DNA of 64,000 bases, from assembly GCA_029256325.1 (NCBI GenBank), contig JAQSYD010000024.1, positions 3,169 to 67,168 on the forward strand. The letters run 5' to 3'. The notes beneath the pieces are model-generated. The model was not told where the DNA came from and searched no databases. It saw only the letters and a program-made list of their open reading frames with translations. The DNA is from Clostridia bacterium. GTDB lineage: Bacteria; Bacillota; Clostridia; Lutisporales; Lutisporaceae. A program made the position numbers and the translations under genes. Shown here one piece after another: positions 1 to 64,000 of this stretch (positions are counted from its first letter, which is position 1; every line of letters starts with the position of its first letter).

Positions 1-569
1 GGCATTGTAGCAGAGAAAAGCATTGTCTGTCTTTCCTTGCTGCAGTTCTTTATAATTTCCTCAATATCTTCAATGAAGCCCATATTTAACATTTCGTCCG
101 CTTCATCAAGTACCAAGAATTGAATATCTCCAAGGTCTATAACTTTTCTTCTTATTAAATCCAGTACTCTGCCTGGCGTGCCGACAATAATGTCAACACC
201 TCTTCTAATAGCCTTAATCTGCCTGTCTATTGGCTGACCTCCATATACCGGCAGCAGCGTTACTCTTGAATGCTTTGCAATTCTGATGATTTCATCGTTA
301 ACCTGTATCGCCAGCTCTCTTGTAGGAGCAAGTATAATACAGCTTATTTTCCCTTCAGCTTTTTTCATGTTGGTTAAAATTGGTGCTCCAAAGGCTAATG
401 TCTTACCAGTACCTGTTTGTGCTTGACCTATAACGTCATAACCCTCCAACACAACAGGAATTATTTCTGCTTGTATATGGGAGGGCTCTTCAAACCCCAT
501 ATCATCAATTGCTTTAAGTACTTTTTCTCCTAAGCCTAATTGGCTAAATTTCTTTTCTTCCATTGTCAT
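1..569 (-). CDS. DEAD-box ATP-dependent RNA helicase, N-terminal part (gene continues past the left window edge)
   Basis: Own minus-strand translation from the ATG at 569: MTMEEKKFSQLGLG... It contains motif I AQTGTGKT (~400-425), VLDEADEM (~95-115) and SAT (1-15). It is absent from the ORF track because it is open at the window edge. Confidence 0.9.
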   Translation of the reverse strand, partial: MTMEEKKFSQLGLGEKVLKAIDDMGFEEPSHIQAEIIPVVLEGYDVIGQAQTGTGKTLAFGAPILTNMKKAEGKISCIILAPTRELAIQVNDEIIRIAKHSRVTLLPVYGGQPIDRQIKAIRRGVDIIVGTPGRVLDLIRRKVIDLGDIQFLVLDEADEMLNMGFIEDIEEIIKNCSKERQTMLFSATM

Positions 570-661
570 CCTTCTTTCAACTTTTATTAATTATTAGTAT
601 TATAACCCATATTTGAAATTAAATAAGCAATGATGCAAATCAATGCTTTTTAGCTTCAACA

Positions 662-928
662 TTATGGTTTCCATAAATTCTCTTCCATATTTATCAAACC
701 ATTTATTTTAAAGGTTACTCCCTCTGCTTCCAACAGGCTTCTTTGAACTTCCTGACTGCCAAAGGCATATTCAGGAGCCAGTTTACCTGATTTTCTCACT
801 ACTCTATGACAGGGAAGTACCCAATTCTCGGGAACAGCCCTCATTGCCCAGCCTACAACTCTGGCACCTCTTGGCAAGCCGGCTAATGCAGCAAATTCTC
901 TGCCACTAACATTACTATTATATGGCAA
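662..928 (-). CDS. MGMT-family (O6-alkylguanine-DNA alkyltransferase DNA-binding domain) protein, apparently N-terminally truncated
   Basis: The PCHRVV active-site motif is present in an 88-aa ORF. The only start is TTG and a stop codon lies ~10 codons upstream in frame, so the usual N-terminal helix is missing. Confidence 0.6.
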   Translation of the reverse strand: MPYNSNVSGREFAALAGLPRGARVVGWAMRAVPENWVLPCHRVVRKSGKLAPEYAFGSQEVQRSLLEAEGVTFKINGLINMEENLWKP

Positions 929-981
929 CGGCTTTGCATTAGCAAGTAAATATTATGGAAGAATACAAATCCTTCTTTTTT

Positions 982-1034
982 GGTGCCAGGCACCGAGGTA
1001 TCAGGTTTTGAAAAACTGATACCTCGGTGCCTGA
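982..1034. repeat. REP-like palindromic element, copy 1 (GGTGCCAGGCACC + TATCAGGTTTTGA arm, extended into a long hairpin)
   Basis: Sequence read directly: ggtgccaggcaccgaggtatcaggttttgaaaaactgatacctcggtgcctgaca. It is intergenic, between the MGMT-like ORF and the BceB-like gene. Confidence 0.75.
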
Positions 1035-1048
1035 CAAGAATACTCAAA

Positions 1049-2992
1049 TCATCGTCCGTTTTCCACTAATTTGCCGTATGCATCTACTGTCAAGAGATAA
1101 TAGATCATATATATCAAGGTGTATACACCAATTGTGATTGTTAATGGTACAAACACATCCATGCCTAGAGCCTTTTTAAGTATGGATACTGCAACAATGC
1201 TATGTGTAATTCCGACAGCCAATGGAAGCATAAATACAAACAACATCTGCTTACTGATGATCGACTTTATGTCCTTCTTGTCAAAGCCTACATTCCTTAG
1301 TATGCCGTAGCGTTTCTTATCTTCATTTGCTTCTGACAGCTGCTTGAAGAAAATAATACTTCCTGTAGCCAACAGAAATACTAATCCTAAGAATGCTCCA
1401 ACAAATATTGTTAAGCCCGAACCCATCAGTTGTGCTTTATAATTATCATAAAAAGCAGAAAATGGTTTTGGCCATTTATCCACGTCCATACCCGCATGCT
1501 TAAGGGTTCTATATAGCTCATCAGTTAAAGCCGCACTATCTTTTGCGTTATTTACAATATACGCATTTCCATACACGATTTCTCCTTTTTCACGTAGTTC
1601 TTCATACACATCCTCATCAACAACTGCCAGATAATCAGCTATACGCTCATTTAACAAAGGTGCTGACTGAAAGTCTTTTATTTGATAGCTTCTCACTTCT
1701 CCATCCACTTTAATTTCCAGATCCTTGCCCTTGTATGGCTTCATAAATGCCTTGCTATAAAAGGTATCAATAAATAAGATATCCTTATGGAAGTCCAAGT
1801 ATATTCTAGTGTTTAGGCCCCTTGCTTTTGCAATTTCATTATATGTCTTTTCTGACATTACTGATATTTCTTTATCCCTATATTTTTCACTAAAGCCAAC
1901 ATTAGGCAGCTTGCCTTGGAAGCTTATCAACTCGTAGTTTACTGAGCTTTTTATAGCATGTTCAGGATACTTTGCTATTACTGCATCTACAGCTTTATCC
2001 AAGCCTGTTTTATCACTTACATATGCGTAACTAAAAGGGTAGTGCTTGTTTATATTTGTCTGGAAGTCGTAATAAAAGCTGGAGGTCACACCCATTGCCG
2101 TCAAGGTTGTAGCACTAAGTACAGCTATGGTAGCCAAGGTTCTTGCGTGCCCCTTCAGTCTATACATCAGCTGCGATGTACTAATCAGATTTGTACCGCT
2201 ATAATAGTTCACCTTATTTTTTTTGGCAAGCTTTATGATATAGACTGTTAAGGATGAAAACAGCAGATACGTTCCTGTTACCACCAGGGCTAGTGTAATA
2301 AATGGCACCAAAGCATGAAGCTTTTCTACCCCCAGATAGTAGAAGTAACCTCCGCCAACAAGCAGCAAACCCAACAACGACGCAATCCAAGATGCTTTTG
2401 GTTCTTTGTCTCCGATATTTTCTGCCTTAAACAAATCAATAAGCTTAAATTTATATATGATGCTATAACTATGAACTGAAGTTATTAAAAATAAAACAGA
2501 AAACATTATAGCAGTGTTTATAATGGGCTTCAGCTGTATCGCAAACTTGACATGAATGCTGTAGCCCATCAGCTGCAGCAGCAGCATTATAAATAGCTTA
2601 GACAATAGACTTCCCAATAAGACGCCTGCTGTCAGAGCCAACATGCCCATCATGAGGTTTTCATAAAAAAGCATCCTGCCTATTTGCCTCTTCTTGACCC
2701 CCATCAGAGAATACAACGCCACCTCTTTTTTCCTTTTTTTAATGAAGAAAGAGTTTGAGTACCAGATAAATATACCTGCAAATATCGCAATAACGATGGA
2801 TGATGTCTTAAAGGTAATAAAGATGCTGCTCTTAATCTCTTGTAGGTTAACAATCTGTTCATTATACTGTATTGATGTAAATATATGATATATCATGATG
2901 CTGAACACCATAGAAACAAAGTAGATAAAGTAGTTATTAAAATTCCTCCTGATATTTTTAAATGCCATGTTAAATAAGGTCACTGTTGTCAC
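1049..2992 (-). CDS. BceB-type ABC transporter permease (FtsX-like, large extracellular loop)
   Basis: A 647-aa multi-TM protein with a long soluble loop between TM clusters. It overlaps the ATPase gene and is linked to a BceRS-like two-component system. The true start may be the GTG at 2983 or the ATG at 2968. Confidence 0.85.
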   Translation of the reverse strand: MTTVTLFNMAFKNIRRNFNNYFIYFVSMVFSIMIYHIFTSIQYNEQIVNLQEIKSSIFITFKTSSIVIAIFAGIFIWYSNSFFIKKRKKEVALYSLMGVKKRQIGRMLFYENLMMGMLALTAGVLLGSLLSKLFIMLLLQLMGYSIHVKFAIQLKPIINTAIMFSVLFLITSVHSYSIIYKFKLIDLFKAENIGDKEPKASWIASLLGLLLVGGGYFYYLGVEKLHALVPFITLALVVTGTYLLFSSLTVYIIKLAKKNKVNYYSGTNLISTSQLMYRLKGHARTLATIAVLSATTLTAMGVTSSFYYDFQTNINKHYPFSYAYVSDKTGLDKAVDAVIAKYPEHAIKSSVNYELISFQGKLPNVGFSEKYRDKEISVMSEKTYNEIAKARGLNTRIYLDFHKDILFIDTFYSKAFMKPYKGKDLEIKVDGEVRSYQIKDFQSAPLLNERIADYLAVVDEDVYEELREKGEIVYGNAYIVNNAKDSAALTDELYRTLKHAGMDVDKWPKPFSAFYDNYKAQLMGSGLTIFVGAFLGLVFLLATGSIIFFKQLSEANEDKKRYGILRNVGFDKKDIKSIISKQMLFVFMLPLAVGITHSIVAVSILKKALGMDVFVPLTITIGVYTLIYMIYYLLTVDAYGKLVENGR

Positions 2993-3734
2993 CTCCCATA
3001 GTCTTTAAAACATCCAGTATCTTTTGGAAGAATTCCTTTCTGGAGCTGCCTTTATGAAGCTCTGTAAAAAGCTGTCCATCTTTAATAAATATAATTCTCT
3101 TGCAATAACTGGCTGCAAAGGCATCATGAGTTACCATCATAATGTTGACCCCATTGCTTTTGTTCAGATCACTTAAACATTGCAGAAGCTCCATAGATGA
3201 CTTTGAATCCAACGCACCTGTTGGCTCATCAGCCAAAATCAGCTTAGGTTGATGTATGATAGCTCTAGCTGCTGCCGTTCTTTGCTTTTGTCCACCAGAA
3301 ATCTCATAGGGGTATTTATACAGGATGTCCTCTATGCCTAGAATATTGCTGACTTCTACCGTCCTTTGCTCTATAAGCTTAGGATTAACTTTTGCAAGCG
3401 TCAACGGAAGAATCATATTTTCCATAACAGTCAGCGTATCAAGCAGATTAAAATCTTGAAATATAAAACCCAGCTTGCTTCTTCGAAAAGCAGAAAGCTG
3501 ATTTTCCTTCATTTTTACAATGTCATCTCCGTCAATTAAAATACTGCCTGAGGTTGGTTTGTCAATGGTCGATATGATATTCAGCAGAGTTGTCTTCCCA
3601 GCTCCCGAGGGACCCATGATGCCTACAAACTCTCCCTGTTCAATCTCCATATTGATGTCCTGCAGTGCAGTATAGTTATTACCCCTGGAACCATATATTT
3701 TCTTTAAGTTTTTTGCCGCAAGAACATTGTTCAT
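2970..3734 (-). CDS. ABC transporter ATP-binding protein (BceA-like)
   Basis: Walker A GPSGAGKTT, signature SGGQKQR and Walker B LILADEPTGALD. Confidence 0.92.
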   Translation of the reverse strand: MNNVLAAKNLKKIYGSRGNNYTALQDINMEIEQGEFVGIMGPSGAGKTTLLNIISTIDKPTSGSILIDGDDIVKMKENQLSAFRRSKLGFIFQDFNLLDTLTVMENMILPLTLAKVNPKLIEQRTVEVSNILGIEDILYKYPYEISGGQKQRTAAARAIIHQPKLILADEPTGALDSKSSMELLQCLSDLNKSNGVNIMMVTHDAFAASYCKRIIFIKDGQLFTELHKGSSRKEFFQKILDVLKTMGGDNSDLI

Positions 3735-3858
3735 ATATTTACCTCCACATTTTCACAATTTAAAATAGGCTGAATGCATATTTCAGCCTTCAACCATTAT
3801 TCTAAATTAGCAAGATGTTTTCTACCATTTATCAATATAACAAATTGAAATGCAACGC

Positions 3859-4893
3859 TTACATTTTTGTCACATTAAAGTAATCAATAAGCTTAGGAAA
3901 ATGAATCGTCACTTTAGTATACTCGCCATGAATAGATTCTATGGATATGTCATGACCCAGCTTGCGAGCTAGTTTACGGCTTAGATACAATCCCATACCA
4001 GTTGCTTTGTAATCCTGCCTGCCAGTATGGCCTGTAAAACCTCTGTCAAAAACCCTTGCAATATCCTCTTTCCGGATGCCAATTCCATTGTCTTCAATAA
4101 TCAGCTGCTTTTCTTTTTCCTTAATCATTCCTCTTATAGTGATTTTTCCTTCAGCTTGGGTGTATTTCAAGGAGTTCACTACTAATTGATCCATTATATA
4201 AAACAGCCACTTCCTGTCACTAATGACCTCTAAATCTACATTTTCAATATCTATTTTAATTTTCTTATTTATAAAGGTATTCGCATGTTTTTTCACAACA
4301 GCCTTTACTATTTCTTCTAAAATGACTTCACTGATCATATAGTCTTTAGCAAATTCGTCAGCTCTAGAGTTATAAAGCACTTGTTCAACCTGTGCTTCAA
4401 TTTTATCCAACTCTTCCTTGATACTTTCCAGTACTTGTTCTATGGGTTTTTCCGCCCCATTTTCTATAACCAGTCGACTTGCCGCGATAGGTGTTTTTAT
4501 TTCATGCACCCAAGAAGTTATATATTCGAGATTTTCTTTTTTCTCTTCATAGAGTTCTTCCAACCTACTATTCTGTTGTTCATAGAGCTTTTGCAGCAGC
4601 TCCGCATATACTTTTTGCTCGAAGCTCTTACCTTTAGGCAAAGCGTTTAGCAAATTGTCATGAGATGTTTTTACTGCAGCATAAAGCTTTTTATAGAAGC
4701 TGTTTTTTAAGCAATAACCTGCTATTAGATATGCGATCAACATGATAAAGCATACGATGTTGATATAAAAAAGTTCGTTTAATACAAAGTCCCTGGGTAT
4801 ATTCAAATAATAGACACTGCTGACAAAAGCCATAAGCATCACATATAAAAGTAATAATCGCTTTTTATCCCATATATAGCTGATTAAACTCAT
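3859..4893 (-). CDS. Intramembrane-sensing histidine kinase (BceS-like)
   Basis: Two N-terminal TM helices with a minimal loop, H-box HEIKTPI and a C-terminal HATPase (DNGIGI, GMGLYL). It has a 4-nt overlap with the response regulator gene. Confidence 0.88.
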   Translation of the reverse strand: MSLISYIWDKKRLLLLYVMLMAFVSSVYYLNIPRDFVLNELFYINIVCFIMLIAYLIAGYCLKNSFYKKLYAAVKTSHDNLLNALPKGKSFEQKVYAELLQKLYEQQNSRLEELYEEKKENLEYITSWVHEIKTPIAASRLVIENGAEKPIEQVLESIKEELDKIEAQVEQVLYNSRADEFAKDYMISEVILEEIVKAVVKKHANTFINKKIKIDIENVDLEVISDRKWLFYIMDQLVVNSLKYTQAEGKITIRGMIKEKEKQLIIEDNGIGIRKEDIARVFDRGFTGHTGRQDYKATGMGLYLSRKLARKLGHDISIESIHGEYTKVTIHFPKLIDYFNVTKM

Positions 4894-5567
4894 TGTATTA
4901 TATACCCCTGTCCTCTTTTAGTTTTTATAAAATCATCTAAACCCATATTCCCCAAGTCCTTGCGCAGCCTGTTTATATTTACAGTAAGCGTATTATCATC
5001 TACAAAGCTTTCATCCTCCCACAGCTTGCGCATTATTTCATCACGACTTACTAACTTACCGTTATTTTTCATAAGTACATATAATATCTTGAATTCATTT
5101 TTGGTAAGTTCAAGCTTTTGCTGCTGATAAAGCACTGTGCTGTCCTTAAGGTTCAACACCACGCCTTGATATTCCAGAATACTTGTGTCCACATCAATAT
5201 AAGAATATGTCCTGCGCAGCAACGCATTTACCTTTGCCAACAATACCTCTAAAGAAAAAGGTTTCTGCACAAAGTCGTCTCCTCCCATATTGACCGCCAT
5301 AATGATATCCATATTTGAATTTCTTGAGGAAATAAAGATGATAGGCACCTTTGAAATCTCTCTGATTTTACCACACCAATAAAAACCATCAAAGGCAGGC
5401 AAATTTATATCTAATAATGCCAAATGAGGCTGATACTCCGTAAAGTCTTCCATCACCTTGCTAAAGTCCTTCACTACAAAACCTTCATATCCCCACTTTT
5501 GTATATTCTCTAATATGATTTCTCTTATCTTAACATCATCTTCAATAATCAGTATCTTAAACATCAA
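4890..5567 (-). CDS. OmpR/PhoB-family response regulator (BceR-like)
   Basis: Receiver domain (ILIIEDD, LLDINLP) followed by a winged-helix C-terminus (LTKNEFKILYVL..., RGQGY). Confidence 0.92.
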   Translation of the reverse strand: MMFKILIIEDDVKIREIILENIQKWGYEGFVVKDFSKVMEDFTEYQPHLALLDINLPAFDGFYWCGKIREISKVPIIFISSRNSNMDIIMAVNMGGDDFVQKPFSLEVLLAKVNALLRRTYSYIDVDTSILEYQGVVLNLKDSTVLYQQQKLELTKNEFKILYVLMKNNGKLVSRDEIMRKLWEDESFVDDNTLTVNINRLRKDLGNMGLDDFIKTKRGQGYIIQ

Positions 5568-5581
5568 ATCCTCCTTTTTGA

Positions 5582-5610
5582 GTGCCAGGCACCTTTTTAT
5601 CAGGTTTTGA
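5582..5610. repeat. REP-like palindromic element, copy 2
   Basis: gtgccaggcacctttttatcaggttttga; intergenic. Confidence 0.7.
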
Positions 5611-5685
5611 ATTAATTCTGCAAATCCTTATATCCACAGGTTTTCTTATGTAAAATTAATCCAGTAATATATAATTATATTATCA

Positions 5686-5731
5686 CAAAAAACAGCAACC
5701 TCCAAACAACTGATTTTGCAGTTTGGAGGTT
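5686..5731 (-). terminator. Rho-independent terminator downstream of the GNAT gene
   Basis: An 11-bp stem (aacctccaaac / gtttggaggtt) is followed on the minus strand by GCUGUUUUUUG. Confidence 0.7.
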
Positions 5732-5742
5732 ATAGTCATAGC

Positions 5743-6609
5743 TTATTCTATTGTTTTTCTATAGTATTCCCATGCACTTTGTACTTCAAAGCCGGAATTT
5801 TTATAGAGCTGAAACGCATTGTCATTTTCACTTTCTACTTCTATACAAATATCTTCAATTTTATATTCCATAATCCTTTGGATGATGGAATATAGTATTT
5901 CTTTGCCATAGCCTTTTCCTTGGTGCTCAGGCAATACGCCTAATCCATTAATAGAGGCTCCTCCGTTTTCAAAGCAAATGACACCCTTAGCCACAAACTC
6001 ACCTTCTATATTAGCAAGAAACACCTCACGATTATCTGCCTTTAAAGCAGCATTAGCAAGACTTTTTGCACCTTCATAACTATTATGAAAAGCACCCATA
6101 TTTATCTTGACTATGCTTTCTATATCTTCTAGTCCTGCTTTATGAAGCTTTATTCTATAACTATAATCCTTTATTACAGGATCAAATTTATGATTATATT
6201 TTAGGAAATACTCTGTAAACTCATATATAGCCTTTTGTTTTGCTATAACAGCTTTTCCGTTTGCAGAATTTCCATTACATACAAATAATAAATCAGGCAC
6301 ATCATACCTTTTGATCTCTTCTTCGGCTCTTTTTATCAGCTCTGAAAAATAACCTCTTAGCCTATAATCCGGCAGTGTCATTGCCGACACTTCTGCTTCC
6401 TCACGCCCTGGCACAAATAGAGATAGGACACTCACCAGCTTATTGCCCTCATAGGCCATAAAGATGGTATTCATTTCCTGGTTAAAATTTATGGATTTAT
6501 CAAGTTCAATGATACCTTCTATACCATCGTAGTTATTGCATTGTTCAACTAACTCACTGATTTCTTTGGCTACATCGTCACTTACCCTATTGAGTTCTTT
6601 TATCACCAA
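5743..6609 (-). CDS. GNAT-family N-acetyltransferase (two acetyltransferase-like halves)
   Basis: 288 aa; the C-terminal half carries the GNAT acetyl-CoA motif region (LGVLPEHQGKGYGKEIL ... AFQLYKNSGF). Confidence 0.8.
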   Translation of the reverse strand: MVIKELNRVSDDVAKEISELVEQCNNYDGIEGIIELDKSINFNQEMNTIFMAYEGNKLVSVLSLFVPGREEAEVSAMTLPDYRLRGYFSELIKRAEEEIKRYDVPDLLFVCNGNSANGKAVIAKQKAIYEFTEYFLKYNHKFDPVIKDYSYRIKLHKAGLEDIESIVKINMGAFHNSYEGAKSLANAALKADNREVFLANIEGEFVAKGVICFENGGASINGLGVLPEHQGKGYGKEILYSIIQRIMEYKIEDICIEVESENDNAFQLYKNSGFEVQSAWEYYRKTIE

Positions 6610-6949
6610 ATCTATTCCTCCATAGCACCTTTCCTATCAATAAAGCGATCCCCATCCACAATGTAGCTCTCACCAAGTTGTTGTATTCTCGCTTTTCCTG
6701 CTTATAAGTCTGCTTACTCATGAAATCGTCTGCCTCTTTATCAAAGGTGCTTAAATTTGTATATATAAGATAAAATTTTATGTTGATAGCCATAATAAGG
6801 ATAATGATTAATAGATTGATCAATCTGTCAAAGCCTGTAATCCTATGCCATTTACTGAAGGTATAAGCCATATAAGCTATAAAAAACGTGGTCGTTAGAT
6901 TTGATGTGAATTTGGCTTTTGCTGTAAAGTCTTTGACGTATTTCATCAT
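6587..6949 (-). CDS. Small membrane protein, unknown function
   Basis: A 120-aa ORF with about 3 hydrophobic helices. It overlaps the GNAT gene start by 23 nt, which suggests translational coupling. Confidence 0.55.
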   Translation of the reverse strand: MMKYVKDFTAKAKFTSNLTTTFFIAYMAYTFSKWHRITGFDRLINLLIIILIMAINIKFYLIYTNLSTFDKEADDFMSKQTYKQEKREYNNLVRATLWMGIALLIGKVLWRNRFGDKRTQ

Positions 6950-7040
6950 GTCACCACCTTAATATACAAAGAAATATCTTTGGTATAATTATCCTAATAT
7001 TACCAGATGGTTTTAACTATTACAATATCCAAGTGCATAT

Positions 7041-7066
7041 CCTGATATCCTTGGTGCCTGGCACCA
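7041..7066. repeat. REP-like palindromic element, copy 3
   Basis: cctgatatccttggtgcctggcacca, immediately distal to the ABC operon terminator. Confidence 0.7.
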
Positions 7067-7095
7067 AAAAAGCAGGATTTATAAAATCCTGCTTA
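7064..7095 (-). terminator. Rho-independent terminator of the amino-acid ABC operon
   Basis: Hairpin agcaggattt-ataa-aatcctgct overlaps the stop codon and is followed on the minus strand by UUUUUUGG. Confidence 0.7.
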
Positions 7096-7831
7096 AAAAT
7101 TCTTTTGTTCTCATGTGGCCGGGGTTATTGAATATGTTTTCCGGACGATCCGTTTCCAGTATCTCACCATTGTCCATGAATATCACACGATCTGCCACTT
7201 CTCTTGCAAAGCCCATCTCATGGGTCACAACCAGCATCGTCATACCTTCCTTTGCCAGTCCTTTCATTACATCAAGCACCTCACAAACCAGTTCGGGATC
7301 CAGCGCTGACGTAGGTTCATCAAAAAGCATGATCTTAGGCTCCATAGCCAGTGCTCTTGCAATAGCAACTCTCTGCTGCTGCCCCCCCGAAAGCTTTGAA
7401 GGATATTCGTCCTTCTTATCTGTCAGTCCCACCTTATGCAGCAATTTTAAAGCTCTTTCCATAGATTCCTGCTTTGAAAGTTTTTTTATCTTCATTGGTG
7501 ACAGCATTACATTCTCCAACACGGTCATATGAGGGAAAAGGTTAAATCTTTGAAAAACCATCCCCAGCTCGGAGCAGACCTCAGAAATCTTTTTGGAAGA
7601 AATCTTGCTAATGTCCTTATTATTGCTCCTCTCATCTACTAGCTCATTATCAATATATACGCTGCCGCTTGTTATTCTTTCCAATTGATTCAAGGACCTT
7701 AGAAGGGTGCTTTTACCTGAACCGCTTGGTCCAATGATACATACAACCTCACCTTTTTGAACTGTCAAGTTTATATTCTTAAGCACCTCTAAATGATCAA
7801 AGCTTTTATATACATTTTCTAATTTAATCAT
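7079..7831 (-). CDS. Polar amino-acid ABC transporter ATP-binding protein (GlnQ-like)
   Basis: Walker [10 protein letters not shown], signature [15 protein letters not shown] and Walker [13 protein letters not shown] place the start at the ATG at 7831, 1 nt after the permease stop, rather than at the upstream GTG. Confidence 0.92.
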
Positions 7832-7832
7832 G

Positions 7833-8507
7833 TTAATCCCCACTTTTCCCGAACTTTATTTCAAGTCTGGACTGCAATATCGTAAGCACAGAACAAAAAA
7901 TCAGATAAATCGATCCCGCTTCGATATAAAGCCATAGAGGCTCATAGGTTCGTGCCGTAATCTGCTGTGCCACCTGAAAAAGTTCTGTAAAGGTAATCGC
8001 CGCAGCCAAAGAAGTATCCTTCACCAAGCTTATGAATGAATTTGCCATTGGCGGAATAGCCACTTTTATAGCTTGTGGGATGATGATATAAAGCAGTGTC
8101 TGACTTTTGGATAGACCCAACGCATGGGCTGCCTCCCACTGACCTTTAGGCACAGACAATATGGCAGCTCTGATGGTTTCAGAGCCATAAGCTCCTACAC
8201 TCAAGGTAAAACCTATTACTGCAGAAACAAAAGCATCAAGGGTTAAGCCTATGCTTGGCAGTCCGTAGAATATGATAAACAGCTGCACCAGCAGTGGTGT
8301 TCCTCTAATGATCCACACATAAAACTTTACAATTGCCAGGAGCGGTTTGAAATTTGACACCCTAATAATTGCTACAGTGAATGCCACAATCATCCCCAGG
8401 AAGAATGAGATTATAGTAAGAGGTACTGTAAACATCAAACCTGCCTTTAAAAGAGGGAAAAAGGAGTCTATAAGTATTCCAATAACTCTTACCATTCTTT
8501 CATCCAT
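7833..8507 (-). CDS. Polar amino-acid ABC transporter permease (HisM/GlnP family)
   Basis: 224-aa membrane protein with an EAA-like loop ([22 protein letters not shown]). Confidence 0.9.
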
Positions 8508-8527
8508 TGATATTCACCCTTCTAATG

Positions 8528-9352
8528 TTATTTTGAAACGTCTTCACCAAACCATTTTTCTGATATTTTTAAATATGTTCCGTCAGCCTTCATGTCGGCC
8601 AATGCTGTATTAACTGCTTCAACTAGTTCTCCATTGCCTTTGTTAAATAAAATCCCGGACTCACCAGTTTCATCCATTTTATCTACAACTTTTATAGGCG
8701 CATCAGGTTTCTGTTTTTTGTAATCCAAGAAGGATAAGTTGTCGTTGATTGTAGCATCTATTCTCTTTGAATTAAGTAAATCAAGTGCTTGATTGAAACC
8801 ATCAACCTGTACAAGCTCTGCTTCAAATGATCTTGCTATGTCTGCAAGGTTGCTGGTAAGAGATTGCCCTGATTTTTTTCCCTTTAAATCCTCGAAGCTT
8901 TTTATTTCATTATTTTCCTCATGTACTATAAGCACTGATCTTGATGATACATATGAATCTGAGAAATCATATTTTTCAAGTCTGTCTGGTCTTATAGTTA
9001 CTTGATTGGCAACTGCATCAAATCTTTTTGCATCAAGTCCTGCAAACATGCCGTCCCATTTTGTTTCAATGAATTCAACCTTTACGCCAAGTCTTTTCGC
9101 TACCTCTTCAGCAATCTCAACGTCAAAGCCGGTAAGCTTGCCATCTTTATCATGGAATGTATATGGTGCGTATGTGCCTTCTGTTCCTATCTTAATGACG
9201 CCTTCTGTTTTTATCTTCTCCAGCAGATTTTCCTGATTTACTTCACCAGCAGGCTCCTTTGTTGTCGCTGTTTGTTTTGCTGAACTGCAGCCGGTAAATA
9301 CCAGTGCCATTATCGTGATGATTGCTGTTACAAGTAGAACTCTTTTTTTCAT
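8528..9352 (-). CDS. Amino-acid ABC transporter substrate-binding lipoprotein (family 3 SBP)
   Basis: Signal peptide with lipobox LVFTGC, and the SBP_bac_3-like pattern (GTEGTYAPYTF..., GFDVEIAEEVAKRLG). Confidence 0.9.
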   Translation of the reverse strand: MKKRVLLVTAIITIMALVFTGCSSAKQTATTKEPAGEVNQENLLEKIKTEGVIKIGTEGTYAPYTFHDKDGKLTGFDVEIAEEVAKRLGVKVEFIETKWDGMFAGLDAKRFDAVANQVTIRPDRLEKYDFSDSYVSSRSVLIVHEENNEIKSFEDLKGKKSGQSLTSNLADIARSFEAELVQVDGFNQALDLLNSKRIDATINDNLSFLDYKKQKPDAPIKVVDKMDETGESGILFNKGNGELVEAVNTALADMKADGTYLKISEKWFGEDVSK

Positions 9353-9445
9353 TTTACTTCCTCCAATTTAATTAGCTGCATTTTGAGCTATCAATTTTAT
9401 TCTCGATAGAAAATCAACCATTCCTATCTGTTTACTATGTTTTAA

Positions 9446-9475
9446 ATTATAATGCCCTTTCACCTACTTTGTCAA
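9446..9475 (-). promoter_or_regulatory. Sigma-A-type promoter of the amino-acid ABC operon
   Basis: The minus strand reads TTGACA, 18 nt, TATAAT, about 90 nt upstream of the SBP start codon. Confidence 0.5.
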
Positions 9476-9618
9476 TAGGTTTTGTATGATTAGTTGAAAA
9501 AACCTTCTTGCAGGCTTTGCAACCTCATTAATTGCATAACTTTAAAGGATTATTTACATCTATCAAGAATATAAATGAAAAGCCTTAAACAGTTGTGTCA
9601 AGAGGATGGTGAATAGAA

Positions 9619-11520
9619 ATGAAAAAGTGTATTGAAGCTTCTCATTTAAGATGTATAAACAAGGGGCTAAAGCCTGAGAATATATTCAGCACTAGAGTAT
9701 TAGAAGGCGAAGCCTTAATTCAAAAGCTTGTACAGCACAAAGACCTCATCAAGACAGCGGCTCCTTTTTTAGAGCATTTATATAACTTTGTCAGAGGTTC
9801 AGATTTTTTTGTAATACTTAATGATGCCGAAGGCTGTATCCTTAGCGTCACAGGTGATGAAAAAATATTATCAGAAGCACACAGACTCAAAATGATACCA
9901 GGAGCTTATATGGATGAAGAGAGTATTGGTACCAATGCTATGAGCATGGCAATTAGCGAAAGTGCACCTATACAAGTATCAGGGAGGGAGCATTTTATCA
10001 AGGCTTACCATAAATGGACATGCTCTGCTGCACCAATCAGGGATACCAATGGCAAGATTATTGGTATTATTGATTTAACAGGATATAGCCAAAATGTACA
10101 TTCTCACACCTTGGGAATGGTAGTGGCAGCGGCAAATGCAATCGAGCGCATGCTTGAGGTAAATAATATTAATTCAATACTAACCATTTCAAAGAAACAT
10201 ATTGAAAGTATATTTGATTCCGTATCCTCAGGTATTCTGACCTCAGATTTATCAGGCAATATTACTTCTATAAACAAACAGATTGTAAAAATGTTTGGCT
10301 ATAGTGAATTTGAGATAAAAAACATAAAGGTATGGAGTTTGATTGAAGGCTGGAATGAGGTTGTAGATAAGCTTACAGCAAGAGAAAGCTATGTTGACAA
10401 GGATGTAAATGTAAAGGCAAGAGCAAACAAAACACAATTTACGCTTACTGCCTATCCCATATATAATGCTGAAAGAGAAATTATAGAAATCATTCATATT
10501 TTCTATGAGCTCAAAAAGAGCCGAAAGCTGGCAGGTAAGATCCTTAGCGGTCAAGCAATATATACCTTTGATAAAATAATTGGAAAAAATGAAGGTTTTT
10601 TGAAAACCATCGAATATGCAATGAAAATAGCCGATAGCAGTTCCACTATTTTGATTACAGGTGAAAGCGGTACCGGCAAGGAAGTCTTTGCGCAGTCCAT
10701 TCATAACTTTAGTATCCGAAAAGAAGAGCCTTTTATTGCAGTAAATTGTGGAGCTATACCTAGAACTCTTATTGAATCTGAATTGTTCGGCTACGAAGAA
10801 GGCGCTTTTACCGGTGCAAAAAAGGGTGGCAATGCCGGTAAATTTGAACTTGCAGATGAAGGTACTATTTTTCTTGATGAAATCGGAGAGATGCCAATAG
10901 ACATGCAAATCAAGCTTCTAAGGGTCATAGAGGAAGGTGTAATCACTAGAATCGGAAGTCATCGGCAAATACCTGTCAACGTCAGAATTATTGCCGCTAC
11001 CAATAAGGATCTAAAAAACGAAGTTGAAGCCGGTAATTTTAGAAAAGATCTCTTTTATAGGCTAAATGTTCTTCCTATATATCTACCGCCTCTTAGAGAG
11101 AGATCCGATGATATACCGCTTCTTTTTGACTATTACATGGATAAGACCTCCAAGAGGCTGAATAAAAGAAGGGTGCCCATCTCAGCAGAATACATGGAAT
11201 ACCTAGAAAATCATGAATGGCAAGGTAATATCAGAGAGTTGGAAAATGTGATAGAGTTAATAGTAAATACAGAATCTATCCACCCAAACTTTCTTGGTAA
11301 AAAATCTAAAGCCAACCGTCCTGTTCAAGCGAGCGTTGCTTTAAGCTTGGAGGAAGTGGAAAAGCAGCATATAATGGCTATTTTAAATGATTCTATGGGA
11401 AATGTTACTACAGCCGCTAAAATTTTGGGCATTGGTAGAAACACGCTCTATCGAAAATTAGAAAAATACGGGATTTATTGTACCGAAACAGAACATCGTT
11501 CCAAAATAGAACATGCATAA
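9619..11520 (+). CDS. Sigma-54-dependent transcriptional activator (AcoR-like: GAF-type N-domain, PAS, AAA+, Fis-type HTH)
   Basis: Walker A GESGTGKE, an exact GAFTGA loop and a C-terminal HTH ([16 protein letters not shown]). RBS GAGGATGG lies upstream of the ATG. Confidence 0.92.
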
Positions 11521-11532
11521 TTGCACTTTATA

Positions 11533-11547
11533 GTTCCATAACGGAAC
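11533..11547. promoter_or_regulatory. Candidate enhancer (UAS) palindrome for the sigma-54 activator
   Basis: GTTCC-ATAAC-GGAAC inverted repeat ~100 bp upstream of the sigma-54 promoter. A related GAAC-ATC-GTTC lies at ~11490. Confidence 0.3.
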
Positions 11548-11641
11548 ACTCCACCAATGGTAATTGTGCTTAATATTCCCAATTTTCATGCAATCCAGTA
11601 AAATCAAGGGTTATAAGATACCCCCAATGTTTTTTATGATT

Positions 11642-11657
11642 TGGCACAGATGTTGCT
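11642..11657 (+). promoter_or_regulatory. Sigma-54 (-24/-12) promoter of the AOR operon
   Basis: TGGCAC-AGATG-TTGCT matches TGGCAC-N5-TTGC, 43 nt upstream of the AOR ATG and directly downstream of the EBP gene. Confidence 0.85.
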
Positions 11658-11699
11658 TTATATTAAAGTGAATCATAAAATTACTAAGGGGGTTTTTAC

Positions 11700-13496
11700 A
11701 TGTCAGGCTATATAGGAAAAGTATTAAGAATCAATCTTAAGCTAAAAAGCATTAAGGTAGAAGAACTTGATATCGAAAAAGCGAAAAAGTTTATAGGTGG
11801 CAGAGGTCTTGGTACAAAGCTATTTATGGACGAGGTAGATCCTAAAGTAGATGCTTTAAGTCCCGAAAACAAACTGTTTATCGTCGCAGGTCCCCTAACT
11901 GGAACCAGCGTACCAACCGGCGGAAGATATATGGTAGTAACCAAATCGCCATTATCAGGTACAATAGCAAGTTCAAACTCTGGTGGTCACTGGGGTGCAG
12001 AGCTAAAGGCAGCAGGCTATGACGTAATCATCATAGAGGATAAAGCCGATGAGCCTGTTTATATTACAATAGAAGATGACAAGGTTGAAATAAAAGAAGC
12101 CTCAAGACTTTGGGGCAAGCTGGTAACAGAGGTTACAAACGAGATAAAGGCTGAAATGCCTGATAAAGCGAAAATATTGACCATAGGTCCGGCGGGAGAG
12201 CAATTATCTAAAATGGCTGCCATCATGAATGATTACGATAGAGCAGCTGGTCGTTCTGGCGTTGGTGCAGTTATGGGATCTAAGAATCTTAAAGCCATTG
12301 CTGTTAAAGGAAGCGGTAAGACACCTATATTTGATGAGGCTAAGCTAAAAGAAGCCAATACCGGATTCATGAAGCAGATTAGAGAGCACGGCGTTACCGG
12401 AACAGGCTTGCCAACCTATGGCACAGCCGTACTTGTAAATATCATCAATGAAAATGGTGTATTGCCGACAAATAACTTCCAAACATCTCATTTTGAAGCA
12501 GCTGATGACATCAGCGGTGAAACGATGACCAATGAATATTTATTAAGAAAAAATCCATGCTACAGATGCCCTATCGCTTGTGGCAGGTGGGTTAAGATTG
12601 AAGATATGGGACTGGAAGTTGGTGGGCCTGAATACGAAACCCTTTGGGCTTTCGGTTCTGATTGCGGAATATCCGATATCGTTTCTATATTCAAAGCAAA
12701 CTATTGGTGCAATGAATATGGTTTAGACACCATATCTGTTGGCTCTACAATTGCAGCGGCCATGGAGCTTTATGAGAAGGGTTATATAAAGGACGATGAA
12801 CTTGATGGTACCTCCCTTGCTTTTGGAAATCCTGATGCAACCATTGAGTGGACTCAAAAAATAGGTAAAAAAGAAGGCTTGGGTGCAAAAATGGCGGAAG
12901 GCTCCTACCGACTTTGTGAGATGTACGGAGTTCCTGAATTATCTATGTCCGTTAAGAAGCTTGAGCTTCCTGCATATGACCCAAGAGGCATTCAAGGTCA
13001 CGGTCTTCAATATGCGACATCTAACAGAGGGGGCTGCCATGTAAGAGGCTACATGATTTCTCCTGAAATATTGGGTGTACCTGAAAAGCTTGATCGGTTT
13101 ACCCTAGAGGGCAAAGCAGCGTGGGTTAAGACATTCCAGGATCTTACAGCTGTTATCGATTCGCTGGGTTTATGCTTATTTACTTCCTTTGCAATGAATG
13201 CAGCAGACTATACAAAAGCATACAATGCTGTTTGTGGTACCGAACATACTGTTGAATCCTTGCTGGAAGCAGGAGAAAGAATTTACGCCCTTGAAAGGTT
13301 ATTTAATTTACAGGCAGGCATTGATCCGGCGCAGGATACATTGCCTAAGAGATTGCTGGAGGATCCTATCCCTGAAGGTCCTTCAAAAGGAAATGTACAC
13401 AGATTATCAGAGCTTCTTCCGGAGTACTACACCCTAAGAGGCTGGGGAGAAAATGGAATTCCTGAGTCTGATCGATTATCAAAGCTAGGATTATAA
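11700..13496 (+). CDS. aor: Aldehyde:ferredoxin oxidoreductase (tungsto/molybdopterin AOR family)
   Basis: 598 aa with the typical AOR N-terminus (GKVLRINL...GGRGLGTKL) and the conserved central and C-terminal region (CYRCPIACGR, GLCLF). A strong RBS is present. Confidence 0.92.
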   Translation: MSGYIGKVLRINLKLKSIKVEELDIEKAKKFIGGRGLGTKLFMDEVDPKVDALSPENKLFIVAGPLTGTSVPTGGRYMVVTKSPLSGTIASSNSGGHWGAELKAAGYDVIIIEDKADEPVYITIEDDKVEIKEASRLWGKLVTEVTNEIKAEMPDKAKILTIGPAGEQLSKMAAIMNDYDRAAGRSGVGAVMGSKNLKAIAVKGSGKTPIFDEAKLKEANTGFMKQIREHGVTGTGLPTYGTAVLVNIINENGVLPTNNFQTSHFEAADDISGETMTNEYLLRKNPCYRCPIACGRWVKIEDMGLEVGGPEYETLWAFGSDCGISDIVSIFKANYWCNEYGLDTISVGSTIAAAMELYEKGYIKDDELDGTSLAFGNPDATIEWTQKIGKKEGLGAKMAEGSYRLCEMYGVPELSMSVKKLELPAYDPRGIQGHGLQYATSNRGGCHVRGYMISPEILGVPEKLDRFTLEGKAAWVKTFQDLTAVIDSLGLCLFTSFAMNAADYTKAYNAVCGTEHTVESLLEAGERIYALERLFNLQAGIDPAQDTLPKRLLEDPIPEGPSKGNVHRLSELLPEYYTLRGWGENGIPESDRLSKLGL

Positions 13497-13499
13497 TGA

Positions 13500-13525
13500 T
13501 TACCCCTGGGCTTGCCCAGGGGTAA
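13500..13525 (+). other. Intercistronic GC-rich stem-loop between aor and the MoaD-like gene
   Basis: Perfect 11-bp stem ttacccctggg / cccaggggtaa with a cttg tetraloop, 4 nt after the aor stop, followed by UUCUUC. Confidence 0.6.
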
Positions 13526-13553
13526 TTCTTCACACCATATCGGAGGTGATATT

Positions 13554-13778
13554 ATGAAAATTACTGTTAGACTATTTGCTACCTTTAGAGACGGCAGACA
13601 AAAGGTACTGGAGTTGAACTTACCTGATCCTGCTACACCGCAAGGTGTGATTGACAAGCTTGGCATTGACCAAGCAGAAGTAGCAATATTATTAATCAAT
13701 GGAAGAGATGGTAAGTTAGATACAATACTGATGGAGAATGACACCATATCACTTTTTCCACCTGTAGGAGGTGGCTAA
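13554..13778 (+). CDS. MoaD/ThiS-family sulfur-carrier protein
   Basis: 74 aa ending in ...PPVGGG (C-terminal Gly-Gly). The ATG at 13554 is preceded by GGAGGTG; the ORF-track start at 13512 has no RBS. Confidence 0.85.
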   Translation: MKITVRLFATFRDGRQKVLELNLPDPATPQGVIDKLGIDQAEVAILLINGRDGKLDTILMENDTISLFPPVGGG

Positions 13779-13779
13779 A

Positions 13780-14460
13780 ATGTTACCCAGATACGCTAGA
13801 AATATAGCCACTCTATCCATAGAAGAAAATGAAAGTTTATCCCAAAGAAGGGTATGCGTAATAGGCTGCGGCGGACTAGGCGGATATGTAATAGAAATGC
13901 TGGGCCGATTGGGCATAGGTCATATTACCGCTGTTGACGGTGATGTATTTGATGAATCAAATCTAAACAGGCAGATTTTATCAGATATAGAGGTATTGGG
14001 TGTAAAAAAAGCAATCATAGCACAGCAAAGAATGTCAAAGGTGAATCCTTTGATTAAGATAGATGCCATTACGGAAAGGCTCACACAAGCAAACGGAAAA
14101 CAAATCATAAGCGGTGCAGATGTTATTGTAGATGCTTTGGATAATATTGAATCCCGGCTGATTCTGGAAGCGCTCTGTGAGGAGCTGAATATTCCTCTGG
14201 TCCATGGAGCTATAGCTGGCTGGTACGGACAGGTTTCTACCATATTACCAGGAGATAAGCTTCTCAGCCGCTTCTATGCAAAAGAAAACCTGCAAGGTGC
14301 AGAAAAGAAATATGGCAATCCATCCTTTACACCTGCCATGGTAGCATCCATAGAGGTAAGCGAAGTGCTGAAGCTGCTTATTGGCAGAGGCGAGCTGTTA
14401 AATAAAAAAGTCCTGTTGATTGATTTATTAAGACAAGAATATGAAGTAATCGATTTTTAG
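13780..14460 (+). CDS. ThiF/MoeB/HesA-family adenylyltransferase (E1-like)
   Basis: Nucleotide-binding motif VIGCGGLGG followed by DGDVFDESNLNRQ. The ATG at 13780 sits right after the MoaD stop with GGAGGTGG upstream; an alternative GTG lies at 13771. Confidence 0.88.
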   Translation: MLPRYARNIATLSIEENESLSQRRVCVIGCGGLGGYVIEMLGRLGIGHITAVDGDVFDESNLNRQILSDIEVLGVKKAIIAQQRMSKVNPLIKIDAITERLTQANGKQIISGADVIVDALDNIESRLILEALCEELNIPLVHGAIAGWYGQVSTILPGDKLLSRFYAKENLQGAEKKYGNPSFTPAMVASIEVSEVLKLLIGRGELLNKKVLLIDLLRQEYEVIDF

Positions 14461-14467
14461 CTTGTTT

Positions 14468-14552
14468 AAAACCTGATAACTGTGGTGCCTGTCACAGATC
14501 TACCTCTGATGTGCTAGCACACAGAGGTAGATTCATAGTTATCAGGTTTTGA
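14468..14552. repeat. REP-like palindromic element, copy 4, nested in a long inverted repeat between convergent genes
   Basis: aaaacctgataactgtggtgcctgtcaca, then inner hairpin atctacctctg/cagaggtagat, then agttatcaggtttt. It probably also acts as a bidirectional terminator. Confidence 0.7.
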
Positions 14553-16233
14553 TATATTCAAATATTGATTCCGCATTTGACAGCTTCATGATATTTTTAA
14601 CATGCTGCTCCATATCTCTTTTGTTTAAACCATTGATAAGCTTTCTTATTTTCAGTACCTGCGGAGGACTGACGCTTAACTCATCCAAGCCCATCCCTAC
14701 AAATATGGGTACCAGCAATTCATCTTGTGCCGCTTCTCCGCACATACCGATCCAAATACCTGCCCGCTTGGCATTATCTGCTACAAGCTTGATCAGTCTC
14801 AACACCGCGGGATGATAAGGTGTATATAAATGAGATATCTTGCTGTTCATTCTATCTACTGCCAAGGTATATTGTGTAAGATCATTGGTACCAATGCTGA
14901 AGAAGTCAACCTCCTCCGCCAGCTTATCAGAAATAATCGCTGCCGAAGGAGTTTCTATCATAATGCCCAGTTCTATATTTTTATTATAATTAAGCTGCCT
15001 GTTATCCAACTCTCCCATGGATCTTTGAAGTTCAAGCCTGGCTTCTTTTACTTCATCCACTCCACTAATCATAGGCAGCATGATTTTTATATTGCCAAAT
15101 GCGCTAGCTCTAAGCATTGCCCTAAGCTGAATGCGAAATATTTCCCGCTCCTCCAGGCAGTAGCGTATGGCCCTATATCCTAAAAACGGATTGTCTTCCT
15201 TGGGAAAATTCATATAAGCCAGCTGTTTGTCACCACCTATATCCAAGGTTCGTATGATGACCGGCTTGCCTGCCATTGCTTCTGCAGCAGCCTTATAAGC
15301 AACGAACTGCTCTTCTTCTGTAGGCATGGCGCTCCTATCCATATAAAGGAACTCACTTCTGAAAAGTCCGATGCCTTCTCCATCATTTTTTAAGACTGCT
15401 TCCAGATCCTTAGGCGATCCAATATTGCAGCCTACACTTATTTCAATGCCATCAGCTGTCGATGTCTTAACCCCGATATAGCTTTGCAAAGCTTGCTGCT
15501 GTTCCTGTTGAAGATTCTTTTCATCTTCAAAACGCTGCAGTATTTCAGCTTCAGGATTTATATAAAACTCTCCTGTTCCACCGTTCATGATGAGAACATC
15601 ATCATGCTTTGCAGCATTCAAAAGTCCCACTGCTCCCACAATAGCCGGCAGCCCCATCACACGGGACATAATAGCAGTATGAGAGGTTGCACCTCCTGTT
15701 TCAGTAATGATTCCTAAAACCTTATCCGAAGAAATTCTTGACATATCAGAAGGTGTCAGCTCTTCAGCAATAATTATTGCAGGCTCTATGACGCTGCTTA
15801 AGTCAAAGCCCTTCAGGCCCAATATGTTTTCAATCAGTCGCATTGAAACATCTCGCAGATCTAGAACGCGTTCCTTGATGTAATCGTCCTCTATGTCTTG
15901 AAAAAGCTGTGCCAGTTCATCAGCAGCTTCTCTGACCGCCCAAGAAGCACACACGCCATCAGTTTTGATTTTATCCACTATCTTGTCCACCAAATCCGGA
16001 TCCTCTAGTATCATAGCATGAGCTTCAAAGATCAGTGCTTCATCAACACCTATTTTGCTTTCTGTTATTTTTTTTATTTCATCTAACTGCTCCTTGGACT
16101 TTTCAATGGCTTGAAAAAGCTTTGCTAACTCAGCCTCTGAATTTTCCGCCATCATTTTTTCTATCTTTATCCGGGCAGTCTTTACATAGGCCTTTGCAAT
16201 GGCAATACCTGGCGATGCTCCTAACCCCTTCAT
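14542..16233 (-). CDS. ptsI: Phosphoenolpyruvate-protein phosphotransferase (PTS Enzyme I)
   Basis: 563 aa with the N-terminal GASPGIAIAKAY, the phospho-His region GGATSHTAIMSR and a C-terminal PEP-utilising domain. Confidence 0.95.
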   Translation of the reverse strand: MKGLGASPGIAIAKAYVKTARIKIEKMMAENSEAELAKLFQAIEKSKEQLDEIKKITESKIGVDEALIFEAHAMILEDPDLVDKIVDKIKTDGVCASWAVREAADELAQLFQDIEDDYIKERVLDLRDVSMRLIENILGLKGFDLSSVIEPAIIIAEELTPSDMSRISSDKVLGIITETGGATSHTAIMSRVMGLPAIVGAVGLLNAAKHDDVLIMNGGTGEFYINPEAEILQRFEDEKNLQQEQQQALQSYIGVKTSTADGIEISVGCNIGSPKDLEAVLKNDGEGIGLFRSEFLYMDRSAMPTEEEQFVAYKAAAEAMAGKPVIIRTLDIGGDKQLAYMNFPKEDNPFLGYRAIRYCLEEREIFRIQLRAMLRASAFGNIKIMLPMISGVDEVKEARLELQRSMGELDNRQLNYNKNIELGIMIETPSAAIISDKLAEEVDFFSIGTNDLTQYTLAVDRMNSKISHLYTPYHPAVLRLIKLVADNAKRAGIWIGMCGEAAQDELLVPIFVGMGLDELSVSPPQVLKIRKLINGLNKRDMEQHVKNIMKLSNAESIFEYIKT

Positions 16234-16253
16234 TGGAATCCCCCTTTACAGTA

Positions 16254-16955
16254 CTATAATTTACAAGCTGCTTTCTCATCAAGCAGCACGACTACATCGG
16301 GATGCAGCTGCAATACCGATGCTGGCAGCTCAGGTGTAATTTTTCCATTTATCATACTGTTGATGGTTTCAGCCTTTTCCTCACCACTGGCGAGAAGGAT
16401 GATTTTTCTTGAATGCATAATGGTCTTTATCCCCATGCTTATGGCTTTGCGAGGCACTTCATCTAAGGCAGTAAAAAAACGAGAATTGGCTTCGATTGTA
16501 TCCTCATCTAAAAACTTCACATCCGGCTCATTAAAGCCTATATGCCCATTTCTTCCTATTCCCAACAGCTGCAGGTCTATACCTCCTGCTTGTTTTATTT
16601 TATTCTCATACTCAATACATTCAAGCTCTATGTCTTTTGCTCTTCCATTGGGTATATGAATATTGTGCTTGTTTATATTAACATGCTTGAACAAATTCTC
16701 CATCATGAAGTAGTAATAGCTCTGAGGATTTTCTTTGTCCAGACCATAGTATTCATCAAGATTAAAAGTAACTACCTCTGTAAAATTTATATCTCCTTCT
16801 TTGTATATGCGAACCAGATCATTATATGCGCCCACCGGCGTTGAACCAGTGGCCAGACCTAGTACGCTATTAGGCTTTAGGGTAATTTGACTGGCTAGTA
16901 GATTAGCAGTTTTTTTACTTAATTCATCATAATCCTTCGCTATTATAATACGCAT
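16254..16955 (-). CDS. nagB: Glucosamine-6-phosphate deaminase
   Basis: 233 aa with MRIII...GLATGSTP and LGIGRNGHIGFNEP motifs. Confidence 0.93.
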   Translation of the reverse strand: MRIIIAKDYDELSKKTANLLASQITLKPNSVLGLATGSTPVGAYNDLVRIYKEGDINFTEVVTFNLDEYYGLDKENPQSYYYFMMENLFKHVNINKHNIHIPNGRAKDIELECIEYENKIKQAGGIDLQLLGIGRNGHIGFNEPDVKFLDEDTIEANSRFFTALDEVPRKAISMGIKTIMHSRKIILLASGEEKAETINSMINGKITPELPASVLQLHPDVVVLLDEKAACKL

Positions 16956-16979
16956 TTCATACCTCCTGCAGCTTCATAT

Positions 16980-17015
16980 CCTGATTCTGTGGTGCCTGGC
17001 ACCATCAAGACAGGA
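16980..17015. repeat. REP-like palindromic element, copy 5 (intercistronic nagA-nagB)
   Basis: cctgattctgtggtgcctggcaccatcaagacagg; it overlaps the last codons of nagA. Confidence 0.7.
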
Positions 17016-18138
17016 TTCGCTTTCCTTCAATAAAAGTTGCCTGAATATCTATATTTTCATCAAAAATGATAATATCCGCTTTTTTACCTGCCTCGATGCT
17101 TCCCAGCTCATTATCTAGACCTAATAACTTGGCTGGATTTATCGTCACTGTTCTGATTACTTGATGAAGGGATAAATCAGTGTTTTCCCACAGATTTTTT
17201 ACTGCCTCGTTCAGTCGCAGTACACTGCCAGCCAATGTGCCGTCCGAAAGCCTTGCTGCTCCTTGCTCTACAGTTACCTGCTGCCCTCCTAAGCTATAAA
17301 CACCATGTTTCATACAGGCTGCCCTCATAGCGTCCGTAATAAGTATCAGCTTATCGCAGGTCTTTGTATTCAGCAAAAGCTTGAACATTGCGGGATGCAC
17401 ATGTATTTTATCCGCAATCAGCTCGCAGTATATATTACTGTTCAGCACCGCAGCTGCCACCCCTGGTTCGCGATGGTTCAAGGCGCTCATGGCATTAAAA
17501 ATATGAGTGGCACTTTCGATGCCTGCTTCTATTGCATCCATAGCTTCCTCATAGGTAGCATTTGAATGACCTATGGAAAAGCGAATAGGACTATGCTGGT
17601 GCATAACCCTTATAAAGTCCATATTACCCTCAATTTCAGGGGCGATGGTTATGATTTTGATGATATCCAAATAGTCTTTAATAAGTTCATAATCAGCCTT
17701 CATAATATGTTCTTCGGCATGAGCACCCTTGCGCAAGGCATTAATAAAGGGTCCTTCCAAATGAGCGCCCAATATTTTGGCTCCGCTTACCTTTGCATGA
17801 GCCTCTCTGCGAATATTATCCAAGGCTTTTTTTATACTTTCCTTATCTAAGGATATGGTTGTGGGTAAAAATCCTGTTACTCCATATCGACACAGTCCTT
17901 TGCGAATGGTTTCTATGGCCTCTTGCTCCCCATCCATGGCATCACAGTCAAAGGCACCATGAATGTGAATGTCTATAAAGCCTGGAGAAACATAACTATT
18001 TTTCGCATCTATCACTTCCGCGTCGTACATGCCATCCACATCATCACATATGGCTGTTATTTTATCATCAAATATCAATACCTTATTTTCAATTACCTGA
18101 TCCCTTGTAATGATCTTTCCATTCACAATTGCTTTCAT
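17005..18138 (-). CDS. nagA: N-acetylglucosamine-6-phosphate deacetylase
   Basis: 377 aa with amidohydrolase motifs (PGFIDIHIHG, HLEGPF, ATHIFNAMS, ITDAM). Confidence 0.93.
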   Translation of the reverse strand: MKAIVNGKIITRDQVIENKVLIFDDKITAICDDVDGMYDAEVIDAKNSYVSPGFIDIHIHGAFDCDAMDGEQEAIETIRKGLCRYGVTGFLPTTISLDKESIKKALDNIRREAHAKVSGAKILGAHLEGPFINALRKGAHAEEHIMKADYELIKDYLDIIKIITIAPEIEGNMDFIRVMHQHSPIRFSIGHSNATYEEAMDAIEAGIESATHIFNAMSALNHREPGVAAAVLNSNIYCELIADKIHVHPAMFKLLLNTKTCDKLILITDAMRAACMKHGVYSLGGQQVTVEQGAARLSDGTLAGSVLRLNEAVKNLWENTDLSLHQVIRTVTINPAKLLGLDNELGSIEAGKKADIIIFDENIDIQATFIEGKRILS

Positions 18139-18141
18139 ACT

Positions 18142-19239
18142 TTAATCACATCCCATTGCCTCTTTTAGCTTAAACTTCTGCCAGGGTTGAATATGGTCTA
18201 AAAGGAAAACCTCCTCTGGTACAATCCTTCCTACCACATTGGTTTTTCCGCTGTTTTCCATATCCTTCAATGCAATCTGAAGCTCTCCTGCATATCTTTC
18301 GTACAAGGAGCTTTCAATGAGTATATCTCCTCTTTTTATTGGTTTGGAATGATACAATGGAAAATCGCAGCCCTTATATTTTACCCGACTCTGAGTAGAA
18401 CGAATCATGTACTCGGATACATCTCCCCTGTTGAAGTGAAGCTCTTCTAATATAATTTTACTATATATATCCGGCGTATTGTCTACTAATTCCAAATTTA
18501 AAGTTAAAATATTCCTGTCCAATCTGCCTAAGCATTCCAGCTCTTCCTCCGAGGCGAAGGCATTGGCAATAATAACATCATCTACAAGCGCTGTATTGAA
18601 TAAGTCCTTGACCTGAACCTCAATGGGTAGATTTCTGTGCTCTTCCATGGTGCATAAGCCTTCGCTGATAGGCCAAGGGCCAAACTCTGCCCTACGGGAA
18701 GATACAAAAGCAGCTGTTCTTATGCCATGTTCTTTAAATTGCTTAGAGCATCTCAAAAAGTGCTCTCTAGAAAGACCTGTATAACGATGTGGATAAAAAT
18801 TATGACAGCCTATCAGATTATCCTTATTAGGCTGAAAGGATATGATGTTATCCAAGTATTTAGTACCACTGCTCATATTAATTTCTATCTTTAGATTGTA
18901 AGGATTTTGAGTCATGATGCTTTCTTCCATACCGCCATAGCCTTCATCCAGCCTTACGCCGGACAGCTGCAGCCTATGAAAAAAACTCAAGTCGCCATAG
19001 CTGATGCCTAGCTCTTTAAAAACCATAGGGCTGACATCAGCAATAACCTCCATGCCAAGCTTATTTGCATGAGAGGTTATTGCACCAAAATCACTGATTA
19101 TTTTTTCTTTTTCTCCGGCAACAGATATTAAACATGTGAAGACTCTTGAAAAACCGTATTTTGCAGCCAAGTCAAGATACTCTATCCAGGCTTTTGTGGA
19201 TGCTCTTTCCGGATATATTGATATTCCTAGTTTTCTCAT
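18142..19239 (-). CDS. DUF871 / MupG-like 6-phospho-N-acetylmuramidase-family protein
   Basis: N-terminus MRKLGISIYPE...YLDLAAKYGFSRVFTCL is characteristic of DUF871. The gene sits in a PTS/amino-sugar context. Confidence 0.75.
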   Translation of the reverse strand: MRKLGISIYPERASTKAWIEYLDLAAKYGFSRVFTCLISVAGEKEKIISDFGAITSHANKLGMEVIADVSPMVFKELGISYGDLSFFHRLQLSGVRLDEGYGGMEESIMTQNPYNLKIEINMSSGTKYLDNIISFQPNKDNLIGCHNFYPHRYTGLSREHFLRCSKQFKEHGIRTAAFVSSRRAEFGPWPISEGLCTMEEHRNLPIEVQVKDLFNTALVDDVIIANAFASEEELECLGRLDRNILTLNLELVDNTPDIYSKIILEELHFNRGDVSEYMIRSTQSRVKYKGCDFPLYHSKPIKRGDILIESSLYERYAGELQIALKDMENSGKTNVVGRIVPEEVFLLDHIQPWQKFKLKEAMGCD

Positions 19240-19265
19240 AGTGTCACCTCAACGAGTACTTATTT

Positions 19266-19583
19266 TCATTGCTGATTGCTCTTCATGGTTTTATACAGGT
19301 CTATGAACTCTCCTGCCAAATCCCTCATAGTTATTGTATTCATAAGGTGATCCTGTGCATGAATCATGAGCAAGGTCAACTTTGTTTCATTACCTTGTAC
19401 TTCCGACTGTATAAGAGAGGTTTGACATTCATGGGCCAAACCCAGCTTGCTGTTTGCATCATCAATACATTTATCGGCTTTTTCAAATTCTCCTTTTTTT
19501 GCATAGCCTATTGCTTCCATGCATGAGCTTTTGGCTTCTCCGCTGTGTGCGATTATTGTAAAAATCATCATCTCATAATCCAT
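19266..19583 (-). CDS. PTS lactose/cellobiose-family EIIA component
   Basis: 105-aa helical protein with the IIA-Lac pattern (IIAHSGEAKS...HAQDHLM). Confidence 0.88.
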   Translation of the reverse strand: MDYEMMIFTIIAHSGEAKSSCMEAIGYAKKGEFEKADKCIDDANSKLGLAHECQTSLIQSEVQGNETKLTLLMIHAQDHLMNTITMRDLAGEFIDLYKTMKSNQQ

Positions 19584-19600
19584 ATTTCTAACTCCCTTTC

Positions 19601-20929
19601 CTAAAGCTCTCTATTCGCTGAATTAAACTGGGGTAGATAGCTGCTGTTTTGCTTTAAAATTTCATCCAACAGCTTCTTTGCCAAATCAATTGATGCAATT
19701 AAGGGATTTACAGCCAGTGCCATCAATGCCTTATAATAGTCTCCTGTCACGCCCGCCTCGACGGTAAGCAATTCAAAGGATTTTATGCTTTGTATCAATC
19801 CATTGATCTGAATAGGGAGCTGCCCCGTTGCCAATGGTGTTGCTCCGTTTTTCCCCACTACTGCATTGACTTCTACAATGACATCCTGTGGTAGGTTTGA
19901 GATCGCCTTATTATTGCGCACATTTACTGTATGAATGGCTTTTTTATCATTATAAATAGAGCTTATTAAAGAAACAGCTGCTTCAGAATAATATGCTCCG
20001 CCTCTTTTTTCTAATGCTGCCGGTTTTACATCAAGCAAAGGGTCCTTGTACAGCTGAAACAATTCTTGTTCAATCTGCTGCACTTGTTCCCCTCGAACAC
20101 CTTTTCCTTCCTCTAAGGACTTCCGTTCTTCCTCAAGCATTTTTTCTGTCATATAATAATATCTGTGATAGGGACATGGCAGCAGCTTCAATGCCTTGAT
20201 GAAATCCTGACTCCAATTGAGATCAGGTATATTGTTCATGGACATATATGCGCCGTCGCACACCTTATCCAGTACCCTATCTGTAACATTCTCTCCGTCC
20301 AGATATATTTCCTTTCCAAAAACCATGTGATTTAATCCTGCAAAATCTATCACGACCCTACTGCTATCCACATCCAGTATCTTTGCTACGTTATTCACCA
20401 TACCAAGAGGAACGTTGCAAAGACCTATCACCTTTACCTTGCTGTATCGCATCACTGTCTCAGTGATTATGCCGGCGGGATTTGTGAAGTTAATCAGCCA
20501 AGCATGAGGTGCCAACTCCTCTATGTCATTACATATGCTCAATAGGACGGGAATGGTGCGCATTGCCTTGGCAAAGCCCCCTGCACCATTGGTTTCTTGA
20601 CCAATTAAATTGTATTTAAGAGGTATCTTCTCATCGGCTGCTCTGCACTTAAGTCCGCCTACTCTAATTTGCGTCACGATAAAATCCGCACCAGCGATAG
20701 CTTCACGTCTATTCAAGGTTTTATAAACCCTTATATCCAGCCCAGCTTTTGCAATCATTCTTTGCGTCAATTCATATATGATATCAAGCTTATGCTTGCC
20801 TTCTTCAATGTCAACAAGGTACAGTTCTGCCACCGGTAGTTCATGGGCTCTTTTGATAAAGCCCTCTACCAGTTCCGGCGTATAGCTGCTGCCTCCACCT
20901 ATTACCGCTACCTTTAATTTATTTGCCAT
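19601..20929 (-). CDS. GH4 6-phospho-beta-glucosidase (ChbF/CelF/LicH-like)
   Basis: KVAVIGGGSSYTPE NAD-binding N-terminus and the GH4 core (GLCNVP). I place the start at the ATG at 20929 (RBS GAGGA, 7-nt spacer), not at the upstream TTG. Confidence 0.9.
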   Translation of the reverse strand: MANKLKVAVIGGGSSYTPELVEGFIKRAHELPVAELYLVDIEEGKHKLDIIYELTQRMIAKAGLDIRVYKTLNRREAIAGADFIVTQIRVGGLKCRAADEKIPLKYNLIGQETNGAGGFAKAMRTIPVLLSICNDIEELAPHAWLINFTNPAGIITETVMRYSKVKVIGLCNVPLGMVNNVAKILDVDSSRVVIDFAGLNHMVFGKEIYLDGENVTDRVLDKVCDGAYMSMNNIPDLNWSQDFIKALKLLPCPYHRYYYMTEKMLEEERKSLEEGKGVRGEQVQQIEQELFQLYKDPLLDVKPAALEKRGGAYYSEAAVSLISSIYNDKKAIHTVNVRNNKAISNLPQDVIVEVNAVVGKNGATPLATGQLPIQINGLIQSIKSFELLTVEAGVTGDYYKALMALAVNPLIASIDLAKKLLDEILKQNSSYLPQFNSANREL

Positions 20930-21003
20930 AGAATTATCCTCGCTCAATCAATAATTAATAGGGTTAAGGGCAGCTGTAGGCAGCTGCCCCCTACATTTAC
21001 ATA

Positions 21004-22160
21004 TTATGCACTTAAGCTATTGTCGCTTTTGACTTTTTCATCCTTCTCCGTGTTTACCCGGTCTGCCAGCATGACGAATGGAATATATATCACCGTTGCA
21101 ATTGCAAAATTAACTAATGCCATTAGACCTGCCAATAGACTTCCACCCGTTGCAAGGAATGCGCCTATGCCTACAGGAGTAATCCATGGAATTGCGACAT
21201 ATGTTGGAGGAATAATTCCTGTATATGTTGCAAACCAAGCGGTAAAGGTCAATACGCCAGGTACGATTATAAATGGTATGGTATTAGTGCTAAAGTTGCA
21301 CCGGAACCACCAAGGTGAACATAAGTATCAAAGAATACTCTTGTGATTGCATTTGGTGCCGCAAGCCCTTGCTGTACAGCACTTGCATTCGCTTCAAGAG
21401 CAGGAAGATACAGCGAGTTCATGATTGGATCCATAATATTTGCGCCATGTAGCCCAAAGAACCAGAATAAATTGATTAACATAGCCAGCACAATAGCTGA
21501 TCCTACACCTTGGCTAAAGCCTTGAAGCGGTTTTTGGATTGCATTGTAGATTAAGTCATAGAGGCTGTTTGCGTTAATCTTTGTGATTACAAATGCTAAT
21601 AGACCAAAGGAAAATAATGTTATAACACCAGGTATAACTGCCGCAAAGGCTTTTCCTACAGCCGGCGGTACACTGTCCGGCATTTTGATGATTACATTTT
21701 TCTTAATCAATTTAACAAAAATTTCAGTAGCGATGAGTGCAACAATAAGTCCTGTAAACAGACCAGTTGCATTTAAATATCCCCAGTGGATGAATCCCCA
21801 ACCTGCATCTCCGAAAGCTTGTGGAGTAACTGTTATGAAGGAGCCTACTGAAATCAAGCCTGCTGCAAGACCATCAACATTATAGCCCTTTGCAAGATGA
21901 TAACCAGTCGAAAAAACTACCAATAATGTCATGATTGCGAAGGTTCCCCACCATACATTACCACCGATGCCAGTTAGGAAATTTAGTGAAGGTACCCAAA
22001 CGAATAATGTATTGTTGAGCAATACTGCAAAGGATCCAGCCAAAATCAACGGCATTATGCTTACAAAACCGTCACGAATGGCAACCAGGTGTCTTTGTCC
22101 GCCGATTTTAGCGGCTATTGGTACAAAATACCTTTCCATGAATTCCATAAATCTTCTCAT
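21004..22160 (-). pseudogene. PTS cellobiose/chitobiose-family EIIC, disrupted (internal deletion plus frameshift)
   Basis: Two ORFs (21267..22160 and 21004..21252) lie in different frames. The first ends just after GGSGATLAL. The second frame reads ...IPFIIVPGVLTFTAWF... with no plausible start. The conserved loop between these motifs, roughly 40-55 aa in family members as I recall them, is missing. Confidence 0.65.
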
Positions 22161-22186
22161 ACTGATCCTCCTTTAATTTTGGTTTG

Positions 22187-22498
22187 TTATTTATTTTTGA
22201 TTAATTCCATGGCCTGTCTTATTACGGCTTCCCCATTCATCATGCCATAGTTGATGCTTTCGATAACTGCAACCGGTATTCCCTGCGGCTCTAATTCCTG
22301 TTTCATTTTATTCAGCAGATACCTCACCTGCGGAGCTAACAGCACCACGTCAGTACCATTTGTATTTTGCTTGGCATCAACTTCCGGCACTGCTATGATT
22401 TCAGCTTCAATTCCCTGCTTTTTCGCTGCATCCTTCATTTTGTTGACCAACAAGCTGGTTGACATTCCAGCAGAACAAACCAATACTATTTTTTCCAA
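22187..22498 (-). CDS. PTS cellobiose-family EIIB component
   Basis: 103 aa with the active-site Cys context VLVCSAGMSTS. Confidence 0.9.
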   Translation of the reverse strand: MEKIVLVCSAGMSTSLLVNKMKDAAKKQGIEAEIIAVPEVDAKQNTNGTDVVLLAPQVRYLLNKMKQELEPQGIPVAVIESINYGMMNGEAVIRQAMELIKNK

Positions 22499-22547
22499 GG
22501 CCTACACTCTCCTTTTTATTGATACCTTTTATACCGCCAGCACTGCA

Positions 22548-22814
22548 TCACTCCTTTGGAAGCTGATTTTTAAACAGATTTTCTAAGGCATTCGCTGCTT
22601 CAACCTCATCTCGTCCTTCTACAATAACCTCCAATTCATCTCCATTGGCAGCAGCTATGCTCAATACACCCATGATACTTTTTGCATTGGCAGCCCTGTC
22701 CTTTTTCTTAAGCGTTATATTTGAAGTGAACTTATTTGCCGTACTCACTACCATGCTGGCTGGTCTGGCATGCAGGCCGCATTTGCTTCCTACAATAACG
22801 TTTAGCTTTTCCAT
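22548..22814 (-). CDS. ptsH: Phosphocarrier protein HPr
   Basis: 88 aa with the His-15 site GLHARPAS and the Ser-46 region AKSIMGV. Confidence 0.93.
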   Translation of the reverse strand: MEKLNVIVGSKCGLHARPASMVVSTANKFTSNITLKKKDRAANAKSIMGVLSIAAANGDELEVIVEGRDEVEAANALENLFKNQLPKE

Positions 22815-22855
22815 TTCTAGCTCACACCCCTTTGATTTTTACATCCTATAATAGA

Positions 22856-22871
22856 GCAAGTTTAATGCCAA
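22856..22871 (-). promoter_or_regulatory. Sigma-54 (-24/-12) promoter of the PTS operon
   Basis: The minus strand reads TTGGCAT-TAAAC-TTGCT, about 40 nt upstream of the ptsH ATG and adjacent to the LevR-type activator gene. Confidence 0.8.
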
Positions 22872-22974
22872 GTTATGATGTTTCTTATTATAAATATAAA
22901 TTGGATTTTATAGGATCGCATCCATGGTTTTTCAACATCCTGTTCATTCCTTTATCTTATATATCTACAGCTAA

Positions 22975-23009
22975 ATAAAAAAAGAGTGTGCAATAATATT
23001 ACACACTCT
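22975..23009 (-). terminator. Rho-independent terminator of the LevR-like gene
   Basis: Stem agagtgtg / cacactct with a run of U after it on the minus strand. Confidence 0.7.
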
Positions 23010-23038
23010 TTTACACACTTTACACAGATCACTATTTT

Positions 23039-25744
23039 CTACACAATCTCTTGCAGGATATCTCCATTAGATAGCAGCATCCTGCATATGTATGCCTCTT
23101 CATGCTCTCCTATTCGAACCTCATATTGTGCCCCTAAGCCCTCAAGACAGCTTCTGACAATAGCAAGCTCCTTGCTATATTGTTTCACAAAATCCTGCAG
23201 TTCTTCAAAAAAAGTCTCCTTGCCTCCTGCCTTCAGCTTATCCAGTAGAAAGCACATATGAAGCACGATGCCAATTTTAACTTCCTCCTTAATATACAAT
23301 CCCAATCGATGCTCCATAGCAGCTAAAACATCTCTCAAGTTTTCCACCAATCTCTCGCTATCCAGCTTTATATGCTTATTGAGAGATTTCGCTATCTTTT
23401 GATAGTTACCTTCCGTTTCTAAAATATCCTTTATTTTATCTATACCCGATCCTGCCAGTACTTGTGCTGCCGTGATAAAGGGTATTTCATCTATTTCAAT
23501 ATCAATGGTGCTGGCAATTGCAAGAATCTTATGCTTCTCTCTGAGCTGCTCTACCTTATTAATAAACTCCCTTTTATTCATGATATTCAAAGGTACTATT
23601 TCTATATTTTCCGTTCTTAGGCTTTCTTCAAGGATATGCTTCAATCTTTCCGAAGCACCCTCTCCAGTAAAACAAGCAGTGATGATAATGCCTGTTTTGC
23701 CAGTCTGCTCCTGGGATCCTTCGCTGACATGATGGACAACAGGAGTTCTTAAGCTATCATATATGTAGTGGATATCCCTGCTCAAAACAGCCTTTCTGCA
23801 GGCATCAATGACCATTGGTGTACTCGTCATTTCAATTGTCTTTACCATAATACCGGTTTCTTCCTGCAGCATTTGTCCAAAGCTTGTAAGAGAACCCATA
23901 TCCACCAAAAGCAGTACTCCTCTTCCGGTATCTAGCTGTATCACCTTTTCCTTAGCAAGTTCATACATGACCTTTGGATTCATACTTATTGGCATATCCA
24001 GCGCTATTGCATGATTGACACCTATCATGGCATTGCATACCTCTGCCATACTGCTGGCAGTTGAGTTGCCATGCATCATGACCAGAATGCCTACGCAGCT
24101 TTTTTCATGTCTGCTTATCTCCACGGGCTTTGGAGATAGGAACATCGCTATATAGCCAATTTCGTCTAAGGGCGTATGTATATTGAAGGTACCGTCTAAT
24201 ATTTTAGCTGCCTCCATTGCCGCCATAAAACCTTCCGGATAGTCTACTCTTATCATATTTAGCTTAGGGTGATATATTTTGACACCCTTTTTTATTCTTT
24301 CCACAAAGCCGTGCAAATGCAAAGCCAATCCGATGTATATTTTCTCATCATATTTCCTTTGCAGCCTCTGCTCCGCAAATTTAAGCACTTCCTCCGCTGC
24401 CGTCATGATTTCACTATTAATGAGCTTGCTTAAATCTTTGCTTTGCATTCGATTAGGTATATCACCCAAGTATTTTTTGAAATGGGCTTCAATATCCAGG
24501 TTTATTGCATAGCTTATTTCCTCATTTTTCATTCCACTGTTTTTTAAGCTTTCCAGCTTACGCTCAATAATATCATAGAAATCCTCATTCAACTGTATAT
24601 CGTTTACTTCCTCATAGCTTTGTTCTTGATTTAAGCTAAACTTTATGGTCGGACTTTTACTTTTCAATAAAAATTCTATACTGTCCCGATGCTCCTGTAT
24701 CTGCATCATCCCCTTGCGCACATGCTGAGGCAGGTCAGAAGAAGTAATCAAAATAGAATCTGCTTTTTTTGCTTTGTAATTTACAAAAGACTTAGCACAG
24801 GTAAGCTGGATATCACTTTTCAGCTGTCCTATATTGTTGGGGCAATCATATAATAAAAAAGCGATAATGCTATTTTTCTCTGCATAAATGCTTTTTCCTA
24901 TTCGTCTGGACTCCTGTTTTATAAAAAGCTCTATGAGATAGTAGCGTTCTGTCAGATCCCTTGCTTTCAAATTCGGCAACTCGATCAGCATTGGAATTCT
25001 GCGGGTAAAGGTATTTAAAAGATAGGACTGTGGCTGCTCTGTTGTAGCTGCTATGATTCTAACCTCAGCGCTTAATGTCTTTTCTGTGTCTCCCAAAGGA
25101 CGAAACAGCCCCTTGTCAATAAAGGTAAAAAGCATTTCCTGTCCTTGCGGCGACAGCCGATGAACCTCATCAAGAAATAAAAAACCGCCGTCTGCCTTAC
25201 TGATCAAGCCCTCTCTATCTTTATCCGCACCTGTATATGCACCCTTTTTCACACCGAATATTTGTGATACCAGCAGCTGTGAGTTTTCAGCATAATCTGC
25301 ACAGTTAAAGCGAATAAAGGGCGCATTCTCTCTCACTGCACCAGATTCCTTTGCAAACTGGTACATAAGCTCTGCAAACATTGACTTTCCTACACCAGTC
25401 TCACCTAATATCAAGGTATGAATACCTTTTGGCGGATATAATATTGCTGCCTTGGCTTGTTGTATAGGTGTTTGCATGCTGGATTGAATTGCTGCAATTC
25501 TATCTAAGCTGCTGTCACCATCTATAGCGCTTATTTGCTGAGGTTCAGACTTATCGCTATGAAACAGCACAGGTCTGCCCTCTAACTTTGCTATCTTTTT
25601 TTCTTCATATAAACGGTTCAAGTATCTGCTGACATTAGCTCTGTCAACATTGATGGCTAAACTTATTTCATTTGCAGAAACTGCTCTGTTCACTTTCTGC
25701 TCCAGCATAATCAGAGCCTGATATATCTGTTCAACTGCCTTCAT
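23039..25744 (-). CDS. LevR-type sigma-54-dependent activator with PRD and PTS-regulatory domains
   Basis: 901 aa with an N-terminal HTH, an AAA+ domain (GETGVGKS; GAYTGA variant of GAFTGA), then PRD-like and EIIA/EIIB-like regulatory modules. Confidence 0.88.
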   Translation of the reverse strand: MKAVEQIYQALIMLEQKVNRAVSANEISLAINVDRANVSRYLNRLYEEKKIAKLEGRPVLFHSDKSEPQQISAIDGDSSLDRIAAIQSSMQTPIQQAKAAILYPPKGIHTLILGETGVGKSMFAELMYQFAKESGAVRENAPFIRFNCADYAENSQLLVSQIFGVKKGAYTGADKDREGLISKADGGFLFLDEVHRLSPQGQEMLFTFIDKGLFRPLGDTEKTLSAEVRIIAATTEQPQSYLLNTFTRRIPMLIELPNLKARDLTERYYLIELFIKQESRRIGKSIYAEKNSIIAFLLYDCPNNIGQLKSDIQLTCAKSFVNYKAKKADSILITSSDLPQHVRKGMMQIQEHRDSIEFLLKSKSPTIKFSLNQEQSYEEVNDIQLNEDFYDIIERKLESLKNSGMKNEEISYAINLDIEAHFKKYLGDIPNRMQSKDLSKLINSEIMTAAEEVLKFAEQRLQRKYDEKIYIGLALHLHGFVERIKKGVKIYHPKLNMIRVDYPEGFMAAMEAAKILDGTFNIHTPLDEIGYIAMFLSPKPVEISRHEKSCVGILVMMHGNSTASSMAEVCNAMIGVNHAIALDMPISMNPKVMYELAKEKVIQLDTGRGVLLLVDMGSLTSFGQMLQEETGIMVKTIEMTSTPMVIDACRKAVLSRDIHYIYDSLRTPVVHHVSEGSQEQTGKTGIIITACFTGEGASERLKHILEESLRTENIEIVPLNIMNKREFINKVEQLREKHKILAIASTIDIEIDEIPFITAAQVLAGSGIDKIKDILETEGNYQKIAKSLNKHIKLDSERLVENLRDVLAAMEHRLGLYIKEEVKIGIVLHMCFLLDKLKAGGKETFFEELQDFVKQYSKELAIVRSCLEGLGAQYEVRIGEHEEAYICRMLLSNGDILQEIV

Positions 25745-25894
25745 GCCCGTCCCCCCAAAGCTTTATAGTAAATGAAATAACATTGCTTCATCTTGTCCTA
25801 TTGAATTTCAACGGACTGTAAATAGTCTCATTATTTACCATATATCCTAATCATAAATAAATGCCTCTAGATTGTAAAGCATAGAATACATAAT

Positions 25895-25932
25895 GAAAAG
25901 TGCTAAGGTCATTATGAACCTCAGCACTTTTC
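25895..25932 (-). terminator. Stem-loop downstream of the GltD-like gene (possible terminator)
   Basis: A 14-bp stem gaaaagtgctaagg / cctcagcacttttc. The U-tract is better on the plus strand than on the minus strand, so the function is uncertain. Confidence 0.4.
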
Positions 25933-25957
25933 ATTTTTATTTGCTGCAAGTAAATTG

Positions 25958-27205
25958 TTATTGCATATTTTCATATTTCTTTGATACGTATTCATGCATG
26001 CATTCCGCCACTTGTTTTGAGTGTTTTACTGCTTCAACTACGTTTCTTGCACCTGTAACTACATCCCCCGAAGCAAAGACGCCTTCTTTTGTAGTTTTCC
26101 CACATGGATCTGCAAGCACCAGCCCATTATTTGAAACATTAAGCCCAGTAGTGGTAGAAACAATATTTGATTTTGGTCCTTGACTCACTGCTACTATGAT
26201 AGAATCACATTCGAACAATGCCTGGGAGTTATCTACATGAACCAGCTTTTGCACACCATCCTCTTCTACCTTCATGGTTTCAGCATAAACCACACCGTCA
26301 GGCGTAAGTTCAATGGGTGCCTTATACAGCTCAAATTTAACTCCGTCAATCTTGGCGAAATCCAATTCATATTGTGAAGCAGACATGTCTTCCATTCCCT
26401 TTCTGTACATGATGGACACCTGCTTCACACCTTTTCTTATTGCAGTTCGAGCCACGTCCATTGCAGCATTTCCAGCCCCAATAACACAAAGTTTATTTCC
26501 CAAATTGTATACTTCGGGATTCTTCAAATAGTCAATGGCAAAATGCACGTTACCCAAGCTCTCTCCCTTAATACCCAGTTTGTTCGGTTTCCACGCTCCG
26601 GTGCCAACGAACAAAGCGTCGTATCCATCATTAAACAGATCTTCAACCGTTAGAACCGGCCCAATTAAAGTATTCGGTCTAATGACTACGCCAAGCTCTA
26701 TTAATTTGTCCTTCAGCTTGTCTAAAACCTCTTTGGGCAGCCTAAATTCCGGTATACCGTATCGAAGTATTCCACCGATTTTGTCATGGGCTTCAAACAT
26801 GGTAACATTATATCCTTTTAATGCTAAAATAAATGCTATTGTAATACCCGCAGGCCCAGAACCAATGATACCGATATTTCCTTGAAGCTTTTTTTCAGGT
26901 TTTAGACTCATTACATCTAATCTATAATCAGAAATATAGTTTTCTATAGCACTGACTTGTACTGGACTTGACTTTTTCCCCAGTATACAATTACCTTCAC
27001 ATTGCTTTTCATGGGTACAAACCAATGAGCATACCACAGATAAAGGGTTATTCATAAAAAGAAGCTTACCTGCCTTGTTCATTTCACCCTCTAATAGCAG
27101 CTTTATTACATCAGGTATAGGCGTTGATACCGGACATCCCTTACTGCAAGCTGGATTTTTGCACTGCAGGCATCTTTTTGCTTCATCAACTATATATTTA
27201 GCCAT
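25958..27205 (-). CDS. GltD/NfnB-family NAD(P)H-dependent oxidoreductase (Fe-S plus FAD/NAD(P) binding)
   Basis: N-terminal Cys clusters (CLQCKNPACSKGCP...), a dinucleotide fold GIIGSGPAG and a second fold VIGAGNAAMD. Confidence 0.85.
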   Translation of the reverse strand: MAKYIVDEAKRCLQCKNPACSKGCPVSTPIPDVIKLLLEGEMNKAGKLLFMNNPLSVVCSLVCTHEKQCEGNCILGKKSSPVQVSAIENYISDYRLDVMSLKPEKKLQGNIGIIGSGPAGITIAFILALKGYNVTMFEAHDKIGGILRYGIPEFRLPKEVLDKLKDKLIELGVVIRPNTLIGPVLTVEDLFNDGYDALFVGTGAWKPNKLGIKGESLGNVHFAIDYLKNPEVYNLGNKLCVIGAGNAAMDVARTAIRKGVKQVSIMYRKGMEDMSASQYELDFAKIDGVKFELYKAPIELTPDGVVYAETMKVEEDGVQKLVHVDNSQALFECDSIIVAVSQGPKSNIVSTTTGLNVSNNGLVLADPCGKTTKEGVFASGDVVTGARNVVEAVKHSKQVAECMHEYVSKKYENMQ

Positions 27206-27297
27206 TTATTTCACTCCATAAATAATTCATATTTCAAATTCTATTGTATTTATTATACCAATTTCATCGCTATAAACGTATAATAATTATGATTTCC

Positions 27298-27918
27298 TTA
27301 CTCTACCAGCTTAATTGCATATATTTTCTCATCCATGTCCAATACCTTGTTGAACAGCTCTTCCAAGGCCTGCAGCTTTCTTATAAGATATTGTTGATTG
27401 CCAAATTTCGGGATATGTATATGCATGTAAGCCCTGATCCCCAACAATAAAATCTCAGTAATTTCTTCAGGATGGCCTACCTTGAATATACCCTCATCTA
27501 TTCCCTGCTTTATCACTTCAACTATGATTGGATTAAAACGTTCATGAAACTTTTCATCTAAAACTTGATGCAGTCTTGCATTTTTGTTATCCTCAACATG
27601 CTTTGTCAAATGCGTAGGGCCTTGATTGTTGGATAAGATGTTTTTCAGTATAAACATTAGCTTTTCGTAAGCATTGCTAGAGCCATTCTCTGAGGCTGCT
27701 TTAACATGCTCTGCATATTTGTCCAGGTAATCCTCCAACACTGCCTCCAAAATCTGTTCTTTAGACTTAAAATAATGATAGAAAGTCCCCTTTGCCACAC
27801 CCAATTGCTCTACTATCATATTTACAGAGGTCTCCTCATAGCCTTTATTCAAAAAAAGCTGAGCAGCCATGTCCATAATTTCTCTTTTTCTTTCCTTTGG
27901 ATCCTTAACTATCCTCAT
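27298..27918 (-). CDS. TetR/AcrR-family transcriptional regulator
   Basis: N-terminal HTH (ERKREIMDMAAQLFLNKGYEETSVNMIVEQLGVAKGTFYHYF). Confidence 0.92.
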   Translation of the reverse strand: MRIVKDPKERKREIMDMAAQLFLNKGYEETSVNMIVEQLGVAKGTFYHYFKSKEQILEAVLEDYLDKYAEHVKAASENGSSNAYEKLMFILKNILSNNQGPTHLTKHVEDNKNARLHQVLDEKFHERFNPIIVEVIKQGIDEGIFKVGHPEEITEILLLGIRAYMHIHIPKFGNQQYLIRKLQALEELFNKVLDMDEKIYAIKLVE

Positions 27919-27936
27919 CTCTAACCTCCTGAGAAT

Positions 27937-28698
27937 CTATATCTGTGCTGATATTTGTTCCTCAATACTCTTATTCCTTGATGCTACTTTTCTTTTCAAC
28001 ACGCTGCTTTTACAAGCGCTGCAGCACTCACCGCACAATATACAGTCCAAGCTGTCCATCTTGCTCTGCTTCACCATCTCAGCCACATTTAGGCTCATAG
28101 GACATGCTTTGTTGCATTGCTTGCAGCTGGTACACTTCTCCGATTCAGCTGTTAATCTTAGTGAAGGCAGGTTCATCATATTCTTCACCTTAGTACCGGT
28201 TACGTTCAAAATTGACATAGGGCATAGGTAATGACACGAAGCCCTTTTCCCCATCAGTAAGGGCAGTATAAGCAATGCAAATACAATAATGTAATAGCCC
28301 ATAAGCTTATATATATTATCTACAGAAACAAAGCTCTCTGTTAGGTAGAGAGGGTTAACCCTCACACTTCCTATATTTAAAGCTGTCAGAATGATAATAG
28401 GTGCAACCCACAAAATACCCAATACATATCTCATTCCTCTCATCCAGCGCACTTGCTTCAGAGGTTTCTTGATAGCCAAGTCTACTGACATCTGCAGCGC
28501 CCCATAAGGACATATATAAGAGCAAAATGCTCTTCCTACAAACAATGAACTGACCAGCATCAGCAGCCAGACAAAAAACGCACCTGCTAAAACCTTATTT
28601 GCTAATCCATCTATAATGATATACGGAGAGAAATAATTCAGCGTAACCGGTAATAGCAGCAGCAGTATAAATAGCAACAACCTTCTTTTATTTATCAT
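27937..28698 (-). CDS. Membrane-bound 4Fe-4S polyferredoxin-like protein (NapH/COG0348-like)
   Basis: Several TM helices with CSYICPYG and CHYLCP motifs, plus C-terminal CTSCKQCNKACP and CILCGECCSAC clusters. Confidence 0.8.
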   Translation of the reverse strand: MINKRRLLLFILLLLLPVTLNYFSPYIIIDGLANKVLAGAFFVWLLMLVSSLFVGRAFCSYICPYGALQMSVDLAIKKPLKQVRWMRGMRYVLGILWVAPIIILTALNIGSVRVNPLYLTESFVSVDNIYKLMGYYIIVFALLILPLLMGKRASCHYLCPMSILNVTGTKVKNMMNLPSLRLTAESEKCTSCKQCNKACPMSLNVAEMVKQSKMDSLDCILCGECCSACKSSVLKRKVASRNKSIEEQISAQI

Positions 28699-28729
28699 AC
28701 GATATCCCCCTATTATTTAATATAGGATG

Positions 28730-28759
28730 ATTATAGCTCATTGACTGACCGTCGGTCAA
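28730..28759 (-). promoter_or_regulatory. Promoter with overlapping TetR-type operator
   Basis: The minus strand reads TTGACC, 18 nt, TATAAT. The perfect palindrome TGACCG-N-CGGTCA (28746..28758) overlaps the -35 and the spacer. Confidence 0.6.
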
Positions 28760-28771
28760 TAGGTTGGTAAA

Positions 28772-28800
28772 AAATAATTCGCAGAATATACGAATTATTT
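28772..28800 (-). terminator. Rho-independent terminator of the 756-aa kinase gene
   Basis: A 9-bp stem aataattcg / cgaattatt followed on the minus strand by UUUUUACC. Confidence 0.6.
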
Positions 28801-28807
28801 TAATGGC

Positions 28808-31078
28808 TTAAATAGCCTCTTCATCTAAAATACACGGCAATATAATTATAAACGTCGTTCCCTGTCCCAATTCGCTATATACATCTATTCTACCACCATG
28901 CTCCTTGATGATCTTGTAGCAGACGCTTAATCCCAATCCAGTACCGGAGGCCTTAGTGGTAAAGAAAGGAGTACCCATCTTTTCTAAATTTTCCGCCGTA
29001 ATCCCTTTTCCATTATCCTTTATTTTTATAAATATCTCATTGGTTTCCTCTATCACGCCTGTTTCTATAATAAGCTTGGCATTCGTCTGATCTGCCATGG
29101 CGTCTATGCCATTCTTGCAAATATTTAATATAACCTGTTTCAGCTGCGATTCATCACACAGCATATATCTCATATCATCACACAGCTGCATTTCAAGATT
29201 TACTCCCCTTATCAAGGATGAGCTTTCTATAATGCTTTTTATTGACTCAAAAACATCGTAAATGGAAACCTCTCCAAGCTCTGTTTCTCTTGGCTTGGAT
29301 AAAAACAGAAACTCACTGATTATTCGATTCACCTCTTCTACATCACTGTTAATCTTAGCAGAATGTTTTTTGATATTTTCATCCTCAGTCAGCAGATCAA
29401 TAAGCTGACATCTTCCCTTAATGGTTGTGAGAAAATTTCTGGTCTCATGTACGATGCCGGCTCCCATCTGCCCTAAAAGTGCCAGCTTTTCTTGCTGCAC
29501 CATCCTTTGCTGTTCTTTCTTCTGCTCTGTAATATCCGTACTTACTCCAATACCTCCAATGATCTCCCCTTCTATATTCTTTATTGGCGCAAAATAAAGA
29601 TTAAGCTCCTTTTTATTCCCCTTAAAAGAGGTCAAATATACATCGAATACTTGTCCGGTCATTTCTTCATTGATCATGTTATCTGGAAGTTTCGTACATC
29701 CGGCACAGGTAAGCTCGTTTAAATAATCTAGTTGCATACCCAATACCTGACTTCGCTCAACTTCGTAAATCTCTTCAAAAACCTTATTAACCAATACTAT
29801 TTTTTTGTTCTCATCAATGATCATGACACCATTGTTAATAGAATTTAATATAGTCTCTGTTTGTATATTAAGATTTTGCAGCTCTTGTTCTTTCTTGGTG
29901 TCATGGAGCATAACAAGTGTCCCATTTCTTATAGCACGAGTTTTAACGGATAACTTTATGGGTTCACCTTTTAAGGTTCTAAAGGTTCTTATGGTTGCTG
30001 CCGTTTCAGTTTTCGATAAATCTGATTGAAGGGAGTTTTCAACCATAGCCGCTACTTCTAAGGTTGATAGATCTCCCATTTTGTCTCCGCTGCAATGTAA
30101 AAGCTCTTTGAACTTTTTGTTTGTATACTTTAGCTTTCCCTTCTTGTCATACTTTTGTATGCCGATAGGCAATGCATCCAACAAATCCTTCAGCGTATTA
30201 CTCATATGGGTTATCTCATGATTTATGATCTCCAGCTTTTTATGTTCTAACTCCAGTTCGGCATAAGGGTATATTACTGTACTGATAAAACTGCCTTTAA
30301 ATAAATAAAAGTACGATATAATTTTCAATATATGCCCTACTGTCCATGAAATATTGCTTATCAAAATATAGGTTGTAAAGAAAACTTCTGCACAAATGCT
30401 TAACAAAAGGGATACAAATATGTATTTATAAGTTATTTTACCCTTATCGTGTAATTTATCCTTCATGCTAAATAAACTGACAATGTATATTGCAATAATC
30501 ACATATTCAAGAAATATTTTGATGGGAGTCACCCCTTGCGCCGTCAAAAGAAGTGGCAATACATCATGATAAGCTACCACAAAATATGAAAATCCTGCAG
30601 CTAAGCCTAGCGTGACCCATATGTTCGTGTACTTTGAAATAAAAATTTTACAGGAGGTTACTACCATAAGAATTGTTACTGCTTCTGTCAGTCTACCTAA
30701 AATCCAAAACCTGGTAGAAAGGTCAAAATAAGATATTGCTGTTAAATCAAGCTTTAAGTGATAATAGACATGCAAAGCGTCAAAAATAGCTACAATAAGA
30801 TATCCAAATCCTAAAATATTGTTGCTATCACCGCTTTTATCCCAGGTATACCAAATTGAAATGAAAATGGATAATGCAATGAAAATACAGGACATTTCAA
30901 GAACTGTATGATACAGATTAATATTGCTAATCCAGCTATTCTGCACCAGCATAGCTATAGCCAGGGACGCGAAAAACATAAGCAAAAACCGCATAAGTAT
31001 GGGTCCCATAGGTCTTGAGAAAAAGTTGTTATTATTCTTTAATGTCAACATCAACAGCACCCCACAATATAAAATCAT
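28808..31078 (-). CDS. Sensor histidine kinase with polytopic N-terminal membrane domain (MASE3-like) and PAS domains
   Basis: About 8 predicted TM helices, then two PAS-like segments, H-box region GIVHETRNFL and an HATPase (DNGKGI, GTGLGLS). No adjacent response regulator. The start codon is uncertain. Confidence 0.85.
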   Translation of the reverse strand: MILYCGVLLMLTLKNNNNFFSRPMGPILMRFLLMFFASLAIAMLVQNSWISNINLYHTVLEMSCIFIALSIFISIWYTWDKSGDSNNILGFGYLIVAIFDALHVYYHLKLDLTAISYFDLSTRFWILGRLTEAVTILMVVTSCKIFISKYTNIWVTLGLAAGFSYFVVAYHDVLPLLLTAQGVTPIKIFLEYVIIAIYIVSLFSMKDKLHDKGKITYKYIFVSLLLSICAEVFFTTYILISNISWTVGHILKIISYFYLFKGSFISTVIYPYAELELEHKKLEIINHEITHMSNTLKDLLDALPIGIQKYDKKGKLKYTNKKFKELLHCSGDKMGDLSTLEVAAMVENSLQSDLSKTETAATIRTFRTLKGEPIKLSVKTRAIRNGTLVMLHDTKKEQELQNLNIQTETILNSINNGVMIIDENKKIVLVNKVFEEIYEVERSQVLGMQLDYLNELTCAGCTKLPDNMINEEMTGQVFDVYLTSFKGNKKELNLYFAPIKNIEGEIIGGIGVSTDITEQKKEQQRMVQQEKLALLGQMGAGIVHETRNFLTTIKGRCQLIDLLTEDENIKKHSAKINSDVEEVNRIISEFLFLSKPRETELGEVSIYDVFESIKSIIESSSLIRGVNLEMQLCDDMRYMLCDESQLKQVILNICKNGIDAMADQTNAKLIIETGVIEETNEIFIKIKDNGKGITAENLEKMGTPFFTTKASGTGLGLSVCYKIIKEHGGRIDVYSELGQGTTFIIILPCILDEEAI

Positions 31079-31146
31079 TTTTAATCATAACATAAAATAG
31101 AAATTTATAAAATATTCAGTTAACATAACCAAGAACCTCGCATATA

Positions 31147-31190
31147 AGAAAAAAGGCATATTTACAATATACCTTCTGTAAATATGCCTT
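31147..31190 (-). terminator. Rho-independent terminator downstream of the YczE-like gene
   Basis: A 14-bp stem aaggcatatttaca / tgtaaatatgcctt followed on the minus strand by UUUUUCUU. Confidence 0.7.
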
Positions 31191-31196
31191 GCTATT

Positions 31197-31874
31197 TTAT
31201 TCGTTGGTAGGCTTTACGAACAGCCCTTTTAAAAATCTTATATCATCCTCCACATATCTATGCTTTACAGCCTTCACATCAAACTTGAAGAGCTTAAAAG
31301 CAAATTGCACAAAGTATCCCATGCCTAACGCGATAACAATGGTTCCAACTCCCACAAAGCCTCCTAAAAAATAACCTACTATAAGAACTGTTATCTCAAT
31401 GCAATTTCTTATAAAACGTACAGATTTTCCGGTCTTTTTTGTAAGTAGTACCATTAACCCATCCCTTGGTCCTGACCCCAAGCCAGCACCAATATAAAAA
31501 TAGCTTGCCAAACCAATGACAAACATGCCGCCTAGCATCATAAATATCTGAAGTATTGTATTTTCATAAATAGGTATGAGATTATTAAGCATCAGAATAT
31601 CCATGAATATTCCAATAAAAAGCATATTAGAAAGTGTACCCCATCCCAACTTTTCACCTACGAAATAATTCATAACAACAATGATGATACCCATCGATAT
31701 ACTAGCTTGTCCCATTGTAATACCAATCGTCTTTGAAAGACCCTGGTGGAATACATCCCAAGGACCTAAACCCAGATTGGCGTTTATCGTCATTACAATA
31801 CCTACTGCATATAGAAACAAACCCACAAATAATCTGCTTCCACGCAGCATGCCGTTCTTTAAATTTTCTTTCAC
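31197..31874 (-). CDS. YczE/YitT-like integral membrane protein
   Basis: 225 aa and polytopic, with the motif NLGLGPWDVFHQG that I associate with the YczE family. Confidence 0.65.
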   Translation of the reverse strand: MKENLKNGMLRGSRLFVGLFLYAVGIVMTINANLGLGPWDVFHQGLSKTIGITMGQASISMGIIIVVMNYFVGEKLGWGTLSNMLFIGIFMDILMLNNLIPIYENTILQIFMMLGGMFVIGLASYFYIGAGLGSGPRDGLMVLLTKKTGKSVRFIRNCIEITVLIVGYFLGGFVGVGTIVIALGMGYFVQFAFKLFKFDVKAVKHRYVEDDIRFLKGLFVKPTNE

Positions 31875-31970
31875 ATCGACACCCCCACATTATATTATCA
31901 TGAAATAAGATACCCCCGCAAATATTATCAACGGCCGCTTTATAACTGAGACTTTAATGCCAGGTTAAAT

Positions 31971-32008
31971 AAAGGCTATTATATAGTCCGTCCTATATAA
32001 TAGCCTTT
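31971..32008 (-). terminator. Stem-loop terminator downstream of the CheR-like gene
   Basis: Perfect 16-bp stem aaaggctattatatag / ctatataatagccttt followed on the minus strand by AUUUAACC. Confidence 0.6.
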
Positions 32009-32018
32009 ATCACCAGTC

Positions 32019-33146
32019 TTATTTCTTCTTAAATATCTTATTGACACTATCTACTTCATAAAAGAATTCATTTCCTCCATTATGCAATATCCCTTCGCTT
32101 TTACCCAAGTTTAAAAATCCATTTTTGTCTAGGGAGTATGAAAGCCTTTCCAAAACTTGTCTCTGCAGTTCCGGCGTAAAGTAGATCAGAACATTTCTAC
32201 ACATAATGAGCTGGAATTCATTCAGTATTCCATTCCCATCCAAGCTGTGCTGAAAAAACAAGATGTTTTTCTTTAGCTGTTCATCAATTTCAATATATTC
32301 ACCCTTCAAGTAGAAGTAATCCATGAAGCTGCCGCTTCCTCCAGCTTGTCTATAATTACATATGTTATTCTCCAAAACCTTTAAGGGGTATAAGCCGTTT
32401 TTTGCTTCTTCTATAACAAAGGGATTAATATCCGTTGCATATATTTGAGTTTTATTCAACAACCCCATTTCACTTAGCAGTATTGCAAGTGAATATGCTT
32501 CTTGCCCCGTGGAGCAGCCGGCACACCACATCTTCAAATTGGAAAAGGACCTTAAGTATGGTATGACTCTGTTCTTCATTTCCTTATATACCTCTGGATC
32601 TCTAAAAAAACCTGTGGTATTCACTGAAAGATGTAAAAATAGCTGCTCAAAAATCTGCTCATTTTGCAGCACTGCCTCTTGAAACTTTTTAAAGCTTCGA
32701 ATACTTTCCTTGAGCATACAAGCTTTTATCCGTCGAATAATACTCTCTATTTGATATTTAGTATAGTCATAGCCATATTGCTCCTTTACCTGCTGCAAAA
32801 ACACCATCACTTCTTCCGGCTCAGCAATATTACTTTGTCCTGATTTATTTTCTACTCTGTACCTGCAGTCTCTATAACTACTTTGTATACCCAGACTAAA
32901 TAAATACGAAAACAAATATGATTTTAATACAAACAGTTTTACTCTATTATTTTGTCGCAGCTGATAAAGTCTTTCTATGACTCTTTTTCCAAGTATATTG
33001 GCATCAATAAAAGTAATATACAGAATGTGATTGATGTTTTCCTGTATTAGCTGTAGAAAGTATACCTCATCATAAGTACTTTCCAGTTCTCCCATAATGT
33101 TTATATGACAGTTCTTTTTGGCATCATGATATAGTTTTATGCTCAT
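32019..33146 (-). CDS. CheR-type protein-glutamate O-methyltransferase with an extra ~100-aa N-terminal domain
   Basis: CheR core with FFRDPEVY and the SAM-binding MWCAGCSTGQEAYSLAILL. The first ~100 aa have no CheR counterpart. I place the start at the ATG at 33146 (RBS AAGGGA). Confidence 0.85.
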   Translation of the reverse strand: MSIKLYHDAKKNCHINIMGELESTYDEVYFLQLIQENINHILYITFIDANILGKRVIERLYQLRQNNRVKLFVLKSYLFSYLFSLGIQSSYRDCRYRVENKSGQSNIAEPEEVMVFLQQVKEQYGYDYTKYQIESIIRRIKACMLKESIRSFKKFQEAVLQNEQIFEQLFLHLSVNTTGFFRDPEVYKEMKNRVIPYLRSFSNLKMWCAGCSTGQEAYSLAILLSEMGLLNKTQIYATDINPFVIEEAKNGLYPLKVLENNICNYRQAGGSGSFMDYFYLKGEYIEIDEQLKKNILFFQHSLDGNGILNEFQLIMCRNVLIYFTPELQRQVLERLSYSLDKNGFLNLGKSEGILHNGGNEFFYEVDSVNKIFKKK

Positions 33147-33161
33147 ACCCAATCCCTTTTT

Positions 33162-36100
33162 CTATTTACTAATCCAAGCTTTTACTAATCGTACCAAAGT
33201 ATCATAATCTACAGGCTTGGATATATAATCATTAGCCCCGGCTGTTATGCACTTTTCCCTATCATCCTTTAAAGACTTGGCAGTAACCGCGATAATAGGG
33301 ATATTTCCATAAGTCTTGCTGCTTCTTATGGTCTTTATAACTTTATATCCATCCATGACCGGCATCATGATATCAATCAAAACCAAATCCACTTTCTGCT
33401 GCTCCAACAACTCCAAGGCTAAATTGCCATTTTCAGCCTCTAATATTTCGGCACCAAAATCCTCAAGAGCAGAAGCTAAAACAAATATATTTCTTGGGTC
33501 ATCATCTACTATAAGAATCTTTTTTTCTTTCAAGGTCAATGCATTCTGTTTATTGGTTCTTGAAATAAGATAATGGGGCTTTCGGTCTTTTTTCTCAAGC
33601 TTATGTAAAAACAAAGTTACTTCATCCAATAGCCGATCATCTGAATTTGCTGTTTTAATGATGATACTGTCGGCATATTTACCTATCTCTTTTTCCTGTT
33701 CCTCAGTTAAAGCTCTTCCCGTATATATAATCAAGGGAGTTTCAATTTTCTTTATTTGCATAAAATTGCAAATATCAATGCCTTCACCACATTTCATTTC
33801 TAAATCCAATATGATGGCATCATAGCTGCCGTCTTGAATTTTAACTTTGGCAGCTTCCGCAGTATCAACTGTGTCAATGGCTAAACCTATGCCCTCCAGC
33901 AGCTCTTTTATCGAATTACACTGGATTTTATTGTCCTCTACTATAAGTAAACGCTTTTGCCCTTTTTCTTTTATTTGGATCATCCTAGCAATAATTCCGG
34001 CAATCTCCTCTTCTTGAAGAGGCTTTTCTTTATATCCTACGGCACCCATCTTCTGAGGAGCATTGTCCTTATTCTTTGAAGATAGGACATGAACAGGAAT
34101 ATTTCTTAGCTTATGTGTATTCTTAAGCTCTTTTAAAACCTCCATGCCGGTGATATCGGGCAAATTCAGATCCAGCAATATGGCATCGACAGGATTACTT
34201 AATGCATACTTGAGACCATCTCTTCCGGTAGCAGCAATAATTGAGTTGTAGCCCATGCTGGTATTGATCTTTTTAATATAATCCGCAAAGATTTCATCAT
34301 CCTCAATAATCAATATTGTTCGATCCGTTTCCATTGCGATTGCGACTTCTTTTAAAGCGAGTCCTTCTATTGGCTCCACTCTAATTCCCAGCACATCCTG
34401 CTGATTATTTACCGAGGTTGCCGCATCTCTTAAAATTAATGTAAAGCTGCTGCCTTTTCCTTCCTCACTTTGAACATGGATTTCTCCATTCATTACCTCT
34501 GCAAGCTTCTTTGATATGGATAATCCCAGACCCGAGCCACCATAATTTCTCGATATTGAGCCATCCCCCTGATGGAATTCTTCAAATATCCTGTTTATGT
34601 TATCCTTAGATACTCCTATTCCTGTATCCGTTATTACCATATGTATATCATTATTTTCACATGGTTTTATATCAAGGCTGACCGTTCCTTCATTGGTAAA
34701 TTTAATAGCATTAGAAAGCAAATTTCTAATAATTTGTGATATCTTATTGTAATCTCCATAAATCTTAGAATTTACAAAATCCTTGCATACAAGCTTGATA
34801 TCCTTTTCTTGTGCAACACCCTCAAACATTTTCTTAACCTCTTTAAGAAAATCCTTTGTACTAAACTCCTGATTGTCTATATTCATTTTCCCTGCTTCAA
34901 TCTTTGATAAGTCCAATATGTCATTTATCAATCTTAATAGCTCTTGTCCTGAATTATAGATGACATCCAACTTCTCTAAATGGCTTTTGCTCAAATCCCT
35001 CTTTTCATTCTTCATCAGCAGCCTGGAGAGTAGAATGATAGAATTTAAAGGTGTCCTCAATTCATGAGACATATTAGCCAGGAACTGCGATTTATACTTA
35101 TTGGCAGATTCCAGCTCCTTTGAATGCTTCAAGAGCTCCATCCTAGAGGACTCCAACTGCTTATTTCTAATATTCAGCAGCTTTGTTTGCTCCTCCATCA
35201 ATAGCTGATGTTCTTCCAACTGCATATTTGTTTGCTGAAGCTCTTCACTTTGCTGCTGTAAGCGAAGCTGCTGTTCCTCCAGCATTTGATTGGTTTTAAG
35301 CAGCTGGCTGGAATTATAGCTGGCTTCCATTTGTGATTTTTGCGATATCTCCAAGAGACTTTTCACTTTATGGTTTTGAATTTCTGAATAAACATTAGCA
35401 GCTATTATTTCTCCAGCTTCCTTTAAAAATTCACGTTTCATATCATCAAAGGGTTCATAGGATGCCAGCTCAACAACGCCATGCATGATGCCCTCAAAAA
35501 TCAAAGGGAAAGTATATATGTTTATGGGCGCTTCCAGCATCACACCCGTCGATATATAGCCTTCATATGCTCTTATATTTTCCATATAAATCGGTATTTT
35601 TTCCAATCCAGCCTGTCCTATAATACCCTCACCAAGCGCGTAGCTTCCAAATCTTCGTTCCTTTTCTGTATAAGCGTAAGAGGCATGAAGCTCCAGCTGT
35701 TTGCTATCATGATTATATATGTATAAAGCTCCTTTACCTATTCCTAAGGTTTTAACAATAAAACCCAGGCATCTTTGAGTCATATCCTTTAAGTCGGAGG
35801 AGGCTGATATTTCTTGATTAAGAGAATTTTGTCCATCCTTTAGCCAAAACTGATTTCTCAGCTTCTGTATTAATACATTGTAGTATTTTGCTATACCTGC
35901 AATTTCATTGTTTCCTTCTAGTACGGCGTCCCTTAAAACTCCCGTTACTGCACTTTCGTTCATCGTATGCTGCAGCATGCTTATAGATCTTACTATGCTT
36001 CTTATTACCAAACTAAATAAAATAATAAAAAATATACTAAGCCCAATATTAATTACAATTAGAAGTCTTTCCAAGTCAGTCTGAATCTCGTTTGCCTGCT

Positions 36101-36629
36101 TTACCAATTGAGATGCTCTATACTTTGCATTATTATCAATTCTTATAAGGTTTTGCTCAATGGACTCTGCCAATATGATATTTGTGCCTTTACTAACTTC
36201 AATAGCTATTTGTTTGTTTCCTTGAAGAAACTCCTTCAGTATCTGATCCTGATTTTTTCTCCATTTAATAAAGCTCTCTCTAACACTCTTTTCTAATTCC
36301 AGGGAATCCTCACTGGCTACATAAGCTCTGATATGATCAAGGCTGGCATATATTCTCCGTTCCAAAAATGATACTTCCAACAATGCCGCTTTAAAATGAT
36401 CTTGATTTTCAGCTGCCAGCATATCTCTAACTTGCTCTTGCAGCTTCGCAATATCTACTCTGGCCTCCATAACTGCAGAAGACACCTTTAATGGATCATC
36501 ATATATGCTGTTTGTAACATGCTCCAACTCCCCAACCTTCACTATAGCAAACAAACCAAAGCCAATAAATGCTATAATGAATACAACCAAGACAGCTATA
36601 AGTCTACTTTTTATACTTATATGCCTCAT
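33162..36629 (-). CDS. Hybrid sensor histidine kinase (TM-bounded helical sensor, HAMP, GAF, coiled coil, HisKA/HATPase, three receiver domains)
   Basis: 1155 aa with H-box SHELRTPLNSI, an HATPase (DTGIGV, GSGLGLSI) and three REC modules (LIIEDDE.., LLIVEDN.., ILIVDDDP..). Confidence 0.9.
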   Translation of the reverse strand: MRHISIKSRLIAVLVVFIIAFIGFGLFAIVKVGELEHVTNSIYDDPLKVSSAVMEARVDIAKLQEQVRDMLAAENQDHFKAALLEVSFLERRIYASLDHIRAYVASEDSLELEKSVRESFIKWRKNQDQILKEFLQGNKQIAIEVSKGTNIILAESIEQNLIRIDNNAKYRASQLVKQANEIQTDLERLLIVINIGLSIFFIILFSLVIRSIVRSISMLQHTMNESAVTGVLRDAVLEGNNEIAGIAKYYNVLIQKLRNQFWLKDGQNSLNQEISASSDLKDMTQRCLGFIVKTLGIGKGALYIYNHDSKQLELHASYAYTEKERRFGSYALGEGIIGQAGLEKIPIYMENIRAYEGYISTGVMLEAPINIYTFPLIFEGIMHGVVELASYEPFDDMKREFLKEAGEIIAANVYSEIQNHKVKSLLEISQKSQMEASYNSSQLLKTNQMLEEQQLRLQQQSEELQQTNMQLEEHQLLMEEQTKLLNIRNKQLESSRMELLKHSKELESANKYKSQFLANMSHELRTPLNSIILLSRLLMKNEKRDLSKSHLEKLDVIYNSGQELLRLINDILDLSKIEAGKMNIDNQEFSTKDFLKEVKKMFEGVAQEKDIKLVCKDFVNSKIYGDYNKISQIIRNLLSNAIKFTNEGTVSLDIKPCENNDIHMVITDTGIGVSKDNINRIFEEFHQGDGSISRNYGGSGLGLSISKKLAEVMNGEIHVQSEEGKGSSFTLILRDAATSVNNQQDVLGIRVEPIEGLALKEVAIAMETDRTILIIEDDEIFADYIKKINTSMGYNSIIAATGRDGLKYALSNPVDAILLDLNLPDITGMEVLKELKNTHKLRNIPVHVLSSKNKDNAPQKMGAVGYKEKPLQEEEIAGIIARMIQIKEKGQKRLLIVEDNKIQCNSIKELLEGIGLAIDTVDTAEAAKVKIQDGSYDAIILDLEMKCGEGIDICNFMQIKKIETPLIIYTGRALTEEQEKEIGKYADSIIIKTANSDDRLLDEVTLFLHKLEKKDRKPHYLISRTNKQNALTLKEKKILIVDDDPRNIFVLASALEDFGAEILEAENGNLALELLEQQKVDLVLIDIMMPVMDGYKVIKTIRSSKTYGNIPIIAVTAKSLKDDREKCITAGANDYISKPVDYDTLVRLVKAWISK

Positions 36630-36652
36630 GATATATCCCCCTAATTCATGAT

Positions 36653-37924
36653 CTAAAAATAAATATCCGAAAACTCAATATTGATTTTCTCTACTACCCT
36701 CTGCCTATCGTCATACACAGAGTTGATATAGCGTCTTGCCCCTTCATCTTCAGTCCCGCTCGGAAGCTCTATGGTAAATTCTGTGCCCTTATGTTCTTCA
36801 CTGTAAACCTTGATAGTGCCGCCATGCATCTGCACCAATGACTGAACAAGGCTTAGACCAATCCCACTGCCCTCATGCCTCCTGGTCAACAGCTCGTCTA
36901 CCTGCTTAAAACGTTCAAATATAATGTTAATCTTTTCTTTATCTATTCCTACACCAGTATCCTTTATGGCTATAATCATTCCATCCGGTACACTTTGGAG
37001 ATTTACATAAATACATCCGCCGGAGGGTGTATATTTAATTGCATTAGAAAGTAAGTTCAGAACAATTCTCTCAATGGCATCCGGATCAAAATACATGAGT
37101 GCTTCTTCTGTATCGGTATCAAAAATCAAATTAATACCTTTATTTTCTATATATTCCACTACACTCATAGTAATAGACTCTACAATCTGTACAATATTGC
37201 CTTTTCTTTTTATTATTTGAAAATTTCCCGAGTCAATTTTTGTAATATCAATTAAATTGTTAACCAATCTCAAAAGTCTATAGCAGTTTTGCACTTGCAA
37301 ATTAACCTTTTTCTCTACCTGCTCTTTATTCAGTTCATTCTTGTTCAAATATAATCTAAGCATCTGGTTGGTGCTCATGATAATATTCAGGGGAGTTCTT
37401 AGTTCGTGGGAAATGTTGGCCAAAAACATACTTTTTGCCTCATTGGCTGCTTCTGCCTCTTCCTTAGCAAGACGAAGCTCCATGGTCTGTTCCTTAACCT
37501 TTTGCTCCAGCTCTAAATTAAGATTTCTTTCCTTCTCAATGATCCTTAAGTAAACATTTATTCTATTGATAAGCTGATACTCATCAATGGGCTTTGTGAG
37601 ATAGTCCACCGCCCCTATTTCAAAGCCTCTCCTCCTGAAATCTTCATTTGTACAGGAGGCAGTTAAAAAAACAATAGGAATATCCCTTGTCTTTTTCCTT
37701 TGCTTTATAAGTGCTGCTATTTCAAAGCCATCCATGTCTTCCATCTGTATGTCTAGAATTATCAAGTCCACATCGTTTTTCGAAAGCTCCTGTAGTGCCT
37801 TAGGTCCACAGTCAGCTTCAATGACACGAGCATCTATATACTCTTGGATCAAGCTTCTTAAAGAAAAAAGATTATTTCCATTGTCATCTACTATCAAAAT
37901 TGTGTAACTTGTAGTTCTTTCCAC
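36653..37924 (-). CDS. Receiver-histidine kinase fusion (REC-HisKA-HATPase)
   Basis: N-terminal REC (ILIVDDN, LIILDIQMEDMDG), then H-box SHELRTPLNII and an HATPase (DTGVGI, GSGIGLS). GTG start with RBS AGGGGGA. Confidence 0.9.
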   Translation of the reverse strand: MERTTSYTILIVDDNGNNLFSLRSLIQEYIDARVIEADCGPKALQELSKNDVDLIILDIQMEDMDGFEIAALIKQRKKTRDIPIVFLTASCTNEDFRRRGFEIGAVDYLTKPIDEYQLINRINVYLRIIEKERNLNLELEQKVKEQTMELRLAKEEAEAANEAKSMFLANISHELRTPLNIIMSTNQMLRLYLNKNELNKEQVEKKVNLQVQNCYRLLRLVNNLIDITKIDSGNFQIIKRKGNIVQIVESITMSVVEYIENKGINLIFDTDTEEALMYFDPDAIERIVLNLLSNAIKYTPSGGCIYVNLQSVPDGMIIAIKDTGVGIDKEKINIIFERFKQVDELLTRRHEGSGIGLSLVQSLVQMHGGTIKVYSEEHKGTEFTIELPSGTEDEGARRYINSVYDDRQRVVEKINIEFSDIYF

Positions 37925-38011
37925 AATATCCCCCCTAAAAACAAAAAAGACTTACCATATATATTGTATAACATATGGGAAATATGTCAATTTTTTGTGA
38001 ATCATGAAACA

Positions 38012-38041
38012 AAAGAGAAGTAGATTGCTCTACTTCTCTTT
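38012..38041 (-). terminator. Stem-loop overlapping the EamA gene stop codon (possible terminator)
   Basis: A 12-bp stem aaagagaagtag / ctacttctcttt. The U-tract is weak. Confidence 0.4.
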
Positions 38042-38932
38042 TGTTTCTTTTATATATTCTGCTTTGGAGCTTTGAACCAATACAATTCCTATGATAACGA
38101 CGATCATGGATATTACTACAGATATGGTTATTGGTTCTCCAAGCAGCAAGGCTCCTAGTATAATTGCAACGATGGGATTGACATAGGCATAAGTTCCTGC
38201 CTTCGCAGCTGTCCATTTTTGAAGAATATAAATATAGCAGCTGTAGCCCACAAAGGAGCCAAATACGATAAGATAGATTAGGGCCAGCACTGAATTTAAT
38301 GTAAAATGCACCTCAGCAAATTCGCCTTTTATGAGAGAAACTATTGTAAGCCCTATACCTCCTGCAAACATTTGCGTGCCTATATTTGCAAATATATGTC
38401 CCTTAAACTTGATTGCTTTGGAATGTACCGATCCTGCAGCCCAGAAAAGACTTGCAAGCATTAATACTATCAAACCCTTAAGATCTATAACGGCAGTAGC
38501 GGTATCCCCTAAAATCAGATAAGCAGCTCCTCCAAAGCCAAGTAACAATCCACTTACTGATTTAAAATCCATTTTAACACTTCTCAGGAAGAAAAATTCT
38601 ATGATTGCCATAAACAATGGAACTGTCGCAATAATAAGAGAAGCAATTCCCGAGCTTACCCACTGTTCAGCATAAACCACCAAACCATTGCCACACAACA
38701 ACATCAAAAGCCCTACAATGACCATATTGGTTAAATCTGATTTATCCTTAGGCAATTCATAGCCTTTTAGCTTACAATAACCCAGCATCAAGGCTCCCGC
38801 AATTATAAATCTAATTCCTGCAAACAACAAAGGCGGCGAATCCTGCACCCCTACTCTTATTGCAAGATAGGTAGAACCCCAGAAGAAGCATACTGCCAAA
38901 TATGCCAGCAGGGCTTTTCGATTTTCATCCAA
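38030..38932 (-). CDS. EamA/DMT-family transporter
   Basis: 300 aa with ten predicted TM helices in two EamA-like halves. Confidence 0.85.
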   Translation of the reverse strand: MDENRKALLAYLAVCFFWGSTYLAIRVGVQDSPPLLFAGIRFIIAGALMLGYCKLKGYELPKDKSDLTNMVIVGLLMLLCGNGLVVYAEQWVSSGIASLIIATVPLFMAIIEFFFLRSVKMDFKSVSGLLLGFGGAAYLILGDTATAVIDLKGLIVLMLASLFWAAGSVHSKAIKFKGHIFANIGTQMFAGGIGLTIVSLIKGEFAEVHFTLNSVLALIYLIVFGSFVGYSCYIYILQKWTAAKAGTYAYVNPIVAIILGALLLGEPITISVVISMIVVIIGIVLVQSSKAEYIKETKEK

Positions 38933-39055
38933 TTTTTAACCCCCTCAAATGACTTCTTTATCTAATTATATTGTACCCCTCATCATAATAATATTTTATT
39001 TTGATGAGCAACTCAATATTTGATATATAATTAACCTGCCTAAAGCGGCATTCCC

Positions 39056-40405
39056 CTACTTATACTTATGATACAATCCTACACCTAACGTGATTAGCGG
39101 AGAGATGTAACAAAGCACTGCATACGGCTGATATGCGATAGATTCTCCCACTATGACTGATATAATCAACGCATTGACATTCCAAGGCATTAAGGGCGCA
39201 ATGATGGTGCCTGTGTCCGAAATAGTTCTCGCCAGTATTCCCCTGTCCAGCTTCAGCTCATCATATTTGTGGCGCATAAGCCTTCCCGGCAATACAATTC
39301 CCATCGTCTGATCACAGGTTACCACAGTTAATGTACTGCTAATCAATCCGGTATTGATAATCAAGCTTCCCCTGTTGTTTGTTGCATGAATCACTCTGCT
39401 CATTGCCTTGTCTATAAGTCCTGTTCCTTCAAGCAAACTGCTTAGCGCTATAGCGCCCATTACAATCAGAACGACCTCTACCATGGAAACAACACCGCCG
39501 CTTACCAACAGTTCATTTAACTGTTGCGAAGGTGTAGTTGCTTGATACCCAAATAGGACAGCTTTTGATGTTTCAGCAAGGCTCAGATGCTGTAATGCCA
39601 GCGTTATAAGCGCACCTCCGGACAAACCGGCTAAAATAGAATATATGATCTTTACGCCTAAAGAAGACATAATTACAATAAGCAAAGGCATCAATAGGAG
39701 CCAAGGCGATATGAAAAATCCTGCTTTCAAGCTGTTTTGAAGCTCTGAGATCTTTGCCAGATCAATACCTGCATTGTATTTTACTCCTAAGAGATAATAT
39801 ATGAAAGAACTTATCAGCATTGTTGGCAGAAGTGTTACCAGCATAGATTTCAACATGGACTTGTAATCTATATTGACAGTAGAAATTGTAAGATTGATCA
39901 AGCCGGATATTGGCGACAGTTTATCTGCTACAAAAGCCCCTGATACTACTGCACCTAAAAGTACAGGTATTGGTATTCCCAACCCGCCTCCTATACCCAG
40001 AACTGCTATTCCTATTGTACTAACTGTTCCAACAGCAGTACCCATGAATATGGAGCATATGGATATCATGAGAAAGGCAGCCAATACAAAATTCATTTCC
40101 TTTAGGTACTCAAACCCATAGTAGATCATAGAAGGTACCACGCCGGAAGCTATCCATATAGAAACTGTAACACCAATAAGGAGTATCAATACATATAATA
40201 TTTTGCATTCACCCAAACCATTTTTCATCATTTTCAACAGCTCAGGCAGTTTAAAGCCCTTATGAGTAAATATGGTGCAGCATAGTAAAATACCTGCAAT
40301 AAAGCCATAAATCAAAGAAATGTTCAGCAGCACACAGACAGCAATCATCGTGATACAAGCGGCAAAAATAGCATAGGTATGCCATAGTTTTATTTCAACC
40401 TTCAT
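39056..40405 (-). CDS. NhaC-family Na+/H+ antiporter-like membrane protein
   Basis: About 450 aa and polytopic, resembling the NhaC family. I place the start at the ATG at 40405 (RBS GGGGGA, 7-nt spacer). Confidence 0.75.
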   Translation of the reverse strand: MKVEIKLWHTYAIFAACITMIAVCVLLNISLIYGFIAGILLCCTIFTHKGFKLPELLKMMKNGLGECKILYVLILLIGVTVSIWIASGVVPSMIYYGFEYLKEMNFVLAAFLMISICSIFMGTAVGTVSTIGIAVLGIGGGLGIPIPVLLGAVVSGAFVADKLSPISGLINLTISTVNIDYKSMLKSMLVTLLPTMLISSFIYYLLGVKYNAGIDLAKISELQNSLKAGFFISPWLLLMPLLIVIMSSLGVKIIYSILAGLSGGALITLALQHLSLAETSKAVLFGYQATTPSQQLNELLVSGGVVSMVEVVLIVMGAIALSSLLEGTGLIDKAMSRVIHATNNRGSLIINTGLISSTLTVVTCDQTMGIVLPGRLMRHKYDELKLDRGILARTISDTGTIIAPLMPWNVNALIISVIVGESIAYQPYAVLCYISPLITLGVGLYHKYK

Positions 40406-40437
40406 TTTCGATTCCCCCAAAACAAAAAATAGTTCAA

Positions 40438-41640
40438 TTATTTAATATTTTCACCCTTGAAGCTTCCGTTGCCCTCAAGGTTTCCATAATTCAAATCATC
40501 TCTAACCATTACTACTATATCGGGCTTATATTCATCAATATATTCATACAGACTCATTTTATTGTAGTGTCTTAAATCTAAAATTCTTGTTTCATTAAAA
40601 TGTGTATACAGCAAGGGTTCCAGCGCATTGGTAAAGGAATCCCCAAACACCAGCAGATTGGGTAGGCTATTGTTATTTGTCCTAATAACTGTTTCAGCCC
40701 AATCACCACCCATGTAGACGCCATAGTTAATCATAGCTGCTTCGTTTTCTGCCAAATAGTATAGCTTATTGTCTGCCTTGCCGTTGTTAAATTTCTCGTA
40801 AGGTATTTTGTTCTTAGGATAAGCGATTTTAATTTGCTCATTGGCAGGGTGCATATAATATATCTGTCTGTTTCTCGAACCACCAAAAGGATTGTTCAAT
40901 GTAACGATATCCATATCCACCTTATCTAGAGGAGGGTGAATCTTATATGTTCCCTTCTGATATATATTTTGAATGATTTCGTAGTATGTAGCATAAGCTC
41001 CCTCAAAATTATAATGGTGGTCTGTCTTATAGTAATATTCTATATTGGGACGCTTATGAAACACATCATTCATATTTATATTTGCCACATCCAGTTGGTC
41101 CAGCTTATCAAAAATCTGCCTCTCTATATTATTTAACAGCTCACTTTTGTTCTGTAAATGCTTTGGATACTCCGTTCTATGATAGGAGGCTTGACTGGGT
41201 ACGCCTACAAAATAAAAACTGCCGCCTAGCTGCATTATCTTATCCTGCAGCTCTTTCAGCTGATCCACCATTTTACTTAGATTTTCCTCACTGTTTATGG
41301 CTTCATATTTATTATCATAGTCGAAAAAAGGAAGCAAGAATCCGTCTCTGCCAATAACAATATTATTTATATTTGCTTTCCCAAGCACCACCATATTGAT
41401 AAAGGTATAGCTTTTAATCCATGTATTTCTTCCATATATATGATCAGACATATAGGTTTCCCATTTGTTAAAATACTCGCCGCTTAACAAGCTGGTTTTA
41501 TTAAGCACAGGAATTTCTGCCAGCTTTCTGTTCTCAAACTGTGAAATAGCTTGGCTTTTTTGAAGCTTCGTAATCATAGGGATGGTAAAAATAACCCCTA
41601 AAAACATGACTATTAATATTATTTTTCCAAACCTTTTCAT
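40438..41640 (-). CDS. DHHW-family / AlgJ-AlgX-like SGNH protein (extracytoplasmic O-acyltransferase partner)
   Basis: N-terminal signal anchor, a TDHHY motif (YYKTDHHYNFEGA) and the position directly downstream of an MBOAT gene. Confidence 0.75.
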   Translation of the reverse strand: MKRFGKIILIVMFLGVIFTIPMITKLQKSQAISQFENRKLAEIPVLNKTSLLSGEYFNKWETYMSDHIYGRNTWIKSYTFINMVVLGKANINNIVIGRDGFLLPFFDYDNKYEAINSEENLSKMVDQLKELQDKIMQLGGSFYFVGVPSQASYHRTEYPKHLQNKSELLNNIERQIFDKLDQLDVANINMNDVFHKRPNIEYYYKTDHHYNFEGAYATYYEIIQNIYQKGTYKIHPPLDKVDMDIVTLNNPFGGSRNRQIYYMHPANEQIKIAYPKNKIPYEKFNNGKADNKLYYLAENEAAMINYGVYMGGDWAETVIRTNNNSLPNLLVFGDSFTNALEPLLYTHFNETRILDLRHYNKMSLYEYIDEYKPDIVVMVRDDLNYGNLEGNGSFKGENIK

Positions 41641-41653
41641 CTTTTGTATCTCC

Positions 41654-43063
41654 TTAGAATCTGAAATAAATGAAGGGGTTGAAGGTGGAATTTATCAAAT
41701 ACATGATGCAAAGTCCAAACAGGCCCATGAGCACGAAATACTTCATGCAGCTCAGTAATAGTCCGCTCTTGCTATTTTTTAGTTTTACCTGCAGCAATGG
41801 ATAAATAGGCATTGAAGCAGCAATGGCTGCAATAAACTCAAGCTTATATTCTACAATATAGTAAAGTGCCTGATTATTTATAATAGGCTGCCCTGCCAGA
41901 CCAAACATAGAAGCAATATAACCCAGCGCGTAGCTTAAGCTTTCTGACCTGAACAACACCCAGCCTAATACAATAAACAGAAGTGCATATAGGTGCTGCA
42001 ATGGCCGCCATAGCTTCTGCAAATATGTTCCTATTACAAACTTCTCCAGCATCAGCAGCAGACCGAAGTAAAAGCCCCAAGCAATAAAATTCCATGCCGC
42101 ACCATGCCAAAAGCCTGTCAACAGCCAAACCACAAGTATATTCCTAATCAATTTAGCTTGATTGACTCTGTTGCCTCCTAAGGGAATATATACATAGTCT
42201 CTGAACCAAGTACTGAGGGATATATGCCAGCGTCTCCAGAACTCTGTAATCGATTTGGATATGTAGGGATAATTGAAATTCTCCAGAAATTCAAAGCCAA
42301 ACATTCTTCCTAATCCGATGGCCATGTCTGAGTATCCTGAGAAATCAAAGTAAATCTGGGCTGTATAAGCTAATACGCCTATCCACGACAATAATACAGA
42401 ATGCTGCATCGCCCGAACCTCAAAAATATGATCTGCCACAAGCCCCATGCTGTTGGCAATCAATACCTTCTTGCTCAGCCCCAAAATAAACTTTTCTATA
42501 CCGCTTGCAAACTTCTCTATATTCACCTGGCGTTCATTGATTTGCGCGGCCACTGTCTTATATCTGACGATAGGTCCGGCAATGAGCTGAGGAAACAGTG
42601 ATATATATAAAGCCACATTCAAGGGATTTCTCTGAGCCTTTCCTTGTTCTCGATAGACATCTATTACATAGCTCATGCCTTGGAAGGTAAAAAAGGAAAT
42701 TCCGATAGGCATTATAATGTGCATCAAAGGAATTGATTGTCCAAACAAAGCATTAAAGTTCTCAATAAAAAAATCTGTATATTTGTAATAGCCTATAACT
42801 GCTAAATTTCCTATGCCTGTCAAAGTCAGTACAACATATGACTTTGACTTGCTGCTTCTGTATCTGTCAACCAAAAGCCCTAATGCATAATTTAATAATA
42901 TGGAAAAAAGCATGACGAATAAGCTCTTTGGCTCTCCATAACCATAAAAGAACAAACTGGATAGAAGCAAGACATTATTTTTAAGCTTTTTGGGAGAAAT
43001 ATAGTATAAAAATAATACAGATGGAAGAAATATAAATAAAAATACCAAACTGCTAAATAACAT
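41654..43063 (-). CDS. MBOAT-family membrane O-acyltransferase (AlgI/DltB-like)
   Basis: 469 aa with the conserved FWRRWHISLSTWFRDYVYIPLGGNR region, including the catalytic His. Confidence 0.9.
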   Translation of the reverse strand: MLFSSLVFLFIFLPSVLFLYYISPKKLKNNVLLLSSLFFYGYGEPKSLFVMLFSILLNYALGLLVDRYRSSKSKSYVVLTLTGIGNLAVIGYYKYTDFFIENFNALFGQSIPLMHIIMPIGISFFTFQGMSYVIDVYREQGKAQRNPLNVALYISLFPQLIAGPIVRYKTVAAQINERQVNIEKFASGIEKFILGLSKKVLIANSMGLVADHIFEVRAMQHSVLLSWIGVLAYTAQIYFDFSGYSDMAIGLGRMFGFEFLENFNYPYISKSITEFWRRWHISLSTWFRDYVYIPLGGNRVNQAKLIRNILVVWLLTGFWHGAAWNFIAWGFYFGLLLMLEKFVIGTYLQKLWRPLQHLYALLFIVLGWVLFRSESLSYALGYIASMFGLAGQPIINNQALYYIVEYKLEFIAAIAASMPIYPLLQVKLKNSKSGLLLSCMKYFVLMGLFGLCIMYLINSTFNPFIYFRF

Positions 43064-43153
43064 AGCTCCTCCTATTACAATCTAATACATAATAACTTTT
43101 TATCTTTGTACAAGCTTCCTACCTTTCGTTATGAAAGTAGTGAAGATCTTAAT

Positions 43154-43226
43154 ATCCTTCGGTTCGTCAGGATGAGAGCTGACGCCTCTGCACAAAGTGC
43201 GCGTCATTCTGAACATAGTGAAGGAT
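43154..43226. repeat. Nested imperfect palindromic intergenic element
   Basis: Arms atccttcggttcgtcaggatga and tcattctgaacatagtgaaggat pair over ~20 bp. The loop holds a mini-hairpin gcac-aaa-gtgc. Confidence 0.6.
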
Positions 43227-43494
43227 TTTTCAAAGAATCAGATCCTTTATATTATAAACCTTGCAGCATGGGCATAATCGTCCCCTGCAATTCAAATTTC
43301 ACTAACAAAATACATTGTTTTTACGAAACCTGTCAGTTCTTGTATACATTACTTATATTATCATAATTTACTGTCATAAGCATTATTTTATCCCTTCATT
43401 ATTTCATAAATCCAATGAATGAAAGCGATGGGATTTGAAAGACTAATATTGAAAAGCAGTGTAATAAAGATACATATTGGAAAGGAGTGTTTAG

Positions 43495-43917
43495 ATGAAT
43501 AATAATGATATAAAAGAGTTAAACACAGCATTAAAAGGTGAGCATATGGCTATTGAGACCTTCGATTACTATATTCAAGATGCTAAAGATGAAGACACAA
43601 AGAAAAAGCTGATGGATATGCAGCAGCAGCATCAATTTCATGCGATACAGCTATCTGAGAGAATTCAGCAGTTAGGTGGCAATCCTATAAATTCCTCAGG
43701 CATAACAGGTGTCATGGCAGAGATCAAAAACAAGGTTACACCAAAGAAGTATGTAGATAATAGTATGATCAAATCTATCGTGCAAGGAGAAGAATTGGGA
43801 ATTCAGGCATATGGTGAGATTATGGCAAACCTGACTGATGGCGCAAACCAGAAGCTGGCTGAAGAAATGCTGGTAGAAAGTGTAAGAATCGTTGAGAAGT
43901 TAAATCAAATGGTTTAA
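43495..43917 (+). CDS. Ferritin-like four-helix-bundle protein (DUF2383-like)
   Basis: 140 aa and helical, with LKGEHMAIETFDYYI and ELGIQAYGE patterns. A strong RBS is present. Confidence 0.65.
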   Translation: MNNNDIKELNTALKGEHMAIETFDYYIQDAKDEDTKKKLMDMQQQHQFHAIQLSERIQQLGGNPINSSGITGVMAEIKNKVTPKKYVDNSMIKSIVQGEELGIQAYGEIMANLTDGANQKLAEEMLVESVRIVEKLNQMV

Positions 43918-43932
43918 AAAGAAAAGGGTATA

Positions 43933-43975
43933 CTATGCTGAAGTTGTCTGCTTTACATTGACAACTTCAGCATAG
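43933..43975. terminator. Bidirectional terminator between convergent genes
   Basis: Perfect 16-bp stem ctatgctgaagttgtc / gacaacttcagcatag. A U-rich tract follows on the minus strand. Confidence 0.7.
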
Positions 43976-43982
43976 CATCCCT

Positions 43983-45278
43983 TTAATTCATCATTCTACA
44001 ATGTGTAGAATCCATAACCTCTACTATAACCTTGTCTGTGATTGTCATACCCCTGTCACTGACTATGCCCAGGTTGCGAATGCTTTCCTCCACCGTTGTT
44101 CCTACTATACCGTTAAGATTTGGAATCACAGAACCATACTTCACATACAGCGCACTCTGTATGGCAGCACCTGCAGCACTGGCCAGCTTGTAGGCACAGC
44201 CTGCCTTGGCTCCATCACAGATCATGCCGCTTAGATTTCCGATCATATTTAGTATGGCACCCTCAATCTGCTTATAGTTAAGGTTCATAAGCCACGCCAC
44301 ACCAGCGGCTGATCCGGTGGATGCAGCCACTCCGCAGCCACATACAGCAGACAATCTTCCTGTATAGTTTTTGATATATGCTGTTACCAAATGACTTATA
44401 GCAAGTGCCCTAGCCAGCCGCTCATCACTTTGAGGGAATTTCTCGTCATAGGCTGCAATAGGCAATATTGCTGTCAAACCATGGTTGCCGCTGCCGTTGG
44501 AGCTCATAACAGGCAGTTTTGCACCTGACATTCTTGCATCAGAGGCTGCTGCCGTCATAATAATGGCTCTATTGATTACATCATCACCTATTATCCCGTC
44601 CTCCACAGCTTTTTGCATAGAATAGCCAACTCCGGCGCCAGTTCTATTTTTTAGCCCTTCCAGACAAATACGCTTATTCATAATAAGCCCGTCCAACAAA
44701 AAGCTTATGTCTTTATAATCAAGCTTCTCCACTTCCTGTATCAATTCCTTAATTGTCAGCTCCGTCAAAAGAGAATGACTGACTGTAGCAATACCATAAT
44801 CCAAATCAACATGCAGAAAAACTTCGTCATTTCTAGAAATATGTACAAACTGATCATGTCTTCCGTTTATGATTACTTTGCATGTGTTGCAGCGGCCTCG
44901 CATACCTACTTCTATATATATCTTATCCGTAGTATCATATACATGAATATTAACATTGCCGCTTTCAACAAGTCTCAATGCTTCTTTCATGCTGTCCCTA
45001 TTTACACTTTCCAAGGCACTTAATCCAAGTTCAGAAGCGCCTCCCGCTATACCCATGCAGGCTGCAGCTAAGAGCCCCACCTGATTTGTACCAGGTATAC
45101 CTACACCCATACCGTTCTTATAGATATTGGGGCTTACAAAAATCTCACAAGCCTCCACCGTCTCGTCCAGAAGTTCTCTCGCCCGAGTGGCAGCCAGCGC
45201 CACCGCCCCGGGCTCAGTACAACCAAGGGCTGGTTTTACTTCAGCTTGCAGTATGTCGATTAGTGCTCTTGAATTCAT
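43983..45278 (-). CDS. UPF0597 / YhaM(CyuA)-family protein (L-cysteine desulfidase-like, serine dehydratase alpha fold)
   Basis: 431 aa with the N-terminal signature VKPALGCTEPGAVALAA and Cys-rich regions (SAVCGCGVA, MICDGAKAGCA). Confidence 0.85.
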   Translation of the reverse strand: MNSRALIDILQAEVKPALGCTEPGAVALAATRARELLDETVEACEIFVSPNIYKNGMGVGIPGTNQVGLLAAACMGIAGGASELGLSALESVNRDSMKEALRLVESGNVNIHVYDTTDKIYIEVGMRGRCNTCKVIINGRHDQFVHISRNDEVFLHVDLDYGIATVSHSLLTELTIKELIQEVEKLDYKDISFLLDGLIMNKRICLEGLKNRTGAGVGYSMQKAVEDGIIGDDVINRAIIMTAAASDARMSGAKLPVMSSNGSGNHGLTAILPIAAYDEKFPQSDERLARALAISHLVTAYIKNYTGRLSAVCGCGVAASTGSAAGVAWLMNLNYKQIEGAILNMIGNLSGMICDGAKAGCAYKLASAAGAAIQSALYVKYGSVIPNLNGIVGTTVEESIRNLGIVSDRGMTITDKVIVEVMDSTHCRMMN

Positions 45279-45339
45279 TTTTATTCCTCCTCTTTATCTT
45301 ATATATATAATGTAACTTATTTTTATATAGGAATATATT

Positions 45340-45500
45340 CTTTGCTTACTAAGGAACGAATTTGCTTCCGAACGCTTCAACAGCATCAGAAGCCTTGCTT
45401 TGAGGGATGCAGCTTCGGAGTACGACAAAGCAATCTTCTTCAGAGGTATTCCCCTTGGGTCTCTGAAGCTTAGCTCCAGCAAGTTATTCCTTAGGCAAAG
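45340..45500 (-). ncRNA. Conserved ~160-nt multi-stem element, copy 1 (candidate structured leader RNA or structured repeat)
   Basis: About four-fifths identical to 61609..61765. The closing stem CUUUGC/GCAAAG becomes CUUUAC/GUAAAG in copy 2, and the internal hairpins are kept despite sequence change. It lies 60 nt upstream of the CyuA-like start. The strand is inferred only from gene orientation. Confidence 0.45.
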
Positions 45501-45548
45501 TGTTTGGATTTTATTATAATATGACTTCCATAAATACCATTCGCATCA

Positions 45549-46769
45549 TTACTTTATTGTCTTACTAATGAGCTTATCTAAGAATATTGACTTCATTTGC
45601 TTGCTCGCCATAGCTTGTTTCACCGGGGGCAGCTTTAATATTGCTCCCAATATGGCCGCCATTGCCCGATGACTGCCCAAAGCTTTATTGTCAAAAATTA
45701 ATTCCTGCAGTTGTCCTTTTTCAATTGCCATCTGAACAACTCTATGTACAGAATTCACCGGAGTAATGATTTTTTCCAAGCAAATCTCTTCATTTATCAT
45801 AATTTCCTTGTGCTTATTTCCCCACTGGTCCTGATTTTCTATTGTCTCAATAGCTCCTATGGGGCATGCCTTAACACACAAACCGCATTTAGTGCAGCTA
45901 TCTGCATTTATTTTAGGTAAAAAAGCCGTAGTCTGCACCGGATGCAGCATTCCGAACTTACGCGCTGCAATCAAACCTTCACAGCAGCAGCCGCAGCAAT
46001 TACATATGAAGGTAACATCCTGTCTTACATTTTCACCGCATTGTACTAAATTATTTTCATAAGCCAAATGCAAAAGTTCAATACCTTCAGAGGCATCCAC
46101 CTTTCTAGCATAATGATGCTTCACAAGAGAAGCCGCTGTGTTGCCAAAGGTCATACAAATATCCATAGGCGCCTCACAGGCTTTATTCATATGCTCCATC
46201 TTATGTCTGCAGTAGCAGGTGCTTATTCCGATATGCTCCGCTGTCTTGATAATATGACTGGCTCTTTCAAAATCCAGTATCTGAACTTCGTCAGTATTTG
46301 TAAGTACAGCCTCTTGGACGAATACCCTACCCATGCGTGTTTCGGCTGCTAGGAAAAGCTCTTTTATAAAGTCTTCTTCAACATTCATATATTGGTAAAA
46401 AAGCTCTGCTAGAAGCTTCTGATCTATATCATTTCTGGTTCTCATCATGGAAAATTCGAAAAAACCTGCCATAGGAGGGGGAAGCAAATACTGTTGTACG
46501 CCTTTGTTGTCCACATCTAGTAGTATTGCTCTGCTTGCCAGCTGATCCAAAACTTTATGTGCCTCCGATTCGCTGACATTCCATATGCTGCTGGCAGTCT
46601 TGACCGTAAAAGGTTTGATAGGCAATTGTGCAACCAATGCCGCTTCCTTTTCACTGAATAATATGCTCAATATTTTATAAAGGCTTTCTGAGGCCGGAGC
46701 ACCTTGAGGAAATCTGTTAATTCGCTCTTCCAGACTCTTATATGCTGATTTTGCTGCAATATGAGACAT
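45549..46769 (-). CDS. 4Fe-4S cluster-binding protein, unknown function
   Basis: 406 aa with Cys clusters (CYCRHKMEHMNKAC, CNCCGCCCE, CTKCGLCVKACP). Confidence 0.7.
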   Translation of the reverse strand: MSHIAAKSAYKSLEERINRFPQGAPASESLYKILSILFSEKEAALVAQLPIKPFTVKTASSIWNVSESEAHKVLDQLASRAILLDVDNKGVQQYLLPPPMAGFFEFSMMRTRNDIDQKLLAELFYQYMNVEEDFIKELFLAAETRMGRVFVQEAVLTNTDEVQILDFERASHIIKTAEHIGISTCYCRHKMEHMNKACEAPMDICMTFGNTAASLVKHHYARKVDASEGIELLHLAYENNLVQCGENVRQDVTFICNCCGCCCEGLIAARKFGMLHPVQTTAFLPKINADSCTKCGLCVKACPIGAIETIENQDQWGNKHKEIMINEEICLEKIITPVNSVHRVVQMAIEKGQLQELIFDNKALGSHRAMAAILGAILKLPPVKQAMASKQMKSIFLDKLISKTIK

Positions 46770-46970
46770 TTATCCACCTCCTGTACTTTTCCTTGAATAT
46801 AACATAATAGAAGTATCTTGTAAATTAAGAATCTTCGGATTTAAACATCTCTTGTTTACATAACTTTATTGTTCGATATGAGTAAAAATCCAGAATTCCC
46901 AATATTTACACGGCACTTTTTTCGATTTATGTAAAGGGTTTTGTGGCATATTGTCGAATATTATTTGAGC

Positions 46971-47095
46971 TTAGTCATTTTCTAGCAAGCTTGAATAATT
47001 TGCATCTTAATTAGTCAATTTTATCACAAAGTGTACCCAACTCGGGGTAGATTTGGAAATTTGTACGCTGATTAATCAAATTTTTAACAAGCTTA
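46971..47095 (+). promoter_or_regulatory. Three direct repeats (consensus TTAGTCA-A/T-rich-ATAnCAAGCTT) upstream of repeat-protein gene 1
   Basis: Copies start at 46971, 47011 and 47072. The same triplet sits upstream of gene 2. Confidence 0.5.
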
Positions 47096-47119
47096 GCAAA
47101 ATTTTAGGGGGAAACCAAC

Positions 47120-48952
47120 ATGAAAAAGATTCTTGCAATGACCGTTGCTGCTACACTAGTTATGTCATCATCTGTGTATGCTGCTGATGCGGTAATCGTA
47201 GGTTCAAAAGGAGTAGATGTAGTGGCTGCTGCTACCGGCACAACTCCTACACCGGCACCGACGCCGAAGCCAGCACCAAAGCCAGCACCAAAGCCAGCAC
47301 CAAAGCCAGCACCAAAACCAACTCCAAAGCCGGCAACGCCAGCACCAAAACCAGCAACACCAGCTCCAACACCTGTTGATACAGCAACAAAGCTGACCAG
47401 ATTAATTAAATTTGGATCAAAGGGTGCTGATGTTAAGCTAATTCAAACTTTGCTTAACAATAATGGATATACACTTAAAACCGATGGTATATTCGGTAAG
47501 CTGACGCTTAAAGCAGTTAAGAGCTATCAAGGCAAAAATGGCCTTAAGGCCGATGGAATAGTTGGCAAGCTAACTTTTGGAAAATTAAATCCAGTAGTTG
47601 CTGTACCAGCTCCAACTACACCTGTTGATGCTGTATCAACTGCTTCTATTGTAAATGAAGCAGCTGCTTTTGAAAAAGCAATTGCCAAGGATGGTACTTG
47701 GATTATTGCTACTCTTAAAGATTTAACCTTCGATAAAGACCTTGTTTTAACAGGCAATTTAAAGAATGGCAAAAAAGACAAAGTGACTGGTTTAGATTCA
47801 GTGCAACGTAAAATTGCTCTTTACACACAAGACGAAAATAAGAAAGTAACTGCTAGATTTACATTAACAGCACCTAAGCTTACAATCCTAAGTCCTAATG
47901 CTAGAATACAAAGCGGTACCTTTAAGGGTGACCTATATGTTTCAGTATCAGGATTCAAATTGGTAGACGCAGTAGTTGATGGAAATGTATACTTCACAAC
48001 GAAAGATGCTCAAGCAACCTTTGATATGGATGCGAAAAGCAAGGTTACAGGAAAACAAGAATTAGTAGCAGTTGATGCTGTAGCAACAGCTTCCATCGTA
48101 GATAACGCAGCTGCTTTTGAAAAGGCAATTGCCAAGGATGGTACTTGGATTATTTCTACTCTTAAAGATTTAGCTGTTGACAAAGAGCTTGTTATAGAAG
48201 GCGATTTCAGAGATAAAAACGACCCAGCAAAAGATTTTAAGCGCAAAATAGCACTTTATACACAAGATGCTAAAAAAGCTACAACTGGTAGATTTACATT
48301 AGCAGCGCCAAAATTAACTGTAAAAAGCCCAAATGCTACAATTCAAAAAGGAACCTTCAAGGGTGATATTTATGTTTCAGCTCCTGGCTTCAATTTAGTT
48401 GATGCAGTAGTTGATGGAAATATATACTTTACAACGCAAGCAGCGAAAGATACTTTCAAAACAGATGCAACTAGTATAATAACTGGAAAGCAAATACTAG
48501 CAGACGTTGATGCTGTGGCATCAGCTTCCATAGTAAATGATGCTGCTGCTTTTGAAAAAGCAATTAGCAAGGATGGTACTTGGATCATTGCAACTTTAAG
48601 AGATTTAGTAATTGATAAAGCGCTTGTAGTAGAAGGTACATTCTATGATAAGAATGATACAACAAAAGCTTTAAAGCGTAAGATTGGTCTTTATACACAC
48701 AACGATCCAGCTGATAAGAAGTTTGCTACTCACAGCTTTACTCTAACAGCTCCATCCATAACAATAAAGAGCCCAAGCACAACTCTTCAATATGGATTCT
48801 TCAATGGAGATATCTATGTTGAGACTGCTAACTTCAACCTAACCAATATAAAGGTTACCGGAAATGTGTACTTCACTACTCAAGAAGCTAAGGATACATT
48901 TACAATGGTTAACAGTATAGTTACAGGAAAGCAAGAATTAAAGACAAACTAA
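47120..48952 (+). CDS. Secreted cell-wall-associated protein: signal peptide, Pro-rich linker, PG_binding_1-like domain, three copies of an unrecognised ~145-149-aa repeat
   Basis: Signal peptide MKKILAMTVAATLVMSSSVYA/AD, a (PKPA)n linker, a peptidoglycan-binding-like segment (GSKGADVKLIQTLLNNNGY...DGIFG...) and repeats starting at 47624, 48071 and 48506. Confidence 0.85.
   Translation: MKKILAMTVAATLVMSSSVYAADAVIVGSKGVDVVAAATGTTPTPAPTPKPAPKPAPKPAPKPAPKPTPKPATPAPKPATPAPTPVDTATKLTRLIKFGSKGADVKLIQTLLNNNGYTLKTDGIFGKLTLKAVKSYQGKNGLKADGIVGKLTFGKLNPVVAVPAPTTPVDAVSTASIVNEAAAFEKAIAKDGTWIIATLKDLTFDKDLVLTGNLKNGKKDKVTGLDSVQRKIALYTQDENKKVTARFTLTAPKLTILSPNARIQSGTFKGDLYVSVSGFKLVDAVVDGNVYFTTKDAQATFDMDAKSKVTGKQELVAVDAVATASIVDNAAAFEKAIAKDGTWIISTLKDLAVDKELVIEGDFRDKNDPAKDFKRKIALYTQDAKKATTGRFTLAAPKLTVKSPNATIQKGTFKGDIYVSAPGFNLVDAVVDGNIYFTTQAAKDTFKTDATSIITGKQILADVDAVASASIVNDAAAFEKAISKDGTWIIATLRDLVIDKALVVEGTFYDKNDTTKALKRKIGLYTHNDPADKKFATHSFTLTAPSITIKSPSTTLQYGFFNGDIYVETANFNLTNIKVTGNVYFTTQEAKDTFTMVNSIVTGKQELKTN
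47265..47330 (+). repeat. 12-bp coding tandem repeat (PKPA units) in the linker
   Basis: ccaaagccagca is reiterated about 4-5 times in frame. Confidence 0.8.
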
Positions 48953-48961
48953 TAATGTCAG

Positions 48962-48996
48962 AAAAGCCAGGAATTTATTTCCCGGCTTTTTTTTTG
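48962..48996 (+). terminator. Rho-independent terminator of repeat-protein gene 1
   Basis: Stem aaagccagga / tcccggcttt with one mismatch, followed by a T9 run. Confidence 0.75.
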
Positions 48997-49116
48997 CTCA
49001 ATTTATGCTTATAAATTTTACATATTCTATAATCTGAGCTTATTCGACATATTTTTTATATATTAAACTAGTATTTAAGAAGGAAATTTCAGTTTAATGT
49101 CGAATATATATCAAGC

Positions 49117-49250
49117 TTAGTCATTTTATAGCAAGCTTAGATAAATTTGTATCTTGTTTAGTCAATTTTATCACAAAGTGTTACCATTTTTAATATTGGA
49201 GTACTTTTGATGATTTGTGTACTAATTAGTCAAATTTATAACAAGCTAAG
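49117..49250 (+). promoter_or_regulatory. Three direct repeats upstream of repeat-protein gene 2 (paralogous to 46971..47095)
   Basis: Copies start at 49117, 49158 and 49226. The whole ~250-bp upstream region is duplicated from gene 1. Confidence 0.5.
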
Positions 49251-49274
49251 TTAAAATTATAAGGGGGAAACGAA

Positions 49275-51249
49275 ATGAGAAAGCTTTTAGCAATGACACT
49301 TGCTGCTTCATTAGTTTTATCATCAGCTGTATATGCTGCTGATACTATGACAGTAGGTTCAACTGGAGTAGACGTAGTAGCAGCAGCTACTGGTACAACT
49401 CCAACACCAGCACCGGCTCCGAAGCCGACACCAGCTCCAAAACCAACACCAGCGCCGGCTCCAAAGCCAACGCCTGCACCAACTCCAAAGCCAACACCAG
49501 CTCCAGCACCAACTCCTGCTCCAAAGCCAGTAGTAGATGCTGTAACAACAGCTTCATTAGTAAATAATATTGCGGCTTTTGAAAAAGCAATCAGCAAAGA
49601 CGGTACTTGGATCATTACAACACTTAATGATCTGACTACAACCAAAGAACTTGTTTTAGATGGCGAGTTCCATGACAAGAATGATACAGCAAAACCTCTT
49701 AAGCGTAAAATTGGTCTTTACACTCAAGACGAAAATAAGAAAGTTACTGCAAGATTCTCTTTGACAGCTCCAAAGCTGACTATAAAGAGCCCTAACGCTT
49801 TACTACAAAGCAGTACTTTCAATGGCGACATATACGTTAGAGCTGCTAACTTCCAATTAAAAGATACAGTAGTTAACGGAAACGTATACTTCGTTACACA
49901 AGAAGCGAAAGATACTTTCATCATAGATGCTAAGAGCAAAGTAAACGGTCAGCAAATACTTGCTGATGTAGACGTTGTTGCTACAGCTTCATTAGTACAT
50001 GATGCAGATGCTTTTGCAAAAGCACTTAGTGCAGATGGCACTTGGATCATCTGCCCACTAAGAGACTTAACTACTGACAAGAATCTTGTAGTAGAAGGTA
50101 CATTCTATGATAAGAATGATACAACAAAAGCTTTAAAGCGTAAGATTGGTCTTTATACACACAACGATCCAGCAGACAAGAAGAAAGCTACTCATAGCTT
50201 CACTTTAACTGCTCCATCATTGACAATAAAGTGACATATATGTTCGTGCTGATAACTTCAACTTAACAAATACTAAAGTTGTTGGAGATATCTATTTCGT
50301 TACTCAATCCGCGAAGGATACTTTCACAAATACAAACAGTACAGTAGAAGGCAAGCTAATACTTGCAGATGTAGACGTTGTTGCTACAGCTTCATTAGTA
50401 CATGATGCAGATGCTTTTGCTAGCGCAATCGGCAAGAGCGGTACTTGGATAATTGCACCACTAAGAGACTTAACTACTGATAAGGCGCTTGTAGTAAACG
50501 GTACATTCCATGATAAGAATGACCCAGCAAAAGCTTTAAAGCGTAAGATTGGTCTTTATACACACAACAACCCAGCTGATAAGAAGATTGCTACTCATAG
50601 CTTTACTTTAACAGCTCCATCCATAACAATAAAGAGCCCAAGCACAACTCTTCAATATGGATTCTTCAATGGAGATATCTATGTTGAGGCTGCTAACTTT
50701 AACCTAACTAATATAAAGGTTACTGGAAATGTATACTTCACTACTCAAATAGCTAAGGATACATTCACAATGGTTAACAGCACAGTTACAGGCGAAAAAG
50801 TTCTTATGCAACCTGACGTTGTAACATCAGCTTCTTTAGTTGATAATGCAGCTGCATTTGAAAATGGAATCAGCAAAAACGGTGGTTGGATTACTTCAGT
50901 AGTTAGAGACTTGGTAATCAATAACGAGCTTGTTCTAGACGGCGAATTTACAAATAAAGAAAAGCCAGCTCGTAAAATAGCTCTTTACAGCCAAGATGAA
51001 AAGCGTAATGTAACTCGCAGATTCACTTTAACAGCACCAAAGCTTACTGTAAATAGCCCAATGGCTAGAATTCAAGGCGGTATCTTTAAAGGTAATGTTT
51101 ACGTTTCATCAGCTAACTTCCAGTTAGTAAATGCTACAATTGACGGAAACTTAATATTCCTTAACGAAGAAGCTAAGAATACTTTCAGCATGGATGCTAA
51201 CAGCTCAGTAACAGGAGCAATGAATTATTTCAAGCCTAAGGCTGAATAA
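49275..51249 (+). pseudogene. Paralogous secreted repeat protein (signal peptide, Pro-rich linker, four repeat modules) interrupted by a frameshifting deletion in module 2
   Basis: Frame 0 stops at 50234. Translation continues without a start codon in the next frame from ~50233 to 51249. Module 2 is 403 bp against 438-447 bp for the others, and alignment to module 3 shows 38 nt missing after ...ACAATAAAG. Confidence 0.7.
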
Positions 51250-51265
51250 TCATACATAAATAAAT

Positions 51266-51305
51266 AAGACTGCTGACACTGTAAAGTGTCAACAGTCTTT
51301 TATTT
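51266..51305. terminator. Bidirectional terminator between the repeat-protein locus and rnz
   Basis: A 15-bp stem aagactgctgacact / agtgtcaacagtctt with one mismatch, followed by TTTTATTTT. Confidence 0.7.
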
Positions 51306-52243
51306 TACTCAAAATTTAAGCTCTTAACCATTCGATCCCGCCCTATAGCTGTGTTTTCAAATACAGTCTTTGCATTGTCTAAATACATTTCAGGCTCTTG
51401 CATGACAGGACTAAAATGAGTCAGCAGTAATTCCTTTACAGCGCCTGCTCTTGCTAATTCTGCAGCCTCTCTAAACGTCATATGCTTGTTTTTTACTGCC
51501 TTAACCAAGTCCTCATCATCTCCATAGGTACCCTCACAAATAAATAAATCGCTTCTCTTAATAAACTCAGGGATCGCATCAATCGGTCTTGAATCTGTTA
51601 CAAGACTTACCTTTATACCTTGTCGTTCGTCTCCCAACACCATGTCAGACGTGTAGAGAATTCCTTCATGCTCAGTTGTACCAGTCTTTTGCAGCTTATT
51701 CCAGATAACCTTGGGTACATCATTTCGCAATGCTTTTTCAGGATCGAATTTTGCTTTTCTACTTGCATAAAAGCTGTAGCTTAGGCAAGGAGCTGAATGC
51801 TCTGCCTTTAATGTGCTAATTTCTATTTCAGCAGCTTTGTCCCTAGGAATTAACTGTTCCTTTTCTAAACCCATACTTATTGTTTCCGATGGATTTTCTA
51901 TTATATTAATTTCATACGGCAGATAAGGGGCTATAACCCGCAGTCCTTTTATGATCTCCTCGATTCCTTCAGGACCAATTATTATAAGAGGCTCTATCCT
52001 GCCGCTGTTGCCTATGGTAGACAATAGTCCGGGCAAGCCTACAATATGATCTCCATGCCCATGTGTAATGCAAATAATGTCTATCGTCTTAAAGCCCCAG
52101 CCAAGAAGCCGCATGGAAACCTGAGTACCCTCTCCGCAGTCCACCAGTATCTTTCTCCCTCTATAGCTTAAGAGCATTGAAGATAAGTATCTTTCCGGCA
52201 TAGGCATACCCCCGCCGCAGCCAAGCAAAGCGACATCCAGCAT
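51305..52243 (-). CDS. rnz: Ribonuclease Z (metallo-beta-lactamase fold)
   Basis: 312 aa with LGCGGGMP and HGHGDH motifs and typical short-form RNase Z length. Confidence 0.85.
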   Translation of the reverse strand: MLDVALLGCGGGMPMPERYLSSMLLSYRGRKILVDCGEGTQVSMRLLGWGFKTIDIICITHGHGDHIVGLPGLLSTIGNSGRIEPLIIIGPEGIEEIIKGLRVIAPYLPYEINIIENPSETISMGLEKEQLIPRDKAAEIEISTLKAEHSAPCLSYSFYASRKAKFDPEKALRNDVPKVIWNKLQKTGTTEHEGILYTSDMVLGDERQGIKVSLVTDSRPIDAIPEFIKRSDLFICEGTYGDDEDLVKAVKNKHMTFREAAELARAGAVKELLLTHFSPVMQEPEMYLDNAKTVFENTAIGRDRMVKSLNFE

Positions 52244-52258
52244 AGTTTCACCCCATTG

Positions 52259-53320
52259 TTAAATGCGTTTAAGTATTTCACTGATATACTCTTTTAAGGA
52301 ATAGATGATACGCTCTTTTCTACCTTTAGTAGTATCTGCGCAAATCATGGAGTTTAATACAGCTTCTTCAGTAGCTTCTATTGCCCCGATGAAAATTTCA
52401 TCTATTTTATTCTCTTGAAGAACTCTAAACTCAACAAAGCTGTCCTCTTCATAGTGATTAAGCTTATTTGCTGTAGAAAACCCAATTACTACATCTCCGC
52501 TGCCATTGCCAAAGTGTGTTCCTGTTCTGCTCAGACCTGCAGCCGTTCTTTTGCATACTCTTTTCAGCTGTCTGTGCGTCATCGGAATATCCGTTGCCAT
52601 AATTACAATGACGGATCCTTTATCATTGCCTGATTCTTTATTTTTCTCTATATCTCCGATGATTTCTCCTGCTTTTATACCATCAATTATTAAATCAGCT
52701 TTGCTTCCAAAGTTGGACAATACCATGATTCCAATTACAAAATCTTTATCATCCAGTCTTACGCGCCTAGATGCAGTGCCGATGCCGCCTTTTAAACCAT
52801 AGCAAATCATACCACTTCCCGCTCCAGCTGCACCCTCTTCAAACTCTACAGCGGCATGTTCCAGGGCATGAAAAATATGTGCCCTTTTAATATGCAAGCC
52901 TCTTATGTCATTTAAGTACCCATCATTACACTCACATATGATGGGATTGACTGTACCTGTTGTATCTCCTATATCCTCATTACCCGACAGCATATATTCA
53001 ACCAAAGCTTGATGTGCCGTACCTACACTAAGTGTGTTTGTTAGGATAATTGGAGTTTCAATCGTCCCCAGTTCCTCCAGTTGAATTGTGCCCATTGTCT
53101 TGCCAAAACCGTTAATCACATAGCTGGCTGCAACGACCTTCTCCCTAAAAGTATTTCCCCCATGGGGTATCACTGCAGTAACGCCGGTATTTATATTGCC
53201 GTTTATCAGTGAAAAATGCCCCACGCTCACACCTTCAACATCCGTGATGGAATTTCTTTCTCCCGGAGACATTTTTCCTATGATAATTCCATAGTCTCTT
53301 ATCCTTTTTTGATTTTTCAT
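52259..53320 (-). CDS. Peptidase family S58/P1 (DmpA/BapA-like aminopeptidase)
   Basis: 353 aa with N-terminal ITDVEGVSVGH and a central GGIGTAS region typical of DmpA-family Ntn hydrolases. Confidence 0.8.
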   Translation of the reverse strand: MKNQKRIRDYGIIIGKMSPGERNSITDVEGVSVGHFSLINGNINTGVTAVIPHGGNTFREKVVAASYVINGFGKTMGTIQLEELGTIETPIILTNTLSVGTAHQALVEYMLSGNEDIGDTTGTVNPIICECNDGYLNDIRGLHIKRAHIFHALEHAAVEFEEGAAGAGSGMICYGLKGGIGTASRRVRLDDKDFVIGIMVLSNFGSKADLIIDGIKAGEIIGDIEKNKESGNDKGSVIVIMATDIPMTHRQLKRVCKRTAAGLSRTGTHFGNGSGDVVIGFSTANKLNHYEEDSFVEFRVLQENKIDEIFIGAIEATEEAVLNSMICADTTKGRKERIIYSLKEYISEILKRI

Positions 53321-53401
53321 TTGCTTACCCCCAATAGTCTATATACAAGCTTGTATTTATTAATCAAACTTTAATAAAATATTCCTCAAAAATTTATTGC
53401 A

Positions 53402-54673
53402 TTACGCATCCAACGAGGAACTCTGATTCACCTTTGTTGTTACGGGGACTCTTGCAAGGAATATCCCCCCTATAATGAATAATAATATTATGCTGAAAAC
53501 GCCATTGTTGGTGCGTCCGGTCAGCTGTGTTACAAAGCCTACCAGCAAAGGTCCCATGATAGCTGCAAATTTTCCAAATATATTATAGAATCCAAAAAAT
53601 TCATTTGACTTTTCCTTAGGCACCAGCTTTCCAAAGTAAGAACGGCTCAAAGCCTGTATCCCTCCCTGAGAAGTTCCAACCAGCATTGCCAAGATCCAGA
53701 AGTCCAAGACACTGTCTAAAAAATATGCATATATACAAATAATTGTATATATTATGATACCGACATAAAGCAATGTTTTTCCTTGGAACTTCTCAGAAAG
53801 CTTACCGTATAAAAGTGCAAAGGGAAAAGCTACAAATTGTGTAGCAAGCAATATTACAAGCAGATTTGTGGTACTTATTCCTAAGTCGGCACCATAGGAA
53901 GTCGCCATTTTTATTATGGTATCTACCCCATCTATGTAGAAAAAATACGCAATTAAAAACATAAATACAGTCTTATGCGCTCTTATATTCTTAAAGGTGC
54001 TTGCCAGCCTTTTAAAACTATTCAGTATGGGTTTTGGCTCCACATTTATTCCATAAACCTGATGTACGTTCTTAAGCATGGGTAAAGAGAAAGCGCCCCA
54101 CCAGATTGCTGTAATAACAAAAGCAATTTTGCATGCAGCTTCAATCGTGAGTGGTATCACTTCAAACTGAGCCATTATAACCAAAGCCATACAAATGATA
54201 AAGGGAATTGTACTCCCGATATATCCCATGGCATAGCCCATTGTAGAAACCCTGTCCATACGCTCTTCCTTTGTTGCATCTATCAAAAAAGAATCATAAA
54301 ATATATTGCTTCCCGAGAATCCCATTACAGTTATAACATAGAATACAAGAAGCATCAGCCAATATGTACTGGGTACTATTGCAAGCAGGGCAGTAAACAT
54401 AACCCCCAAGCATACGAAAACAGTAAAGAATTTCTTTTTGAAGCCTCTATAATCTGCAATAGTACCTAATATAGGCGCCAAGAGAGCAACAAATAATGTT
54501 GCTATTGCATTTGTATAACCCCAATAAGCCGTCGACATTGTTGCAGCACCTCCACCATTTTCATAAACCATTTTGAAATACAGCGGCAATATTGTAGAGG
54601 TTACTGTCATTGAATATGCAGAATTAGCCCAGTCATAAAGCGCCCAGCTCTTTTCCATTTTATCCAGTCTCAT
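53402..54673 (-). CDS. MFS transporter, UMF1/Atg22-like family
   Basis: 423 aa with the N-terminal WALYDWANSAY signature and 12 predicted TM helices. Confidence 0.8.
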   Translation of the reverse strand: MRLDKMEKSWALYDWANSAYSMTVTSTILPLYFKMVYENGGGAATMSTAYWGYTNAIATLFVALLAPILGTIADYRGFKKKFFTVFVCLGVMFTALLAIVPSTYWLMLLVFYVITVMGFSGSNIFYDSFLIDATKEERMDRVSTMGYAMGYIGSTIPFIICMALVIMAQFEVIPLTIEAACKIAFVITAIWWGAFSLPMLKNVHQVYGINVEPKPILNSFKRLASTFKNIRAHKTVFMFLIAYFFYIDGVDTIIKMATSYGADLGISTTNLLVILLATQFVAFPFALLYGKLSEKFQGKTLLYVGIIIYTIICIYAYFLDSVLDFWILAMLVGTSQGGIQALSRSYFGKLVPKEKSNEFFGFYNIFGKFAAIMGPLLVGFVTQLTGRTNNGVFSIILLFIIGGIFLARVPVTTKVNQSSSLDA

Positions 54674-54764
54674 AATCTCACCCTTCCTCTTTGTATTCTA
54701 TTTTTATTTTATCATGAAAAGGTTGGTAAGATGTAAATAATTGGATCAGTCACATATCTCTAGA

Positions 54765-54801
54765 CGAAAAAAGAAGCATGACAGCCTATTGTCATACTTC
54801 T
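54765..54801 (-). terminator. Rho-independent terminator downstream of cphA
   Basis: A 12-bp stem agaagcatgaca / tgtcatacttct with one G-U pair, followed on the minus strand by UUUUUUCG. Confidence 0.7.
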
Positions 54802-54840
54802 AGTAGTATTATTTTTATTTTTCACTTCGCGTAAGGCGAA

Positions 54841-57498
54841 CTATGCATTCTGCAGAACCGCTGTGTTTTGTGACTGTGCCAACAACTCATTCACGTGATT
54901 TATGGTGTTGATAACTCCATTATAATCCTCATAGAATATGATGATGATATCCTCAGGCTGCGCCATCAGCATAGCCTTCTTCAATGCTTCTTCCTCGCTT
55001 AATTCTACAACTACATTATTGCGGTCAATGCCTCCTATGACGCAGCCATTTAGCAGCTGTTTTGCAATAACGCCAGGATCAGTGCCTCTTAAATCCTTAT
55101 CTTCCTTGATAACGATGTGATGGAAGCTCTCTCCACACATCTGTCCAACTCGAACTGTGCTGGTCTCCGTTCTATCCCCCGGAACTCCTATTACACCAAT
55201 CAACCTATTGTGCTTCATATTTTTGAGGCTTGCAATAGCTTCTCTATAACCATCTATATTGTGACCATAATCTATGACTACCTTAAAGCCCTGTACTTCA
55301 TAGATATTAAACCTGCCTGGATTATGCACATAGTCTGATTTAAATTTTTTAAGGGCGTTGACAATATGTTCATACTCAATACCTAAGCCAACTGCGCCTG
55401 CAATAGCAGATAAGCTGTTTTTTATGTTGTAGCTTATAGCTCCGTTTAAGGTGGCCGGTATGTCATGTGTATGCATCAGCTTTATTTCTTCTTTGCCGTC
55501 AAATAGATATATATCTTTTTTTCTAATGTAAACAGCTTTACCTCCACCTGTAATTTGCTTTTGTATAATGATGTTGTCAAAGCTTGTTGAGAAATATATG
55601 ATGTTTTTGCTTAATCGGTCTCCTACCTCTACGCAGTACTTATCATCAGCATTTAGTACTGCATACCCGTCATCCTTAACAGCCTCCACAACAAGTGCCT
55701 TGACATGTGCCATATCATCAAAGGTGTTGATTCCATCCAGACCTAAATGATCCTCCGATATGTTCGTGATAATTCCTACATCAGCCAAATCATAGCCTAG
55801 ACCTCTGCTGACTATTCCGCCCCTTGCGGTTTCCAGTACTGCCGCATCTACACGCTTGTCGGTCAAAATCATTCTGGCACTTTTATAGCCTGTCGTGTCA
55901 CCCTTCATGATGCATTTGTCATTGATATAAACGCCGCCAGTAGATGTCATTCCCACAGTGTGTCCTTTTTCCTGTAGAATCCTGCTCAGCATTCTTGTTG
56001 TTGTTGTTTTTCCATTTGTGCCTGTTACTGATATCAGCGGTATGCTGTGCTTGCTGCCCTCTGGAAAAAGCATATCTACAATGTGTTTTGCTACATTTCT
56101 TTGCTTTCCTATTGCAGGATAATAGTGCATTCTTATACCAGGTGCAGCATTGACTTCTATTACTGCTCCACCATCCTCTCGAATTGGGATGCTGATGTCC
56201 TTGGTAGTGATATCTATTCCTGCTATGTTTAGTCCTACGATATTGGCTGCATGTACTGCTATTTCAGCATTATCGCTGTGTATTTCATCTGTCATGTCTA
56301 TTGCAGTTCCACCGGTGCTTAGATTGTCATTTTCTCTCAGCAGCACTTGCTCTCCTACAGCAGGAACATAGTTAATGTCCATATTGTTTTTCTGTAAAAT
56401 AGCTTGCATAATTGCATCAATTTTTATTTTTGTAAGTGCTTTCTCATGACCTTCTCCACGAAGGGGATTCTGATTTTCGATATCAATCAGCTCTTTGATC
56501 GTGCACTTGCCATCGCCAGTCACAAAAGGTGCAATTCGTTCTGCACATGCTACTACTTCTCCGTTTATAACCAGTACTCTGTAATGCTTGCCTTCTATAA
56601 ACCTTTCTACAATGATTTCCTCTCCAAACTGCTTTGCAATTCCAAAAGCCGCTGCAATTTCATAATCGCTTTTTAGATTTACAGATACACCCTTGCCCTG
56701 ATTGCCGTTATTTGGTTTAACCACTACAGGATAACCCAAAACCTTTGCATAGCTTAATATCTCTTCCAGATTTTCTGATACAAAGCCTTCTGGTATTGGT
56801 ATTCCTGCTGTTTTTAGCAAATCCTTTGTCAATTCCTTATCACAGGATATATCTGCCGCAATACAGCTTGTATTTTCTGTTAAGGTTGCCTGTATCCGCT
56901 TACTGTGACTTCCATAGCCCAGCTGCAGTAAACTGCATTTGCCAAGAACTATTACAGGTATGCCCCGATCTTCTGCCTCCCTCTTTATTGCAGCTGTGCT
57001 GGGTCCCAGATCAAGCTTAGCGGCCTTTAACTTGATTTCTTGTAGTTTATCATTAAAGTTTATTCTTGCACCTTTTTGTATTTCATTTATCAAATACAAG
57101 GCAGCATGAATTACTTCATAGCCCACTGTTTTACTTCTAAACTCATAGATTACCGAATATATGGTCCCTTCGTCTCCTACCTGTCTAGCTTTTCCAAAAA
57201 CTACGTCATAGCCAAGGAGGTTTTGAAGCTCCAAGCACATATGCTCCAGCACATGGGCCAAATAAGTGCCTTCATTAAGTCGTTCAACAAAACCTCCCCG
57301 ATGTCCTCTTACACATTTATGTTCTATTAAGGATGGTATATGTTCTAGAAGTAGTTCATTAAAACCCGGTATATTACAGGTAGGGGTGTCAGCAAGCTCT
57401 TCTAAGTCTATATCTGCTTTTATACAAGGTCTATGAGTATATATATTTCTACCTTCGTATATCCTTAACTCATGAATTCTCAATTTTTTTGCCTCCAT
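54841..57498 (-). CDS. cphA: Cyanophycin synthetase
   Basis: 885 aa with an N-terminal CphA-specific domain (LRIHELRIYEGRNIY...DLEEL), an ATP-grasp middle domain and a Mur-ligase-like C-domain (VTGTNGKTTT). Confidence 0.92.
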   Translation of the reverse strand: MEAKKLRIHELRIYEGRNIYTHRPCIKADIDLEELADTPTCNIPGFNELLLEHIPSLIEHKCVRGHRGGFVERLNEGTYLAHVLEHMCLELQNLLGYDVVFGKARQVGDEGTIYSVIYEFRSKTVGYEVIHAALYLINEIQKGARINFNDKLQEIKLKAAKLDLGPSTAAIKREAEDRGIPVIVLGKCSLLQLGYGSHSKRIQATLTENTSCIAADISCDKELTKDLLKTAGIPIPEGFVSENLEEILSYAKVLGYPVVVKPNNGNQGKGVSVNLKSDYEIAAAFGIAKQFGEEIIVERFIEGKHYRVLVINGEVVACAERIAPFVTGDGKCTIKELIDIENQNPLRGEGHEKALTKIKIDAIMQAILQKNNMDINYVPAVGEQVLLRENDNLSTGGTAIDMTDEIHSDNAEIAVHAANIVGLNIAGIDITTKDISIPIREDGGAVIEVNAAPGIRMHYYPAIGKQRNVAKHIVDMLFPEGSKHSIPLISVTGTNGKTTTTRMLSRILQEKGHTVGMTSTGGVYINDKCIMKGDTTGYKSARMILTDKRVDAAVLETARGGIVSRGLGYDLADVGIITNISEDHLGLDGINTFDDMAHVKALVVEAVKDDGYAVLNADDKYCVEVGDRLSKNIIYFSTSFDNIIIQKQITGGGKAVYIRKKDIYLFDGKEEIKLMHTHDIPATLNGAISYNIKNSLSAIAGAVGLGIEYEHIVNALKKFKSDYVHNPGRFNIYEVQGFKVVIDYGHNIDGYREAIASLKNMKHNRLIGVIGVPGDRTETSTVRVGQMCGESFHHIVIKEDKDLRGTDPGVIAKQLLNGCVIGGIDRNNVVVELSEEEALKKAMLMAQPEDIIIIFYEDYNGVINTINHVNELLAQSQNTAVLQNA

Positions 57499-57508
57499 AA
57501 TATTGGTT

Positions 57509-58327
57509 TTACTGCTTTTCGTTCATTAAAATAGCAGTCTTTTCAATTAAGTTATACCCATATTGCTCCGGCAAAATGTGTACTCTAACGTTAGTCAATG
57601 CCAGAGGATCGTTGGGATATTGCTCTGAAATATTTGTATATTCTATATCTTTTCCGTCTACGACTGTGACGACACCATTTCCGATTACGGAAAATCTTTC
57701 ATTACAATCTACTACAATAGCTGTATCTTCATCAATGCCTATTCCTATAATATTGGGGTTTTGTGCGACTCCTGCAAAGAGTCTTCCTATTCGACCCCGC
57801 TGATTAAAATGCTGATCAATGATTACACCCTTTATCAAGCCCATGCCGGGAGCCAGTTTAATCGTACATTTCGTAGGGGCCTCTTGGTCTTCGCCCTCTA
57901 CGATCATGATCTCACTCATCATGGATGCGCCTGCACTGGTACCGGCTATTACTCTTCCTTCAGAACAAAAGCTGTGAATAAGCTCATGAAAATCTGTTCC
58001 TCCAATGATACTGGAAATTCTAAGCTGATCACCGCCTACAAAGAACAAACAAGTGTAATCTAAAATTTTTTCCACATTTCCATGAATCTCTGATGTCTTT
58101 CTACCACATATATTAATTGTATTTATTTCTTTAGCTCCTAAATTTTTAAATATGTTTTCATATTCTTGCCCTACCTCTTGAGGAAGCTTCGTAGCCGTAG
58201 TTACAATGCCAATTTTAGCTTCCTTCCCGCCAGCAAGCTTTACCAATTCCTTTAGTATAACTTTGTCCTCTTTTTTGTCTTCTCCCCCACCTATTATTAC
58301 CAATTTAAAGTGATTCTTTTCATGCAT
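57509..58327 (-). CDS. cphB: Cyanophycinase (peptidase S51)
   Basis: VIIGGGEDK N-terminus and catalytic Ser context GTSAGASMM. I place the start at the ATG at 58327 (RBS AAAGGTGGAGA), not the upstream TTG at 58369. Confidence 0.9.
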   Translation of the reverse strand: MHEKNHFKLVIIGGGEDKKEDKVILKELVKLAGGKEAKIGIVTTATKLPQEVGQEYENIFKNLGAKEINTINICGRKTSEIHGNVEKILDYTCLFFVGGDQLRISSIIGGTDFHELIHSFCSEGRVIAGTSAGASMMSEIMIVEGEDQEAPTKCTIKLAPGMGLIKGVIIDQHFNQRGRIGRLFAGVAQNPNIIGIGIDEDTAIVVDCNERFSVIGNGVVTVVDGKDIEYTNISEQYPNDPLALTNVRVHILPEQYGYNLIEKTAILMNEKQ

Positions 58328-58584
58328 TTCGCTATATCTCCACCTTTCGCTATCGTATATTTTTTGCAAAAGTTTTTATAATATGCCTAAACTTTATATA
58401 GTATAGCAACTTACTCGAATAAAATGGAAAATTTCAGTAAAATCTGCTTCAGCTTATTCTAATTTTCTCCATGAAAAATAGTTTAAATTCTAAAATTTGT
58501 AGTTTTTTTTGCCGCTGTGATATAATTATCATAGTTAAATCTATGGAATATTTTGTTTTTTAATTTCTGTATTTGGAGGTCAGT

Positions 58585-59298
58585 ATGATTAGAACTATTT
58601 TATGGTACACAAATTTTGCATTAAGTTTAGTCGCAAAAATTCCACAAGGATATAAGGTAAAAAGCTTATTGAATTCAGGTAAGATTTCTGAAGCTGATGC
58701 TTATGTACATAAAGCAGCATCAAGGTGGGCAATGTCTCACGTTAAAATGAGCGGCGCCAAGGTAAAGGTATTTGGAGAAGAAAATATACCCGCCGACATT
58801 CCGGTACTGTTTATAAGCAATCATCAAAGTAATTTTGACATTGCTTTGTTTATGAGCTATATCAACAAGCCCAAGGGTTATATTTCAAAAATCGAGATGA
58901 AAAAAATCCCTGTACTTCGTACTTGGATGGAATATATGCATTGCGTGTTCATGGAAAGAGGCAATCTGAGAAAAGCTGCAGAGGCCATAAATGAAGGAAT
59001 CAAAATACTTAAGAATGGGTATTCTATGGTATTGTTTCCAGAAGGAACAAGAAGTAAAGGAGATCATATGAATGAGTTCAAGGCAGGAGCTTTCAAGCTT
59101 GCTACCAAATCAAAGGTGCCGATCGTTCCAGTCACCATTAAAGGCTCATATAAGCTTATGGAGGCAAATAACAGTAAAATAAAGCCTGCTGAGGTAGAAA
59201 TGCATATTCATCCTATGATATATGTGGATCAACTTACTCGAGAAGAAGAAGGAGACCTGCCCGAAAAAGTTAAGGCTGTTATACAAAGCAAACTGTAA
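58585..59298 (+). CDS. plsC: 1-acyl-sn-glycerol-3-phosphate acyltransferase
   Basis: NHQSNFD (HX4D) and FPEGTRS motifs. The ATG at 58585 follows GGAGG. Confidence 0.9.
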   Translation: MIRTILWYTNFALSLVAKIPQGYKVKSLLNSGKISEADAYVHKAASRWAMSHVKMSGAKVKVFGEENIPADIPVLFISNHQSNFDIALFMSYINKPKGYISKIEMKKIPVLRTWMEYMHCVFMERGNLRKAAEAINEGIKILKNGYSMVLFPEGTRSKGDHMNEFKAGAFKLATKSKVPIVPVTIKGSYKLMEANNSKIKPAEVEMHIHPMIYVDQLTREEEGDLPEKVKAVIQSKL

Positions 59299-59302
59299 AA
59301 AT

Positions 59303-59345
59303 AAAGCACTATTTTCTATAACGTAGAAAATAGTGCTTTTTGTTG
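59303..59345. terminator. Bidirectional terminator between plsC and alr
   Basis: Perfect 16-bp stem aaagcactattttcta / tagaaaatagtgcttt followed by TTTGTTGTTG. Confidence 0.7.
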
Positions 59346-59348
59346 TTG

Positions 59349-60485
59349 TTATTTTTCATAATAGTAGTTCTTAGGCACACGATTTGTAATTCGCTGCAGC
59401 TGTTCATCTACTTCGGAGTTAAGGCCATAGCAGGCTTCCTCCCAAGTTATGCATTCACTGCCTTGATGACCCACCAATACAGCTTCATCATATTCTTGAA
59501 CATTGCCCTCCACATCCGTTATATCAGCTTCAATACAGTCCATTGCATAATTAACAATAGGAACCTTTTGTCCATGTATCAGTATATTCTTCCAGCCCCT
59601 TGATACTCCGTCTCCATAGCCTCCTGCGATTACGGCAATACGACTCTTCCTTGAGGCTATATGCTTATCTCCATAACCGATAGGCTGTCCTGTTTGAACT
59701 TCATTTATTTTTATGACTCGACTGGCAAAGGAGGTTAAAGGCAGCACGCCCTCAGGCAATATCTTTTTCCCTTTTAAATACTCCTCCCCATAAAGCAAAA
59801 TTCCGCAGCGTATCATGTTGTAATGAGCTTCCGGATAAATAAGTATACCGCCCGTTGCGGCTGCGTGAGCTAGAGGCGGACGAAATCCTTCCTTCTCCAG
59901 CATTCCTAATAACTCATTAAATATTGCAATTTGAGTGTCTGTAAAGGATTTATTGAACTCAGGATCCCTGAAGTGAGTATATATGCCCTCAATCTCTAGA
60001 TTATCACAGTTGTCTTTTATATTCTTTATAAATTCCAAGACCTTATCCGGCTCTATTCCAAACCTATTCAGACCTGTATTCACCTTTATATGCACCTGAA
60101 TAACCTTATTGCAGCCCTTTGCGCACTTGTTAACCTCATATGCTGTTGCTTCATTATCCAGCATTATTGTTAACTCATTCATGACAGCTTCCGCAGCCTG
60201 GCTTGGCATAATTGGTGCCAGCATCATAATAGGAATCTTGATACCTGCCTCCCTCAAAGCTATTGCTTCAATGATACGCACAACACCAAGACTATGACAG
60301 CCAAACTCCTCTAAAGCTTTCGCTATGGGTACAAGCCCGTGTCCATAGGCATTTCCTTTAACCACAGCCATAAACTTGACTTCCCGTTTTAATAACCCTG
60401 AAATAATCTCAATATTTCGACGCAGCTGACTCAGGTTAATATCTAATCTGATTACCTCTTGAACTCTGTTTACCATTTCTCTCAT
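59349..60485 (-). CDS. alr: Alanine racemase
   Basis: 378 aa with the PLP-Lys motif AVVKGNAYGHG and a C-terminal beta domain. Confidence 0.9.
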   Translation of the reverse strand: MREMVNRVQEVIRLDINLSQLRRNIEIISGLLKREVKFMAVVKGNAYGHGLVPIAKALEEFGCHSLGVVRIIEAIALREAGIKIPIMMLAPIMPSQAAEAVMNELTIMLDNEATAYEVNKCAKGCNKVIQVHIKVNTGLNRFGIEPDKVLEFIKNIKDNCDNLEIEGIYTHFRDPEFNKSFTDTQIAIFNELLGMLEKEGFRPPLAHAAATGGILIYPEAHYNMIRCGILLYGEEYLKGKKILPEGVLPLTSFASRVIKINEVQTGQPIGYGDKHIASRKSRIAVIAGGYGDGVSRGWKNILIHGQKVPIVNYAMDCIEADITDVEGNVQEYDEAVLVGHQGSECITWEEACYGLNSEVDEQLQRITNRVPKNYYYEK

Positions 60486-60510
60486 CCATACCTCTTCTTA
60501 ATTTTAATAC

Positions 60511-60819
60511 TTAAAATGGAAGTCCAATTATAGCACAGGCTCCAAATAGTAAAAGAAAAAGCAATAGTGGGCTAATAAAAACCAGCATTGTAATGGCGGC
60601 AGCCATATAGCCTGTTCTAAAAAATCTTACTATTAAGAAGCCAAACACACCTAATATGATAAAAGCCATAATTGAAGTGACAATCATAGTATTAGCCACA
60701 TTAGCAATTCCTATTGTTAGCGCATAAGCAACGACTGATATGCCAATACCAATTAGAACCTGTATGATTGTTTTTGGTTTGTTCTCTAAATTATTGGAGT
60801 TGTTTGGATTGTCGTTCAT
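60511..60819 (-). CDS. Small membrane protein, unknown function
   Basis: 102 aa with an Asn-rich N-terminus and three hydrophobic helices. It overlaps the lgt 3' end by 29 nt. Confidence 0.5.
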   Translation of the reverse strand: MNDNPNNSNNLENKPKTIIQVLIGIGISVVAYALTIGIANVANTMIVTSIMAFIILGVFGFLIVRFFRTGYMAAAITMLVFISPLLLFLLLFGACAIIGLPF

Positions 60820-61576
60820 ATCTTTTACCCTTCTTTCCTAATATTAAATTAAATATTTCCTTGCGATTGATATAGATCAAACTGATAACACATAATAGTT
60901 GAAAATCTGTCAGCCCCAGGCTGGAAATCTTCTCCACCCGAATAAACTCTAATAGAAATCGAAAACTCAAATAGCTGTTTAAAAATGTTCTGAATAACTC
61001 ACCAGGCTTAAGCTCCTTCTTCTTTTTCCAAATCAGGAAACAAACCAATGAAAGGTCAAATATAATCTCGTAAACCTGAGTAGGATGCCTAAATATATGA
61101 TCCCCAAAATCCACACCCCAAGGCAATGCTGTAGGTTGTCCATAGCAGCATCCTCTAAGCAGGCAGCCTATACGCCCAACTGCCATAGCAACCGCAACAG
61201 GTATGGCAAGCTGATTCCCCAATCTGTCCTTTATACCGAACATCTTCTTGGCCAGAAACGTTCCTGCCGCACCGCCAATGAGGCCCCCTACAATGGTTCT
61301 TCCTGATAATAGTATATTCAAAGAATCTGGGTTTGAATTCAGTTCATTCCAATAAATAAATATTAAGGGAAGCTTCGCTCCTATGGTCCCTCCAAATATT
61401 GCAAAGATTGCTATATATAATGCATTGGAGCTGCGTATGCCATCCTTCTTTAGCTGCCATACATAAACACCTATGCCTGTAGCGATGGCGATAAGAAGAA
61501 ATACCGGATAAGCTTCTACCGGATACTTGCCAATATAAAATAGTACAGGCTTCAACCCCCATGTTTCATCTAACAT
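60791..61576 (-). CDS. lgt: Prolipoprotein diacylglyceryl transferase
   Basis: 261 aa and polytopic, with an Lgt-like layout and motifs (GGLIGG, GRIGCLLRGCCYG, HPTQVYE). Confidence 0.85.
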   Translation of the reverse strand: MLDETWGLKPVLFYIGKYPVEAYPVFLLIAIATGIGVYVWQLKKDGIRSSNALYIAIFAIFGGTIGAKLPLIFIYWNELNSNPDSLNILLSGRTIVGGLIGGAAGTFLAKKMFGIKDRLGNQLAIPVAVAMAVGRIGCLLRGCCYGQPTALPWGVDFGDHIFRHPTQVYEIIFDLSLVCFLIWKKKKELKPGELFRTFLNSYLSFRFLLEFIRVEKISSLGLTDFQLLCVISLIYINRKEIFNLILGKKGKRYERQSKQLQ

Positions 61577-61608
61577 CGTATATCCTTTCTATTATGTAGC
61601 AATATATT

Positions 61609-61765
61609 CTTTACCTAAGGAACGAATTTGCTTACGATAGCTTCAGTAGCATCAGAAGCCTTGCTTTGTGGGCTGTAGCTCTGGAGTTCAACAAAGCAAT
61701 CTTCTTCAGAGGTATGCCTTTAGGGCAATGAAGCTTTACTCCAGCAAGTTATTCCTTATGTAAAG
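61609..61765 (-). ncRNA. Conserved ~160-nt multi-stem element, copy 2
   Basis: Paralogous to 45340..45500 in the same orientation relative to the downstream gene. It lies 33 nt upstream of the lgt start and 22 nt downstream of the DUF4395 stop. Confidence 0.45.
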
Positions 61766-61786
61766 TGTTTGTTATTTTATATGTTC

Positions 61787-62254
61787 TTAACTGCTTTGAT
61801 ATTTCTTAACCTTCTTACCTACTCTGCAGCATTGTCCATTTGGGTTATTCAAACAAGAGTATAGCTTCATTGCACCACAATAGCCCATAGCACCGGAGGT
61901 TTTAAGCAAAGCCAGTATGCCTGTTATGATCCAGCCTGTCAGGGGATGTATAAAGTATAAAAATATCAAGGCGATCCCCGAAAATACAGCGCCTACAATG
62001 TGTGCAAATCTTACTGCTCTTTCATCCAGTATAATCCTTTTTGATTTGATAAAATAATCTGCAGTTCGTGTAAATAACATAACCAATGGTGCTTTCTTTA
62101 CCTTAAATATTGCTGATAAAACCAATATTGCAAAGCATATACCTACCAGAAGCTTACTCTGCACGATTATGGAAAGCCATAGCAAGGTTGCAATTCCATA
62201 TTTGCAGAAATTAAAAGCCCCATTGGATACCTCTACCGGTCTATACTCCTTCAT
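61787..62254 (-). CDS. DUF4395-like membrane protein
   Basis: 155 aa with four hydrophobic helices and a Cys-rich C-terminus (YCGAMKLYSCLNNPNGQCC). Confidence 0.6.
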   Translation of the reverse strand: MKEYRPVEVSNGAFNFCKYGIATLLWLSIIVQSKLLVGICFAILVLSAIFKVKKAPLVMLFTRTADYFIKSKRIILDERAVRFAHIVGAVFSGIALIFLYFIHPLTGWIITGILALLKTSGAMGYCGAMKLYSCLNNPNGQCCRVGKKVKKYQSS

Positions 62255-62874
62255 TCTCCGTCGTCCTTTCTTGTTCTTATCACAGGAAAAAACATTCCTG
62301 TCTGCCCCATATATTTCTTATATTGCGGAAACCGCTGCAGAAGTAAGACTTCCTCCTGCCTGGCACGATAGTACATAAAGGGTATGAATATCAAACTTAC
62401 AGCTGTAAATGCCGTGATATTTCTATACGCCAGACAGCCTCCGTATAGCATCAGCATGATCGATGCATAAAGCGGATGACGTACAAGCCTATACATACCC
62501 CCTTGCACTAAGGTGTGCTCTTCATAAATTTTTATATGATTTGCCCAATTACTTCCTAGATTAAATCTACCTGCGACGTTTGCTGCACAGCCTATCATTA
62601 TCATTGCTGTACCTAAAACTGCCATAAGCTGTTTCACCAGCTGTGAAGATATATCAATTGTCCCTGTTTTACCAGCTAAAATCAAATAATATACAATGAA
62701 AAAAAAGGTCATTGTTCCTGTTTCAACGATGGATTTTTTTTCTTTTTGTACATGATGACTTCGTGAAAATATCATAAAATCAATAAAAACGGATAGGAAC
62801 AGTGCAAGGACACAGATCGATATAATAGCTTGAATGATGATGTTAAAGGGCTGCTGGTTTAATGCTTCCATCAT
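62251..62874 (-). CDS. ICMT/PEMT-family membrane methyltransferase
   Basis: 207 aa and polytopic, with the C-terminal RHPLYAS motif region typical of isoprenylcysteine carboxyl / phospholipid methyltransferases. It has 4-nt overlaps with both neighbours. Confidence 0.75.
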   Translation of the reverse strand: MMEALNQQPFNIIIQAIISICVLALFLSVFIDFMIFSRSHHVQKEKKSIVETGTMTFFFIVYYLILAGKTGTIDISSQLVKQLMAVLGTAMIMIGCAANVAGRFNLGSNWANHIKIYEEHTLVQGGMYRLVRHPLYASIMLMLYGGCLAYRNITAFTAVSLIFIPFMYYRARQEEVLLLQRFPQYKKYMGQTGMFFPVIRTRKDDGE

Positions 62875-64000
62875 AGGGACGATCCCTTTCTATGAATCGT
62901 ATTGTATGCAGAAAAAGGGATCTTCCTTAGATCCTTCGTTATTACGTGCACACATTCTTTTTGCATGGATTTCATATCAAAATTATAAGCATCTAAAAAC
63001 GAGCTTACACTGATACGAAATGTGTTTTGATCCACATACTCAATCTTTTGCATCTTGGATTTCTTGAAAAAATCAAGAGGGATAATTTTTCTAAAATCAT
63101 TTAAAAACTTAAAGCAGTCACAGCTTGTATTCAAGTCTAACAGGCTTCTGCCTGCATTTTTCAGTGCATCCTCAATGGTATAAACAAAGGTATTATTAAT
63201 CAAATGCAGATATTCTTGAATCCTTGCATCTCTTGTGATAGGTACAAATCCTCCCTTAGAAGACCTGTACATATAGGTTATAGCTACTCTTTCTACATTG
63301 CAGGGCAGCGGAATAAAATCATCCAATCGCAGCATGCCGCTGGTTTGCTGTTCCATCCTCTTTAGTATTCCAGACAAAGTCACCCTATTTTGTTCCGCTG
63401 TTTGGTCTGTTCTGCCAAAGAAGGCGACAGGCTGAAAGTTGATTCCTCTAACATAGGGCTGCTTCAAACCATAAGAAAATATCTCTCCAATTTCGTCATC
63501 ATTGATCCCTGCTGATATACTCGATACAAGAGTTGTAGGTATTTTATGCTTTCCAAGACTGTCAATTGCCTTTTGCTTTTTAGAAAATACGTTTTCACCT
63601 CTAAGCTTTTGATATGTAGCAGATTTAAAGCCGTCAAACTGAAGGTATACTTCAAAACCTCCCACAAACTGCTGCAGTTCTTTTACGAACGCCTCATCCT
63701 CTGCAATTCTAATCCCATTTGTATTCAACATCACATACTTAAATTTCTTGGCCTTAGCCATTTTTAAAATACTAATTATATCTGGATGAAGCGTAGGCTC
63801 TCCTCCGCTTATTTGAAGTATCTCTGCCTGATTTCCCTCTGAATCCTGTAAGAAGTCCATCATCTTTTCTATATGGTCTAAGGCCAGGAATTCTCCATCT
63901 CCTGCATCGGCATAGCAGAGAGGACACCTTAAATTACATTTATTTGTAACCTCAATAAGTCCAATACATGCATGTTGATCATGCTGTGGGCAGGTACCGC
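62871..64000 (-). CDS. Radical SAM enzyme (N-terminus beyond the right window edge)
   Basis: The reading frame is open to position 64000: ...GTCPQHDQHACIGLIEVTNKCNLRCPLCYA... The CX3CX2C motif lies at ~63913-63937, followed by ISGGEPTLHP. Confidence 0.85.
   Translation of the reverse strand, partial: GTCPQHDQHACIGLIEVTNKCNLRCPLCYADAGDGEFLALDHIEKMMDFLQDSEGNQAEILQISGGEPTLHPDIISILKMAKAKKFKYVMLNTNGIRIAEDEAFVKELQQFVGGFEVYLQFDGFKSATYQKLRGENVFSKKQKAIDSLGKHKIPTTLVSSISAGINDDEIGEIFSYGLKQPYVRGINFQPVAFFGRTDQTAEQNRVTLSGILKRMEQQTSGMLRLDDFIPLPCNVERVAITYMYRSSKGGFVPITRDARIQEYLHLINNTFVYTIEDALKNAGRSLLDLNTSCDCFKFLNDFRKIIPLDFFKKSKMQKIEYVDQNTFRISVSSFLDAYNFDMKSMQKECVHVITKDLRKIPFSAYNTIHRKGSSL

Follow-up and report, generated by a model that had tools for sequence, protein, structure and literature searches.

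A lineage-restricted, structured intergenic element in two operons of uncultured Clostridia, tentatively a new family of co-transcribed repeat

What occupies the unusually long gaps within two otherwise compact operons of this Clostridia bacterium? The window (the whole 64,000-nt stretch of DNA analysed) had been said in a preliminary description to hold two intergenic segments, about four-fifths identical and in the same orientation 30–60 nt upstream of minus-strand start codons, that might be a new cis-regulatory RNA, a small RNA or a structured repeat family. We recovered both segments, at 45328–45512 (copy A) and 61597–61777 (copy B), as copies of a single element ~165–195 nt long with 43–51% G+C, and it is this element that accounts for the long gaps. 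The two copies are 84% identical over their cores, and mean column identity is 87% over ~245 columns when flanks are included (minus-strand 45300–45540 against 61570–61810). Between the closing stem and the downstream start codon lie 61 nt in copy A (ATG of the cyuA-like gene at 45278) and 32 nt in copy B (ATG of lgt at 61576), in agreement with the preliminary description. The features of the two loci are the following.

43983..45278, minus strand: cyuA-like gene (L-cysteine desulfidase family, SDH_alpha domain; Pfam PF03313, E = 2e-58), the cistron downstream of copy A
45328..45512, minus strand: entire conserved unit of copy A, flanked by the Fer4 and cyuA-like genes (nhmmer 214 bits)
45349–45494, minus strand: core of copy A (covariance model 170.7 bits)
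45549..46769, minus strand: gene for a 4Fe-4S (Fer4) protein, preceding copy A in the operon; 27–36 nt from cyuA in sister species
60791..61576, minus strand: lgt, prolipoprotein diacylglyceryl transferase (Pfam PF01790, E = 3e-38), the cistron downstream of copy B
61597..61777, minus strand: entire conserved unit of copy B, flanked by the DUF4395 gene and lgt (nhmmer 189 bits)
61615–61759, minus strand: core of copy B (covariance model 170.9 bits)
61787..62254, minus strand: DUF4395 gene, the cistron upstream of copy B; abuts or overlaps lgt in sister species

The operon around copy A runs Fer4, element, cyuA-like, and that around copy B runs radical-SAM, ICMT, DUF4395, element, lgt, alr. Copies A and B are the only ones in the whole window. 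Two conserved 19-mers each occur there exactly twice, both times on the minus strand, against a chance expectation of 0.01–0.05, and a repeat finder listed the pair (families D7, D10 and D15).

The element belongs to no family in Rfam, which agrees with the earlier statement that it fits no known riboswitch or leader. Rfam 15 gave no match in the whole window at gathering thresholds, and searching both regions at E ≤ 10 returned only noise (20 bits for TLS-PK1, against 80; 21 bits for BTnc201, against 105, and on the wrong strand). On the related loci described below, Rfam reported only the pan motif, which is unrelated to the element. A 62-aa ORF with a TTG start (45294–45482, minus strand) overlaps copy A only and has no equivalent at copy B, and 1-nt and 3-nt indels separate the copies; we therefore rejected a protein-coding mini-gene and consider the element non-coding. 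Consensus scans of the minus strand found neither a sigma-70-like promoter nor an intrinsic terminator adjoining either window copy. A good promoter-like site (TTTACA-17-TATATT, with TG) does occur at 46824–46796, upstream of the Fer4 gene. With no promoter or terminator of their own, the elements are most simply parts of polycistronic transcripts, and would thus be co-transcribed within these mRNAs. The Shine-Dalgarno (SD) sequence of the downstream gene lies 25–45 nt beyond the closing stem, and at neither window copy was there an evident switch involving that SD, a terminator/antiterminator or an SD-sequestering platform. Pairing of UUCCUU in the closing stem with the downstream SD was considered; it is too weak against a 15-bp closing stem and is speculation only.

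Nor did we find a link to known mobile-element collections, judging from sequence matches. Blastn (word 11, E ≤ 0.01) against 5,426 complete E. coli genomes gave no match to their repeats, ERIC included; blastn against plasmids and phages gave none either, and the one pattern match among viral contigs was due to chance.

Relatives of the element were collected from contigs encoding identical or homologous CyuA, Lgt and hydrogenase proteins, and from one pattern scan of metagenomes. The result was 16 distinct full-length copies plus remnants, at three loci in ~5 related uncultured Clostridia. The metagenome scan, covering ~241 million records, returned five pattern matches, genuine only in contigs L007 and L009. 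A scan of 185,579 species genomes with the exact pattern ACTTGCTGGAG-N60-90-AAAGCAAGG returned 49 matches, all of them chance by nhmmer. The window CyuA-like protein has an identical counterpart in the MAG of an uncultured 'Clostridia bacterium'; its nearest named relatives come from 'Clostridiales bacterium GWB2_37_7', at 87%, and from a Lutisporaceae MAG, at 75%. Among the sequences covered, the family is apparently confined to a small clade of uncultured Clostridia related to these two. The preliminary description had proposed a covariance-model search, and had held that dozens of copies in random orientation would point to a MITE- or REP-type element. The model, built from 14 copies and run over 261 kb of window and related loci, found no copy beyond the known loci. 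With two copies in the 64-kb window and no more in ~200 kb of related flanks, the family looks low-copy.

The fold was examined on both strands. Copy A folded better than its shuffles on the minus strand (z = -4.8), as did copy B (z = -2.9); the plus strand of copy A gave z = -2.1. The covariance model scored 170 bits on the minus strand against 26–35 bits on the plus strand. In copy A the parts of the fold lie as follows, listed 5' to 3' along the minus strand.

45486..45500, minus strand: P1 closing stem, 5' strand (CUUUGC plus CUAAGGAAU), pairing with 45340–45357
45478..45482, minus strand: P1b helix, 5' strand (UUGCU), partner AGCAA at 45362–45366; one pair changes on both sides, from G-C to U-A, in L067 copy 2
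45464..45469, minus strand: segment a (GCUUCA), pairing with b (the hairpin of the preliminary description) or with d (rod)
45435..45442, minus strand: segment b (UGAAGAAG), pairing with a (4-way junction) or with c (rod); in L068 copy 2 a pair of b with c changes on both sides, from A-U to G-C
45426..45433, minus strand: P3 apical hairpin, 5' strand (UUGCUUUG), paired in 97% of alignment cells; in L068 copy 1 a pair is switched from U-A to A-U
45403–45425, minus strand: P3 loop, 23 nt, conserved in sequence
45395..45402, minus strand: P3 apical hairpin, 3' strand (CAAAGCAA), partner of UUGCUUUG
45388..45393, minus strand: segment c (GCUUCU), pairing with d (4-way junction) or with b (rod)
45374..45379, minus strand: segment d (UGAAGC), pairing with c (4-way junction) or with a (rod)
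45362..45366, minus strand: P1b helix, 3' strand (AGCAA), partner of UUGCU
45340..45357, minus strand: P1 closing stem, 3' strand (GUUCCUUAG-UAA-GCAAAG), with a 3-nt bulge (UAA, 45346–45348) and a conserved U.G wobble

Common to all copies are the closing stem of 6 + 9 pairs (with the 3-nt bulge in some), its 5-bp extension UUGCU/AGCAA, and P3. Segments a–d allow two mutually exclusive pairings. Joining a to b and c to d makes two local hairpins and a 4-way junction; joining a to d (GCUUCA with UGAAGC) and b to c (AGAAG with CUUCU) makes a rod, which overall has a ~15-bp closing stem, four further helices, a small side hairpin and the 23-nt apical loop. All stems named in the preliminary description are present in the sequence. 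Its hairpin CUUCAGAG/CUCUGAAG is specific to copy A, however, and only CUUCA/UGAAG is shared between copies; likewise its local hairpins CUUCA/UGAAG and GCUUC/GAAGC represent just one of the two exclusive pairings. In the 14-copy alignment the rod leaves 96.7% of cells paired (31–57% with partners slid), and the 4-way junction 93.3% (35–54% with partners slid). RNAalifold selected the rod, and in constrained folding the rod was lower in energy than the 4-way junction for 13 of the 14 copies; copy A was the lone exception, because its a:b hairpin is extended. By these predictions the rod fits the alignment slightly better, and the most fitting description of the whole element is a single long imperfect palindrome that carries a side hairpin.

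Pairs changed on both sides occur in either fold. The 4-way junction has four such pairs, a number reached by none of 500 shuffles; the rod also has four, reached by one of 500 (shuffle mean 1.1). Those of the rod fall in the closing stem (C-G, A-U, U-A), the extension (G-C to U-A), b:c (A-U to G-C) and P3 (U-A to A-U). The reported closing-stem change from CUUUGC/GCAAAG to CUUUAC/GUAAAG is real, and further copies add G-C/C-G, A-U and U-A at neighbouring pairs; across copies, P1 pairs vary among C-G, A-U, U-A and U-G at one position and between G-C and A-U at another. The sample is the 14 aligned copies from ~5 species; the covariation appears real but thin, because most pairs never vary. The P1 U.G wobble, kept in 10 of 14 copies, is a pair on the minus strand only. 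One-sided changes mostly yield G.U on the minus strand, and in the intact copies G.U events outnumber A.C events there by ~4:1, weak evidence for the minus strand.

Three other pairings were considered and set aside. A GGAG/CUCC pseudoknot was paired in 84% of cells and had one compensated change against five uncompensated G-to-C/U changes. The helix ACUUGCU:AGCAAG, from the minimum-free-energy fold of copy A, had zero double changes and was broken where P3 was compensated. An outer flank helix, AGCAC/GUGCU, occurs in L009 only and is not general.

How the element came to these operons is suggested by the same gene junctions in related species (percentages are of CyuA at the first junction and of Lgt at the second).

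Fer4–cyuA junction, window: one copy
Fer4–cyuA junction, L002 and L003 (100%): two tandem copies
Fer4–cyuA junction, L067 (91%): two copies plus a 3' fragment
Fer4–cyuA junction, L068–L072 (88%): two tandem copies
Fer4–cyuA junction, L059–L062 (GWB2_37_7, 87%) and L073, L074 (88%): a 65–70-nt 3' remnant only, with differing breakpoints
Fer4–cyuA junction, L063 (83%) and L065 (75%): element absent, genes 27–36 nt apart
DUF4395–lgt junction, window and L007 (93%): one copy
DUF4395–lgt junction, L076–L085 (83%): two copies
DUF4395–lgt junction, L086/L087 (82%): element absent, 18-nt gap
DUF4395–lgt junction, L088/L089 (83%): element absent, genes overlapping

The gap between Fer4 and cyuA is 270–790 nt with the element and 27–36 nt without it. 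The tight or overlapping junctions in sister species therefore mark both window copies as insertions into tight operons. The third locus is in L009, where a copy lies on the strand opposite both neighbours. One neighbour is a group A6 [FeFe] hydrogenase gene, present with its 3' end, and the other an ECF-transporter gene with its own pan motif; in L009 the inverted repeat of the element ends is extended to ~25 bp. In L090/L091 the orthologous gap measures 138 nt and is free of the element, and ~150 nt of further sequence also sets the L009 gap apart from that of L090. From this comparison the family appears to have reached at least one new site, in opposite orientation. Filled and empty sites have diverged too far for the ends to be located by comparing them, and no target-site duplication was definable; no transposase was noticed near any copy. 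Since the same two junctions are empty, single, double or decayed in sister species, they amount to a natural experiment on expression of the downstream genes.

The copies that remain have changed little relative to their surroundings. At four-fold sites the window is 41–45% identical to the L067, L068 and L076 species, a saturated level (it is 67% for L007; the values for saturated species span 41–47%), and intact copies from those three species are nonetheless 75–88% identical to the window copies. Among 12 intact copies, 87 of 148 core columns are invariant, comprising 74% of paired and 45% of unpaired positions; conserved unpaired junction and loop sequences include GGAAUAAC, GGAAUACC, GAAGAAGAU and AGCUACAGCCC. 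The AT-rich spacer between element and start codon is uninformative as a neutral control, as shuffled sequences already align there at ~60%, and the upstream flanks are not conserved between loci. Since conservation is far above neutral expectation, a cis-acting RNA role remains likely on these comparisons. Occupation of the two junctions in several saturated species is explained more economically by inheritance and purifying selection than by repeated fresh insertion. The tree of copies is mixed: tandem partners mostly group by genome rather than position, and some other same-genome paralogues also cluster, which points to repeated duplication or gene conversion. Cross-species identity may thus reflect selection or recent spread, two readings that are only partly separable. 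Not all copies are preserved. The upstream tandem members L067_1 and L076_1 have uncompensated breaks in several helices, with consensus fold energies of -2 to -16 kcal/mol compared to -22 to -46 for intact copies, so that in two tandem pairs the gene-proximal copy is intact and the distal copy decayed.

We interpret the element, tentatively and at a little less than an even chance, as a new family of structured intergenic repeat that would be transcribed together with its operon and act on the mRNA in cis. It is previously uncatalogued and lineage-restricted, and its behaviour is closer to that of a conserved intergenic repeat than to that of a metabolite-sensing riboswitch. Of the three possibilities first raised, a structured repeat family best fits the presence/absence pattern, tandem pairs, decay, remnants, inverted copy and insertions. 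A cis-acting role at the RNA level is likely from conservation. A classical riboswitch is poorly supported, there being no gene theme and no platform, and both window copies being insertions into otherwise tight operons; the small-RNA option is poorly supported as well, given that neither promoter nor terminator was found. Under the repeat reading, the element would duplicate into intergenic gaps, including those inside operons, readily making tandem pairs, gaining insertions in one internal loop, and decaying or being deleted in some lineages. Minus-strand RNA from the two operons would fold into one long imperfect hairpin, and this intercistronic structure would probably act in cis, as a barrier, a processing site or a factor-binding platform through which the stability or translation of the downstream cistron is uncoupled from the upstream genes. 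Some evidence counts against the repeat reading. Two copies in 64 kb is a low number, classical MITEs and REPs being far more abundant, and no target-site duplication, transposase or exact ends could be defined. Moreover, invariance at 45% of unpaired positions and intactness of the proximal copy fit a sequence-specific regulatory RNA at least as well.

The closest analogue of such a repeat would be ERIC. Delihas (2011, PMC3184786) describes ERIC and other MITE-like repeats as palindromes of intergenic regions that are co-transcribed and can change how stable an mRNA is, for instance through an RNase E site that they create. Like our element, the ~127-bp ERIC/IRU imperfect palindromes of Enterobacteriaceae are palindromic across their entire length, lie in transcribed intergenic regions (transcription being presumed here) including operon interiors in either orientation, shift location between related species with sequence highly conserved, show size variants through internal insertions, and have low to moderate copy number (apparently low for the element); an RNA-level effect on mRNA stability has been reported for them (PMC3184786). 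The differences are that ERIC belongs to a different phylum and has no sequence similarity to the element, which is longer (165–195 nt), has an asymmetric loop with a side hairpin, has neither TA flanks nor a target duplication that we could see, and has a strong tendency to tandem pairs. Lacking sequence similarity to E. coli repeats, the element resembles ERIC in function, not by membership. ERIC itself is a puzzle, in that a low-copy intergenic palindrome with shifting locations and sequence constancy beyond neutral implies an RNA-level function not yet pinned down; if the Clostridia element is ERIC-like, that puzzle extends to anaerobic Gram-positive bacteria.

Other small repeats are more distant. 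BOX and RUP of pneumococcus, Correia of Neisseria and other MITEs are likewise non-coding with terminal inverted repeats, are co-transcribed with neighbours, fold as RNA and are present or absent between strains. They number tens to hundreds of copies per genome, however, compared to two in 64 kb and three loci overall here, and our element has no modular boxA/B/C, showed no IHF or promoter motifs, and is conserved between species far beyond neutral divergence. REP/BIME sequences, intercistronic stabilisers such as that of malE-malF, share with it a position between cistrons inside operons and a presumed role as a structural mRNA barrier, but REPs are clusters of 20–40-nt G+C-rich hairpins mobilised by RAYT, whereas the element is ~170 nt, multi-helix and low-copy. 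With tandem riboswitches and multi-helix leaders it has in common a length of at least 146 nt, conserved unpaired nucleotides, covarying stems, a periphery of variable length, and tandem copies directly upstream of a gene's ribosome-binding site. It differs from them in having no coherent regulon, expression platform or Rfam family, in being inserted into operons that are tight in sisters, and in having one copy with no downstream gene along with decayed and truncated copies.

Such a leader is nevertheless the most serious rival to the repeat reading. A riboswitch or protein-binding RNA would control the cyuA-like and lgt cistrons, and tandem copies would sharpen the response; we regard this as possible but doubtful. 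The same doubtful standing applies to the broader statement that the element is a new class of cis-regulatory RNA (orphan riboswitch, protein-binding leader or self-cleaving ribozyme), limited to one clade, single or tandem, switching between rod and 4-way forms, and controlling cysteine desulfidase and lgt. Conservation far above saturated synonymous sites, extending to unpaired junction and loop sequence, speaks for such an RNA, as do compensated changes in stems, a peripheral region tolerating insertions of 27 nt and ~105–115 nt, tandem arrangement recurring at both loci, retention of the proximal copy as the distal one decays in two tandem pairs, and four conserved segments with two mutually exclusive pairings; the absence of an Rfam match would make it a new class. 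Against it, cysteine desulfidase, lgt and the antisense 3' end of a hydrogenase gene share no evident theme, so the element is not a consistent 5' leader of functionally related genes, being upstream of cyuA-like, of lgt and once opposite its neighbours. Orthologous operons of sister species do without it and are tightly coupled, the L009 copy has no downstream gene on its own strand, and two species keep a mere remnant upstream of an intact cyuA. No terminator was found, and with the SD 25–45 nt past the closing stem no expression platform is obvious. Should the RNA prove to bind a ligand or protein, it would represent a new class of regulatory RNA, one linked to cysteine catabolism and lipoprotein maturation. 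Less probable, and in our view unlikely, is a selfish MITE acting at the DNA level, its closing stem serving as terminal inverted repeats for a transposase encoded elsewhere, its fold incidental and its identity due to recent spread. The ends do form inverted repeats of 15–25 bp (a 15-bp helix, ~25 bp in L009), and there is presence/absence polymorphism between related species, with both orientations, remnants and nested insertions; within-genome paralogues are often closer than positional orthologues across species. But the arms of the inverted repeats covary and are not fixed in sequence, behaviour more in keeping with a helix than with a site bound by a transposase, and the conserved U.G wobble and G.U excess favour one strand. 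Occupation of the same junctions in saturated species argues, unless targeting were site-specific, for inheritance and constraint. Neither a target-site duplication nor a transposase was seen at the copies, copy number looks low, and nothing similar turned up in plasmids, phages or viral contigs.

Two further readings keep the RNA but change its action. The element might be an independently transcribed family of small RNAs, paralogous and sometimes tandem, acting in trans. Its compact stable fold of 146–180 nt would suit this, as would its paralogues and tandem pairs, an arrangement known for some small RNA families, and the L009 copy stands alone between genes of the other strand. We consider it very unlikely, given that neither window copy has a sigma-70-like promoter upstream or an intrinsic terminator downstream, that upstream flanks are not conserved between loci, and that copies lie inside co-directional operons. 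Least probable of all is a new class of self-cleaving ribozyme that would cut operon transcripts between cistrons. Bacterial self-cleaving ribozymes are typically patchy in distribution, often tandem and found in varied contexts, with conserved junctions and variable periphery, and the element likewise has patchy distribution, tandem copies, varied context and orientation, conserved junction nucleotides and a variable peripheral region; but no Rfam ribozyme model matches it, the GGAG/CUCC pseudoknot is not maintained, and the best consensus is a plain rod, not a compact junction.

Two insertions into the asymmetric loop region set individual copies apart. Neither has further copies in the window and related sequences examined. 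In L003 copy 1 the insertion is a 27-nt perfect palindrome. The other, a two-hairpin sequence of ~105–115 nt, varies among close strains: it is present in six of 10 strain contigs with identical Lgt, and three others have the copy uninterrupted by it.

Element copies can carry further sequence within them. At the lgt locus of related contigs, where two copies lie between DUF4395 and lgt, an insertion was present in L078, L077, L079, L080, L082 and L084 and missing from L076, L081 and L083; it is polymorphic, in that strains with identical Lgt protein differ in its presence. It comprises two hairpins, TTTCGCACTT/AAGTGCGAAA and TGAATCGCA/TGCGATTCA, and no second copy was found in the window or the related contigs examined. 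A palindrome in L003, a contig with tandem element copies between Fer4 and cyuA, occupies the same internal-loop region of the element.

L078 464–579: insertion of ~105–115 nt, within element copy 2 at the lgt locus
L003 2603–2635: 27-nt perfect palindrome GCGTAATACTT-TACA-AGTATTACGC, inside the upstream tandem copy

The Fer4-cyuA gap of the farmland-soil contig L067 is a 790-nt mosaic: ~200 nt with inverted small-repeat copies is followed by two copies of the element and, immediately before the cyuA ribosome-binding site, by a 3′ fragment of it. These small repeats form a second family distinct from the element, with a consensus of about GGAAAGATTCTTCACTAYGTTCAGAATGAC, within which a short AUUCU/AGAAU hairpin is possible. 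In L067 and L068 (the latter another Fer4-cyuA contig) the small repeat is located between tandem element copies.

L067 1283–1490: mosaic gap
L067 1298–1325: small repeat
L067 1366–1393: small repeat, inverted
L067 1674–1706: small repeat
L067 1930–1960: small repeat
L068 2150–2180: small repeat
Window 43203–43229, minus: small repeat, upstream of the MBOAT gene

In the metagenome contig L009 the element copy adjoins an oppositely oriented pan motif upstream of an ECF-transporter S-component gene. Compared with the orthologous, element-free gaps of L090 and L091, that of L009 has an additional ~150 nt of sequence (2941–3087). The 5′ end of copy A in the window is overlapped by a promoter-like site directed into the Fer4 gene, antisense to it.

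L009 2836–2922, minus: pan motif (RF01749), 44.6 bits
Window 45492–45520, plus: promoter-like site TAGGCA-17-TATAAT, 10/12 matches

Two other repeat types were noted in the window. A 47-nt sequence occurs three times, with 64–85% identity to the reference copy; it may represent a further small repeat, or the copies may be shared terminators.

966–1012: 47-nt sequence, palindrome GGTGCCAGGCACC at centre
5565–5611: same
16975–17021: same

Extensive internal direct repeats (units ~137–300 nt, spacings ~435 nt) span 47098–51270, crossing genes that include one (47120–48952) whose 610-aa product carries a PG_binding_1 domain. The duplication extends to the regions upstream of the repeat-bearing genes (46949–47039 and 49095–49254), which together with the internal repeats suggests paralogous repeat-domain cell-wall proteins.
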